Source of the DNA: Hypanus sabinus
Taxonomy: Eukaryota
DNA: 64,000 nt
Direction: 5' to 3'
Assembly (NCBI RefSeq): GCF_030144855.1
Contig: NC_082725.1
Span: forward strand, 34,534,001-34,598,000
Under the pieces are notes generated by a model. It did not search any database, had not been told where the DNA came from, and was given only the letters and a program-made list of their open reading frames with translations. Below are positions 1 to 64,000 of this stretch, in pieces; position 1 is the first letter of the stretch, and each line of letters opens with the position of its first letter. The position numbers were made by a program, and so were the translations under genes.

Positions 1-1357
1 GACAAGAAATGAAAGGTGACAAGCAGGAAAGTAGAGGTAAAGTGTCAATCAAACTGACTTCAGTCATAATTAGTGATGAAACAATCACAGAGATCAAATT
101 TCCAGCATCTAGAGAATCTCATGCTTAGACATTTCAAAAGTTAGGATAGCCTATTCCTGCTCATATTTCTACTGCTCTCTACCTCTGCCACCTCGGAGTT
201 ATTTTTGTTCACTTTAAAAAGAATGTGGTCAACAAAATCAACCTTTAAGCACTGAATCATATAAAATACCAGAACTATTTACAATTACTTGACCTACCCC
301 ATGCTGTGACTGAGGCCAGTTAAACATTAACACAACACTTAACAACAATCCAGCCTATATTAATATGATACACTGACTTTGAAGAGTAGAAAAACACTAC
401 AATGGATGCATCCTTCATCCATCAGCAAATTGGGCACTTTGACATACACAAGGACCATCACTATCCCTTTCTTTCTTTTGTTTCATTCTGATCTAGCTTA
501 GTTATAGATACCAATAATTTCTCAGAAGTACTCCACATTAAAAGAAAAGTAAAGGAACAGATTTATGGTGAGACACTTCAACTTCTTGGCAGTTATTCAT
601 TAATGTCATTGAGCGATTCCTGTATCAGAGTGTAGAGAATTCTATCCCGAGTCAAAGCCTACAAACGATACCTCCCAGTATAGATCAATTGATGATTGGT
701 GCCTAAACCAGAAACTTCAATGGTTTTCATTTGTGCCAACACATCAAGACCAATCTGGTATAATCTTTTCTTTATCATCACATTAAAAACAATCAAAATC
801 AAGAAAAAGACTTTTATCTAACAATGTTCTAATCATCTTAAATGCATAATTTGGCAAATATTGGAAAAATCCTTGGAGAGGTCAACCTACAGATAGCAAT
901 AAGCACAAAGGCATTAATAGATAGGTAGAGGAACTTAGGAAGAAAGTAAGGAATGCAAATCTTAAACAGTTAGACACTTTCACATAATGGGCAAAAATAA
1001 AGCGAAAGGAACAAAGAGGATTGCAATGAGAGAATTTTAAACTGATGGTATTGGGTAAACTTGGAATAAACTGCAAGCAAAAACCAGAATAAACTGTTTG
1101 CAGAGCAGAGGTGGAAATGAGAACAATTTCAGTACACTAAAGACCAGAGATTGAAGAATGCAAGGCTGGCTAAACAGTTAAAATCTGTAGCTTATAAAAA
1201 GGCAGCGATAGAAGATTCAGCAATTGTAGAGACAAAAGTTACACAGATTTATCTAGATGACGAATGTGACGGAATGAATATGGGTTTGGAACCTGTCCTG
1301 CAAGGCTCAGAAATGCAAAATCTGCTGTTCAGTTCAACCCAGGTCACTGGACAGGAT

Positions 1358-2384
1358 AAACACAAGAGATCCTGCAGATGCTGGAAATCCAAAGTGAAAT
1401 ACACAAAATACTGGAGGAACTCAGCAGGTCAGACAGCATCTATGAAAACGAATAAACAGTCAATGTTTCTGGCTGATACGCTTCAAAAAGGCCAGAAATG
1501 AAAGGGGAAGGAGCAAGAATAAGGTGTTTTTTTTTTGGGGGGGGGGGGAAGGAAAGCAGGACAACCGAGAAGGTGATAGGTAAAGTAAGGTGGGTGGGAA
1601 AGAGGTATGAAATAAGATGCTGGGAGGTGACATGTGGCAAAGGCGAGCAGCTGGAGAAGAATTCATCTGATAGGAGAGGAGAGTGGATTACAGGAGAAGA
1701 GGCAGGAGGAAACGGGCGGAGGCTACCTAGGCTGAATACGAGGTGTTGTTCCTCCAACCGGAGCATGGCCTCATCACGCTGAAGCCCATGGACCGACATT
1801 TCTGAATAGTAACAGGGGAAATAAAAATGGTTGGCCACTGGGAAGCTTTGCATTTTGTGGATAGAGCTGAGTTGCATAAAAAGAGGTCCCCCAATCTGTA
1901 TCGAGTCCAACCAATTCAGAGGAGGACACACTCGAAGCACTGGATACAGAAGATAGCCCCAACAGATTCTGCCTCACCTGGATGACTGTTTAGGGTCCTG
2001 AATAGAGGTGAGAGAGGAGGTGAATGGGCAGGAGAAGGACTTCTGCCACATGCAGGGATAAAAGCCAATAAGGAGAATAGTGGAAAGGAGCAAATGGACA
2101 AGGAAATCATGGAGGGAGAAATCACTACAGAAGATGGAGGAGGGAGTGTGGGGGCAGGAGGGGTTAGTAAATGTGTGTTTGGTATCGGGTCCCGTTGAAG
2201 ATGGTGGAAGTTGTAGAGAAAGGCGTGTTGCATTTGGAGACTCATGGGGTACTATGTAAGGACAAAAGGAACTCTCTCTGTTAAGGCAGCAGTAAGATAG
2301 GTCTCAGCCCAAAATGTCAACTGTACATTTTCCCATAGATGCTGCCTGGCCTGCTGAGTTCCTCCATCATTTTGGGTCTGTTGC
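1358..2384 (-). mobile_element. Penelope-like element (Neptune-type), 5'-truncated: RT C-terminus/linker plus GIY-YIG endonuclease remnant, 3' terminal repeat at left and inverted terminal repeat at right
   Basis: Minus-strand translations give RVPFVLT*YPMSLQMQHAFLYNFHHLQRDP, ESVGAIFCIQC and FPVANHF...MSVHGLQRDEAMLRLEEQHLVFSLGSL, matching the PLE linker/GIY-YIG pattern. The terminal repeat 'acacaagaga..gctggaggaactcagcagg' at 1358-1490 recurs inverted at ~2300-2384. Confidence 0.88.
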
Positions 2385-2739
2385 CTGCAGATCCACTTTA
2401 ATTTTGTTTGTCCAAAGAATGTTTCCAGTCCTCAGGTACAGGCACCCCCTTTCAGCACTCTGATGACCATTTCCTGCCCCCAAATTTCAAACTGCCAAAG
2501 TCTAACATAAACTCCCAATGAAACCTCTCGCCCCAATCTTTCAACTGAGGTCCAAAATATCTCACTTGTACTCAGACCAGCTACAACCTGAAGAGTAACC
2601 TTAAGCCTTCTGCATTGGCCACTGTGTGGATTTCTATTTCATTTCTGTCATCATAGATCTGTTGGCTCTCTCACTTAATGAAAGCAGCAGCCTTCCACAT
2701 GAACATTCAGTGCTACAGAGAAGGCATTGCCATCTACAT

Positions 2740-2817
2740 CAGGGGTTCCCTACCCCTTATGCTGAGGATCAATACCACTAAGCAAGGCGACCGCGGATCC
2801 CAGTTTGGGAACCCCCA
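2740..2817. mobile_element. Short hAT/Charlie-like MITE (~78 bp)
   Basis: Terminal inverted repeats CAGGGGTTCCC ... GGGAACCCC(ca), typical of hAT MITEs. TSD not clear. Confidence 0.6.
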
Positions 2818-3189
2818 CCTACTTTCAAGATGATAAACATCCTCTCCCTCAGCAATGAGCCATTCAGTACAGGAAAAAAAAACATTTTGCATCTTCACAG
2901 CCTTTCAGACTCTAAATTACAGGAATTCAGCTTCTTTTCAGTAATCAAACGGTTGTTGATTGTTTAGATGGAACAAAATAAAATTAAAATGCCACTCATA
3001 TGATCAGTTTGGTTTTTGCAACAAACATCTGATGGTTTATATTTACTTCTAAAAATATTTGTGATGTTGTAACTGATTATTTAAATATCCAGGCAAGGCA
3101 CTTACCCTTAGAAATTGCATAGAAAAAGTCTATCAGGCAAATAATCAATGTTTCTTCAGAGCATTCCTTTCTCTATTACTCTTTACAGT

Positions 3190-3680
3190 CGCTCTTTATG
3201 AACGGACTGAGTATGTGTGGCTGTGCTCCTCAAATGCAGATGAAAGGTGTTTCCCATATTTGGAGGTTTATGTGATTATAGGACTGTACTTTATATCGGA
3301 TTCCTTCAGTTTTCAGTGTTTTCTTTCCTATAGACGATCGGCCGGTGGATGACCTGTTAATTTTTTTGTGTGTAAGGGTGGTGGTTGTGGGTTTGGTGCT
3401 ACTGTCTTTTCTATGAGTGAAGGGGTTGCGGGTAGTTATAGGTGGGGGGGGGGGGGGTCATTCATTTTTATTGTGGATGTTTTTTCTGTGGACAACGGGT
3501 GTTTTGACGGTCAGTGAGTTTTGTTTCTTTTCTTTTTCATGCTGGTTGGGGCAGAGTTGATGTCTTTTCCTTTATCATTATCCATGGTCTTTCTGTATTT
3601 AATGGGTATCTAGAGTAGACAAACATCAGAGTTGTATCGTATATGCACGGCCTGACAATTAAACAAAACCTCTGAACCTT
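3190..3680 (+). mobile_element. Non-coding retroposon fragment with Rex1/Babar-like 3' tail
   Basis: Ends 'catcagagttgtat...gacaattaaa..ctctgaacct', resembling the tail of the Rex1-like LINE at 9590-9651. GT-rich body, no ORF. 5' boundary approximate. Confidence 0.5.
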
Positions 3681-3791
3681 TTTTTATTATTCAACTGCAG
3701 CATTAATCAATTTATTTTAAAAGAATACAAGAATGAAATGAAATAACATTATGTAACAGCAGACAGCATATTAACCTTGTGTATGGTAACA

Positions 3792-4180
3792 TCTGGGGTA
3801 GCGAATTGGCGATACGTCTCTACCAAAGGAGGTGTAAGGTGCTCCTTCCCTCTACTGGCCTGCAGTCACCCTTGGGCAAGGTGTAGCACCTGCTTAGCTC
3901 CACCCTCACCTGAGCAGGGTCACGTGAAGCCATGGGTGCAGGTGGTGGATGGTCGTATGAGCAGCTGGTGCATATCACAAGTCCAGGTTATGCAAGCACT
4001 GAAGTCAGGCAGATAATCTCTAAAGAACATTGATGATGGCTGGGGTCACCTGCCTTGTAAAGACACTGCCTAGAAGGCAGCAATGGCAAACCACTATTGT
4101 AGAAAAATTTGCCAAGAATAACCACGATCATTGAAAGACCATGATCAGCAACATCATGACATGGCACATATTGACGGAAC
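3792..4180 (+). mobile_element. RTE-related SINE/non-autonomous element
   Basis: 3' part 'gaaggcagcaatggcaaaccact..aaatttgccaagaataacc' resembles the RTE/BovB-type 3' tail (GAAGGAAATGGCAACCCACTCC..TTGCC). GC-richer than its flanks. Confidence 0.6.
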
Positions 4181-7100
4181 ATTATAAAATTGTATAGCAT
4201 TTATAAAGTCTAATTTTCTTGCAAAATACAAACTTTATGACTGAATTTAACTTCATACAAAGGTTAAAATTGAAAGATTAAAACAATACAAGCCATTTCA
4301 TTCCAGCAAGACAACCAATATTTCTCAAGAATTACCATCACCTCAATAATGATACACTTTTCACCTACAGGCCTCTCTGCATGGGTGGGGTGATGATGAG
4401 TTAAAGGAATGTGTTGGGGTGGGAATTCTGTTAGGTATTCATGAAATGAAGCAACTTACAGAGTTCGTAATTTTTTAAAAAGTGAAATAGAAGTATACAG
4501 CAAATTTGCTGTTCTTGCCTAGAGCTGATTCAGCTTCGAATTCTTAAAAAGAACGGCTCTGTGATGCCATTGGCTTCTACCAGGGGCAGGGGTGGACATA
4601 TTTTGCTAAGAATGAATCAGAGGACCTTTCATTCAAAAGTGTTGGGAAACACTACCTTTTACAGATAAAACTGATTTTATTTTAAAAATAATGATTACAC
4701 AATGATTCATAATCACACTTGTTGGCACATTAATGCAAGCACTACAAATAATTAGGAGTGCTGGCAAAACTTTATATATGGTGCATGTTTGCTTTTAGAA
4801 TTGTTATAACTATTGTGCTCAGTCGCATAAGTATAATGGATACGGACATCCACAAATGCAAAGTATGTCTACAATGTTACACGGGTTCAATAACCTTGGT
4901 TCCTCCAACACTCAGCATCAGCTGCCCGCGAATTCCACAATGAAAAAAATTCCAGAGGAATATAGATTTGTATGTTTAATCAATAACTTACTACTAGTAA
5001 TTATATTTTGTCAGGAATGTTGAGTTTAAAGCTTAAACCCACACAAACTTTGCTCTCCTGAAATTACTGGCAGTGTCAAATGTCATATAATAAAAATGAT
5101 GCTGTTTATATGATTCCAAGGAGCAGTGGGTGAACAAAGAGTTTTTAAAACAATCAAGTCTGTGCTGGGTTTCAAATCACAGAACTGAATGTCCTTGAAG
5201 TTATCATGAGTGGACTGTCAGAGACAGATAAGAAACAAGCTCAAAGCCTATTTCTATTTTTACGACTTTAGGTTATGTTATTTAGAATAAATTGTACGCA
5301 TGACATTACACCAATGATTCACTGCTGTGCTCGGCTGCAGAAGCACTCAAGCCCAAGCTAACTTATAGTTTAAAAGGAAGCTGTACTACCACTTCATCAG
5401 GGACAGCAATGCAGGCATTAAATTTTATGACCAATATTCCAAAGGAAAATAGCAGCAGCGTACATGAACCAATACAACAGGAAACAGGCCAAATACTAGA
5501 GACAGGGAACATTATTATCCTGTGCCATATTTCTTTGCACGTCAAGGGTATGATTACACAGGTTTCCTTCCAAAATTGATTGGATGGAGTGCCAATGATA
5601 GATTCTGTAAATGCAAAGCAAGGAGGATTAATAGGTGGTGTATTGGGAATACAGACACAACTTAAAGACCACTGTTTATACAAATATTATAGCTATCACT
5701 CAATCGCAGGAGTGGTTTCACAGTAGCAAATCATTTGCTTTTCCATTATTTGAAATAATGTTACAACACACAGTCTTCACTACTGGGTGTTAAACCCACA
5801 CCTACACATGACCAATTCTGCAATCAAAAAAATGAGTTGCTTGTTTTAATATTTACCCACAGATTTAGCAAAGAATTAGTGTGGGAGAAGCTTAACAAAG
5901 AAACCTATTAAGCAGTGCTTAGCTTCAACTGCTGAAATATATTGAAGATAATGCTGTCTAACATAAACTCAGCAATCAGTATGCACACAACAATAACAAA
6001 CAAGGCATTCACATTTTTTTTAATCTTTCATTTGATATTGATCCCAGAGAAGTTAAACTAAGGCCAAGCCACAAAGAGGTTTCCACACTACTGTACTTGA
6101 TCACAATGAACTTGCTGCCATTGTTTGGGCAACCAGCTACAACAACACTGTTACTACTCCCATTTCACAATTCACAACCCAATCCCATTCTTGCATTCCA
6201 CTTTTTCTGCATCATCTTCCTTATTCTAAATTTATTTATTTTATTGTTGGCTAATCCTTCCTCCACGTACTTCCAAACCTCTAAAATTGTAACTCACTGA
6301 CTTTATTTGCTTTAAAGTTTCAGCAGCTAATGATCCACTCAACCACATTCTTACCTTAATTTGCTTCTTAGAGCAACTATTTTTCAGTCCTGCCTTGCTG
6401 CTTCCATTCATATGCAAAGTTCTCACTTTCGCTTCCTCAGGTCCAAGTAACAGAAATGAACAGCTACGGTGGATGCCCATTTGAAAACCAAGGTCTCATG
6501 TCTTGAAAGTAAACTATTACCAAGACTGCTCACAGTTCCAAGACTAGAGTACAAAAATATCATGCACCTCATTCCTCTACCCCTTGCTCATCCCTCCCAT
6601 GAAAGAGTTACAGATACTCAGATCCTCCTAGCCAAACACGCATTATCATCTCTCTCTACAGAAAATTCATAAAAATTACTTAAACATCCACGTTATTTTT
6701 TCTCATCTCTACAATTGCACTGATATTAGTTTGAAATACTCCGCCAGGGGTCACCAGTCATGATTTAGTCTAGTACATTTAGGTTTCTATCAGTTTTGCT
6801 AAACTGATGTTAAACAACTCTACTTAGTTGTGTGCACAACAAGGCAACATCAAGTGTCCAGTGCAACTTGGCAAGTCTGAAGGAAGTGGCAAAATTCCTA
6901 CAAGGAAATGAATCAGAAGTAGTATTCAGAATATAACCAAGGTGTTATTTATGATATATGACAGTACAATGCACAACTTGTTAGGAAGTGGGAGTCAATA
7001 TTCGCAAACAAATTTAATCAAATTTGAACTCTTGAGATTTGCTAACGTTAGCTCTGTTGGCATGCTCCTGCTTACTAGTTATTATGCAAAAACAAAAATC

Positions 7101-7621
7101 TGTAAAGCTTGTGCTTAGTGACCATAACTCAGAATATCTTGTATACCTGTATGCAGGGGGAAAGAAAGTGACAGGCAATGTATTCCCAGGGTGAGTCTCT
7201 CAGGCTGATTACTGATTGCCAAAAGGAATTATGCAAATGTATTGCAGTGGTAAGACAGGGCAGGAGTGCCAGAGAATCTATTTTATTCACTATTTATTTG
7301 CTTTCAGATCAGTTAGATTTTGATTAGAACATCAGATATTAGAGGAAAAAATACCACTAACTCCATTCCACTGGAAAGTCCATGTGGTTAGATAAAGAAC
7401 TGCCTTGATTAACGGCCATCAAAAGTTAAGCAACTTGCCACGTTTGCAAAATGAAAATTCTTGGGTTGACCTTCTCTTTCTCTTCAGGAATTCCACTCCT
7501 GTTTACAGTTCTTTGCAACGGCTCTGACCCAAATTTCACAAGCCTTCACTTTCTCCCATCGCATTCCACAGTAATCCAACAACCAGATAATTTTCCAAAA
7601 ATACCACAACAACCTTGTTTT

Positions 7622-9651
7622 CATCTGAATGACTACACCAGGGTTGTAACAGGTTTATTAAAACATTGGTATATGAGTGTGCCCCCACAAAATCATTCAG
7701 TGTTCACTTCAATCAGAAACTCTGGATGAACCATGAAATCCAGAATTTGTTGTAGGTCAAACAAAACTGAAATCTGAAATCTGGATTGAAATCTGGAGAT
7801 CAAGAATGCTACAAGAGGTGCAAGTATGATCTCCAGAAAGCCATCTCACAGGTGATTCCAGACCTGTTTGGAATCAATGAGGAATGCTCATGGGAGGGTT
7901 TGAATGCTATAACCTCCTACAAAATTAAATCTAGTGACTTGGGAGACATCAGAGATTTGCTTCCAGACAAGCTCAATGCCTTCTATGCTTGTTTTGATCA
8001 TCAGAATATTAACGATTTATTGTGAACCCCCACATCTCCCAATGATCCTTTATCTCAGTATCTGAAGCTGACATGCAGGCTGCCTTCAGGAGGGTGGACC
8101 CAAGGAAGTCTGGACAGGGGATCTGGCCATGTGCTAAAGACCTTTGGTGATCAACTGGCTGGTGTGTTCACTGACATCTTTAACCTTTCGCTTTGGTAAA
8201 GTGTGATACACATCTGTTTCAAGCAGGCCGCAATCACACTGGTGCTCTGGAAGAGCCTCAATGACCCTCACCCAGATGCACTTACATCCACAGTGAAGAA
8301 GTGGTTTCAGAGGTTAGTGTTGAAACATATCAGAATCTGTCTGAGTGGTGACTTGGATCCATTCCAATTTGCCCACCAAAACAAAAGGCTCACAGCAGAT
8401 GCCATCTCATTGGCTCGTCACACAACCCTGTAACATCTGGACAGAAAAATGCATACATCTGCATGCTCTTTATTGATTGCAGCTCAGCATTTAATACAAT
8501 CATCCCCTCAAAACTAGTCAGTAAACTCTAAGCCTGGGTCTCAATACCCACTTTTGCAATTGGATCCTCAATTTCCTTACTTGCAAAGCCCAGTCAGTTC
8601 AGATTGGCAAAACATTTCCTTCACAATCTCCATCTGCACAGATGCACCACAGGGACGTGTGCATTCGACCCCTCTTCTATTTGCTTTACACCTATGACTG
8701 TGAGGCTAAGCAGAGCTCCAACGCATATTCCAATTCACTGATGACACCACTGTTGTGGACCATGTCAAGAGTGGTGATGAATCAGCTGAGAAGAGGGAGA
8801 TTGAGGATATGACCGAATGGTGTCATAACAACAGCCTCTCACTCATTGTCAGCAAGACCAAGGAACTGAATGTAGACTTCAGGAGAGGGAAACCAGAGGT
8901 CCATGAGGTGTAATCCTCAGAGGATCAGAGGTGAAAAGGGTCAGTAACTTTAAATTCCTGGGTGCCACCATCTCAGTGGATCTGTCCTGGATCAATCATA
9001 TAACTGTAATTGCAAAGAAAGTACGACAACCCCTCTACTTCTTTCAGGGTCTGTGGAGATTCAGAACGTCAAAAACCTTGACAAACATCTATAGATATGT
9101 GGTGGAAAGTGTATTAACTGGCTGCATTATGGCCTGGTATGGAAACATCAATGCCTTTGAGCAGAAAATTATACAAAAGTAGTGGAGTTGGCCCAGTTCA
9201 TCATGGGTAAAGCCCAACCAACCATTGAGCACACCTACATAAAACATTGCAGCAGAAAAGCAGCATCCAGAGCTCCTCACCAGCCAGGCCATGCCCTTTT
9301 CCTGCTGCTGCCATCAGGCAAAGGTACAAGTGCCTCAGGATTCTCACCACCAGGCTCAAGAACAGTTACTACCCTTCAACCACCAGGCTCTTGAAAAGAG
9401 GATGACTATGTGCATTATATTTCTGGTGTTCCCACAACCAATGATCTTACTTCAAGGACTCTTTAGTTTGTTATTTCCTGCTCTCATTATTTATTGCTAT
9501 TTACTTATTTCTGCATTTGCAGTTTGTTGTTCACTGATCCTGTTTACAGTTACTCTTCTACCAATTGGCTAAGTATACCCACAGGAAAAATAAGCTCAGG
9601 GTTGTATGTGGTGACCTGTATGTACTCTGATTATAAAATTTTGACCTTTGA
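7622..9651 (+). mobile_element. Rex1/Babar-clade LINE, 5'-truncated, decayed RT ORF
   Basis: Fragments LNDYTRVVT, GLNAITSYK, LPDKLNAFYACFD, ALTSTVKKWFQRLVLKHI, LDPFQFAH..TADAISLA, FKFLG..DLSW, HQPGHALFLLLPSG, with many stops and frameshifts. 3' tail 'ctcagggttgtat...tttgacctttga'. Confidence 0.9.
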
Positions 9652-9734
9652 TCTTTTCTGAGATAAATATACACATTGTATCTATTCTTATTGCATTTTC
9701 TCTACAGTTTAAAAATAACATGTTTTGTCACTAA

Positions 9735-9840
9735 ACCAGTTCTGCTGAGATGTATGACCTGTGATATTAATTTTATTTCTCTTGTTACAGACACTATTTG
9801 ACCTGCTAAGTTTTCCCAGTATTCTTTTGGTTGCTATTGC
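9735..9840 (+). mobile_element. Old Penelope-like terminal repeat remnant
   Basis: 'acagacactatttgacctgctaagttttcccagtattctttt' is a degenerate match to the PLE terminal repeat seen elsewhere in the window. Confidence 0.4.
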
Positions 9841-11439
9841 GGTTTGAATTTGAGGTATGATTACAGAATATAATCCAGTCAAATATTATCATATTTAGGT
9901 AAAGACAAATCAAAACCAAGGTTCTTGGCAACAGATACATCCACAAGTTCTTGCGCTGGGAAAAGTTACTACTACCTCCTCTTAGTTTGTTTTCATTCTA
10001 ATAGATCAGATTTTCCCAAGCTTGTGATTCACAAACTTGGAAAACAAATTATTAATGACTGTTTTGATATAAATAATACTCAAGAGGTAATATTTCCAGT
10101 TCCTTGAAGAGTTGAAGTCCATCTGCTGGGAAAGTGACAAAGGCAACTTCTGTCATGATGTATCCTACTGTTATATTTCTTGCATAAGATAATGTCAGAA
10201 TGTGAATAAGAAGATTGTGACTTGGAAAACTTACATATTTCACAATTTATTATAGAATGACAGCATACAAAAAATCGGGATATGGGCAACATTTAAAGCA
10301 TACTTTCAAGATACCATTTATGTAGATTACAAATCAGTGTCTAAAAACTTTTTTTATGATAAAGATGGTGGTTGCTGTGAATTGACAAAGGTCATCAACA
10401 GATTTCTTGATCTGTGACTCCAGTACTGTTGCTGGTTTCTAAACTCAGTGAGGTGGGGAAGGTGGGTGCAGGAAGTAAGGAAGGCATAACCAGGTAACCC
10501 AGGTATTGGTTATTCTTCCCTTTCTTCTATCCCACGAATGGATCAGTATACAACTGCCAACATGATTATCCATCTTACAGAGGTAATGTGGGTGAAATGC
10601 ACTTCTTGGGTTTTAACAGGATTGAACTACAATTACTTCTTTAGCAAGAATACCCAAATTTCATGAATTCTTTTTAAGTGCAAATCACAAGATCAATTAA
10701 AGGAACAAATTATGGACATTACTGAATTTTGATTAGTCTTTTTCAAGGACAATTTCTGAAACCTGCTTTACACAACCAGACATGTTCTTTGCTCAGCAAA
10801 ATCCAAAGTGGAAAGGAACGTGCAGCAATGCTAATCAAAAGGACCACAGAGAAAAGCACCAAAAGAGGACCTCAGCACTGTAATACTGATACTTCCTTTG
10901 CAGGCCAAGATTAATGGGTCAATTACAGCTAATTCCCTGTACGCCTTTGTGCATAAAGCCTTTAGCAGACATGCAAGTTTAAATTACTTGACTTCTGTTC
11001 AGAACTTTTCCAATAGCTCGACAAATTTCTGAATACATTAGAAACAGCTGACAATAGCCTAGAATATAAGTGTATAATCAAAAAATCTTTCTTTCACCCC
11101 CCCCCCCCAAAATCGGCAGCAAATCTTCTGCAATTCGCGGGACAGAGGGACAGAAGAGGGTGAAAAATCCACTGAGACAGAGTTGAAGGCAAGGAAAGGG
11201 AGCATTAGGAGACCTAGGGAGGGAGGACTGAATTATGGGAAAGGTGAGTTGGTCATTAGAGAAATTACAAGGTAAACATGCTGTAGAACAGCTGTGGAAG
11301 TAAGCCAGCACTTTCATTTTCCTGTGTTGACTGGGTCTTTCTTTGTAAAACAGTAAACAAAGATGGCAACTAAATCTATTTTTCCCATCATTCTCAGCAT
11401 GGCCATATCGACAAAAATAGTAGCAGGAAGAAAGGGAGA

Positions 11440-11596
11440 GAGATAGGAGGGTGGGTGAGAGGAAGGGAGATGTGAGGGCAAAGGAGGGAGAGGGAAAGAC
11501 AGATGTGAGGGCAAGGGAAGCAGAGGGGGCCATAGTGACAGATGTGAGGGCAAAGGGAGGAGGGGAGCAAGAGGGAGAGACAGATGCAAGGGTGAG
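11440..11596 (+). repeat. GA-rich degenerate minisatellite, core (AC)AGATGTGAGGGCAA x3 plus one diverged copy
   Basis: Core seen at ~11468, 11499 and 11538, and diverged at ~11580. Confidence 0.75.
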
Positions 11597-12792
11597 GGCC
11601 CTCGTTTCTTCTTGACCCACTTAGAAAATGACACCTTGTACACCAGGTTGTTGTTCATTGACTTCACTTGGCCACTTTGCCAACACATTGTCCCTCAGTG
11701 GCTGGTGGGCAAACTGCCCATAATGGGACACAACACCCGTCTCTGTAACTGCATCTTTGAGTTCTTGATGAAAAGATCTTAGCCATCCCTAGTTGGCAAC
11801 AACATCTCAAGCTCCATCATGAAGAGCAGTATTGTCCCCCACAAACGCCCAGGATTGTGTGCCAGCCCACGGCTGTTCACCCTGTGCCATCTCATGACTA
11901 CACTGCAGATCCACATCAAACCCCAGCATCAAGTTCACTGATTTTATAGCAGTGATTGGCCTCATCAGCAACGATGAGTTGGCTTACAGACAGGAGGTCA
12001 CATGGTGTAAGACCAACAACCCGAGTCTCAATGTGGACAAGATGACAAAAGAGTGATTGTAGACCTCAGGAAGGCACAATTTAACCACCCTCTGTTGCAC
12101 ATCAATTGCTCTCTCATGTTGGGAATGAAGAGCACAAAGTTCCTTGGCATGCACAAAATCTAACCTGGACTCACAATACCTCATCAGTAAAGAAAACAAA
12201 ACAGCACCTATACCTCGATCAGACTGACAGGAAAGGCTCCCTGTCCCTATTATAACGACTTTCTATAAGAGGACCATTGAGAGTGCCCTGTCTGCTGCAT
12301 CATCAAATGGTACAGAAGCTACAAGGCATCAGACTGCAAGACTCTAAAGAGGGTAGTAAAACTGGAGGGGATGACTGGGGTCCCCCCCCCCCATTATTCC
12401 ATTATTTGCGACATTTACCAAGGATGTTGTCCACGAAGGGTCCAAAGCATTGTTGAGGATCCCTACCACTCATCCCACAATCTTTTTGGCCGACCACCAT
12501 CAGGAAAGAGGTAAGTGAGCATCAGGACTAGAGCAATCATACTGGAAAACAGCTCCTTCCCATAGTCTGAGAGACTAATGAATACCCTGCCCGCACTGAG
12601 GTCTTATTGCTGGGGCAGCCAGCTGCTTACCTGCTCTACACACTATATGTACTTTGAATTACATTTTATTAACTCTGTGGTAATATTTTGTTTTATGTGT
12701 TGTGTGTGATACAAGTTTTCTGTAGGCACCATGGTCTGGAAATTTCAATTGTTTATTTATATGTACAGTCAGACGATAATAAATTTGAACTT
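11597..12792 (+). mobile_element. Rex1/Babar-clade LINE 3' fragment (decayed)
   Basis: HLENDTLYTRLLFIDF, WCKTNNPSLNVDKMTK, KFLG and DPYHSSHNLFGRPPSGKR motifs. Tail 'gataataaatttgaactt'. Confidence 0.85.
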
Positions 12793-14490
12793 TATTTAAA
12801 TCCCTTTATGTGCTTAAAAGCAATAACCAGGTGGAGTTTTATTTCTGAAGCACAATTTGGAACTATCAAACAAAAAAAAACTTTTGATCAGTCTCTGTTC
12901 CACCACTTGACAAATCCAATTTTGGAGAGCTAAAAATACAACAGACAAAACTGGTTGCCAATTCTGTTTGTGTATAGTAATCCCTGTACAAATGAGTATT
13001 TTAAATCTTCTCAAAGATGAACTACTTAGTGCCCCTGCACCTAAAATAATCAAATTAAACAAACTCTTGTCGCACCACCAATGGGAACAGATTGCAAATA
13101 CACACCCTGAAGATCAATGCATTCTGAAGCCATGCTTAGTTTTGTGGGTAGATACAAATGCCACCATTTCACTAGTAAACCTCTCTCTTCTCCAGCTCCT
13201 CCCCACACCCTCATACGCATCTATTCTCCAATAATGGTTTACTGGGGTAGTATAATCAGGCATTTTTACTGTTTTAATCAAAAAATGGTGAGATAAAGAA
13301 CTATTAAAACTTTGAGATAGAGAGTTAATTACTACATACCACCCAAGTAATCAGTTGAGAAAAAATGGCAACTTGAAACTCCCCCTTTTAAACATTGTGC
13401 AAGAGATTAGTATTATTCTATATTCCAAAATTATCAAGTGAATAAAGAATCACAAAAGTTACCTTTTTCATTTCCACCTTTCTTTGGCCCTTGTACCTCT
13501 GTACATGACTACATTTACAACATTCTTATATCCACTTGTTGGAAAAATGTAACAAATCCTGATTCAGGGCTCTTTATTTCCCCTCAAAAGTACTTAGCCA
13601 ATCCACATAATTCAAGCTAGATTACACAGCAGCATCCCAGCCTTGAATACTAACAATGTTTGAAGGTCACTTCTGCTGTTTTATGTAGAGTTCTCACGTT
13701 GATCTACCGCAGACTGCAGGCATTTGCAGCCAGAGCTAATCAACTGTCAGGATTTCTCAGTAGATACAAATCCTTTGAGAAAAGGAGTTTACAACAAGTA
13801 TAATGATCCAGGTGTTATCAAAACAGGATCTGTATACATTAGAAGTATTTTTGTAAAATATCAGCACTTGAATGTCAGCAGTACCATTACTTAACCATCA
13901 GTGTAGAAAATTTGAGATTATAGTTCTTGGTCCATTTTTCCTTGCCTTCTCTATTATTCTTTTAATTAAATGTCATAGGAATAGACATTTGCAGAAGACG
14001 GAAGCTGTGTGTCCTTTTGTTCATCATCTGAAACAATCCCCCCTCAGTGTGTGCTGACACCACTTTATATCTTCCCAGGCTTCAAATATTTATCTCAATT
14101 TGAAAATAAAGGGTTTTAAGCATTCTTGGCTTCAGTGAAATAAAGTATTTGAAGACTCTCCAAATAATTCTAGCATCTCTCCTTAAGGTTCAACCAAGTG
14201 GATTGATGCCGGGTGCTGTGTGACAAGAACGGACATTCTACAAGAGGCTTCTGAAAAATGCACACCCCACTTAAATTATGAGCAATTATTTCATAACTTC
14301 ACTTTTGTACTTCATGACCTAATTTTTTAAATTGGTCTTTATGAATCAGTAGTTCAATTTATCAGATAATTATTTTTCTGAACTTTTGGGACTCTGATAA
14401 TCCATACCTTTAACATCTATTCAACTGAGAACAAAAAAAACTTACATTCCTATTCACTTAAAAATGAGCTCACACTTAATTATTCCACAA

Positions 14491-14664
14491 CACAAAATGC
14501 TGGAGGAACTCAGCACGCCAGGCAGCATCGACGGAAAAGAGTACATTCAACGTTTTGGGCTGAGTCTTTTCCTTAAATGCTGACTAGCCTGCTGATTTCC
14601 TCTAGCATTTTGTGTGTGTTGCTTGGATTTCCAGCATCTGCAGATTTTTTTCTTGTTTGTAACC
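14491..14664. mobile_element. Palindromic Penelope-like mini-element (two inverted terminal repeats) with 9-bp TSD ATTCCACAA
   Basis: Left arm 'cacaaaatgctggaggaactcagcacgccaggcagcat' is the approximate reverse complement of right arm 'atgctgactagcctgctgatttcctctagcattttgtg'. ATTCCACAA at 14482-14490 and 14665-14673. Confidence 0.85.
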
Positions 14665-15164
14665 ATTCCACAAACTTGCCAACATTTTCCCTCAATAAGT
14701 GCCAGGCTTTTCACATCAAACCAGTTAAAAATCATCCCCGTCTGCTACTTCAATCTGATTTCATGTATATATTTTATGACTAACATCACTAAAACTAGCC
14801 CAGTACAATTTTATTGATATACAAGTCATTTTACACCAGGAAAGGTTGCAAATTAATCTCTATTTGGTTCTCCAAAACTTGTACACTTTTCCTTCTCTGC
14901 TTACACTTTATAACACTGCTACCAGAAGTTTTGTGCTGAGAAAAAAAAGGGTTTTAACAGTCTCTGAAGGAAGAGTATGCATGATGCCTAATACACCAGA
15001 AGCCTGCTCAGCGTTGTAACATTTTGTAATCTTCTCGCAATCAATTTCAAACAGAAGCACAAATCACTTGCTACAATTTGTCTCCTGCTGATCAGTACTC
15101 AGAAAGTGAACAGCAATTCTGAGAATTTTCTCTTGTCCTTTTCTAGAGGCTGGGTCTGTTTTCC

Positions 15165-15445
15165 ATGGGTGATGACCATAGAGGTTTAGAAAATTATGAG
15201 GGGTATAGAGAGGGTAAATAGTGAGTCTTTCAAGGGAGATAGGTTTAAGGTGAGAAGGGGAAGATTCAAAAGTTTTCCCATACAAGAGTGCCAGGTGTAT
15301 GGAAGCTACAAGAAAGAGGCAGACACATTTACAGCATATAAAAGTCAATAGGACAGGTACATGAACAGGAAAGCTTCAGAGGGACATGTGCCAAACATAG
15401 ACTTGGATGAGATGGGCCGTTGGCCACTCTGTTCTGTATAACTCT
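15165..15445 (+). mobile_element. CR1 LINE 3' end fragment
   Basis: 'gaggtttagaaaattatgaggggtatagagagggtaaata', 'aggtttaaggtgagaagggg', 'ggacaggtacatgaacagg' and tail 'ctgttctgtataactctga' are typical of the CR1 3' end. Confidence 0.75.
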
Positions 15446-16240
15446 GAATTTGTATGTAATATTTGTATAGATTGTAAAGGCAAAATCCTTGAGCTAAAGT
15501 GCTGCACTCACAAAATGTATCACTGTACCTATTATCCCAAATCTTAATCAACAACGACACAAGATGTGTAATAGCAAAATTTAAAGCTCTGTAATAATTT
15601 AATACTCAGGATGTCTACACATTGGGCAAATCTTTTATTTTCTCCAACATTCACTGACTGCCTGGCTCTGGTATACACTTATCTGGACCAAACGTCAAGC
15701 ACTTGGCTACAACTCAGTTTGACATCAGACAGAAAGGTCTCTCTGCCTGCACTGAGAGTGCAACTCAGAATAACTCTAACAGGCAGTGGTTCCTGATCAC
15801 CAGCTGTCAAATCTGTTATAATCACTCAATATCTGCAAATATATTTGATATTCAAATATTCAATAACAAAGAATTTTAAAATGTAATATTAATGTTTCCC
15901 CAGAGCTTACTAGCAAAATTAAATCTCTTGTGCTTACAAACTCACACCCAATGTAAGCAAAAACATTGATACTGGCTTAACTAAACCACCACATAACCCT
16001 TCTCCCTGCACCAGTTTTTCTAACCGTTTGAAATGGGGGATGAGAGGGGTTGGAGGGGGCAGCAGCACAGCCAGCAAGCCAGGAGATTCACAGATGGCTG
16101 CGGCCCAAGCTAAAAACCCAAGAGGCTTCTTCCAAAGGAAACACACACCATGCCCAGCCATTAAAATTGGCATCAAAATCTGCAACTATGAGCCTATAGG
16201 ATTTCAAAAGGGAAGAAATTTCACTGTTCTTCATAGCTAT

Positions 16241-16414
16241 CTTTAAAATGCTAGATCTAAGGAATCAGCCTGCTTTACAATTTGCTCAGCTTTTCTTACC
16301 TAGTAACTTCAGACCAATTAAGCATCACTTGTCTATTCAACTCTTGAAACTGGCCAGTCACGAAGTGGGACTGTAAAGCATCTACTTAAAACTACTGCAT
16401 TGGAAAGCCTGGAT
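16241..16414 (+). repeat. 174-bp direct repeat, copy 1 (probable donor)
   Basis: Matches 17108-17281 with 3 transitions (171/174). Confidence 0.95.
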
Positions 16415-17107
16415 TCCTTTATTTAATTAGTGATAGCCTGCTCAGATCAATGTTGCAATTACATTACATTCTTCATCTGCTGTAGACATTTCTGAGCAAT
16501 TAAACAGCGTGGGTGGCAACTGCATTGGGCACAGAAGTAGAAAAGTGGTAGGAGACAAGCCAATATTTCCAAAATTTCATTTGGGCAATATCAAATATCA
16601 ACTCCAACATAAACATTAGCCAAGCTGATTGAAAACAATACAAAGTTATATTGTTTCACTGCTGATTCTGGAATACACCTCATTAACAGAACATGGACTT
16701 TACCAAAACCAGTTTATAAAGAAATTCTTAAAGCATTTACCTCCTTCCTTATTCAATATGACCTATAGCCCACAAAGTATCAATTATGAATACTTTAGTT
16801 AAAATTTTGCACTGTAAAACCTTCCAAGAGACATATTTCACGCTAAGCTGAATCACAAAGTATTTCAATTATTCATTTACTTTGTCAGAGGCCTTTGCTT
16901 GCAGCTCTCAGACTCCAAGTCATTATGAACATTGAGGTACAAACACAGTAACAACTTATTGAACAGGGTTCACAGATAGCTGGGTGTCAGTTACTATCTA
17001 TTTACAAATAATTCACATGCAGTATGGCCACTCAATAGTATGCAGCAGGGTGATCAGACTCACTCAGATCTATGGCTGAAACTTGGACCTTACTCACAGA
17101 TCATCAC

Positions 17108-17281
17108 CTTTAAAATGCTAGATCTAAGGAATCAGCCTGCTTTACAATTTGCTCAGCTTTTCTTGCCTAGTAACTTCAGACCAATTAAGCACCACTTGTC
17201 TATTCAACTCTTGAAACTGGCCAGTCATGAAGTGGGACTGTAAAGCATCTACTTAAAACTACTGCATTGGAAAGCCTGGAT
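17108..17281 (+). repeat. 174-bp direct repeat, copy 2 (probable inserted copy)
   Basis: Matches 16241-16414. Bracketed by GATCATCACC at 17099-17108 and 17279-17288. Confidence 0.95.
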
Positions 17282-19049
17282 CATCACCAGATCATCAGCA
17301 GTATGGTCATCAAGGGGTAAACTGGCACACTAAATGCGGCCAAAATTAAAAGGCAAAGAGAAGGATAGCATTTTTAACTTAAAATCCCACCTAGGTACTG
17401 TAACACAAAACCGTTGGCAAGGCCACTGTTATTTTAACTTCACTGCCAAAAATATTTAAGATCATATTTGTCCAAGGATGATGAACACACACATACACAC
17501 ACTCCCATCCACCTCCTAAGCCGCCTTCCCTTCACCCCACCACTCAAAACTTTAGATTTAATGAATATTAAGCATTTCTCTAAGTAGACTTGGAGCCAGG
17601 TATGTGTTGAGCATTGGCAACGCTCTGCACAATGGAATTTTTCCTAGCCAGCAGTTTTGTCTGTGGAAACCAGAATGCTGATCCCAACATAAAATGTGAT
17701 ATGCTGTTTTAAAAAAGTAAATGCTCCTCAAATCTGCAGCCAGTACAGTTGAAGCCACATCTGTGTTGCAAAGTGTTCAAAAGGATTGCACTCCACTTCA
17801 AAGGAACTGCATTCAGTATCCAAGTAAGTAAATAGCTTTACTTCCAACACAAAAACACAAGATGATTTGTTTGGATGAAGTACAAGACTAAAAAGCAAAA
17901 GAAATGGAACAAAGGAATGCATCTTAGCAGTCTAACATTGTTGAGGATCTGGAGCATCTAGAAAGTACTGCTTGTCATGTTACCTCAGTGCAAATCACGG
18001 CTTACTGTGACAGCAAACGTGAACTTGCATGCATTTGCAGAGAAGCTCTGAATCACTTTCCCTTTCACCCTTTCCCATCATAACTCTGGATATCAAGATC
18101 CAAAGGAATAACCCTACTCACTCTGTGCCAGTATGGGCCATGGCTACTGAACCCAAGAATTGCCATTTGATAAATAGCAACAGGATCCACAACACCTTGT
18201 TACCTGCAAGCACATCATCCAGACAAAGCTACAACTCAAAAGGGATATATGAATCCCAGCCCTCCAAGGAATACGAAATGAGTCCCATATAATCAACCAC
18301 GAGTTAGTGCAAGGCAATATTTCACCCATAACCAATACAATCATTCATCTCATTACAAATTGTGAGCTCTTGCTTATTATAGATTGCTAGATTTATTCAT
18401 GGAAGAACATTTACACTTTAAAACAATTTATTTTATATATTAAATGGCTTTAATTCTATTAGAATTACACAATTTCACTTACTTTGAACCCAAAAATTTA
18501 CTACATTTTTCAAGTCAAATAGGTCAGTGGACACACCTTTTGGAGTTTCCACTTCATGAACTCCATTCTTTTCCTGAATTTCTCCAAGTTGTTGTCATTG
18601 CTTATTAACACTCAAGAGCACAATGATATTTAATCATTAAAAATGTGCAACCAATGCAAACCTCTGTTCCACCTACCATTTGTTTGCATCCATGACTAAG
18701 TAATAATAGAATGGTATGCAATGGCAGTATTCCTCACCAGAAACACAACGTTCTAGCCGCTGCCTATCCAAATATCAGCTAGCTCAGACCAAACATAAAT
18801 TTAAACATTGCATCCTGGATTGAATGACCCAGTTACACATTGGGTCTGCATGAGTAGGTCTCATCCAATCTTCAGCAATACATCAAAATCATCTATAATA
18901 ACCTGGCACCCTTAGGACATTGGTAGAGCCAGACAAGCATAGCTCCTGGAAAATTAGAGGTTATTCTTACTAACAGCCATGCACACTTCCTATTCTATAC
19001 TCCATAGACAATAGAAAAATCTCTCAAAATCTCTACCCTGCAAAAGATA

Positions 19050-19240
19050 TCCAAGTATTTTGTGTTGTCACTCTTCAAGTATAGCAGGTAGAGGGCTCAG
19101 CTTACGCAATTGCTCCTAATATGACAAACCTAGCTTCTCTGAAACAGGTCTGATGAAACTTCAATGCACTCCTTTGTAAGCAATGCGTCCTTCTTTAGAC
19201 AAGAAAACTGCACACAATATTCGAGGTGGGATCCCACAAC
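19050..19240 (-). mobile_element. CR1 LINE fragment
   Basis: 'aactgcacacaatattcgaggtggg' is the reverse complement of the CR1 RT 'PHLEYCVQF' motif. Confidence 0.6.
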
Positions 19241-19254
19241 GAAGAATTGTTAAG

Positions 19255-20454
19255 AGGCAATTGTTAGCACAAGGAGGTAATGTCAGACCAAACTGGAATC
19301 ACAGATGGATGCTCAATACCTGAGGCAGGGTACAATACAACTTCCTACAAGGCGAGATCAGGTAGTATAAGTGAAAATGACCCTTCACTCCTAGATGAGC
19401 TCAATGCTTTTTATGCATTTTTAATAGAGCTATGGCACAGCTACATGAGCCCCCACAACTCCAGATGCATCTATAATTTCTGTCTGTGGCAGAGGGCGAA
19501 TCCATGAAAGGCATCTGGTCTGGACAGTGTACCAAGTTGAGTATCTTAATATTGTGTGCTTAGCTCCTTGCTCCACTCTCTATAGACAGGTGACCATGTA
19601 ACTAAACTCAACTCTAATGCCACCTTCAAATTTGCTGATGACACTACTGTTGAGTGATTCATGAGCAAGTTAAGACACCTGTTTCAGTGGTACCACAGCT
19701 AAAACCTTTCAGTCAGCTTCAGCAAAACTAAAGAGTTGATTGTTGACTTCAGGGACTGGAGAGGGGACTTTGAAGGATTGGTGAGGGAGCGAGTCAGTAT
19801 GTTTATATTCTTGGGGGTTAACACATCAGTTGACCTGTCCTGGGCCCAGTACATAGATGTAATAAGGAAAGCATGACGGCATACTTACTTTCTTAGGAGA
19901 TTCAGATTGTCACTGAACACTCAAACACAATCCGACTGATGTACTGCTGTACGAATGTTGACTGATTGCTCCCAAGTAGCAGTACCAGGCCATGATACAA
20001 AGGAATTCAAACAACTGCAGAGAGCAGTGAACTTTGGCTAATACCTTTGGCACATTCCTTCCCACCATCTGTGGTATCTGCAGGATGCACTACCTCAGGA
20101 AGGCAACAATCCTCATTGAGTATTTCACCATCTTCTTACAGTTGCCATTGGATAGGAGCTACAGACGGCTCAAGAGCCAAGCCACCATGTTCAAGAACAA
20201 CTTCCCTTCAACCATTTGGTTCTTGAATCAACTGGCAAAACCAGAATCACTAGAGTTTAGCAACGCTTATAACCAATTTGCACTAAATAGACATTTTTGT
20301 TGTACTTGTTCTCTTTCTTATAAAAATTGTGTATAATTTATGTTTTTCTTATGAATGCCAATTATATGATGCTATGATACTGCTTTAAGTCTTCCATAAC
20401 ACCTGGGCATACATGTACCTGTGAATATAACAATAAAATCAACTTTCATTTTGA
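19255..20454 (+). mobile_element. Rex1/Babar-clade LINE, internally deleted
   Basis: SLLDELNAFYAF, FKFADDTTV (FADD catalytic motif), SKTKELIVDFR, LPLDRSYRRLK..TMFKNNF. Tail 'caataaaatcaactttcattttga'. Confidence 0.85.
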
Positions 20455-21599
20455 TCTATCATGTCCCCCTCCACCATTCTCTTTCAAGTCTTATTGCACT
20501 TATTCCTCTTGCTACTTACATTCTCTTAGTACATGAGTGAGGCAGATCAGCTGGTTGAATGGTGTCACATCATCAACCATGCACTTAAATTTCAAATCCA
20601 TTTCCATGTATTCTAATTTTATTCCTTGTGAAGAGCCTATTAAATGCCTTCAGAAAATAAGAGTATAACATGTCTATTCATTTCTGTTATCTGGTCTCTT
20701 AGATATTCTGTCAAAGAATTCCAACAGATCAATCAAACATGAATTTCTGAAAGGGAAATCATGTTGATTCATGGCAATTATATTATTTTGTATGAGCCTT
20801 GACATTAGTCTGATCGATATTAGTTTGAAGATTCAGGTAAAATTTTATCATTATGGTCACTATTTTATTGGGCCATTTTTACAAGTTTATTAATGTAAAT
20901 CTCTTATTACTGCCCTTAAAATAACATCTTTCCCAGTCATTTCTCAACATACTAAACTAGAAATCTATTCTGTACTTATTGAGATTCATCCTTCATGATG
21001 CTGGTACCAATCTGATTATTCCTGTCTACAATCCTCACATTAACGCACTCCCAGTTAGGCATCTCCAATAATTACTCTGCTTTCCAAAGGTCTATGAATA
21101 GCTCTCATTAATATTTTTGCTCGTTGCTACATAGCTTAACTCAAATGAATTCTTACTCGACTCCCAACAGGCTGCACCAAGACCTTTTTTTTTAAACTAT
21201 GGATGTAATTCCTTATTAACAGCATTAAACTGCCTTCTCTTAAATTTTGCCCAACCTTTTCAAATATTAAATATAACTCTGTATACTGGTGTGCAGCAAC
21301 TCATGCTCCTGTTAAGTCTATCAGAATGAACTCTGTTAGCTTGAATTTGCTCAGAATGCCCTTGAATATGATTCAATGTGACACTGGTAATTTTTGGAAC
21401 AGATGATTTTAACCCTGTTCTACCCTAACAGTGACTTCTGAATGTAAACTAAAGGAATACAAATTCATATATTTTAGCACATCGCAACCTGACTTTCCAG
21501 CTTTGCACTGCATTTGAGTTTTTACTTTTCACTAATGATTTCAGACTTTCATCTTTTGCTCCTTTCACATATAATGCCTTTTGTTATTCATTAGACTTC

Positions 21600-21810
21600 T
21601 TCAAATCCTTTTACTGGCACCATGGCTTCTTCCACCTTCATTCTCTCCAGACCTTTTCTATTGTTCTCTCCACTTCTCACTTCTTGTGATGCACTTGTTT
21701 CTAACTTACCCCACTGCTGATAAAAGATCAACTACCTGAAGCATTATCTTTCTCTTCACAGTTGATTACAGACTTGTAGAGTATGTATAATATTTTCTGT
21801 TGTCTACAGT
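21600..21810 (+). mobile_element. Old Penelope-like 3' terminal remnant
   Basis: Pyrimidine-rich stretch followed by degenerate 'ctgataaaag..cctgaagcatt..cacagttgattacagacttgtagagt..tattttctgtt'. Confidence 0.35.
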
Positions 21811-21989
21811 ATTTTTGGACATAATCCAGCTGAACTATTAGCCCACAATTACTATTTAAGGACAGTGTCCTCAATCAATATCCTGACAGTTTTACAGATG
21901 GTATTGCATTTACACATCTCAAACAGAAATAACCATGGTGTCACTGCTCAAGGCAGAAGAGAAAAAATTTTATTGTAGAAGCCAAATTC

Positions 21990-22765
21990 ATCCTCAATTA
22001 GGTCAATGGTAAGGCCATACTTGGAATACTGTGCACAGTTCCAACTGCCTCACCATAGGAAGGATATCCTCGAGCTGGTAAGGGCGCAGGAATGATTCAC
22101 AACATTGTTACGGTGACCAGATGGCTTGAGTTAGAAGGACAGACTGAATAAGCTGGGACTCATTACCCCCTCCCACCAAGTGTCGGAAACCAAATGCTGA
22201 TCTTACATACAAAATCATGACAGGCATAGTTGAGTGGTTATAGTGTTTTCCCCAGGGTATGAAAGCACAAACCAAAGGGAACAGATTTAAGGTGAGAGGG
22301 GAAGATTTAAACAGAATTTGAGGAAGAACCTTTTCCACACAGTTGCCAGAGGAAGTGGTAGATGCATGCACAATTACTATATTTAAATGGATTTTTGGAA
22401 AATTTTAGACAGATATATGGATAAGAAAGGTTTAGAACAGGAATGTTTGACCTTTTATTATGGCAACCCCTGGTTTAGAGAGATATGGGCTAAACAAAGG
22501 GAAATGGACACACATGAGACTGCAATTGTTGAATCCTGACCAACAATCTACTGGAGGAACTTGTAGGTTGAGCAACGTCTGTGAAGAAAAAGGATTGTCA
22601 ACAATTTTGTCATTAACAATTCCTTCCACTTTTCCTCCCCCATCCCCCAATGCTGTTATACTCACTGAATTCCTCTGGCAGATTGCTTGGTGCAGGCAAA
22701 TGGGATTTGGTCAGCATGGACAAGCTGAGCCAAAGGGCCTATTTCCAAGTTGGGTAGCTCTAACT
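21990..22765 (+). mobile_element. CR1 LINE 3' fragment interrupted by a palindromic Penelope-like mini-element (~22509-22690)
   Basis: 'gtaaggccatacttggaatactgtgcacagttc' (RPYLEYCAQF), 'atttaaggtgagagggg' and CR1 tail 'agcatggacaagctgagccaaagggcctatttcc'. The internal inverted repeat runs 'caatctactggaggaact' ... 'gaattcctctggcagattg'. Confidence 0.8.
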
Positions 22766-23487
22766 TCAGGACTCCCTCAAAACAGTATTGACAAAAACAT
22801 TGGGAAATTGGGGGCTGCAGTAGTTTCTTCTGTTCTTTTAACTGATTATTTTCTGAGATGACTCTCTCACATTTCTTCCAATTCATTGACTAATGCAGAG
22901 ACATTTCATTAAATAATTAGACCATTATTTCCTGCATACAATTTAAATTCAAATACAATATGTTTAAAAATAAATAGAAAGGAAGAAGGAGCTCTAATTC
23001 TTTTGATAACTGGATTTGTTTTTACAATTATGCATTGTAGTGTTAATCAGTTTGGATTTCTGGACTTTGCCAAGTAAGTTGAACTCAAATGGAATCATGG
23101 TGGGGACATCACAATAGACGTCTTCTCCTGTGGTAAAGGAAATGAAAATCAACCATGTTCTCCAATGACCTTCCATTGATACAACTGAGTGTATCTGGGT
23201 GTATTCATGTCTGTGTCTATGTGCCCCTCTACCAAATAACACAATTGGAATGCTGTAGCACAAGTTTCTGGTTGAATTTATTTGCTAGTCAGACTTGAAA
23301 CACAAAGGTCTGTTTGTATGTGTAATGATCTCACAATGAAAATGATAATTGCTCTGACTCCTCTTCCTCAAGTGTTCTTGGCATGCATTTAATTGGGGAA
23401 AGCATTATTGGCCTAGAAACTCGTTTTCAATTTAAACTGAGTGATTACTGTCATTAATTTGAGTGCTTTGGTAGCAAAATAGCTATC

Positions 23488-23820
23488 TGGACAGGGATTC
23501 GAATCTAACCTTGGGTGTTACCTGTTAGGGTTTCCAAGTTTTGCCCTGGTCTTCACGTATTTCCTCGGTGTTCTAGTTACCTCTCACATGTGAAAAGTGT
23601 TGACTGATAGGTTAATTGACCACTACAAATTACCTACTGCAAATTAGCCTGATCATAGGAGTTACAGTAAGGTTGGCAGGGAGGGTCTATGAAGGAAAGA
23701 GAGAAGTTGATGGGCTTACGCGAGATGTGTTACTGGGAAATAACTGAGGGAATGGAATGGGTAAGGTTACACTGAAAAGTTAACACAGGTTCAATAGGGT
23801 GAATAGCTTTCCCTATTGTG
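23488..23820 (+). mobile_element. V-SINE/HE1-like tRNA-derived SINE (degenerate)
   Basis: B-box-like 'ggattcgaatct', V-domain-like 'tttcctcggtgttctagttacctctcaca..taggttaattgaccactacaaattacc' and a CR1-like tail. Confidence 0.65.
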
Positions 23821-23963
23821 AAGCTCAGCGTCTAATTGGAGACAAAAAGCTTTTAAATACCTTATTAATAATACTTTTTTCTGGTAAACGACCATTGCAA
23901 ACAATAACCTGTAGCTTTTCTTTCAGAAATGAGCTTTTGAACACGATAATCTGTTATTTTCAT

Positions 23964-24180
23964 TAACACAAAGTACGCTGCAGATGCTGGGGTCAAAGCA
24001 ACACGTACAACAGGCTGGAGGAATTCAGCAGGACAGGCAGCATCTGTGGAAACGAGCAGTCAATGTTTCGGGCTGAGACCCTTTGTCAGGACAGACTAAG
24101 GATCTTGGCCCGAAACGTTGACTGCGCATTTCCACGGATGCCACCTGACCTGCTGAGTTCCTCCAGCGTGTTGTACCAGG
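23964..24180. mobile_element. Palindromic Penelope-like mini-element with 9-bp TSD TATTTTCAT
   Basis: Two inverted terminal repeats meet at degenerate hammerhead motifs (~24058-24125). TATTTTCAT at 23955-23963 and 24181-24189. Confidence 0.88.
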
Positions 24181-24191
24181 TATTTTCATGC

Positions 24192-24678
24192 TGTGAACTG
24201 AAGACTCAAAGGTGCAGTATGGTTGCAGCATGGCAGTGGAATTGAGGGTGTTCAGTTTGGCAAAACCGGGGCAAGGAAGAATCAAGGCGGAGCCTGGGCC
24301 TAGGTCTGTGAGCAAGGATTGGACGATTTCAGCGCTGGGCCAGATTGAAAAGGTCAGGGAGTAGGGGCCAGAGGCAAGGTATTTGCCAGTTCGGCTCACT
24401 GCTCCACAACGTTTACTCAGCTCTGTGTTAAACTGTGTGTCCTGCTCGTGAATTGGCTGCAGTGATGCCTGGTCTTGTGTCTGTGAACGGACTCACTTTT
24501 GTAAACTTCAGTTCTGAATACTATTTGCTTAACTGTGTGTATGATTTGGTTTTTTTCCCCTCATCTACACATTGGGTGTTTGATGGTCTTCTGGGTTCTG
24601 CTGGGTTTCTTTGCTTTGAGGCAAATCTCAAGATTGTATAAAGTATACAATCACGAATAAATGTACATTGAACTTTGA
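24192..24678 (+). mobile_element. Non-coding retroposon with Rex1/Babar-like 3' tail
   Basis: GC-rich body. Ends 'aatctcaagattgtat...aataaatgtacattgaactttga', like the Rex1 tails in this window. Confidence 0.55.
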
Positions 24679-26574
24679 TATATGAAGTTTAAAATATGAA
24701 AATAATTTTGTTCCTTTTACTCCAAATACCTTATTTTCCCAGTTAACTTTTGCATGAATTGCACACAGTCAATTTGCTTTGAAATCCTTCAAGAGAATAG
24801 GAATACTGGAAAGGCACAGTACCTAGAATAGGCAGCCCTGTTCCATGCAATTCACAGCTAGCTTAGGTCAGAGGGCTTGATGCTTAAAAGGAGTAAAGCT
24901 TTTGTTCACATTTTCTCTACAGTCAGTCAGATTTGCAGCAGACTTTGCTCTGGATTAGAGTAACAGAGATAGTGTTCAGTTCTGTACTTATAAGGTTTAA
25001 ACTTTTGGTGCCAGCTCACGGCACATTTTCTCTTAATCAGTGTTCTGTTACTGGGGTAAGTGTTCCAGGAAGCAAGTTTTTTTAAAGATATACAGATCTG
25101 ATTTGACAAAGGCTGCTCATTGCCATGACACTCCAGCCAGCTGGCAATAAATGCTGCAAGTTCCCATCTTGGCTAAAAGTCAGACATTATTGGGAAAATT
25201 AGACAAGACAGTTACTTCTCTCTGCCAGTGTTACCTTGCATGCAACACACTCAATCCTTAAAATAGCAAACCATGTTGAGTATTTTGTTTTCATTGTTTT
25301 ATACAGAATTTCTTTTCATGGATTCAAAAAGGAAGAAAAACTAGCACTGAAGACAATTTCTACAATCAGACCCACTATCAATGATTTAAAGGTTCACTGC
25401 ATATCAGTCATTCACTCTCACTCCCCAATTCTACCTTAATCCCCAAATTCAAAATATTTTTGCTGCAACTATCAACCTTAACCTTTCTCTTAATGTCTGT
25501 CTTTTCCCCTCTGGAGAGGAATCGAAAAATTGCAATCAACTCATCCAATATGTAATACGTCAACTCTTTTAAAGCTATTGTTGAAATCAGGAATTTGTTT
25601 GAAAGTCTCAAACAAGGTCATTTTAATGAGTGAATATTTGGAGTAAGAAAGGGTGCACAAAATAATTTCTAAAATCTTCCCATTTATACAGAGATTGAAA
25701 ACAAATACAGTTTATAACTACTTACTTCAAATTAATCTCAGTACACTCAGCCTGATCAAGGTCCAGCAGCCACTGTTTCAGTGTATACAACTTAACTTGC
25801 CTAATGATTTTTTTAAGGTTCCTCCACATACATGTCAGTGTACATCTTTGATTAAGCACATGTGTTACATTTTAATAACTTATGCTAGGCAGGATAATCA
25901 GTTGGAACCAATCATGCAAATTCAAATGAGATTTTTTTTAATTCGATTTATCAGCACTGGTGTAAATTTGGCACTGTCCCAAGAATCTTCTTTCTCCATC
26001 CGTAACCGGAATTCTCAGAGCTTCTGGCTTGCGCTGAAATCATGCATCTTCCCAAATTCCCCCAGTACAACACTATATTGGCCCCAAAATATTGTACTTA
26101 TTATGGAATTGAAAAACTGACCTAAAGAACAAAGTGTAAATTTTTCTTCCTACTGTCTAAACTGCACTATTGCATTTATTAGCTACATTGTGCTGCATCT
26201 GCAAAAGTTTTGCATCTGATGGAAAACTATAACAGAAAAACAACAAAATCATACAATGCTTTAAACATTTTTTGTATTCCAATTAATAGGAAGTAAAACA
26301 ATTCATTTTTAACATGTTTTGGATCCACAAATAATCTTGACTGTCCTTCACTCTTTGTCCTGTTACAGGTCAGATATTGTGGCAATTCCTTAAAGATCAC
26401 ACTCCATAATAAGAAGCCATTGGTTGATTTTTAGGACAGAAAATACGTCACTATATTTAAATCAAGTCGCGTATTAAATAGGTAGACTCATTAGGAATAA
26501 TAGCCACAGCAATTGAGATCAGTCATGTGCAAATTATTATTTTATTACAGTTAATTTCACAACATTAAATATAC

Positions 26575-26900
26575 AATTGACCCAGCCTCCACAGCCATCT
26601 GTGGCAATGTATTCCACAAATTCACCACCCTCTGGCTAAAGAAATTTCTCATCTTTGTTCTAAAGGGACATCTTTTTTTCTGAGGCTATGCCCTCTGGTC
26701 CTAGACAATTCCGTTACTGGACACATCCTCACCACATCCACTCGATTGAGGTCTTCTAATTTTCTGTAGGTTTCATTGAGATCCTTCCTCATTCTTTTAA
26801 ACTCCTGTCCATACAGGCCCAGTCATCAAATGCTCCTGATACAATAACCCTTTAGTTCCTGGGAATATTTTTGCAAATCTCCTCTGGACCCTCTCCGACG
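26575..26900 (-). mobile_element. CR1 LINE fragment (RT C-terminus)
   Basis: ORF 26797..27129(-) contains ERVQRRFAKIFPGTKGLLYQEHL. 'attccacaaattcaccaccctctggctaaagaa' is CR1-like. Confidence 0.85.
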
Positions 26901-28554
26901 GCAGCCCAAAACTGGTTGCAATACGCCTTGACTGCTGAAAATAGAAAATGAGCATCCAGAATGGCTCTGATCCCCTCCGATCTCCATAATTGAAGTGAAG
27001 TGAGGGCCCATAACAAAAAGCTGTACAACAGGTCCATTCAACCAACCCATCCACCCTGTCAATCTGCCCTACCTCCAGCACAGTCTGTAGATCCCACAAG
27101 CGATTTGCCATATTACGCTGAACTGCCATTGATCTTCCCTGCGGAATAACCTAACAATAGTTCATGCAAGGGTTTCCAAACCAAAACTCTGGAAATTATA
27201 TCTCACCAGCTTTGCTTGGGATGAGCAATAGCCCAGCAATTTATCTTTTTGGAAAAAAATGCCAAGCCGTTCCACTAACGGTCAGTAATGAAGCTGGAAC
27301 AGTAACAGAAAACATCAAAGAAAATTACTCTGACCCAGACGTTAGACAAGAGACACCGGAGGTACTGAAATCCGGAGCAACTAACTTCAGATAAACAAGC
27401 TGAATCATAACAACATTTGCTGAATAATTTAAATTGGCCAATTTGCAAAGTAGTTTACAGGAAGGGGAGACTAAAAATCAGGTGAACAGACAGTGCTTGG
27501 AATCAGACAGGAAAATCAGCACAGTCTCATTGACCCCTGTTAAGTCTGGTGTTTGATGCTCAGTTTTAAGAGATAAGAAAGTCCTTTCCCTTGATGAATC
27601 CAAGATGCAGAAACATCCAGAAGGCAACCAGAACAAAATACTGAGACAAAGTCAGACAGACATATTAATATTTTATGCTTCAGAATTAGCATGACATAAT
27701 GAAATTCAGCAGACGCTAAAATCTTGGAAATTAAAAGCAGAATAGGTCAAGCAAAAGCAGTGGGAAAATGAGAGCAAAATCGGAATCAGAATCGCTTTAT
27801 TGTCAGTATGTGAAACATACCAGATTTGACTATGGTTCAGTGCCAGAATAAAACACATGTGTCAAAAAGGTCCACAGCTGGGAACAAGTCCACATCTAAA
27901 ACCTTCCGCAAAGCCTGGTGGATAGTTCCAGTTTGTTAAATCAGCATGAGCTGTGCAGGTTCATGACAAGTTCTGGCATGAACTGATGGGAGAAGGTTAA
28001 AGAAAGGAGGATATAAGTGCCTCTGAGTTGAACTGCTGGGGTGGCAATGGTGATGGCCCTGGGAGAAAACAGAGTAATTACAGAGATTAAAAAATGTCTA
28101 ATTAAGGAACAAAACAGTAAACAATTGTTGATGCTATAGCTAGTGTGGTGGCAAAGGAAACAGTGTTGTGGGCACATCCTTTCATAATTAATCACAGCTT
28201 TGGATAAGGAGACCTTTTGTAATAAATTCCAAGTTTCTTCATAAATTACTTAGTAGCGGGCAGTTTGTGTTGTGAGTTCAGCAATCCCCTGAAGCTCAAG
28301 TGATGCGTAAAAATGGGACTAAAATATGGTAAATGTGATGTCAAGTTAAAATTGTTTTGCTTCAAAATGGTGACCGATTATTAATGCCGACTAAAATTTG
28401 TCAACTTTGTATTGTAATAGACAGCTGTGGAAAGTGCTCATTTTCCTGGCATCTATCTTCTGGGTATACATATAAAGATGAACATGAACTTTACTCAAAA
28501 GGTACTGGAATCTCTTGGGTGACCATGTACTGACAGCTAATCTGCAAGAACTGC

Positions 28555-28790
28555 AATAATTCGGAAGATATGCCATCTTTAATTGCAAGAGGACTTTGAT
28601 AAAAGGATAAAGATACCTTATTGGAAACATGTGGGCCTGGTGAAACTACACCTTGATTACTGGGTGCACGTCATGTTTCCCAACTTGGGAACTATGGAAA
28701 TACAATTCAAGGTCACGAAATTGATTCACGGAAGGCTCGTTTTCCCCATGTGATGAGATAATTCAACGGACTTAACTTGTATTCTTTCTT
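28555..28790 (+). mobile_element. Old CR1 fragment
   Basis: 'ctggtgaaactacaccttgattactgggtgcac' (LVKLHLDYWVH, a degenerate LVRPHLEYCVQ). Confidence 0.5.
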
Positions 28791-29925
28791 TTTTTCCAAA
28801 AATAGTAACATAAAACTCTTACAATATTTCACAAGGCAAATGAAATTTCACCTTACGAGTAGAGAACTTCTGCACAAGGTTTAGTGGCACTGGGATTATT
28901 CATTATGGGAAATTTGTAGACATTAGTGAATCAAGAGATACTGATTTTTCATGGGGTGTTGCTGAGGTTAAAAATCTGATTGAATGGGAGGCAGCTACAA
29001 GGGGCTAAATGGCCCAGTCCTGCTTCCATTCTCATTTGGGGAAGAAAAATGAAAGGAATGAATTTGTTTTGTGTTCAGTTTCCATGCCTACATTCTGATA
29101 TTTGTCTGGTAATCCTTATAAGCATCTTTGATACTTATGAATTGCAGGTGAAAGGCAACCTGGGAGCAGTTATTTAGCAAAGAGAATCTCAAGATGCATG
29201 TGTGAAATTATAAATCATTCAGTTTGGTGCACAATAACTACAGCACCACTTTCTTACATCAATGCCAAATTAGTCGATTCCCTTATTATCCAAATATCTA
29301 CATATTTCCCATCTTGAGTAATTTCAGTAATGGTGCTTCCCCAAGCATGTTGTGCAAAGAATTTCCATCTTATTATGGGAACCCTCAGGAGATCTTGACA
29401 TAATCACTTCATGCGCAGCTCTGTAAGGGAGAATGGAAATACTTGTTCCATTTCAGTCACTCTCTTCCTTCTACAACTTGCTCTCCCACTAACTGGAAAT
29501 TCAGATCATCACACATTCACACTTCAACAATATGATACGGAGACTCAGTCTAGATGCCCTACACAGCACATTTTTTGAGAGTAGTCAATTTCAAAGATCG
29601 GGAATGGAAACAGTATCTTTTCTGCCCACTGCAAAGACATGTGCCTGGCCTGCTTTAGAAAAAGAATTGAACAGTGAAATAGTTGTCATCTTTGGATCAT
29701 AAAAAAGCTTGCATATTTTAAAGTACTTGGTGATGTTGTCTTTAGCCCATTGCCAACTAAGTTCAACCAAGCAAAATCCTTTGCAGAAAATAATCCAACA
29801 GGACATAGATCAGTACAGCAATGTAAAGGGCTTTTGGCACATGATATGCGGTTCTCGAAGTTAGTTTATATGAAATGCCTACTTCTCCTGTGTATCATCC
29901 GCAACCTTCCATTCCCTTCATGTTC

Positions 29926-30047
29926 ACATAAGAGATGCTGCAGATGCTGGGAATTAACCACATACACAAAACGTTGGAGGAACTCAGTAAGTCAAGTAGC
30001 ATCTACGGAGGAGAATAAATAGTTGCCATTTTAGACCATCATCAAGA
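29926..30047 (-). mobile_element. Solo Penelope-like terminal repeat inserted in CR1, ~16-bp TSD
   Basis: 'cataagagatgctgcagatgctgg..ttggaggaactcag'. Flanks CATTCCCTTCAtgTTC (29910-29925) and CATTCCCTTCAcaTTC (30048-30063). Confidence 0.8.
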
Positions 30048-30477
30048 CATTCCCTTCACATTCGTGTGTTTACCCAAACCCCAAATTCCACCAAACTATC
30101 TGCTTCCACTACTGCCACCAGTAACCTATTGCAGGCATCTACTATGTTCTGTGTAAAAAATAAAACTTGCTCTTCATATTGCCTTTAAACTTCTCTCCCA
30201 ACCTTAAAAGCATGTCCTCTGGTACCTGAAATTTCAACCCTGGGGAAAACACTCTGACTGCCTACCCTACACACGTTCCTCATAATTTTTAAATCCTCCA
30301 TCTGGTCTCCGTTCAGCCTCCAATGTTCGAGGAAGAGCCACCCAGGTTGGTCCAGTCTTTCCTTATTGCTCATACCCTCTTAATTCAGGAAGCATCCCTT
30401 CAGACTTCTTTTGCATTCTCTCCAAATCATTCCTATAATGGGGCAGCCAGAAACTGCACGCGATATTCCACGTACAA

Positions 30478-30540
30478 CCTGGCCTGCTAAGTTCCTCCAG
30501 CATTTTGTGTATATTACTCAGATTTTCTCTTGTTGTGAGG
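30478..30540 (+). mobile_element. Penelope-like terminal repeat fragment
   Basis: 'cctggcctgctaagttcctccagcattttgtgt...gattttctcttgtt'. Confidence 0.7.
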
Positions 30541-30544
30541 CCCT

Positions 30545-31220
30545 AAACTTTGATCATTTATTATCACAGTATACAACTCTGAAACTCTTCTCCAGTTAGC
30601 CACAAAATCAAGAAACAAAAGAACGGCAGCGCGATCATCAACCCCCGAATTCCCCTCATCCACTCACAAGAAAACACAGAAAATTAAAAACTATAAGACT
30701 GAACATGACTCCATTGTACAAGTCCATAACCAAAACGCAGAAAACGTTCTCCAGACACAGTGGTAGCCTCTCCCCATTCTGATAGCAGAGTGAATCAAAA
30801 GCAATCAAAAGGCAGTCTCCCCTCTCTGGCAGAAGGTGCAATCCCACCAGTAATCAATTGGCAGGCAGTCAGCGCTCACCTTCTGCGTTCACCTCAATGT
30901 TTTAAATCTCCCTCGTCGCTTTAATCGGCCAACAATGGAAGCTTTATTTAGTGAAATGTTGACCTTGCCTCGCGCCTCATCCTGCAATCTTCTTGCCACA
31001 CGGATCGCACACCCTGCCCATCTCCCAGAATCCTCTCAGAGACTGCAGAACACTGATACACCCAAATGATCTCCAAATTGCAAATCACAGTCCTCAACTA
31101 TTCCAGAATCACATTCAAGATAAAAATAAATGTAAAAGACATAAAAGTGAAATGTATGGTTTCATGGTCTATCCAGAAGACATCGACTGTGAAAGTATTT
31201 TGCCCAGGCACTCTCTTGAC
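30545..31220 (-). mobile_element. Non-coding retroposon with Rex1/Babar-like tail, nested in CR1
   Basis: Minus-strand tail 'gtttcagagttgtatactgtgataataaatg'. CR1 sequence resumes at ~31220. Confidence 0.6.
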
Positions 31221-31356
31221 CTATACCTTGTTTACTACCTTATCCAATGGCATAGCTACTTTTAGTGAATCCCAAGATCTCTGTAATTCCATGCTACTAA
31301 GGGGCCTAATATTAACTGCATACTTTCCCCTTTCATTTAACCTCCCAAAGTGCCAT

Positions 31357-31549
31357 TGTGGTAAACTATGTATACCTGTCTGGACACGCCCCTCTGCTGA
31401 CTGCTCCTGTGGCTCCTCCCACAGACCCCTGCATAAAGGCGATTGCAGGCACTGCACCCCCTCTGTTTCCGAGATGCTGTGCTGCGTTTTGCTGCTAGTA
31501 AAAGCCTATTGTTCACCTCCCGTCTCCAAGAGTTATTGATGGTGCCTCA
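31357..31549 (+). mobile_element. Solo LTR (193 bp, TG...CA) with 5-bp TSD GCCAT, probably Gypsy-type
   Basis: Starts TGTGG and ends CTCA. GCCAT at 31352-31356 and 31550-31554. Internal TATA-like 'cataaagg' and polyA-like 'agtaaaa'. Interrupts contiguous CR1 sequence. Confidence 0.88.
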
Positions 31550-34500
31550 GCCATACATCACACTTTCTCTGATTGAACTCCATCTGCCACTTCTCTGCCC
31601 ATATCCATAACTAACCTATATCCTGCTGCATTCTTTGCTAGTCCTCCACATTGATCACAACTCTACAAATCTTGAGGACATCCAGACATCTTCAAGTCCA
31701 CTTATCTACGTTTTCATCCAAATCATTGGTGATCTATAACAAACAGCAGAGGACCCAGCATCGATCCTTGCAGATCAGCACGGGTCACAGATCTCCAACC
31801 AAAATAATGGCCTATTCTCCATCTTCCACAGGCAAGCCAGTTGTGAATCCAAGCTTACAAATTAACTTTGGATCCAATCAAATACATATCTAGTATGAGT
31901 CAATCTACTATGGGGAACCTTATCAAATATCTTATTAAAGTCTGTGTATATAACGTCCACTGTCTTACAGTCATCAAGCTCATTTATCACCTCCTAAATA
32001 AAAACTCAGTCAGGTTTTTAAGGCATGACCTGCCATGCACAAAGCCATACAGACTCTCCCTAAGCAGGTCATGTCTTCACAAATGCACATAGAGCATATC
32101 CCTTATGAGACTCATCGCCCTATAATTACCAGGATTATCCCCATTTCCCTTTGTGAACAACAGCATAACACTTGGTGCTCTCCAGCTTGCTAGGACCTCA
32201 TCCGTTTCTAGTGAGCACACAAGGATCTACGTCAAAGCCAAAGTAATTTCCTCACTTCCAATATTTTGGTATATATGCCATCAGGTCCAGGGGACCTATT
32301 CACATTAATGAATTTCAGAAAACCCAGCACTTCCTCCACCGCAATCTTAAAAACATTCTAGCCCGTCGGCATGCCACACTCTTTCTTCACTATCCTCCAA
32401 AGTCCTCTCCTTGATATATACTCATGAAGTAGCTCAGTCACTTGATCTGAGCACAAAAGAAAGGACCCAGTCTGATTTCAGCATCCTAAAACTTACGCAC
32501 ACTTCCTTTTACTTTCCTGACTAAATTTAGGACCTCACAGTTCATTTAAGGTTCCCTTACCTTGCCAACCTTGTCCTCATCTTTACTGGAAGATGCTGAT
32601 CCTGAACTCTGATCAGCTGGCCTTTTTTTTTAACAATTCCCACATGTCAGACATGGACTTGTCTGACAGCAGCTACTCCCAGTCAATGTCCTTTAGCTCC
32701 TGCCTTATCCCATTGCAATTTGCCATTCCTCAATTTAGTACCTTCCCACAAAACCCAATTTTATCTACATCCATAACTATCTCAATTGAGCTGTAATCGC
32801 TGTTCCTGATTTTTTTCCACCCACTGGCATATTTGTCACCCAGTCCTGCTCATTTCACTAACTCAGTACTTTTTCCTTCAGCTGGACTCTCCGTATGCTG
32901 CTTCAAGAACCTTTTTTGGATGCACTGAAAAAAAAATCCCACCCCACCTAAACTCAGGGAAGTTTCAGTCTATATCGGGGAAGTTCAAGTCCCATCCCAC
33001 CCACTACAAAAATTCAGTTGCTTCTGCTCCTTTCCAGCATCTGTCTACATATCTGTTCTTCTGCACCTCAGTGGCTACAGGGAGTTTGGGGGTGGGGGTT
33101 ATTGGTCTGCAATACAAAACCCATCAGTGTAATTTCGCCTTTCTTATTTCTGAGCTCCACTCAAACAGTCCCTGTTAATGAGCCCTCCAGTGTGTCCTCC
33201 CTTGAGTACTGCTGTGATATTTTCCCTTATATGTAGCGTAACCCCTCCATCTCATTTTGAACAACCCCCATCATGTCTATATAATAAAAAATATCAGAAA
33301 AGTTAAACGGCCATTCCTGTCCCTCACATGTCACTGTGTTCAATGTACAGGAAAAATAACTCCAATGCCAATGACTGAATTTCAAATGTCAATTCATCTT
33401 TGTGTTTCAGAAAACATTTAGTTACAAACTTATATTTATATATATTTAACTTTAATTATAATTATGGTTATAGGGTTGCTCCTATGTATGGTTTGCTCCA
33501 AAATGGTACAGGGCTTAAATGATATGCACTCAGTGACTGTCCAAGACAAATTATGAACTCTTCTGCTCTAGCTGAATATTGCTTGCATTGGTCACAAGTA
33601 TTAACCCTATCTTCTGAGGGATGCAAAAACAACATGCGTTGTTTCATTGGTAATTCAGAGGTATACAGTTACAGGGCAAATTAATGGGTTAAGTACCAAA
33701 GACTACATAAAGTCCTCAATATTTCTTTTGAGAATATATGTAGCCTTGAATTTTACCACTGATAACACTAACCATTAGCATCACCAAACACCTATGCTAC
33801 GGCACCATGACAAGAGTGTTTCATATTAACATGCCTGCTGGCATATGGGGAGAAATATTCTAAAACAGCATCAAGCTGTCTATGAATTTTTGCATTTATT
33901 TTGTGCAATTATGTAGAAATGGTCCCGTCTCTTAAGTCAGTAGGTAACACAAGATAGGGTATAAAGTTAGATAACAAACGGCTCTAAAATCATCATGTTC
34001 ATATAAAGGAGTAATCTCTCCAGCACAACATCTCCCAAGGCAGGGGAGGGGTGGTGGTGGAGTCAAACAATGAATTGTCTTGCAACACCAGAAAAACCAC
34101 CCAAGACTTTGCAATAACTTTTAAAAACGCTTAATTATAAACATCACAAAAATTCAGTGAGGATAAATGCTTCTTTTATGCAAAGCATTCTAATTTTCGG
34201 TGAAGTATGCAACGGGTACTGTGCTAAGTATACAATGGGTACAGTCACCATTAAGAATACAGGCATTTTGTAGTTTGAAGACAATTGCAGTATTAACAGG
34301 AGTGTTTGAAATTCTGAAATGTTTGCTAAAAGTTGAATAGATAAACTGCCAAGTGGATTCTATTTAAGCAAATTTTCTGCCAAAGAAATAGCTGGACAAG
34401 CAAGCATTTGACCTACTCATAAAAACATCAAGCAGATCACAGAAGGTAAACATGGAAAAAAATATTGCTTTATAAAGAAAAGGAAGCAACAAAGTTGGTT

Positions 34501-36879
34501 CTTATTTTTATCTCACAAACATGTCCCAGGGCATTAACAGAAACATGTCTGGGCACTGCAGAGCAAAAGGAATAACACACGCATTACAATGACGAGGAAG
34601 TCAGTAACTCAATGATTCCACCAATACTAACCCAGCACAACAAACTTCTAAAGATTAGTTTGCACAAGTAACAGAAATAAATTTAGAAATGCCACAAGTG
34701 TTACTGATGAAAATGTGACTACTCAATAAATTTACATGAGCAGCCTTTTCCCCCCACTTATCATGAGTGCAAATATTCTTCAAGAATTCAAAAATGGCAG
34801 TTGGACAATTTCAGTATTGGCACAAATATCTTGAATTTCTGGCTCTTGGTCATTGTGATCTTCCTGAAGCTCATTCCAACTGCATTTGAGAGTTGGAGAA
34901 TTAACAAACCAAATTCACTCAAACTGAAACGAACCTTAAACTATTTGAACTCTTCTAGATTACTGGTGTGCTGGATTATGGTCCTCTAGGTGGGTTGTGG
35001 CCATTGGTGTAAACACACCTCTTCACAAATGCTCAAGAGCACAGAGCATGTTGTCCATCAGTAGGTCAGTGCTTGAATGTTGATGGCGAGAAAGTACATC
35101 ATGTTTTTCAGGCCAAATGCTGGGATACATTTTGGTTCTTGGGTAGCCTGGGGAGGAGAGCAGGCAAGGAGTAGAAGGGGGCAGTCATATTTATGGTGGA
35201 ATGCTTTCATGATTACAGAAACCTGATTTGACATGGCAGATGAATAACATAAGAATGTTTCAACACAAATCTGAATTTTGTGATGGCCATTACAACAGAG
35301 AAAATCAGTAAAGCAGCATTCCAATGTAGCAGAATGGCTTAAAGACTTACTCCCAGGTGGTAGTACTGAACATTTGTGCAATGCATTGTAGCTGCTTTCT
35401 CACTAATTGTATGTATCAGACGGTGGGACAGACTCAAGTACCAATTTTACTCCACACGACTATGAAAGTGAGTACTACATTAATTGATATTTTCCTACAG
35501 CCAGAACATTGATGAAGATCAAAGATCATGGAACTTTGAAGAAAATCTGAGGTCATAAGGTCAGGGAAAATGCATTCCAGTTAGTGTACTGAATGCACTG
35601 AATGACATGGTTTAGGAAGCAGCCCAGTTACTGTGTCAAAAAAAATTGCACTGTGATGAAAATGTGGTAAAATTTAAAAGACTTGGCTGAAGTAGTGAAC
35701 AAGAAATGATGAGTACATATGATTAGATGTACTGTTAGTGAAAAATAATTACTGTCATTGAATAACTTAGCCAAATGATCACTTCCAAATGCAGCAATAC
35801 AATATAATTCATGCAGCGTATGAATCACTTAATACATTGTTACTTGGGAAAGAAAAGTCAGTGGAACAATGTCAATTAAAAAACTCAAGACAGCCATAAA
35901 CATTGCTTCAGCGTTTCACTCTACAAACTGAAAAAAGTCTTGAAAACCTCCCTGAAGACTTTAGCCCTTGTGAAGCCTTATTGGAGTACAAGGGTATCAA
36001 ATGCATGTACCTGACTGGGTCTGAGTTTTGCCTCACTTCTCACTATTGGTTACTACCCGGTTTTACTCCAAAGGCTCTTTGACTCAGTAACCTGCCATAA
36101 TCCAGGAGGGCAGTTTAGTTTCAATATGTTTCAACTTGCCTTTGAAAAAGTTATTCTCAGCAAGCCAAATGCTCTCAGACAAAATTATTAACATGGAGAA
36201 CTGCCATCTGGCTTACCTCCAAAATCTTTAGACTTGGTTCTTAATATTAGGAGAGGATAATACTTTCAAGGCAGACTTCAAAATTTTAACAGTTGCACAC
36301 AACAGTTATTTTCACTATCATGGTTAAATAGAGGAAGAAGGGAAATGGATGCAGGATTCCACAAATTCTGCTCAGTACCATCACTAGCATGTCAGATGAA
36401 TAGAAGCACAAATGCTCTGAGATCCTTGTTTTCATACCATCTTTGTGCAATGTAAACAGATACGCAGGAGCACCTGGCCCAATATAAAGCCATGGATTTA
36501 TCAGACTTAGGGAAGATTGATGCAAATCCTGAGCACCATGAAAAGAAACCCCATATTTTAGATTTTATCTCACTGTTAAAAGTCCAAAATATATTCATGT
36601 GAATACCTTCTTGATAGTTCCACTATTTAACAATTTTGAGCATCGTACACAAGCCAAGATATCAAAGGTTTAAAAAATGAGCTATTTTACATAAGTGCTT
36701 ACACAGTCCTCGGAAATTTCTTGATGGTATACCATTATAATCATGACAGAGTTGTGTGCTTCATGTTAAGCCAAATAATTTTGGGTGATCTCTTAGCTTC
36801 CGAGTGTGTTTTGCACTAAGTAATATGTTTGAACTTGTCTACACTGAATTTGGTTATTTAAATCTATGAGAATGGCAAG

Positions 36880-37800
36880 AGAATATATATATAGGTAATG
36901 AACCACTTGGCCTCTCATAGGTGCTCTGCTATTTAAAAAGAAAATGACTGATCTTTTATCTTTACACTTTCATATCACCATTTTTCTCAGTTCATTTAAT
37001 ATTCAAATTTGATTGATTTGTCTCACTCAGTTATTAACTCAGCCTTCACATTCTCTTGGATAGAGTCACAGAACAGTACCTTCAGCCCATCCAGTCTGTG
37101 ATAAACCATTAATCTGCCTACTCCTACTGACCTGCACCTGGACCACTGTCATCCATGTACCTATCCAAATTTCTGTCAGCTCATTCCACACTCTCAGCAC
37201 TCTGAGTAAAACTTCCCTCATGTTCCCTTAAACATTCCACCTTTCACCTTTAACCCATGACGACTAGTTGTAACTCACCCAACCTCAATGGAAAAAGCCT
37301 GCTTGCATTTACCCCATCCATACCCCTCATATTTTTGTATACCTCTAAAAAATTTCCCCTCAGTCTTCTATGTTCTTGGGAATAAAGTCCCAACTATTCA
37401 ACCTTTCCCCATTACTCAAATCCTCACATCATGGCAACATCCTTGTAAATTTTCTCTGTGCTCTTTCAATCTTATTTACATCTTCCCTAAGGTAGGTGAC
37501 AAGATTAGGCATCACCAAATTTTATAGAATAGCTTCTGGCCAATGCGCCAGAAGTTTTCTTTATGACCCTATCTACCTCTGATACCACTTTCAAGGAATT
37601 ATAGATCTGTATTCCCAGATCCCTCTGTTCCCCCTCATTCCTTAGTGCCCTGCCACTCACTATGCAAGTCCTACCTTGGTTTACCTTCCCAAATTGCAAC
37701 AGTTCACTTGTCTGCATTAAATTCCATCGGCTATTTTCCAGCTCATTTTTCCAGCTGGTCCAGAACCCGCTATAATCTTGATGATCTCCTCACTATCCAC
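36880..37800 (-). mobile_element. CR1 LINE 3' fragment(s)
   Basis: ORF 37505..37717(-) FGKVNQGRTCIVSGRALRNEGEQRDLGIQIYNSLKVVSEVDRVIKK. CR1 tail around 37060-37100. Confidence 0.85.
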
Positions 37801-39304
37801 TAAACCCTCAATCAGGGTCTCAACTCAAAACACCACTATCCATTTGCACTCTTGGGTGATGCTGAGTCCTTCCAACAGTTTGTTTTCATGTTCTTCGAAT
37901 ACATCAACTGTTAGTCCTAATATTTTCTCCATAGTTTTTAATTTCCTTCAGCTCTCTTCCCGATTTGCTGCTCTTCACTATTTCTAGGAATTATGTTGTT
38001 TCTTCCTCTGCGGAAAGAGGCAGCAGAAATTGCACTCAGTGAGGTATGAGGAAATTGATGAAAATTTAAACAGAGACTTTGGATTTGTTTGCAAAGGAAT
38101 GGCCTGAATGTTTGCCTATCCTTTTATTTTTACCTGTCCACAGAAAATACAGCATATTTTTTAAAATATCTCTGTGTACATTGCTGTCCTTAATATCTTA
38201 ACCAACTTCCATGAATTATGGCATTTTGCCAATCCTAGAAATTCAACTTTATTTTCCATTCTAGTCACATTTTAAATGTGCTATTACTTTGAATATCACA
38301 TTTTCGAATGGCCAGCTGTTACCCATTTGTTGTGAAATGTGTTAATTATTTAAATGTAACCTCTTACTTACTTACTTACTGCTCTTTCTTCTTAATGTAG
38401 TTTCCCAAAACTGTCATGGGCATCTAGCACCTCATATTCTGTCTAAATTTAAGCCACTGGTTTTGGATTGTAATCAAATCAGATTCAATTGTAACTTAAA
38501 GTACTGTATGATCACTTATCCTTAAAATTTCACTAATCTCCATGGGTATTAATTAACCTTTCAGTTCTTGTTTGGTTTGTAACCAAAATGTTCAAGAAAT
38601 GGTTCACAGGAGAAACTAGACAAAGTTATGCTACCTCCATCACCTTCAATTGCAGAGCACTAACTCTTCCTTTAACTTTATGCCCAAAGCACCCCTAAAT
38701 CACCTGATTAACCAATGTGACCATCAGGCACAGGGTCTGGCAAATTTGATGTGGTGTTGATAATGCTTGGTGATTACATACTCATCTCTGCGAACACCGG
38801 CATGCTTCAAAGAAAATGGGTGAAAAAAACCCAGCAACATAACATGTTTACCAAAAACTGCCTTAAGTGCTCAGCTAACACTGACACACAGTAACAATAG
38901 TCTGCCTTGTCTTTTCATTCAGCACTAAATATTCCCACACCTGACTGTGTGCCAGAGAGAAACAAACATAATGCTTATAGGTTAAACAATGAACAATTTT
39001 TCCTTGGCATTTCATCCAACTAGGCATAGATTAAAACTCGGCCCAGTAAAGTCATATTTCAAACCAATAATTTAAACTGACATATCAAAAGGTTAGCATG
39101 ACAGTATGATTTATGGAGATGAAAGACTGAACAACTTCTGGAATAGATTATCACTTCATCAGTTCAGCAATAATAAACGAAGAATTTACCCCACACATTT
39201 ATTTGCAGTTTATGTTATCATGACATCCAGCAGGAAATAACCAAGGAAATAATGTTGATCATTCATGTAAGGAGCTAACAGATTTAGATAATCAGTGCAT
39301 TACA

Positions 39305-39615
39305 GAATTCATACAGTACACAGTCCTAAAGCATGGGAACAGGCTCCACCATCCACAACGTCCAATCAAGAAACCACTTACCCTATCAATCTCATTTTAT
39401 ACTTCCTACACTCTCAGCAAGTAGATACAAATTCTGCCACTAGCCTAATCAGTATGGGCAAATTTTAATGACTGATTAACCTACCTATCCACATCTTTGA
39501 GATGTGAGAGGAAACCAGATGACTGGACAAAACATATTTCCTATACTGCCTTGGACATCAAGATTGAATGCAGGTTGTTGGAGTTTCCAGGCAGTAAAAC
39601 TTACTGTATTGCCTG
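39305..39615 (-). mobile_element. V-SINE/HE1-like SINE (degenerate)
   Basis: 'attaacctacc..cacatctttgagatgtgagaggaaaccaga' V-domain-like core. Confidence 0.65.
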
Positions 39616-40245
39616 AATGCATTATTTCATTATTTCTATCTGGTACGGTCAGATGATTTGTTTAAAGGATGGCACCCCAAAATTTGTGTATAGTGCTAAG
39701 TGTTAAACTATTTTCTAACAAAGAAACAAGAGCATTGGTGATAGGACAGACTGAGGTGCTACCATATTGAACAAACACTCAAGAAAAATGCTCAGGATGT
39801 AACCAGTCATAATACCAGAGTAGTACCAGCCTTTCAAAACTGGTGGTTCAGTGCTATAACAAGTGGCCAGTGCAAGGGAATTCAGTAGAATTCTGTTAAT
39901 TTGGATACATCAAGGCCAGATATTTTGACCCAGTTAAACAGCTGTCCCAAATAGTCAAAGTTACATGAAAATAGTTAAAAAAAGACAAAGTACATTTTAC
40001 GGAGTAACAAACTATGAATGTAAATGATATACAGAATTTTAATACTAGTGTCAAAAAAAAATCACTGCTTTTTAATTTGCCATCAGTCTGCCCAAATGAA
40101 TAAATAACACAAATATATGCAACTGACGCTATTTAAAAATTGTTCATTCCAAGCATGGCATAGTGTCTAACAGTCATACAAGTACACATGACTAATGCTC
40201 GTTAGAACCTGTTCAGCAACAGTCTCCTGTTCCAATTAAATGACA

Positions 40246-41398
40246 CTAGACAACGGGGTGACCTGTTGGGGCACACTTTGAGAGAAGGGTAGTGCAGTCT
40301 GATGTGACCAGATGTGAACATTAAATTTTCCTGAATGCTATTGGTAATCACTGTGCTTTGGAAATTGAAGAAGAAAACCTCAGTTTATTAAAGAAGAACG
40401 ATGCGTAGCAAGGCAAATATAGCTCCTCCTCATTTAACGAAGGACATTTTTGATGGCAACATTTCTAGTTGATCTGCCACCCTTGTGTCTCTCGTTGTCA
40501 TTCTGGAGACGTGCAGCCTTTTCATCCACCGTCTGTTCATCTCTTCTGCTGTTTATTCTTTGTCACTGATCTTGGAGACGTGCATTTGTCAACTCCTTTG
40601 TCTCTTCCTCTCTCCTCCTCCTGTAACTGTTTTTGTAATTCTGGAGACGTGCAGCCCTTTCATCCCCCGTCTCTTCTTCTCTCATCTTCTTTTGTCATGA
40701 CTCTTTGAATCTGGAGTCGTGCTGACCTGGCCTCATCCAATTTTTGTACTCTCCCTCTCCTTGCCGCTTCCCGATGACGTTTGGCATCATCTCTTGACCA
40801 TAATGTCCCCCTTCTCTTTCCCCACAGCATAACTAAGCTGACCTTTTTTTTAACCCTAATGCTGGATAGAATATACGAAGCAGTAACACCAAGGCCTCCA
40901 GGATGCTAATTTTTCTTGATGATGTGGTTGCCGCTCTCCTAAATGGACGTGATATAGTGACTGCAGCAAAGGGTTTGATGGGTGTTTCGAAGTACGTCAT
41001 TACAATAAGTTTTAATTATCTCTTATTGATGGGTGGCAGTTAGATCTGTCCCAATCCTGCACGTGCTGACGGTGATTAGCAGAATGTGACTGCTCAAAAC
41101 AGAGCTGCCTTGCCCTTTTTCCCCGGTTGGTGTCACTCCTGAGGCTGGCTGTGGTCATGTGTTGTGGTGACACATCGCGGCTTCCATCAAGGCTGACATC
41201 AGCTCTCAGGTGAAAGCAGGGCTGTTGATTTTGGTGAGTGAGCAATTTTATACGAATATATAACCCTGAACTTTGCCTGCATTAAGTTAGCGCATTTTAA
41301 GTCTATTTAGCCAAAAATAGTGCCACTGTCATGCACCGCTTGCGCTAACTGGAGGTCACAAACAGACAAACAGAGCATGAGAGTTTTAGTAGTATATA
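40246..41398 (-). mobile_element. Non-autonomous Helitron (1153 bp)
   Basis: On the minus strand the 5' end is TaTATACTACTAAAACTC (TC-type start with one change), followed by (TGTTTGTC)-like repeats. The 3' end is a hairpin CAACAGG-TCAC-CCCGTTG, then T-CTAG. It sits between A and T of the host MITE (cactA|Tgtc) with no TSD. Confidence 0.85.
40434..40830 (-). pseudogene. Decayed ~131-aa ORF encoding four 23-aa STPR-like repeats inside the Helitron
   Basis: Manual translation: MLWGKRRGTLWSRDDAKRHREAARRGRVQ KLDEARSARLQIQRVMT/KKMREE ETGDERAARLQNYKNSYRRRREE ETKELTNARLQDQ*QRINSRRDE QTVDEKAARLQNDNERHKGGRST RNVAIKNVLR*. One +1 frameshift (~40690) and one TGA (~40563). GGAG(A/T)CGTGC recurs at 40505, 40574, 40643 and 40713. 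Confidence 0.8.
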
Positions 41399-41765
41399 TA
41401 GTGTCCCAAATAAATGAAAGAAATCTTGGCTACTTCCTCAATTAGTTTCTGTTCTTTAAGAAGTGACCCAAATGTATGTCTAGAGCAATCAACCAGAATC
41501 TATCGTACTAACAAAGTCTAGATGGGCAAGTCAGTGAACACATTGCAGACACACCAGCTCTTTGTACACAATTACTTGAACTAAAAAAAATTGTGATATG
41601 ACACCGAGTGAAAAGTAATCAGATCAAGACAAACCAAAGAATGTGCTTAAGGCCACAGATCCAAGTTGCCAGAGAGTCTGACAACAACTTTTCAGATTGA
41701 ATGAGAGTAGTGATAAAACTCTCAGTTTGTATAAGGAACATGGATGGTCACATTTGTAGGTACAT

Positions 41766-42205
41766 CAAAGTCAAACTAAATTTATTGTCAAAGTATGTAC
41801 GTGTGTTTACTGTCTTCAGATTCCTTTTCTTGCTGACAATTACAGGAAAATAAAATGAAAACTATACATCAACAAAGACTGACAAACAACCAATGTGCAA
41901 AAGATGACAAACTGTGCAAAAAAAAAAGCAATACTAAGAACATGAGGTGTGGAGACCATGAAAGTGAGTCTGTAGCTAGTGGAATTAGTTTAGAGTTGAG
42001 GTGAGAGAAGTTATCCATGCTGGTTACGAAGCCTGATAGTTGTAGGGTAATAACTGTTCTTGAACTTGATGATATGGGACCCATGTCTCTTGTATTATTT
42101 GCCTGATGGTAGACGTGAGAAGAGAGCATGGTCTGGATGGTGGGGGTCCTTGCTGATGGATGCTGCTTTTTCACAGCAGTGCTCCTTGCAAATATGCTCA
42201 CTGGG
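41766..42205 (-). mobile_element. Rex1/Babar-clade LINE 3' end
   Basis: EHICKEHCCEKAASISKDPHHPDHALFSRLPSG. Tail rc 'gacaataaatttagtttgactttg'. Confidence 0.85.
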
Positions 42206-42735
42206 GCAATTTAGTCCTCCATAAAGCTGATCCATATTGTTGATGGCAGCTATGAGGAAATCCTTGGAGAGCACTGAATCTACCCAGTGCTCAGGTCCAG
42301 CATGGCCAGATGTCTGCTTTGTTCTGGTGAAAACTTCCAAATATAAAGCTACACAGGGAAACACTTATCAATTGCAGCATCACCAAACTGACCGATTTAT
42401 ATTCACAGCATATGCAACAGTGACGAGGCATTCCAACACTAATACGCACTCTTGGGTGCTTCCAAACAAGATTAAATTCCTATACAAAGTTATAAACTGC
42501 TTCTAGCAGATCAGTGTATGAAAGATAGAAATCATATGTAATTCACTAATCTTTATGGCATCCATATTTCAGCTATTGACTTTGCTGCATATATGTACTT
42601 AATACCAAAATTTACCATAACTTTGACATATCCATTATGCACTTAAGACTATTACCACTTGATTATTGGTACACTTAGGAACAGGCATTGATTCTTTTAC
42701 TAAGTGAAGACCTCACACAAATTAATACTTAAATA

Positions 42736-43485
42736 CAGTGGACTCTGGTTAATTGGGGCAGTCACTTATTTGGGACAATGCTTAAAGAACAAAAACTAAT
42801 CCAGAAAATTCCAGGATTCCCTTTGTTTACTTGGGACATTATGCCGCTTAATTGGAACAGGTGACTGTTGCTGTTAGTTGCTCACACTTGTGTGGCTGTT
42901 AGATGCTACACCATGCTTAGAGCGAACAGCTTTTAAAAAGCATCAGTTATGTGAATTTGTATTCAAAAACCAGTGACCTTAGTCACTGATTATTGGCAAG
43001 AAATAAGCAGCGAGACAATTCCAATCTGTTTTGTTCACTGCTGTTTCAAGCAATTAGCTGAGTGATGCCAGAAAAAGATGGGGGTGAAAACTAAATGATT
43101 TCACTACTTCAAGTTAGGAACTATGAGGTATTTCAAGGTATCAGCAATAATCTTCAATGTTACAATAAAAATACAGATTTGGACAATAACATTATGTGAA
43201 TGCAGTCCATTATCTCCACTGAGTGTCTGTGCTGAATTTGTTCATTACACATACTGGATAAATTCCTCTGTCGATAACTCTTAGGAGCTATACAGTTTTA
43301 TAGTAATGTAGTACTATTGGTGGTGTTTGAATTTGTTCTGTATTTCATTTAAATACATAGCTTGTTTATCCTTCAATACATTTTTTAAAAAACTATTTCC
43401 ATGAAACCTTGCCTAATTTTAGCATCCGCTTAACTGGGCCAAAATGAACTGGTCCCAAAGTGCCCTGATTAACTGGAGTCCCCTG
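42736..43485 (+). mobile_element. Tigger/pogo-like MITE, 750 bp, 25-bp TIRs, TA TSD
   Basis: TA|CAGTGGACTCTGGTTAATTGGGGCA ... TGCCCTGATTAACTGGAGTCCCCTG|TA (20/25 match; four of the five mismatches are consistent with CpG decay). Confidence 0.9.
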
Positions 43486-45264
43486 TACTTTAAAAAAGCT
43501 GAAGCCAAGTCAACATCTGCACCAAGAGCTATGTGCCTGGTGGGTGGTGCATTAACAGTACATAGCCTCATTATCTTGTTCAGTTGGATCATACTCAGTT
43601 TGCTAAACTGCATTAAGATACTGTTTAAGAGGTTTTTGCATACTTTAAAGTGGTTCAAAATGCATTTCTTTGTGACAAAGTAAATCCTAAAGGCAATTAG
43701 GAACTGATTTCTAAATTGTATTTGCAAATTCCATAATCATCTCTAATAAATCAGAATTAACTTTGTTATTGGATAAGTCATGACAAGTGTAACTAAGCAA
43801 CCAACCCACAAGATGATATCCTATTCCCTGGCTGAATGGGTTTTGTAAATGCCAAATCACTGCAGAGTTTAAGTGATGCATAATCTAGGAAATAATTAAC
43901 TGCACTATAACATGCAGCAGTCCCAGGCCATGGAACACCTTTGACCGATAATGAATTCTCACAAATTACTAATGGATCTCCAGGGATGTGCTCAGGTTCC
44001 ATTGAAATATTTGTTGTTTTGTAACAACCAATGTGCTATCAATGATTTGTTTCAGAAACAAACACTCACAAGAAGACTTCATGTTTGAGACTGACCACTC
44101 AAACTCTTGTCAGAAGACCCGGCCTGGCACTGTTCATAGAGATTAGGAGATCAAGAGAAATGTGTTCATGCATTACATGGACTGACGATTCCTAAATTTT
44201 TACTGCTTGAGCTACAGATTACAGTTATGATGTGACCAGAATGAATCACGCAAGCAAGTATGTATGTCATTGCCTCGAGTTCACGTTCTACAGATGGACC
44301 AAACCTTCAGCCATCCACTCCATAACTGCAAAGCTTACAGCTCCCACTGTTCACCTTTGCATTATATTCAAAAGTTAATTAAAGGAGTATCAAATAGTTA
44401 AAATGCTTCCCAATACAAACATACACATTTTTTTCATGCATTTTGCAATCTTACTTATTCCACCCATCACCTTTCAACAATATATTTAACCTGGGTGTTA
44501 GCAGAAAGCAAAATTAAAACCATGGTGCTGAAAAAAAATAATATGATGGAAAACATAAAGCCATCTTGTATCCTTCCAAAAGCAAATACTGTGATTCTTC
44601 TTTAATCCAACTGCACTTGGACAAATTTAAGATGTGAGAACATTTTGTGGCTGAATTAGTAAATCACTGGAGCATTACACACCTAAATTATCCCTTGCTT
44701 CTGACAAGACAGATGACTTCAAAGTTTGATTAAATTGCATGATTAAACTCATGCCTGAGAAATGATTCAACACCTGAAGAATGTAGTAGGACGCTGCAAG
44801 ATTAATGAAATCATCGAGGCTATTTTCTGCAAGATTCTCAAAAGGCAGCAGTGTCCACTATTTGTTGAGGGACACCAAAAGACTCCAGAGGCAACATTCC
44901 ATGCCTGAGATGAGACTTGACTTCTCATCCTCACAGCCAATAGACTTCAGTAACTAACTTCCTGCTTGTGCAATGATTTTCTTATGCACCAACATAATCT
45001 TTAGAACTACACTGTCTTTTTAAAATAAAAATCTTAATCTTGTAATGGCCATCTTCCTCACAAATGTTCCCAGCCAAGTGCTACGCAAATTCTACCCAGC
45101 CTTCCGATAGGGAACAAGGGGCTTAAGACCAACAGAGAAAGGTGAAATAAAACATTTGGGTAATAATTAAGCAGCTCAAACATCCACCAGTCTCAAATCA
45201 ATATTTTGGCTGAACATGATTATCCAAGTTAAATGGAAGGCTCAAATTAAATCTCACTATCAAT

Positions 45265-47089
45265 ACTGAGAGCACATCTACAAGGAGTGCTCTGCAGGAA
45301 AGCAGCATTCATCAAGGACATCTAGGTCATGCTCTCTTCTCACTGCTGCCATCAAGGAGGAGATGCAGGAGTTTCAGGACCCACACCATCAGATTCAGTA
45401 ACAGGCAATACCCCTCAACCGTCAGGCTCTTGAACCAGACATGCTAACTTCACTCACCCCAATACTGAACTGTGCCCTTAACATCTGGACTCACTTTCAC
45501 GGACACTTCAACTCATGTTCTCAATACTTATTGCTTATTTATTGTTATTATTTTGTTTTTATTTTCTTTTTGCTTTTGTTGTCTTTGCACAATTGAATAA
45601 TGCGGGCTGCATTAATGACTATCGTCCGGTAGCACTCACATCAACATGAAATGCTTTGAGAGGTTGGTCATGACTAGACTGAACTCCTGCCTCAGCAAGG
45701 ACCTGGACCAATAGCAATTTGTCTATCACCACAATAGGTCAATGGCAGACAGTCTCAATGGCTCTTCACACGGTTTTAGACCACCTGGACAACACAAACA
45801 CCTACATCAGGATGCTGTTCATCGACTATAGCTCAGCATTTAATATCATTCCCACAATCCTGACTGAGAAGTTGCAGAACCTCAGCTCTGTACCTCTCTC
45901 TGCAATTGGATCCTCGACTTCCTAACTGGAAGGCCACAAACTGCGGATTGGTGATAACATATCCTCCTCACTGATGATCAACACTGGCTCACTTCAGAAG
46001 TGTGTGCTTAGACCTCTGCTCTCTATATACACATGAATGTGTGGCTAGGCATAGATCAAATACCATCTACAAATTTGCTAATGATATACCCATTGTTGGT
46101 AGAATTGCAGGTGGTGGCAAGAGGGCATACAGGAGTGAGATATGCCAACTAGTGGAGTGGTGTCGCAGCAACAACCTGGCACTCAACGTCAGTAAGACAA
46201 AAGAGCTGCTAGTGGACTTCAGGAAGGGTAAGACGAAGGAACACCTACCAATCCTCAGAGGGATCAGAAGTGGAGAGAGTGAGCAGCAGTTCCTGGGTGC
46301 CAAGATCTCTGAGGATCTAACCTGGTCCCAACATATCGGTGTAGTTATAAAAGAGGCAAGGCAGCAGCTGTACTTTATTAGGAGTTTGAAGAGATTTGGC
46401 ATGTCAACAAATACACTCAAAAACTTCTATAGCTGTACCATGAAGAGCATTCTGACAGCTGCGTCACTGCCTGGTATGGAGGGGCTACTGTACAGGACTG
46501 AAAGAAGCTGCAGAAGGTTGTAAATCTAGTCAGCTCCATTTTGGGCACTAGCCTACAAAGTACCCAGGACATCTTCATGGAACAGTGTCTCAGAAAGGCA
46601 GTGTCCATTATTAATGACCTCCAGCACCCAGGGTGTGCCCTTTTCTCACTGTTACCATCAGGTAGGAGGCACACACTCAGTGATTCAGGAACAGCATCTT
46701 CCTCTCTGCCATCCGATTCCTAAATGGACATTGAACCCTTGGACACTACTTCACATCTTTTTAAAAAGTAGTGTTATTGTTTTTTTAAAAAATATATGTA
46801 ATTGATTTACTTGTTTATTTTTATTGTTTATTATTATATTTATTATTTTCTACACTAGATTATATATTGCATTGAACCACTGCTGCTAAGTTAACAAATT
46901 TCACATCACATGGCAGTGATAATAAAATTGATTCTGACTCTGACAATTGATTGTCCATTTCTTGTGCAATTTTTCACTGATTCTATTGAGTTTCTTTGTA
47001 TTTACTATGAATGCCTGCAAGAAAATCAATTTCAGCATAGTATATCATGACATATATGTAAATTGCTAATGTTTACTTCGAACTTTGAA
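45265..47089 (+). mobile_element. Rex1/Babar LINE 3' end (outer element; 45265-45596 and 46951-47089)
   Basis: HALFSLLPSRRRCRSFRTHTIRF, then 3' UTR. The UTR resumes after 46950 and ends 'ttcgaactttgaa'. Confidence 0.8.
45597..46942 (+). mobile_element. Rex1/Babar LINE, 5'-truncated, nested in the outer element with 8-bp TSD ACAATTGA
   Basis: [73 protein letters not shown]. Tail 'aataaaattgattctgactctg'. ACAATTGA at 45589-45596 and 46943-46950. Confidence 0.92.
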
Positions 47090-47189
47090 TGTTTATTCAT
47101 TTTTTGTAATTGAGGCAAGTACAATTATAACAATTAAGAGACAAATCCAAGGTTAGGAAAGATTCAGAAAAATATGGATCAGAGGCAAA

Positions 47190-47926
47190 TTGCAGTCAGG
47201 TATGGATTGGAAATAACATCTCTTCACTGACAAGCAACCTCAAGATTGCGTGCTTAGCCCACCGCTCCACTCTCTCTACACCCACAGCTGTGTAGCTAAG
47301 CAGAGCTGAAATTCCATCCATAAAATTGCCAATGACACGTCTATTGTTGGCAGAATTTCAGATGGTGACAAGGAGGCATGCAGGAGTGAGACAAATCAGC
47401 TGGTTGAGTTGTGTTGCAGCAACAGCCTTGCAATCAATGTCAGTAAGACCAAGGAATTGATTGTGGACTTCAGAACGGGGAAGTCAAGAGAATACACAAG
47501 TCTTCATAGAGGGATCAGCAGTGGAAAGGGTGAGCAGTTTCAAGTTCCTGGGTGTCAACAGCTCTGAAGATCTATCCTGGCTCCAATATATTGATAGAAT
47601 TACAAAGACAGCACACTGGAGCTACATTTCATTCAGAGTTTGAGGCAATTTGGTATGCCACTAAAGACTTTAGCAAACTTCTATAGATATATAGATATAC
47701 TAGGGAGAGCATTTTCACTGGTTGCATCACTGTCCTGTATGGAGCTGCCACTGCACAGGATGGGAAAAAGCTGCAGAACTCAGCCAGGTCCATCATGGGC
47801 ACAACAGACAGAGCAACACAGAGACAATAGTAGTTCAGTGATTTTAAAATGAATTGCACCGCATTGCTCCACCAAACAAAGTTCATGACATTTGCCAGTG
47901 ATAGTAAACCTGATTTTGATTCTGAC
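47190..47926 (+). mobile_element. Rex1/Babar LINE fragment
   Basis: KIANDTSIVG, NVSKTKEL, AVERVSSFKFLGVNSSEDLSW. Tail 'aaacctgattttgattctga'. Confidence 0.88.
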
Positions 47927-49083
47927 TAGCTCAATTAAACAACTTTGTTCGAAAGGATGAGTTGGGCTGAGCGGACTGTTTCTGAGCTCTAAGCTGTTAT
48001 GCCTATTCAAATCCTCATTCTCCCTCACATAATCCCAAGTCTGCCTACTTGCAATGAACTGCAATGCTTCCTGTCTTTAACATAGTGAACAACATCAGAA
48101 AGTACAATTTGAGTAGTGTTGTACTGGATTGCTTTAAAGTAGTATCTCCTTAGAATCTTTAGCTGATATTTAATTCTACTGAAAGCAGAGAAATTCAATG
48201 TCAGGTAGGGTATAGTAGCAGCAGATTCTCGCTGGACAACTTCTACTCCATTAGCATTCCAATTTTAGAAACGACTGCAGCTTGCCATGGCAATTTTATT
48301 AAGAGACAAATTATTAATGACATTGAACACCAGTTTAACACTCAAAGCGTTTGATGGTTTTCATGATTTCTTATCAATACAGTGTACGGCCAGCAATCAA
48401 CACTTCCAAAATTACTTTGACATGTTAATAGCAAGTATATTCTATTAGATGTCCTCAAGCAAATTTAGGTATTATAAAAACAGAGAGGTTTTAAGACTAC
48501 ATCCTGAAAGAAAAACATATGTGATACAAAATATGTTAAAAAAAATAACAACTTAAGTAGATATTTGGATTTCTAGTGGCAGCAACAGTAATCACAAATA
48601 AAGGGAAAAAAATCCAACTAATTACAATTTAATAAATTCCAGATGTACCAAATATCCTTCCCTTCAAAACAAAACTTTAACCATTCCTGATCTTTGTGGG
48701 AGATTCAGGACTAAGGCATTCATATGTAGAGGGGCAATGTTGTGAAGCCATGAAGGGTAGCCAGTTTAGAACAAGGAAACCTTTGTAAATCAGATGCAAT
48801 TTAAAATATCAGAAGAGCTGTGGCAAACATGGTCCAATAAGCCACAAGATGAGATTTATCGAAGCTGGCCAGATAGAAGTTCCCAAAGTTCACTTTCCTG
48901 CTCAACATTAGAGAATTGGAACCAATTCAGTCATAAAACCAACTAATCTCTCCCAGCTAACAGAGTTATGAAAGTAAATATAACACTAGACAACTTAGAT
49001 CTGATGGCAATTTTGCCAACTTCCTGCGTGCTCACCACATTCACATATTTGAAAAGTGTTGATACAACTGGTAATTCATTCAT

Positions 49084-49147
49084 AATTGACATTTTGATAA
49101 TTGCACAGCACAATAAATTGGCATTTTGATAATTGTACAGCACAATA
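49084..49147 (+). repeat. 32-bp tandem duplication (2 copies, 2 mismatches)
   Basis: aattgacattttgataattgcacagcacaata / aattggcattttgataattgtacagcacaata. Confidence 0.9.
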
Positions 49148-49404
49148 AAATTCTAGCTTAATTACAGTTGGAGCCAGTGGAAATGTATGTCACAATTGGC
49201 TCAAAAGACAAGGAGACAAAGTACTACAGAACAAATACTGATTTGCTTCCTCCAAAGGAACCCATGCTGAACTTTGCCCTAGTACTCTCAGTTTTATGGA
49301 AAAAGATTTGTATTTATTCAGTTGATTTGGTGGTTATGATCAGTCATGGTACATATCAGATTTGGCATCCTCAATTGCCTCTCAACTTCCTAGCCTCAAA
49401 GCAA

Positions 49405-49600
49405 CCAAAGCCACATTGTTGTAGGCCCAAATTTCCTTCCCTGAAGGACACTCGTGAGCAGTATGGGTTCACAATTTAAAGTCTCCATTAATGACAGCAG
49501 CTTTTCATTGCAGATTTTGTTAATATTACCTCCACCTTTGGGTGGTCTGCAAATCATTAGTCCAAGCCTATGATTTTGACCTTAGCAATATAATCATTTT
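49405..49600 (-). mobile_element. Chondrichthyan SINE remnant (same family as ~59640-59900)
   Basis: 'cacattg..aatttccttccctgaaggacact..cagcttttcattgcagatttt' is the approximate reverse complement of 'aaatctggaattaaag..gaagaaaatttgctg'. Confidence 0.5.
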
Positions 49601-49850
49601 GTACACAAAGCCCAATAATTAGGCATTTTTCACACCTGCACTACCATTAAACCACAGTGTTGACTTTTAGAATCTACTGTTTTTTGTAATCATTGCATGT
49701 GTCCAAGGATAACTTTTTTTTAAATATGTGTAGTTGCTGCAAGCTATTATTTAGCCATCCACCCAGGTGGTCCCCTTAACGACATACCTTTTCCAGTTGC
49801 TTCTAACAGCTATAGTGCTAAACTGGTAAGTTAAGAGTTCACACTAGTAC

Positions 49851-49870
49851 GGGGGGGGGGGGGGGGGGGG
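49851..49870 (+). repeat. Poly-G homopolymer (G20)
   Basis: 20 consecutive G. Confidence 0.95.
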
Positions 49871-50831
49871 AGAAAAAATCTAAATCCAGATCGTTAACTC
49901 AGTAATGTAATAAATCTCTAAAAATTATTAAATGTTGCCACAATATATGCATTAGCTCATGAAAATCTTTTAATATCACTGCTATTGAAATTTATCTTTC
50001 ATCTTGTTGGTAACCCCCATTTTGTTCTGTGAAGTAACCGGGTGCAAGAATCAATATCATCCTGCCAATCTCACATCCAAGGAAAACCAAAATAGAAAAT
50101 CAGCTATCTGAGCATTCACATAGGATTGGACCCTGTGTGTTAAGGTCGTCGCCAATTAGAAAGGCAAGTTAATTAATCAATTTTAACCCTTTGAATTATA
50201 ATTCATAAACGGAATGCAGACAGATATAAACCACCTGTTATTAAAATAAGAGTGGGACTAGGTGATAAACATCCCAATCTACCACATCACTCAGTAAGTT
50301 CATGACTTGCTCGCAAAGCATTGCTACTGTTTTAGTAACTCACGTTCTAAATATCAATGCATTGTCTTATAGAATCAACTGAATGTAGGAGTGCCAAATA
50401 AATTCAACTATCTCTTGACTGTGATTTATCTTAAACGAGTGAGATTCTACTCTTTAAATAGACTTTATTTTGAGTGAATTGTTCAGTGAGCCTTACACCT
50501 TGCACTGCCACCAGATCACTGCATTTTAAACTACTAACGATGGTATGTTAGCCAGCATATTTAGCTGGAAAACCAAAACACATTATGCTTTGTATTCAAA
50601 GTATGCTCTGAAAATTGTTAAGTTGCTAAATACTATTACAGGTGACCCCCGTTTTTCAAATGTTCGCTTTACAACACCTCACCGTTAAGAAAGATGTACA
50701 TTAGTTACCTGTTTTTGCTAACAGAAGGTGTTTTCACTGTTACGAAAAAGGGCAGCGCGCACCAAGCAGCCAAACTCCTCCCCCGGAACTGCATTCTAAC
50801 TACCATTGCTTAAACATGTACCTGTGAGCAT

Positions 50832-50869
50832 CTGTGCTGACGAAGGGTCTCGGCCCGAAACGTCGACAG
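50832..50869 (+). ncRNA. Minimal type I hammerhead ribozyme motif (PLE-associated)
   Basis: CUGACGA(50837-43)-A-stem II GGGU/CUCG/GCCC-GAAA(50857-60)-CG-UC; predicted cleavage after C50864. Stem I is imperfect (CUGU/ACAG with a G-G mismatch next to the core). Confidence 0.65.
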
Positions 50870-50964
50870 TGCTTCTTCCTATAGATGCTGCCTGACCTGC
50901 TGCGTTCCACCAGCATTTTGTGCGTGTTGCTTGTACTTCCAGCATCTGCAGATTTCCTCGTGAT
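50839..50964 (+). mobile_element. Solo Penelope-like terminal repeat inserted into the Tigger 5' region, 6-bp TSD TGTGCT
   Basis: TGTGCT at 50833-50838 and 50965-50970. The body matches the PLE terminal repeat and retains many CpGs (young copy). Confidence 0.88.
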
Positions 50965-52420
50965 TGTGCTTTATCTCAATTTATTTTGTGTGTTTGTTAG
51001 CAAGACGAGTTCGAAGGTATCAGAAAAGCCTAAAAGAGCTCATAAGGGTGTTACACTTAGTGTAAAATTAGACATAATTAAGTTTTTCAATCGTGGTGAA
51101 CAAACTAAGAACATTGTCTGTGCGTTGAACCATTCGCACTATTTATACGCAGAGAGAAAGAATCTTGAAAGCTGCGATGTTACTGTAGGTTCTCCTGACA
51201 AAGTGGTCTCTCTTAGCTGGCAACCAATAATGGATAAAATGGAAAGTCTATTGCTTGAGTGGATTGATGGGTGTACAAAGCATGGTGTTCTGTTAAGTTA
51301 TCTTATACTAAAGGAGAAATTAGTCAGTCTTTTTAATAAGCTGAAACAGAAAGCACTGGACAATGGTGAAAGTGTTGCAAAAGTGGAATTTAAAAGTAAT
51401 CGGTTTCTGAGGAGTGGGCAGTTTCATAGCTTAAAGTTTACTGGAGAGAGTGCTTCAGCTGATACTGAAGCTGCCAAAAAGTTCCCAATAGAACTGAAGA
51501 AAATAATTACAGAAGGTGTTTATTCATCTAAGCAAGTGTTTAACTGTGATGAAACTGCAATTTATTGGAAAAATTTGCCAAGCACCCCAACCTCCGACGA
51601 CTCAGCCTAACACACCATCATCAGTGTGCTCGCTGTCTTCGGTAAGTGAAACTATTCTGTAATATTATTTCTACTTTATATAGGCTGTGTATTTTTGTGT
51701 TATTTGGTTTGTTTGGGCAACTCCATAGCTTTAAGGTTACTGGAGAGAGTGCTGCCGAGAGTGCTTGCGTGAAATTTTCACTACGTTAGACAGTGCTGCA
51801 ATGATTGCAGAAAAGTATTTCTACTTTATATAGGTTGCGTATTTACCATATCTTTCCTGCTTTTACTATATGTTACTGTTATTTTAGGTTTTATGTATTA
51901 TTTGGCATGATTTGGGAGGTTTTTTTTGGGTTTGGGAATGCTCACAGATTTTTCCCATATAAATAAATGGTAATTGCTTCTTCACTTTTACAACATTGAG
52001 CTTACAAACCGTTTCATAGGAATGCTCCACCTTCGATAGCGAGAGAAACCTGTGTACAAAAAAAATGTCTGTTTACATATAAAATTAGATTAGCATAATT
52101 GGAGAAGCTGTTCAGTTAAGTATCAGCTACACCTTTTTTAAAAAACAGCATGAAGAATGTGTAATGGTGAGACACCCATGTCTTTTACTTTTCTACAAAG
52201 CTTAGTACTAAACTGAAAAGCTTTCTATGATCAGTCTTGATTAAAACACAATTGGCAGTGTGACATTTAATCTAATTATTTTAGTCAATGCTATGACTTC
52301 TCATCATCTTAAATTTAAGTGTTTATCAGAGCATGTTTACGAATTTGCAAATTTTTAACAGTATTTTCCTTTATGTATTATAACCTTCATTGATAGGAAA
52401 AGTTGAAGATGGAACTCTTC

Positions 52421-53316
52421 AACACAAAATGCTGGAGGAACTCAGCAGGCCAGGCAGCATTTATGGAAAAAAGTACAGTCGACATTTCAGGCCGAAACCC
52501 TTCAGCGGGATTGGAGAAACAAAGCTGAGCAGTAGGTTTGAAAGGTGGGGGAGGGAAGAGAGAAACGCCAGGCAACTTGGACGGGGATGGATGAAGCAGA
52601 GAGCTAGAAAGTTGATTGGTGAAAGAGACAGAAGGCCATGGAAGGAAAACAAGGGGGAGGGGGCCGAGGAGCACTAGAGAGAGGTGGTGAGTGGCAAGGA
52701 GAGAGAGGCAAGGGGTCGGGAAATGGTGAAGTGGTGGGGTGGGGAGGCATTTCTGGAAGTTGGAGAAATCGATGTTCATGCCATCAGATCGGAGCCAACC
52801 CAAATGGATACAAGGTGTTTTTCCTCCAACCTAAGTGTGGCCTTATTCCGACAGTGGATGGACATACCGGAATGGAAAAGGGAAATGGAATTAAAATGGG
52901 TGGCCACTGGGAGATCCCACTTGTTCTGGCAGATGGTACGTAGATGCCTGCTGAAGCGGTCTCCAAATCTATGTCGGGTCTCACTGATATACAAAAGGCC
53001 AAACGGCCAGCCCTAAACACAGGATATGACCACAGCTGACTCACAGAGGAAGTGTTGCCTCACCTGGAAGGACTACTTGGGGCCCTGAAATGGTAGTGAG
53101 GGAGTAGGTGTAGGGGCAGGTGTAGCACTTGTTCTGCTTGCAAGGCTGAGTGCCAGGAGGGAGATCAGTGGGGAGGGATGAATGGACAAGGGAGTCAGCC
53201 CGAAACGTTGACTGTACTTTTTTCCCCATAGATGCTGCATGGCCTACTGAGATCCTCTGGCAAGATCCTCTGTTCCTTGGATTTCCAGCATCTGCAAATT
53301 TTCTCTTGTTTGTGAC
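52421..53316 (-). mobile_element. Penelope-like element (Neptune-type), 5'-truncated: Cys-rich linker plus GIY-YIG remnant, inverted terminal repeats, 12-bp TSD ATGGAACTCTTC
   Basis: DSLVHSSLPTDLPPGTQPCKQNKCYTCPY (Cys-rich linker), YISETRHRFGDRFSRHLRTI..DLPVATHFNS..LRLEEKHL, SDGMNIDFSNF. TSD at 52409-52420 and 53317-53328. Confidence 0.92.
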
Positions 53317-54080
53317 ATGGAACTCTTCTTCAACTTTTCCTGTCACCATCTGATCTTTGCTCTATTTAATAAGAGTACCAAACTCTTTTTGCAATCTCCA
53401 TCTTGAACTTAAATTCTCTAGAAACGGACTTCTACAATTAGCTCATTAAAAATTACTAATGAAATACTTAAGTGTTGGTCACTAAAGTATAACTCAAGTA
53501 TATAATAATCAACATAAAGTTATGAATTGAAATAGTTCTTGAATTATAATTATTTGCATTGCATATAATTGAGAGTTAATAACTCAACTGGAAAAAAAAA
53601 CGTTGGCATCATATCATATATCGTGATATACTGACAAATTCCATGTGATTGGAGACAAGACTATAGTAAGAATTAACTTCAATACATACTCATGACAGCA
53701 GGCATTTTGTGACAGTATGTGGAGCTGATAACTTTGACGCTGAAGTGTCAGTAGTGCAGTGGATTGGAATTTGAATATCAGACTGGAAAATTTCCCAGCC
53801 ATTCATTAGATAAAGCCAGAAGGGTTGTCTAGCTCTGAATGCTGCCAATGAATATCCCAGGGCTTACCACAGCCAAAAGGATACCATGGCAATGAATGCA
53901 GCCAACAAATATCTTGGCAGTAAATGTATTCAGCCAATATGTTTTACGTGACTAAACAAGCCCTATACCTTTTATCTTTACAGGTTAATCTGCTCTTCAT
54001 CACGTTAAACCCAAAGGCGCTAGAGCACTGTTGCATACTCCAAGCTAGATTAGACTAAGCACAAAATGACAACCAAGCAA

Positions 54081-54295
54081 TAAAGAGGAGATCTGCAGAT
54101 GCTGGAAATCCAAGCACCACACACACAAAATGCTGCAGGAAGACAGCAGGGCAGGCAGCATCTATGGAAAAGAGTACATTTGATGTTTCGGGCTAAGACC
54201 CAATCAGAAGGATCTCAGCCTGAAACATCAATTATCCTCTTTACCATAACTGCTGCCTGGCCTGCTGAGTCCCTCCAGCATTTTGTGTGTGTTGC
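54081..54295. mobile_element. Palindromic Penelope-like mini-element with 13-bp TSD GACAA(C/G)CAAGCAA
   Basis: Inverted arms meet at ~54200. TSD at 54068-54080 and 54296-54308. Confidence 0.87.
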
Positions 54296-54899
54296 GACAA
54301 GCAAGCAACTTGATTACTCATTTTATCCTTTGGATGACAAACAAAGTAAATATTATCCCTTTTAAAAAAGTGTTTTTATCATGATAAAAATCTAAATGTT
54401 GAGAAACATAGGAATGAAAGATTATTCAGCTTAGGATCCTCACCAGCTGGTTTAAGTGTCTTCTGCACCCTCTTCATTTGCCAGCCCTATCTGCTTCATA
54501 CTCACAAGTGTATCTAACTTACATCTACAGTCGTAAATGTTTTAGTATCCACATCCCTTCAGAGGAAAATAATTCTAAATTTCTGTTGCAGCCAGTATGA
54601 AAAAATATGCTTTAATTTGTTACTTGGGATTATATTCCCTTCTTCTTAATTATCTACCAGAAGGAGAAGTTGTTCTTCTGTGACTATCTACTGCAGCCTA
54701 AAAACAGAGGGAAAACATTGCTCCACCAAGTCTGATCTACATCTATATATACTAGCACATGACACTATTACAATTATTATATGAACTGGCAGTCATGCCT
54801 TGGTCCACAGCAAGTGATTGTAATGAGCCATAAGCGACTACTGGGCCAAATCCATCACCTACTTCTACTAATAAATGACAAACTCACACCTGCTACAAA

Positions 54900-55205
54900 C
54901 GTCTTTTCAGGGGAAGTAGAACAACAGATTCACATTGGCCCTTTATTCTGTGTGTGGGGGAGGTAGGCATTTGATTCAAGAATCCAGTCTGTATATTTTA
55001 ACTGGAGCAGGGCAGGAGCTATAATGTGGAACACACTGAGAAGCTGCTGGAGCCAGGTACTCCATGAAGTATCTAAACAAGCACTTGAATCAAAGCATGG
55101 CATACTATGGACCAAATGTAGGTAAACATGATTGGTTCAGTTAAGTAGAAAGTTCAGCATCAACATGTTGGGCTGAAGGATCTGTTCCTGTGCTGTACAT
55201 CTCAA
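54900..55205 (+). mobile_element. CR1 LINE 3' end fragment
   Basis: 'tatggaccaaatgtaggtaaa..cagcatcaacatgttgggctgaaggatctgttcctgtgctgtac' CR1 tail. Confidence 0.65.
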
Positions 55206-56124
55206 TAACACCTATGCAAGTAACAAAAGACTTGAAATCTGTTGGTACCAATCGTGGCAGAAAATATTCAGATTGAGTTCTGAAATTCTTGTCCAGTCAA
55301 TATTCAGTTGCTTAGAAACAAAAAAACACTTGGATGCATAATGGAGTTTTTGATGAGTACAGAAATACTATAAAAATATTGTTCCAATTCTATGCACAAG
55401 ATTTCATTCCTGTTATGTGTTCTTTTAATTCAGTAGACAACCAAGAGTGTCCATAACACATCTGATTGGGTTAATTAAGTTTTGCTGAGAATACTCAAAG
55501 CAACTCAATAAAGTCTTTCAAGGCCTCCTAGAAACCAGGATGGAGGGAGAATAGCATGAAATATGAAAATGTCAAGATGAAGACAAAATGATTTACATTG
55601 CATTTTTTTTCTCCTAACATCAAAGCACTTCAAAACCCATGAATTATTTCCACTTAGAATTGACTCCACAGAAACTGCTACATGTGTCATGACAATGTTT
55701 ATGCTTCATTAAAATTTGGCATCATTACAGCACATCAGACATGGTATAATTGGGTATAAAATAATTCTGATGGCAGCAGTGATGAAGAAAATAGATTAGA
55801 TTCAGCACACTGTGGAGTCCACAGTCCATGATCTGTTTTTAGGTTTTGCTCTCTCATAATTAACTCTCTCACGAAATCCAGGATACTGGATTTTCAGCCT
55901 CTTGTGCATTGATCTTGATTTCCCTTTTGAAGATAATATTACATGTTGTCACTTCTCTACTCAGTGGTGACACAAATGAGCAACTCTCCAGGCAAATAAA
56001 TTCCTCCTAAATTCTTTATTGGATTGATTAGTGCAATAATCATTCATCACTTAAACTCCAAACCCTCTCTATTGGCAAGGCATTCAGGAACATAATAGAA
56101 CTGACACTGTACAATGATGGGCTC

Positions 56125-56350
56125 AAGTTTGCAAGGAGAGATTGGATAGACTAGAACTGATTTTCCCTGGAATGAAGGAAGCAGAGTGGGTGTCTTTAGA
56201 AAAGTTGTTAATCAAATTAAGAGAGGCAGAGATGAAGTTTTAAATCACAGTTCCACCCACCCACCCCCCCCACCGAGGATATGGGAGTCTAAAATTATTG
56301 GCTATTTTTAAGGTAAGAGACAGATTCAATAGGATCTGAGGGCAACAAGC
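56125..56350 (+). mobile_element. CR1 LINE fragment
   Basis: 'ggagagattggatagactagaactgattttccctggaatgaagg' (ERLDRLELIFP) and 'tttaaggtaagag'. Confidence 0.6.
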
Positions 56351-56721
56351 TTCACATCATCCAGCACAAGGCAGGGCATTTGATTGACATCTCATCTACC
56401 ACTTCAAATTTCCATTCCCTCTGCTGCTATTGTATAACAACTAGGGTCCCTTCAATTTCTGCACTAGCCTCTCACATGGTCCATGGGAACACACCAGCAG
56501 GTCCTGGGGATTTATCCACCCTAATTTGCCTCAAGACAGCAAACATCTCCTCCTCTGCAATCTGTATAGGGTGCATGATCTAACTGCCGCTTTGCCTCGC
56601 ATCTGCAGAATATGTCTGTCTCCTATGTAAATAATACAAATGCAAAATATTGGATTTAAAATTCGACTTAAATTAAATCTTAAAATTTAAGTTTCAATTT
56701 TAAATCTTGTTAAAATTTAAG

Positions 56722-57233
56722 AACAGAGAAAAGAAAAAATAATAAATAAGGGATGGGGTAAGAAGGGGAAGAGGAACATTAATGGATGTTAGAAAAATCA
56801 ATGTTCGTTATCAGGTTGGAGGCTACCCAGATGGAATACAAGGTGTTATATTCCATTAATGCCCCTCCTCCCCTTCTTACTCCATCCCTTATTTATCTAT
56901 CTATCTACCTATCCTCTCTGTCCCTCTCACAATCACTCCTTTGCCTGCTCTCAATCTCCCTCTGGTGCTCCCTCCCTAGGCCTCCCATCCCATGATCCTT
57001 TCCCTTCTCCAGTTCTGTATCCCTTTTGCCAATCACCTTTCCAGCTCTTAGTTTCACCCCTCCCCCTCCTGTCTTCTCCAATCATCTCAGATTTCCCCCT
57101 CCCCCTTTCAAATCTTTTACTATCTTTTCTTTCAGTTAGTCCTGACGAAGGGTCTCAACCTGAAACGTCGACAGTACTTCTTCCTACAGATTCTGCCTGG
57201 CCTGCTGCGCTCCACCAGCATTTTCTGTGTGTT
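56722..57233 (+). mobile_element. Penelope-like 3' end with inverted 5' segment (56722-56855 minus, 56855-57233 plus)
   Basis: The minus part encodes the GIY-YIG C-terminus (HLVFHLGSLQPDNEH-like). The plus part is the pyrimidine-rich 3' region plus terminal repeat. ~42-bp inverted repeat 56743-56783 / 56855-56896. Confidence 0.85.
57139..57172 (+). ncRNA. Minimal type I hammerhead ribozyme motif (PLE-associated)
   Basis: Stem I GUC/GAC, CUGACGA(57142-48)-A, stem II GGGU/CUCA/ACCU, GAAA(57162-65), CG-UC; predicted cleavage after C57169. Confidence 0.7.
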
Positions 57234-59639
57234 CCTTAAAATCTCCCTCATCTTTTTTGGCACATAGATGACCACTCTGAAATTCCAGTGGACCAATTTT
57301 GTCCCTTGCTATCCTCTTGTTCTTAATATATCTGTAGAAGGCCTTAGGATTTTCCTTCACTTGTCTGCTGGAGCAACCTCTTCCTACAGCACTCCTGATT
57401 TCCATGTTGTCTTCTCTTGCATTTCTTATATTCAAGTACCTCATTTGTTCCCGCCTGCCTGTATCTGCTAGGCATCTTCATTTGTTTTAACCAGGGTTTC
57501 ACTATCTCTCAAAAACCTGTTACCCTTGCCTTACACTTTGACAGGAACATACAAACTCTGCACTCTCAAAATTTTACTTTTGAAGGCCTCCTGTTTACCA
57601 AGTACACCTTTGCCAGAAAACAACCTGTTCCAATTCAAACTTGCCAATCATTTTTGAAACCATCAAAATAGTTCTTCCTCTAACTTAGAGCCCAAGGACC
57701 ATGGCTATCCTTTTCCATAATCACCTCGAGACTAATGGTCTTATTATTACTAGATGCAAAGTTCTGTCACCGGTCTCATTTCCTAACAGGACACTTGTTA
57801 TCACACTCCCTAGTTGGGACTTCTATATTTCTCCTTGCTATCAACCACGTAGCCCATTTTTATACAACCTTCAGTTGTTTATCAAACCTCAGTTGTACAT
57901 TTAAACCATCAATATACAAAAAATAGCCATGTACCAACCTCTAAAAACCAGTTATAAAATCATCTATCAATTCTTCGATTCCTTTTACTGATCCAATTTG
58001 TTAACATCCCTTGGATCCAAAGGGTATTTATTGTCTTGATAAACCTACCATATGGAAACTATTCAAAAAACCTTGTTAATCCATGTAGGTTATATCTGAA
58101 ATACAACTTCCTTAATATTTGATGAAAAATTTAAATACAGTCATCAGCTAGGAATTATTTAATTAGCGACTGACAATTTAACTCTTTCATAGATTTGAAA
58201 CTGCTTAATAGATCAATTCTTATGTAACCCGGTATTCCTTATAACCTGTGTATCAAAATTATCCCCCATTTGCAAAATCTGAAGTGTTATTATTAAGAAA
58301 TTTACCCAGATCCTCCCTCTTCACACACAAGTTACTTTACCTGGTCCTCAACAAGCCCTACTCGTTCCTTCAATATTTATAAAATTCTTCCATTTTCTCC
58401 AATTTTATGCACTGTTTTAAAAATGGGAATAAATTTATTTTATGTTGTTACACTACACTAACCTGCCGTACTAAGCTTTGCATTGTTTACTGCTGAATGC
58501 ATAAATCATCAGATCTGAACACAGCTTGATACCAGAAAAAGAGCACGTGTTTGCCGCTTCTCTAAGGAAACTAAGATGAAAAATTTTATAGGGGGAGGGC
58601 AGGAGGTGGAAAGTGGAGGTAGGGAACAGTGGAGTGCAGAATGTTAGGGAAGGAGAGAGTGGGAATTTGGGAAGGGAGGGAGGGAGAGGACTGGGATTCT
58701 CAGTTAAACTGAAATTTTTGAGTTGATGTGAATAGGTGAAGAACTGAGCGATTCTGGTGCAGGTTTGTTAATTAGTATTTTGACATTTGATAGGAAGCAA
58801 AAGGTGTATAGCATCAGTGGGTGGGATGGAGAGAGGAGATATACGTCAAAGTCTGAGCAAGAACTGAAATCTGAAGGATACCAGTTGATATCGCCACGTT
58901 GTATGGGACAACTGATTCAAACTTAGACCACCAGCAGCTAAAGCAAAGCACCGACATTCCCTGACAAACCAGGCACACGACTGATCATATTCTCAGCATC
59001 GCCTCTGACAAATTAAAAGCTGACAGTGGAGAGAAAAGAAAAAATCAAATTGTATTCTTGCAAGAAATCTGTTTAAATTCATTTTGAGCCAGAAATTCTA
59101 TATAGCAGTTTTCTTTTAAACCCACAGTTCTTTTTTACCTCAAGCCTACACTTTCCCCACCCTCCCTTAGTTTCAAGTGAAACGCACGGTAAAAGCATCC
59201 CTGAATGAATTCCAAGCACTTGATGCTACAAATCAGACTTCACATTTAAAGTATTATAAGAGAGCTTTTGTGCGAGGAAAACAATTGCTTTAAAGAGTTT
59301 TGTCTGATGGGGTCATTATCCTTGGATATCCAGCTTCCTGTAATGAGATATAGGTGCAGCGCAGGGCTAATTTGTGAAATTATTCTTTCACAATGCTGCT
59401 GCACTACCCTGTGGGGATTCTTCAATGCCTCTTCTATTCAACAGAAACGCCCCAATCAGCCCTGATGCTAGGACGGGAATCAGTTTTTTTTTGTCCCACT
59501 TGGGCATTCATGAGATGCACTGAGTTCTTCACCAACAGAAATACTTTCCCACACTAAAACTAGACATTGCACCAATGATATTCAAGCTTAATATCACCAC
59601 AGTTTATGCTTTAGATATGCTGCAAGGGAAAATAACATA

Positions 59640-59900
59640 AGGATAATTGCTAATGGGCTCTTAATCCAGAGACAGCAGGTCAAACCGCACCCAGGGAAAC
59701 CAGCGAAGTAAATAAATCTGGAATTAAAGACGTGTCAGTTTGTAGCGACCATAAAACCACCACATTGCTGTAAAATCCAAGCTGGATAATCAATACTAAT
59801 TTGAGAAGAAAATTTGCTGACCTCGGCCTGGATGCATCGCTTGTGAATCTAGATCTACAACAACACAGTTAAGACTCAACTGACCTCAAGCAAGCTATTC
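59640..59900 (+). mobile_element. Chondrichthyan SINE remnant
   Basis: 'aataaatctggaattaaag..gaccataaaaccacc..ctgtaaaatccaagctgg..gaagaaaatttgctgacct..gactcaactgacctc' resembles a common shark/ray SINE (recalled, not searched). Confidence 0.55.
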
Positions 59901-60302
59901 AGATCATGCACAGTAAACAATAGCCTAATATCACAGAAATGAGTTATAAATGCATTGCTGATGCTACCATCAGCTAATGGTTTCAGTTCAGGTTCATTTA
60001 GCCAATCCTTAACCAGGAGTTTCAATGATTTGAATCACTTTGGTCTTTTTATTCAGACCAGAGGGGAAATAATTTATAGAGGAGTTCCTCCCCTCTTGTA
60101 AATGAAGTATAAATGTTGTTGAGGAAATTTCAGATCGGAACAGAATTTTAACAAGTCTTCATTCTGGAAGTCTACATACAAGGCATTTCATGGAAGACTG
60201 GAAGTATGTCACATTATGATACTGCTAGTATGGGGACATGACTTAACCCAGTTGCTAAAGCAATTCTTTGGACAGATCTCTCATGCCCTGATGCTATTTA
60301 TT

Positions 60303-60547
60303 TAGAGGTATATCATAGTAACAGGCCCCTCCAATCCAATAAGCCACACCACTCAATTAATCCCATACTATCAACTAACCTACTAACCTGTACATCTTTG
60401 GAATGTAGGAGGAAACTGGAGCACCCAGAAGACGCCTACATGGTCGCGGGGAGAATGTACAAACTCTTTACAGATAATATTGGGAACTGAACCCTGGTTG
60501 CTGATGCTGTGATAGTGTTGCACTAACAGCTACATCATGTACTGTCC
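60303..60547 (-). mobile_element. V-SINE/HE1-like tRNA-derived SINE
   Basis: V-domain core 'catctttggaatgtaggaggaaactggagcacccagaagacgcctacatggtcgcggggagaatgtacaaactc'. tRNA-like head at 60480-60547 (rc), CR1-like tail at 60303-60350. Confidence 0.85.
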
Positions 60548-60809
60548 TAAACAAAGGTCCACTCTGACCATGCCACAGGTGGCTTGATTACTGCTGGGGG
60601 ATCTGTTTCAAGCAGACAAGGAATGAGCAAATACAAGTGGCTACGCACTCCAGTGAATTCCAAACAATGAATCACCAGTGAATCAATCCCTGTCATCATT
60701 ACTTTCCAGCTAGAGTGGTGATTGTCTGCAACACCTGAGAGACTTAACTCTTTTACCAGACTGAAGGAGTGAAGCTTCATGTTGAGGAAGCTGTACTGCA
60801 GGAGATGGA

Positions 60810-61545
60810 CATCATCATTAATAATTCAGCTAATTAATTAACTAAATACAATTTGGCTTTCACAAGCTAATTGCAATTCTCCCTCTAGCATGCAAATTTT
60901 ATGTAAATATCATGTCAATGCTGGACAGAATCACAGACAAGGCATTAATTGGCTTTTAATTATAGTTATCGCTGTGGAAATTTGTATTAATGATTTTAAT
61001 TAATGTGATTATATATAGCATTTTCCATTGTAATAATTTCTGTTTCTAAATGTTGCAAACAACTGATTATGTTTTAAGAAACAATTGGCTTGCTTTTGGG
61101 ACCGTTCCACAGCTGTACCTACATTCGTATCATCAGAGCACAACTCACTCTCCGCGCTTTTACCTTTAACACAAGTCAATCCATGTTTGCACAGCACATC
61201 CCTAGTAAGAACAAGTGTTTCAAAACTCTTAAAAGTTCCAGCTAATCTTTCTAAACTTTCCAATAGGGAGCTGCATATTATGCTATTTGCATAATTTCCC
61301 CTCATTAAATAATCAGCTTGATTTAATCCAAAAGTATCCCGTACATTACAGAATATACATTTAGATGCAATAAGTTGCATATTTCTTTTTATCTGTGCTT
61401 TGCTGCTAAAAATTAAACACCAATTCTATTTATAACATTTAGTTAGCTCATTAGAGGCTTTATTGTCATTGCTGAGGACAATGATATTACAGTGCTACTG
61501 CATTTAATGCAAATTTGCATACTGGCAATTCAATTACTCAAAACA
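60810..61545. promoter_or_regulatory. Candidate conserved non-coding element/enhancer (POU octamer and homeodomain site cluster)
   Basis: ATGCAAAT at 60890, ATTTGCAT at 61285, overlapping palindromic pair ATGCAAATTTGCAT at 61507-61520, dense TAATT/ATTA motifs, no recognisable repeat. Conservation not verifiable here. Confidence 0.4.
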
Positions 61546-61767
61546 CAATGACCAAATTTAAAATGACATCCAAGTTATTTAGAATTATATTGAAGTTGCA
61601 AAGAACTTGACTCCTCCTGAATGATACTCAACTCCCAAGAGATTTGGTACCAAATCAAAATCCTAGAACATTTTACCCAATTTTGTGGCGGTCCCTTTAA
61701 ACCTGAAGCAGATCAAGACAGTGACAAACCATTCAAGAGCAATAAATGCCGCCTTGGCCTCATTCAG

Positions 61768-62150
61768 GACCACAACCTTGTTGTAGGTTTTGGAGGCTTG
61801 CATGTCTCAATGACCCAGAGAGCTACGTTGGCTGGAGCCAGGGCTTTATGCTTTGGCTCTCGGTCGGGTCACCCATGCAAAACAGGTCAAAAGGTAGAGG
61901 CCAGATTAATACTGTTCGCTGGCCCACCAGGTTTAGGGGTTCAGCATAGTGCTAACAACCCTGACTGCTAAAACAAAATTGTTACGGAAATAGCAATGAA
62001 GATTTCTTTCACATCTTAATGCAATGGTATTCTTGAGTCTCCACCCATGGCTAACGGTGGTGAAAACCAAGAGGAAGCTACAGACACGATGAAGGAAGCA
62101 GAGATACAGGACATTCATTACACCACTGGCTTTTAGGGCAGCAATGGACT
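61768..62150 (+). mobile_element. RTE (Expander/BovB-like) 5'UTR-derived non-autonomous element, followed by a short inverted RTE tail piece
   Basis: 'cacaaccttgttgtagg..ggcttgcatgtctcaatgacccagagagctacg..gggtcacccatgc..acaggtcaaaagg..gaggccaga' resembles RTE 5' ends. 62113-62147 is the rc of 'cattgctgccctaaaagccagtggtgtaatg'. Confidence 0.65.
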
Positions 62151-63677
62151 AACAGGAAGGAAGTAGTAGGCTCATTCAGGCTCTAAATAGGTGTGGAATA
62201 ATAAAATTCCTTCTACTCTGTCCCAAATGATTTGCCCATTGAAGATTAAAATGTCATGAACACTCAGCATTCCAGGTTCTATTTACACACAAAACCAGAA
62301 TTAAAATTGTGTATCAATATATTAAAGTAGATTTAATGCCGAAAAGATTATTTTCTCTTAAAGGTTAAGCTATTAAAGCTATCAATGTTTCCAACATTTT
62401 CCTTTTACCATACAACTAATAGATATTTGCTCCTTGCACTTATACACAATACCATGCAACTGATACTTCAGGACAATCACAGGAACTCTACCCTACTACT
62501 GTATATTTGACTAGACTTCAGCTAGATTCCTCCTCTTTCCTGGGTGTTTCTTCCGAATCAGCCTGCAGATATGCAATTTGAAATACATTAATAAAACGAA
62601 AGTTGAATGGAATTTTATTTAAAATTCTTCTGCTATAAATGTTACAAATTTCAACTTTTCATAATACAAGTGTTTCTTTTTTAAATTATCACCATCTGAT
62701 CTTAAATGGTGATGGTCCTTGTAACAGCTTGCTCTCCAGCTAGACAAAAACAGCATAAATCTTGCAATTGGTACATGTAGCTTCAGAGAGGGAAAAAAAT
62801 CTGAGGCTGTCTGGCCACAATTCTGCACCGTTCATTTCTGATTCACAGCTAATTCTTTCAAAGTTACTGCCTTCCAAAATGTGGCTTCTGTGTACTGGTT
62901 GCCAACTAAATACAGTATTCGATGCTGACTTTCAGGCTTCAACAGATATCCAAGTGCAACAAGAGTCTGCAAGTGAAAACCACGGCTGAACCATAAGAAT
63001 CATCCTTCCCTGGGGCTGCCAGTCATAAATACTGGGCTCGGGCTGTACTGAGAAATATGACTTCATCCACAAGGTTTAAAATCTGAAAACACACAAGCTT
63101 TTGCATATTATTTCTAATGTTTAGCTTTCCTTAAAATTCTAGCTTCCTTTCTCTCAATTTTCCAACAAAAACTAATTGCTGATCTACTTCCACTAAGAGA
63201 TAGATGACACCAGCTAATGAGTGAATAACCAACTCATGGGAAAACCTACTGGCATGCCAGCTTTGCCCAAGCAGGAGCAATTGCACCCTGGAGTCTGAAC
63301 ATACCCCAATGAAGCCCCAATTCAGATGCTGCAGCATGGAACACTGATTGTCATTAGAATTTAACATTTCACTGAGATTTATCTGACCTTTTAGTTAGTA
63401 AAAGGGATCTAAGGAGTTATTACCAAGAGCAACAAAATTCTCCAAATGGATTGGTCCCCTTGGTTTTGCCTCCATCACTAGCTATTCATTCATTTCTCGA
63501 ATGATCAGCTACAATAGTGATGATGATTTCCAGAATATTTAAGGCACTTTAAAAATTAATTGCCATTTCACTGTCTATTAGCTGGAAAATCACAGATGGC
63601 ATTAGTGGCCAGTCTGTCAATAATGTCAGAACATCACTTAAAACGTGTTGTATGATAATGTAACCAATGCTATATCT

Positions 63678-63850
63678 CAAAACTAAAATGCAAAAGTGAT
63701 GGAAGTTTTAAATAAAATGATAGAAATATTCAGCATGTCAGACAGCATTTGTGGAGGAAGAAATGGAGAATCTTTATGAAGAAAGGCTTTTCCACTTAGA
63801 TATTAACTGCTTCTGTCTGCACCGAATCTGTCTGATCCACTGAAAGACTT
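63678..63850. mobile_element. Old palindromic Penelope-like mini-element remnant
   Basis: 'tagaaatattcagcatgtcagacagcatttgtggagg' versus 'tctgcaccgaatctgtctgatccactgaa' (degenerate inverted arms). Confidence 0.5.
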
Positions 63851-64000
63851 TAAGAGAAACTCAAAGCTTCAAAAGATAAAATTCAGATAGGTGGTTTTAG
63901 GGGATACGTATTATAAGATAAAGGTTATATAGTAAAATATTATCTTCAGCAACCAATGTTTAGACCTGAAAATGGATTGCAGGTTAAATTTAAAATGCAG

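Follow-up and report, generated by a model that had tools for sequence, protein, structure and literature searches.

The segment from 40246 to 41398 on the minus strand of the window, the 64,000-nt stretch of Hypanus sabinus DNA that we analysed, is probably an old non-autonomous Helitron insertion in neutral decay, whose coding block is a stub truncated near 40484. Between its 5' terminal region and its 238-bp 3' tail, which ends in CTAG, the element would carry a 384-bp block. The 384-bp block would be the start of an ancestral Helitron protein gene, comprising a 39-nt leader, an MPRGKRR-type N-terminus and four STPR repeats (116 codons), and the remainder of this gene would have been lost at the junction near 40484, leaving a stub whose apparent stop and C-terminus would derive from unrelated DNA past the junction. 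Amplification of the family would have followed the gain of a +1 frameshift that separates repeat 1 from repeat 2, so that a protein of 131 aa could not be encoded by most copies; the window copy has additionally gained a TGA. The element may have originated through internal deletion of an autonomous parent and would have been mobilised in trans by a RepHel recognising the conserved termini. The observations behind this reading are the boundaries and insertion site of the element, the STPR homology, the homology breakpoint, the family-wide frameshift and the drift of the window copy.

Helitrons insert between A and T without target-site duplication, lack terminal inverted repeats, occur in many copies with differing flanks, end in CTRR, carry a hairpin about 10 nt before the CTRR and usually begin with TC. 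The boundaries of the 1153-bp, high-copy element at 40246-41398 were fixed by an empty site, by contig joins and by loose contig ends. Its flanks, 40121-40239 and 41398-41500, match a single paralogue at 42948-42741 (minus strand, 42741-42948), an uninterrupted copy of the target repeat identified by flank alignment, with the junction at 42848/42842. Insertion occurred between A and T without target-site duplication, the empty site reading ..ACATTA/TGCC.. (slash, insertion point) and the filled site ..ACACTA-element-TGTCATT... Logan contigs of the host repeat without the element connect 40239 to 41398, and contig loose ends fall exactly at 40245 and 41398; the loose ends are AT-rich and agree at only 0.42-0.47, indicating many different insertion sites. 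In a survey of the family by means of Logan contigs from four runs, from four organisms, aligned to 40200-41450, we found 859-3372 contigs per run and thousands in total.

The 3' end of the element is CTAG (40249-40246, minus strand), in agreement with CTRR, and the homologous snake 3' ends are CTAG, CTAA or CTGG. The subterminal 3' hairpin is weak in the window copy (-2.7 kcal/mol, z -1.04), and snake copies have a perfect palindrome, TGACCCA-A-TGGGTCA, at the homologous position. The canonical 5'-TC is missing: the element begins TATATACT, and the boundary at 41398 gives 5'-TATATACTACT. The TATACTA motif, the usual follower of TC, was found at the 5' end, and the snake 5' junctions read CTAG followed by TATACTACT. 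Because the TC is missing, the assignment to Helitrons rests on the remaining features, and we class the element among non-autonomous Helitrons and treat its 5' terminus as a variant. The earlier note had called it a non-autonomous Helitron, and this is borne out by the A/T insertion, the empty site, the CTAG end and the copy number. No inverted repeats of at least 14 nt were found within the element, and a scan for sigma-70 promoters and terminators, which is of no relevance to a eukaryote, found nothing. Elsewhere in the window, a LINE reverse-transcriptase ORF at 46002-46520 has its best matches among proteins of two batoids, Pristis pectinata and Mobula birostris, which makes the batoid setting assumed in the earlier note a reasonable one.

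On the minus strand, the element carries a 5'-terminal block (TATACTACTAAAACTCTCAT...; 41338-41396) common to snake Helitron 5' ends, the STPR block (40484-40867), which contains the 39-nt leader and codons 1-116 of the ancestral ORF, and a 3'-terminal block (..GACTGCACTACCCTTCTCTCAAA..CCCAACAGGTCACCCCGTTGTCTAG; 40246-40302) with the CTAG end, which is common to snake elements. Within the STPR block, the 10-mer GGAG[AT]CGTGC occurs at 40505, 40574, 40643 and 40713, the four positions given in the earlier note, and both strands of the 64 kb contain no further match. The steps are 69, 69 and 70 nt, the frameshift base accounting for the 70, and a 72-nt alignment of repeat units 2 and 4, offset by 138 (2x69), shows 79% identity.

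Three minus-strand ORF pieces, of 56, 40 and 42 aa, tile a single ancestral frame with four 23-aa repeats. Piece 1 (40830-40663), which starts MLWGKRR..., comprises a basic N-terminus and repeat 1, ends at an out-of-frame TGA and aligns to residues 1-56 of the snake proteins P0002-P0004. Piece 2 (40685-40566), in the +1 frame, contains repeat 2 and most of repeat 3, and piece 3 (40562-40437) contains the remainder of repeat 3, repeat 4 and 15 unrelated codons. The frame is followed by a TAA stop (40436-40434), which is 48 nt past the homology breakpoint, and by an AATAAA hexamer (40389-40384), a putative signal 44 nt 3' of the TAA that is absent from the family differences listed. The pieces, the TAA and the AATAAA lie where the earlier note had placed them, and the two lesions that it had reported are both real in comparison with the homologues. 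The extra A that it had put at ~40690 is one extra base in an A-run (40691-40694, minus strand), a +1 frameshift that is the sole gap in blastn and MAFFT alignments with the snake homologues. The in-frame TGA (40565-40563, minus strand) is private to the window copy; its proposed origin from CGA proved wrong, AGA being present in the family majority and in all snake homologues. The ancestral N-terminus had been guessed to be MPRGKRR, and Thamnophis P0003 begins exactly so.

We found that the repeats are of a divergent but genuine STPR type, a homology that profile methods reveal in sequences scoring below the Pfam cut-off. The three window pieces had no match in Pfam, even at an E value of 10, and in phmmer searches with the 40-aa piece FMBP-1 ranked top in PDB with an E value of only 4.8, while 1.84 billion proteins yielded only P0001 and P0002, both snake-type. 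A word search with one phmmer match gave a small snake set (P0002-P0007) and distant STPR proteins. In alignment A2, residues 1-116 of the snake proteins are covered, in collinear order, by the three window pieces. The A2 profile had a sole match in PDB, FMBP-1 (5d23; E 6.6e-4), in register across 83 residues, and in a large protein collection it matched 25 proteins, 24 of which carry a precomputed Pfam STPRs annotation; rescanning the remaining one, P0022, gave 20 bits. With a custom HMM derived from Pfam-positive STPR proteins, the window read-through, scored with X at both breaks, reached 34.1 bits, and the best of 2000 composition-preserving shuffles scored 3.9. In hhalign comparisons with STPR, the snake set reached 98% and the window by itself 95.5%. 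Against Pfam STPRs (PF21107), whose gathering threshold is 27 bits, the intact snake relatives reach 14.3-26.8 bits. The STPR similarity proposed in the earlier note is thus supported by the HMM and profile comparisons, at scores that fall short of the Pfam cut-off.

Individual units agree with this assignment. The conserved residues of an STPR unit are Glu1, Thr/Ser2 and Arg9, plus Arg6 and Leu10 (PMC4856987), and this pattern was found in the units: window units 2-4 read ET..ER.ARL, ET.....ARL and QT..EK.ARL, those of the family majority ET..ER.ARL, ET...R.ARL and ET..ER.ARL, and majority unit 1 reads ES.E.R.ARL. A further hallmark of STPR domains is that they bind in the major groove of AT-rich DNA.

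The closest homologues of the block are snake NCBI gene models named RBM25-like or ZC3H13-like, for example XP_058029734 of Ahaetulla ('RNA-binding protein 25-like') and a model of Crotalus tigris ('zinc finger CCCH domain-containing protein 13-like'); others are from Thamnophis, C. adamanteus, Pantherophis and Pseudonaja. The window STPR block shares 72.8-74.4% nucleotide identity with snake exon 1 (L001, L002, L003 and L006), with a single 1-nt gap, and the family-majority block shares 74-76%. Thamnophis L002 and Crotalus L003 are collinear across ~20 kb. Exon 1 (175 codons) is under purifying selection, with a dN/dS of 0.22-0.25 in three pairwise comparisons, and the flanking DNA is just 74-79% identical. 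According to the gene models, it is spliced to a downstream exon 2 that lies outside the Helitron unit; exon 2 has a dN/dS of 0.47, and the splice sites are canonical and conserved. In Pseudonaja, the exon-1 ORF is intact in a single 174-aa tblastn segment.

At every snake locus, exon 1 was found within a short Helitron-like unit. The snake 5' end (TATACTACTCAAACTCTCAT...) shares 77% identity with the 5' ~60 nt of the window element (over 65 columns, Crotalus L003 8979-9043); this 5' block is found at L003 8979, L003 21248, L002 ~33424, L006 25587 and L007 7379, immediately after the 3' end of another Helitron, with the hairpin TGACCCAATGGGTCA and CTAG or CTAA. About 85-95 nt past the splice donor is a block matching the last 57 nt of the window element and ending GTTGTCTAG or CTGG followed by TTT, with ends at L003 10608, L003 24769, L007 10415, L002 10625, L006 10255 and L001 764. 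This 3' block is 75% identical over 57 nt to L007 10359-10415 and aligns just past exon 1 in six of six snake loci, and the snake ORF read-through reaches ..GAM(A/S)KVCPHC.., with a stop just before it. Homology between the ray and snake elements is thus confined to the 5' end, the STPR block and the 3' end, and the DNA in between is unrelated.

The ray block is cut short in relation to these relatives. Nucleotide homology with the snake exon begins at 40867, 39 nt upstream of the ATG, and breaks off abruptly at 40484, just after ..ERHK, and the final 15 codons and the TAA fall in unrelated DNA past this point. In some other family members, the same 3' tail is joined at 40484 to different DNA. 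The snake ORFs run ~70 codons further (..AETEKKRED..GAMAKVCPHC..), to their own Helitron 3' end, so that the two lineages have different breakpoints, which fits independent truncations of a longer ancestral gene in the snake and ray stubs. The earlier note had stated that similar repeats occur at the N-terminus of some Helitron RepHel proteins; in the relatives, they form the N-terminal portion of a longer protein.

The evidence on the parent protein is of several kinds. Among 1.84 billion proteins, phmmer found no autonomous RepHel with an MPRGKRR-type N-terminus, and the Crotalus unit contained no Rep/helicase remnant, just a LINE reverse-transcriptase fragment; given these two results, descent from a RepHel is put forward only as a probable origin. 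Two distant relatives combine STPR repeats with other sequences in one ORF, namely P0028 with the start of DUF6570 (weak, 14 bits) and P0036 with a Rep-like Y..KY..K stretch (seen by eye, not confirmed by Pfam). In the ENA contigs L004 and L005, which contain distant STPR ORFs, there is one weak Helitron_like_N 9 kb downstream. A profile search for 72-236-aa ORFs of other family copies gave, among the 8000 candidates considered, none belonging to the family and only distant STPR proteins. The stretch ..MAKVCPHCRAGL.. in P0001 was considered as proof of a RepHel zinc finger and rejected, as it arises by reading on beyond the snake splice donor; the stretch is conserved at three loci and was aligned by hhalign, at low confidence, to a distant ..QKCTTCSERF.. 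motif, a hint of a RepHel zinc-finger trace.

At 40565, the family differs from the window copy (A>T, plus strand) in ~98-100% of depth in all four runs, and this near-unanimity marks the TGA as private to the window copy. The extra base of the A-run, by comparison with the snake sequences, is present in the family majority in all four runs as well as in the window copy, so the family was amplified while carrying the frameshift. No majority indel was found in 40662-40712 in the four runs, and a 1-nt deletion at 40689 was seen only in run X2, in three contigs (20.8/129.8 of depth, ~16%). Relative to the family majority, which was put together from the differences with the best support in assembled contigs, and these drop rare variants, the window copy has 13 non-synonymous and four synonymous changes (omega 0.82) and is drifting neutrally. 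Private changes, among the differences listed, number 22 in the 384 nt of the STPR block, 14 in the 531 nt of the 5' part and four in the 238 nt of the tail. The majority sequence has a 118-codon open frame, in the +1 frame, over repeats 2-4. Intact in-frame copies may exist, as Logan contigs under-report rare variants. Element contigs are also present in RNA-labelled runs, a presence that is no proof of transcription.

These data do not sustain the proposal of the earlier note that the family codes for a self-contained microprotein of 131 aa that has a stop of its own, since the frameshift is family-wide, the stop lies past the 40484 junction and omega is 0.82. The consensus ORF, named there as a check, is not open, the frameshift being in the family majority. 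The dN/dS comparison also suggested there covers, within the family, the window copy against the majority only, with the value of 0.82; the majority against the snake exon gave 0.25-0.33. The micro-gene in the window is a relic and is not working; its ORF ancestry is real.

Three other explanations of the block were weighed. That it reflects a chance periodicity of purine-rich DNA, with no coding ancestry, is exceedingly improbable: the region is GA-rich, such DNA gives long open frames by chance and the three pieces found no Pfam match, but no shuffle came near the HMM score and the homology is collinear with the proteins of six snake loci and with FMBP-1, so that the shuffles, the snake collinearity and the profile match together refute it. 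A micro-gene at the level of the family, that is, a self-standing STPR ORF with a DNA-binding product acting as a regulator or competitor of RepHel and of which the window copy is a dead member, is unlikely. In its favour, the layout of 5' end, STPR ORF and 3' end without RepHel recurs in the batoid and in snakes with unrelated intervening DNA; dN/dS between the majority and the snake exon is low; the majority keeps the 118-codon ORF, with AGA in place of TGA; ~16% of the depth in run X2 is in frame; and the RNA-labelled runs contain element contigs. In addition, the HELIANO survey places STPRs in ORFs apart from RepHel (PMC11417382), and BmSTPR binds preferentially to AT-rich units of 4 bp, (atac)n and (tata)n among them (PMC4856987), a preference that may relate to the 5' end, TATATACTACTAAAA. 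However, most copies in the four runs are frameshifted, which argues for amplification without need of the ORF; the C-terminus and stop lie past the junction; the low dN/dS is explicable by host-level selection along the snake branch; private changes are densest in the STPR block, among the differences listed; and presence in RNA libraries does not demonstrate transcription.

Maize and bat Helitrons capture fragments of host genes, and the third explanation is that the ray Helitron took part of the first exon from a host STPR gene, so that the block would never have been a transposon gene. We regard this as very unlikely. The only close relatives are annotated snake cellular genes under purifying selection, and the block begins 39 nt before the ATG and stops inside the exon, like an arbitrary captured piece. 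Against this, the snake exon itself lies between Helitron 5' and 3' ends homologous to those of the window element, no protein resembling the STPR block was found in batoids, whose proteomes were included in the database searched, and the divergence misfits vertical orthology. Synonymous divergence (dS) is 0.58-0.75 when the snake exon is compared with the ray family majority and 0.41 when two snake families are compared, and the cartilaginous fish and tetrapod lineages split ~450 My ago; the former value, less than twice the latter, is much too low to fit vertical descent over this time. A snake origin of the window, with capture of a snake host gene, was considered separately and rejected, as the window has nothing in common with 58 kb of snake DNA except the STPR block and its LINE ORF is most similar to Pristis and Mobula proteins.

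The truncated stub of a Helitron gene thus remains our preferred reading of the window copy. From the dS that is too low and the lack of a similar batoid protein, we infer that this Helitron lineage may have spread horizontally and been exapted in snakes; horizontal transfer is well documented for Helitrons (PMC2997563). There is about an even chance that the STPR ORF has long persisted as a module of a short Helitron lineage without RepHel, which came to batoids and snakes horizontally, and that in colubroids this ORF became exon 1 of a host gene. For its splicing to a downstream host exon, the exapted exon would rely on a donor within the element, ~85 nt short of the element's 3' terminus. 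Purifying selection would have maintained the resulting gene in Colubridae and Viperidae; its exon-1 ORF is also intact in an elapid, and there is a tandem paralogue.

The association of STPR with Helitrons is already known, the window element is a decayed member of it and the snake fusion gene is the newer lead. The HELIANO survey lists Pfam STPRs as a stable component of HLE1 Helitrons that is mostly encoded apart from the RepHel ORF (PMC11417382). The window family resembles these elements in the STPR-Helitron association and in its conserved position relative to the transposase gene. However, the HLE1 elements annotated there are autonomous, whereas the window element is 1.15 kb long, RepHel-less, truncated after repeat 4 and frameshifted family-wide, and its repeats are divergent, with the closest intact relatives at 14-26.8 bits against a cut-off of 27. 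The STPR domain of Bombyx FMBP-1 (5d23, 5d2q and 5d2s; PMC4856987) and that of the ZNF821 type similarly have four tandem 23-residue units with Glu1, Thr/Ser2, Arg6, Arg9 and Leu10. BmSTPR has a Met/Ser/Tyr/Ala pattern of DNA contacts, whereas the second half of the window units is rich in Arg and Glu (..QNDKNSHRRRREE), and FMBP-1 is the product of a cellular gene, whereas the window STPR is transposon-borne, with DNA binding only predicted.

Heligloria, Helisimi and related families (Thomas et al. 2010, PMC2997563) resemble the ray family in their short non-autonomous copies, their patchy spread among distantly related animals, which includes reptiles, and the frequent lack of an autonomous partner. 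Identity between ray and snake is only ~75% and confined to three blocks, which suggests that the link is old and not due to a recent transfer. The snake loci recall host-transposase fusions (Cosby et al., 10.1101/2020.05.07.082677) in that a transposon ORF supplies exon 1 and the splice donor, and is joined to a downstream exon with an end resembling, by eye, the start of a SCAN box; the parallel concerns these loci and not the window element. In those fusions, however, the donor is a cut-and-paste transposase domain, whereas the snake donor would be an accessory or N-terminal STPR module of a Helitron. The fusion preprint mentions Helitrons zero times (bioRxiv 10.1101/2020.05.07.082677), and our literature search found nothing specific on batoid Helitrons or Helitron-derived fusion genes.

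For the ray genome, the hidden ORF is not to be added to counts of coding genes. The earlier note had seen in the family raw material for new transcription factors, and this idea gains a concrete case in snakes, although the window copy itself is a relic. Divergent STPR repeats appear to be part of the coding repertoire of a vertebrate Helitron lineage, near its 5' end, which bears on how a RepHel or an accessory protein might locate AT-rich Helitron ends. A ray transposon is thereby linked to snake genes mis-named RBM25-like or ZC3H13-like, giving a testable case in which a host gene would have recruited a predicted DNA-binding domain from a Helitron; an old connection through Helitrons between cartilaginous fishes and squamates likewise becomes open to testing. 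If the exaptation is true, the snake gene would be a putative Helitron-derived STPR transcription-factor gene, a class unreported among vertebrate host-transposase fusions.

The family-majority sequence, a composite built from Logan contigs of the four sequencing runs aligned to the Helitron, retains a longer reading frame in the STPR block than does the window copy. Once the substitutions of the family majority are applied, the +1 frame is open for 118 codons (window 40437-40790, minus strand); it begins with MMPNV, spans repeats 2-4 and ends at a TAA shared with the window copy. In the window copy, this frame is interrupted by a TGA at 40697, where the family majority has GGA. In addition, one base was missing at window 40689 in three contigs, all from run X2, accounting for about 16% of the depth. 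Such a loss would bring back the ancestral frame, and the variant may represent either an in-frame subfamily or homopolymer noise.

In each of the four runs, the summed contig depth over window 41124-41207 was 20- to 50-fold below that of the rest of the element. A single contig carried 40 other letters in place of 41136-41219; window 41124-41207 is probably a subfamily-specific segment. The Helitron itself is hosted by a very abundant short repeat (flanks 40100-40245 and 41399-41520), with a summed depth of about 8,000-33,000 across the four runs, and contigs joining 40239 to 41398 represent many uninterrupted copies of this repeat, a paralogue of which lies at window 42741-42948. Elsewhere on the plus strand, window 46002-46523 encodes a 173-aa C-terminal fragment of a LINE reverse transcriptase, with top matches to Pristis pectinata and Mobula birostris proteins (65-69% identical); the assignment of this genome to the batoids drew on these matches. 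A 241-aa ORF (50885-51610, plus strand) looked by eye like the N-terminal portion of a transposase of the pogo/Tigger type, with no Pfam match at E 0.01.

In an ENA contig (L004), a strong STPR ORF (82.5 bits, 10001-10666) is followed 9 kb downstream, on the same strand, by a weak Helitron_like_N ORF (19107-19430). In snakes, exon 1 of STPR genes annotated as RBM25-like or ZC3H13-like is enclosed by a short Helitron-like unit, located at 8979-10608 and 21248-24769 of the Crotalus locus (L003), at about 33424 of the Thamnophis locus (L002), and at L006 25587 and L007 7379-10415. The 3' end of a second Helitron immediately adjoins the 5' end of the snake unit, forming a tail-to-head junction. 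A tandem paralogue that has just one or two repeats is conserved between Crotalus and Pantherophis, and exon 1 of the snake STPR genes had a dN/dS of 0.22-0.25.
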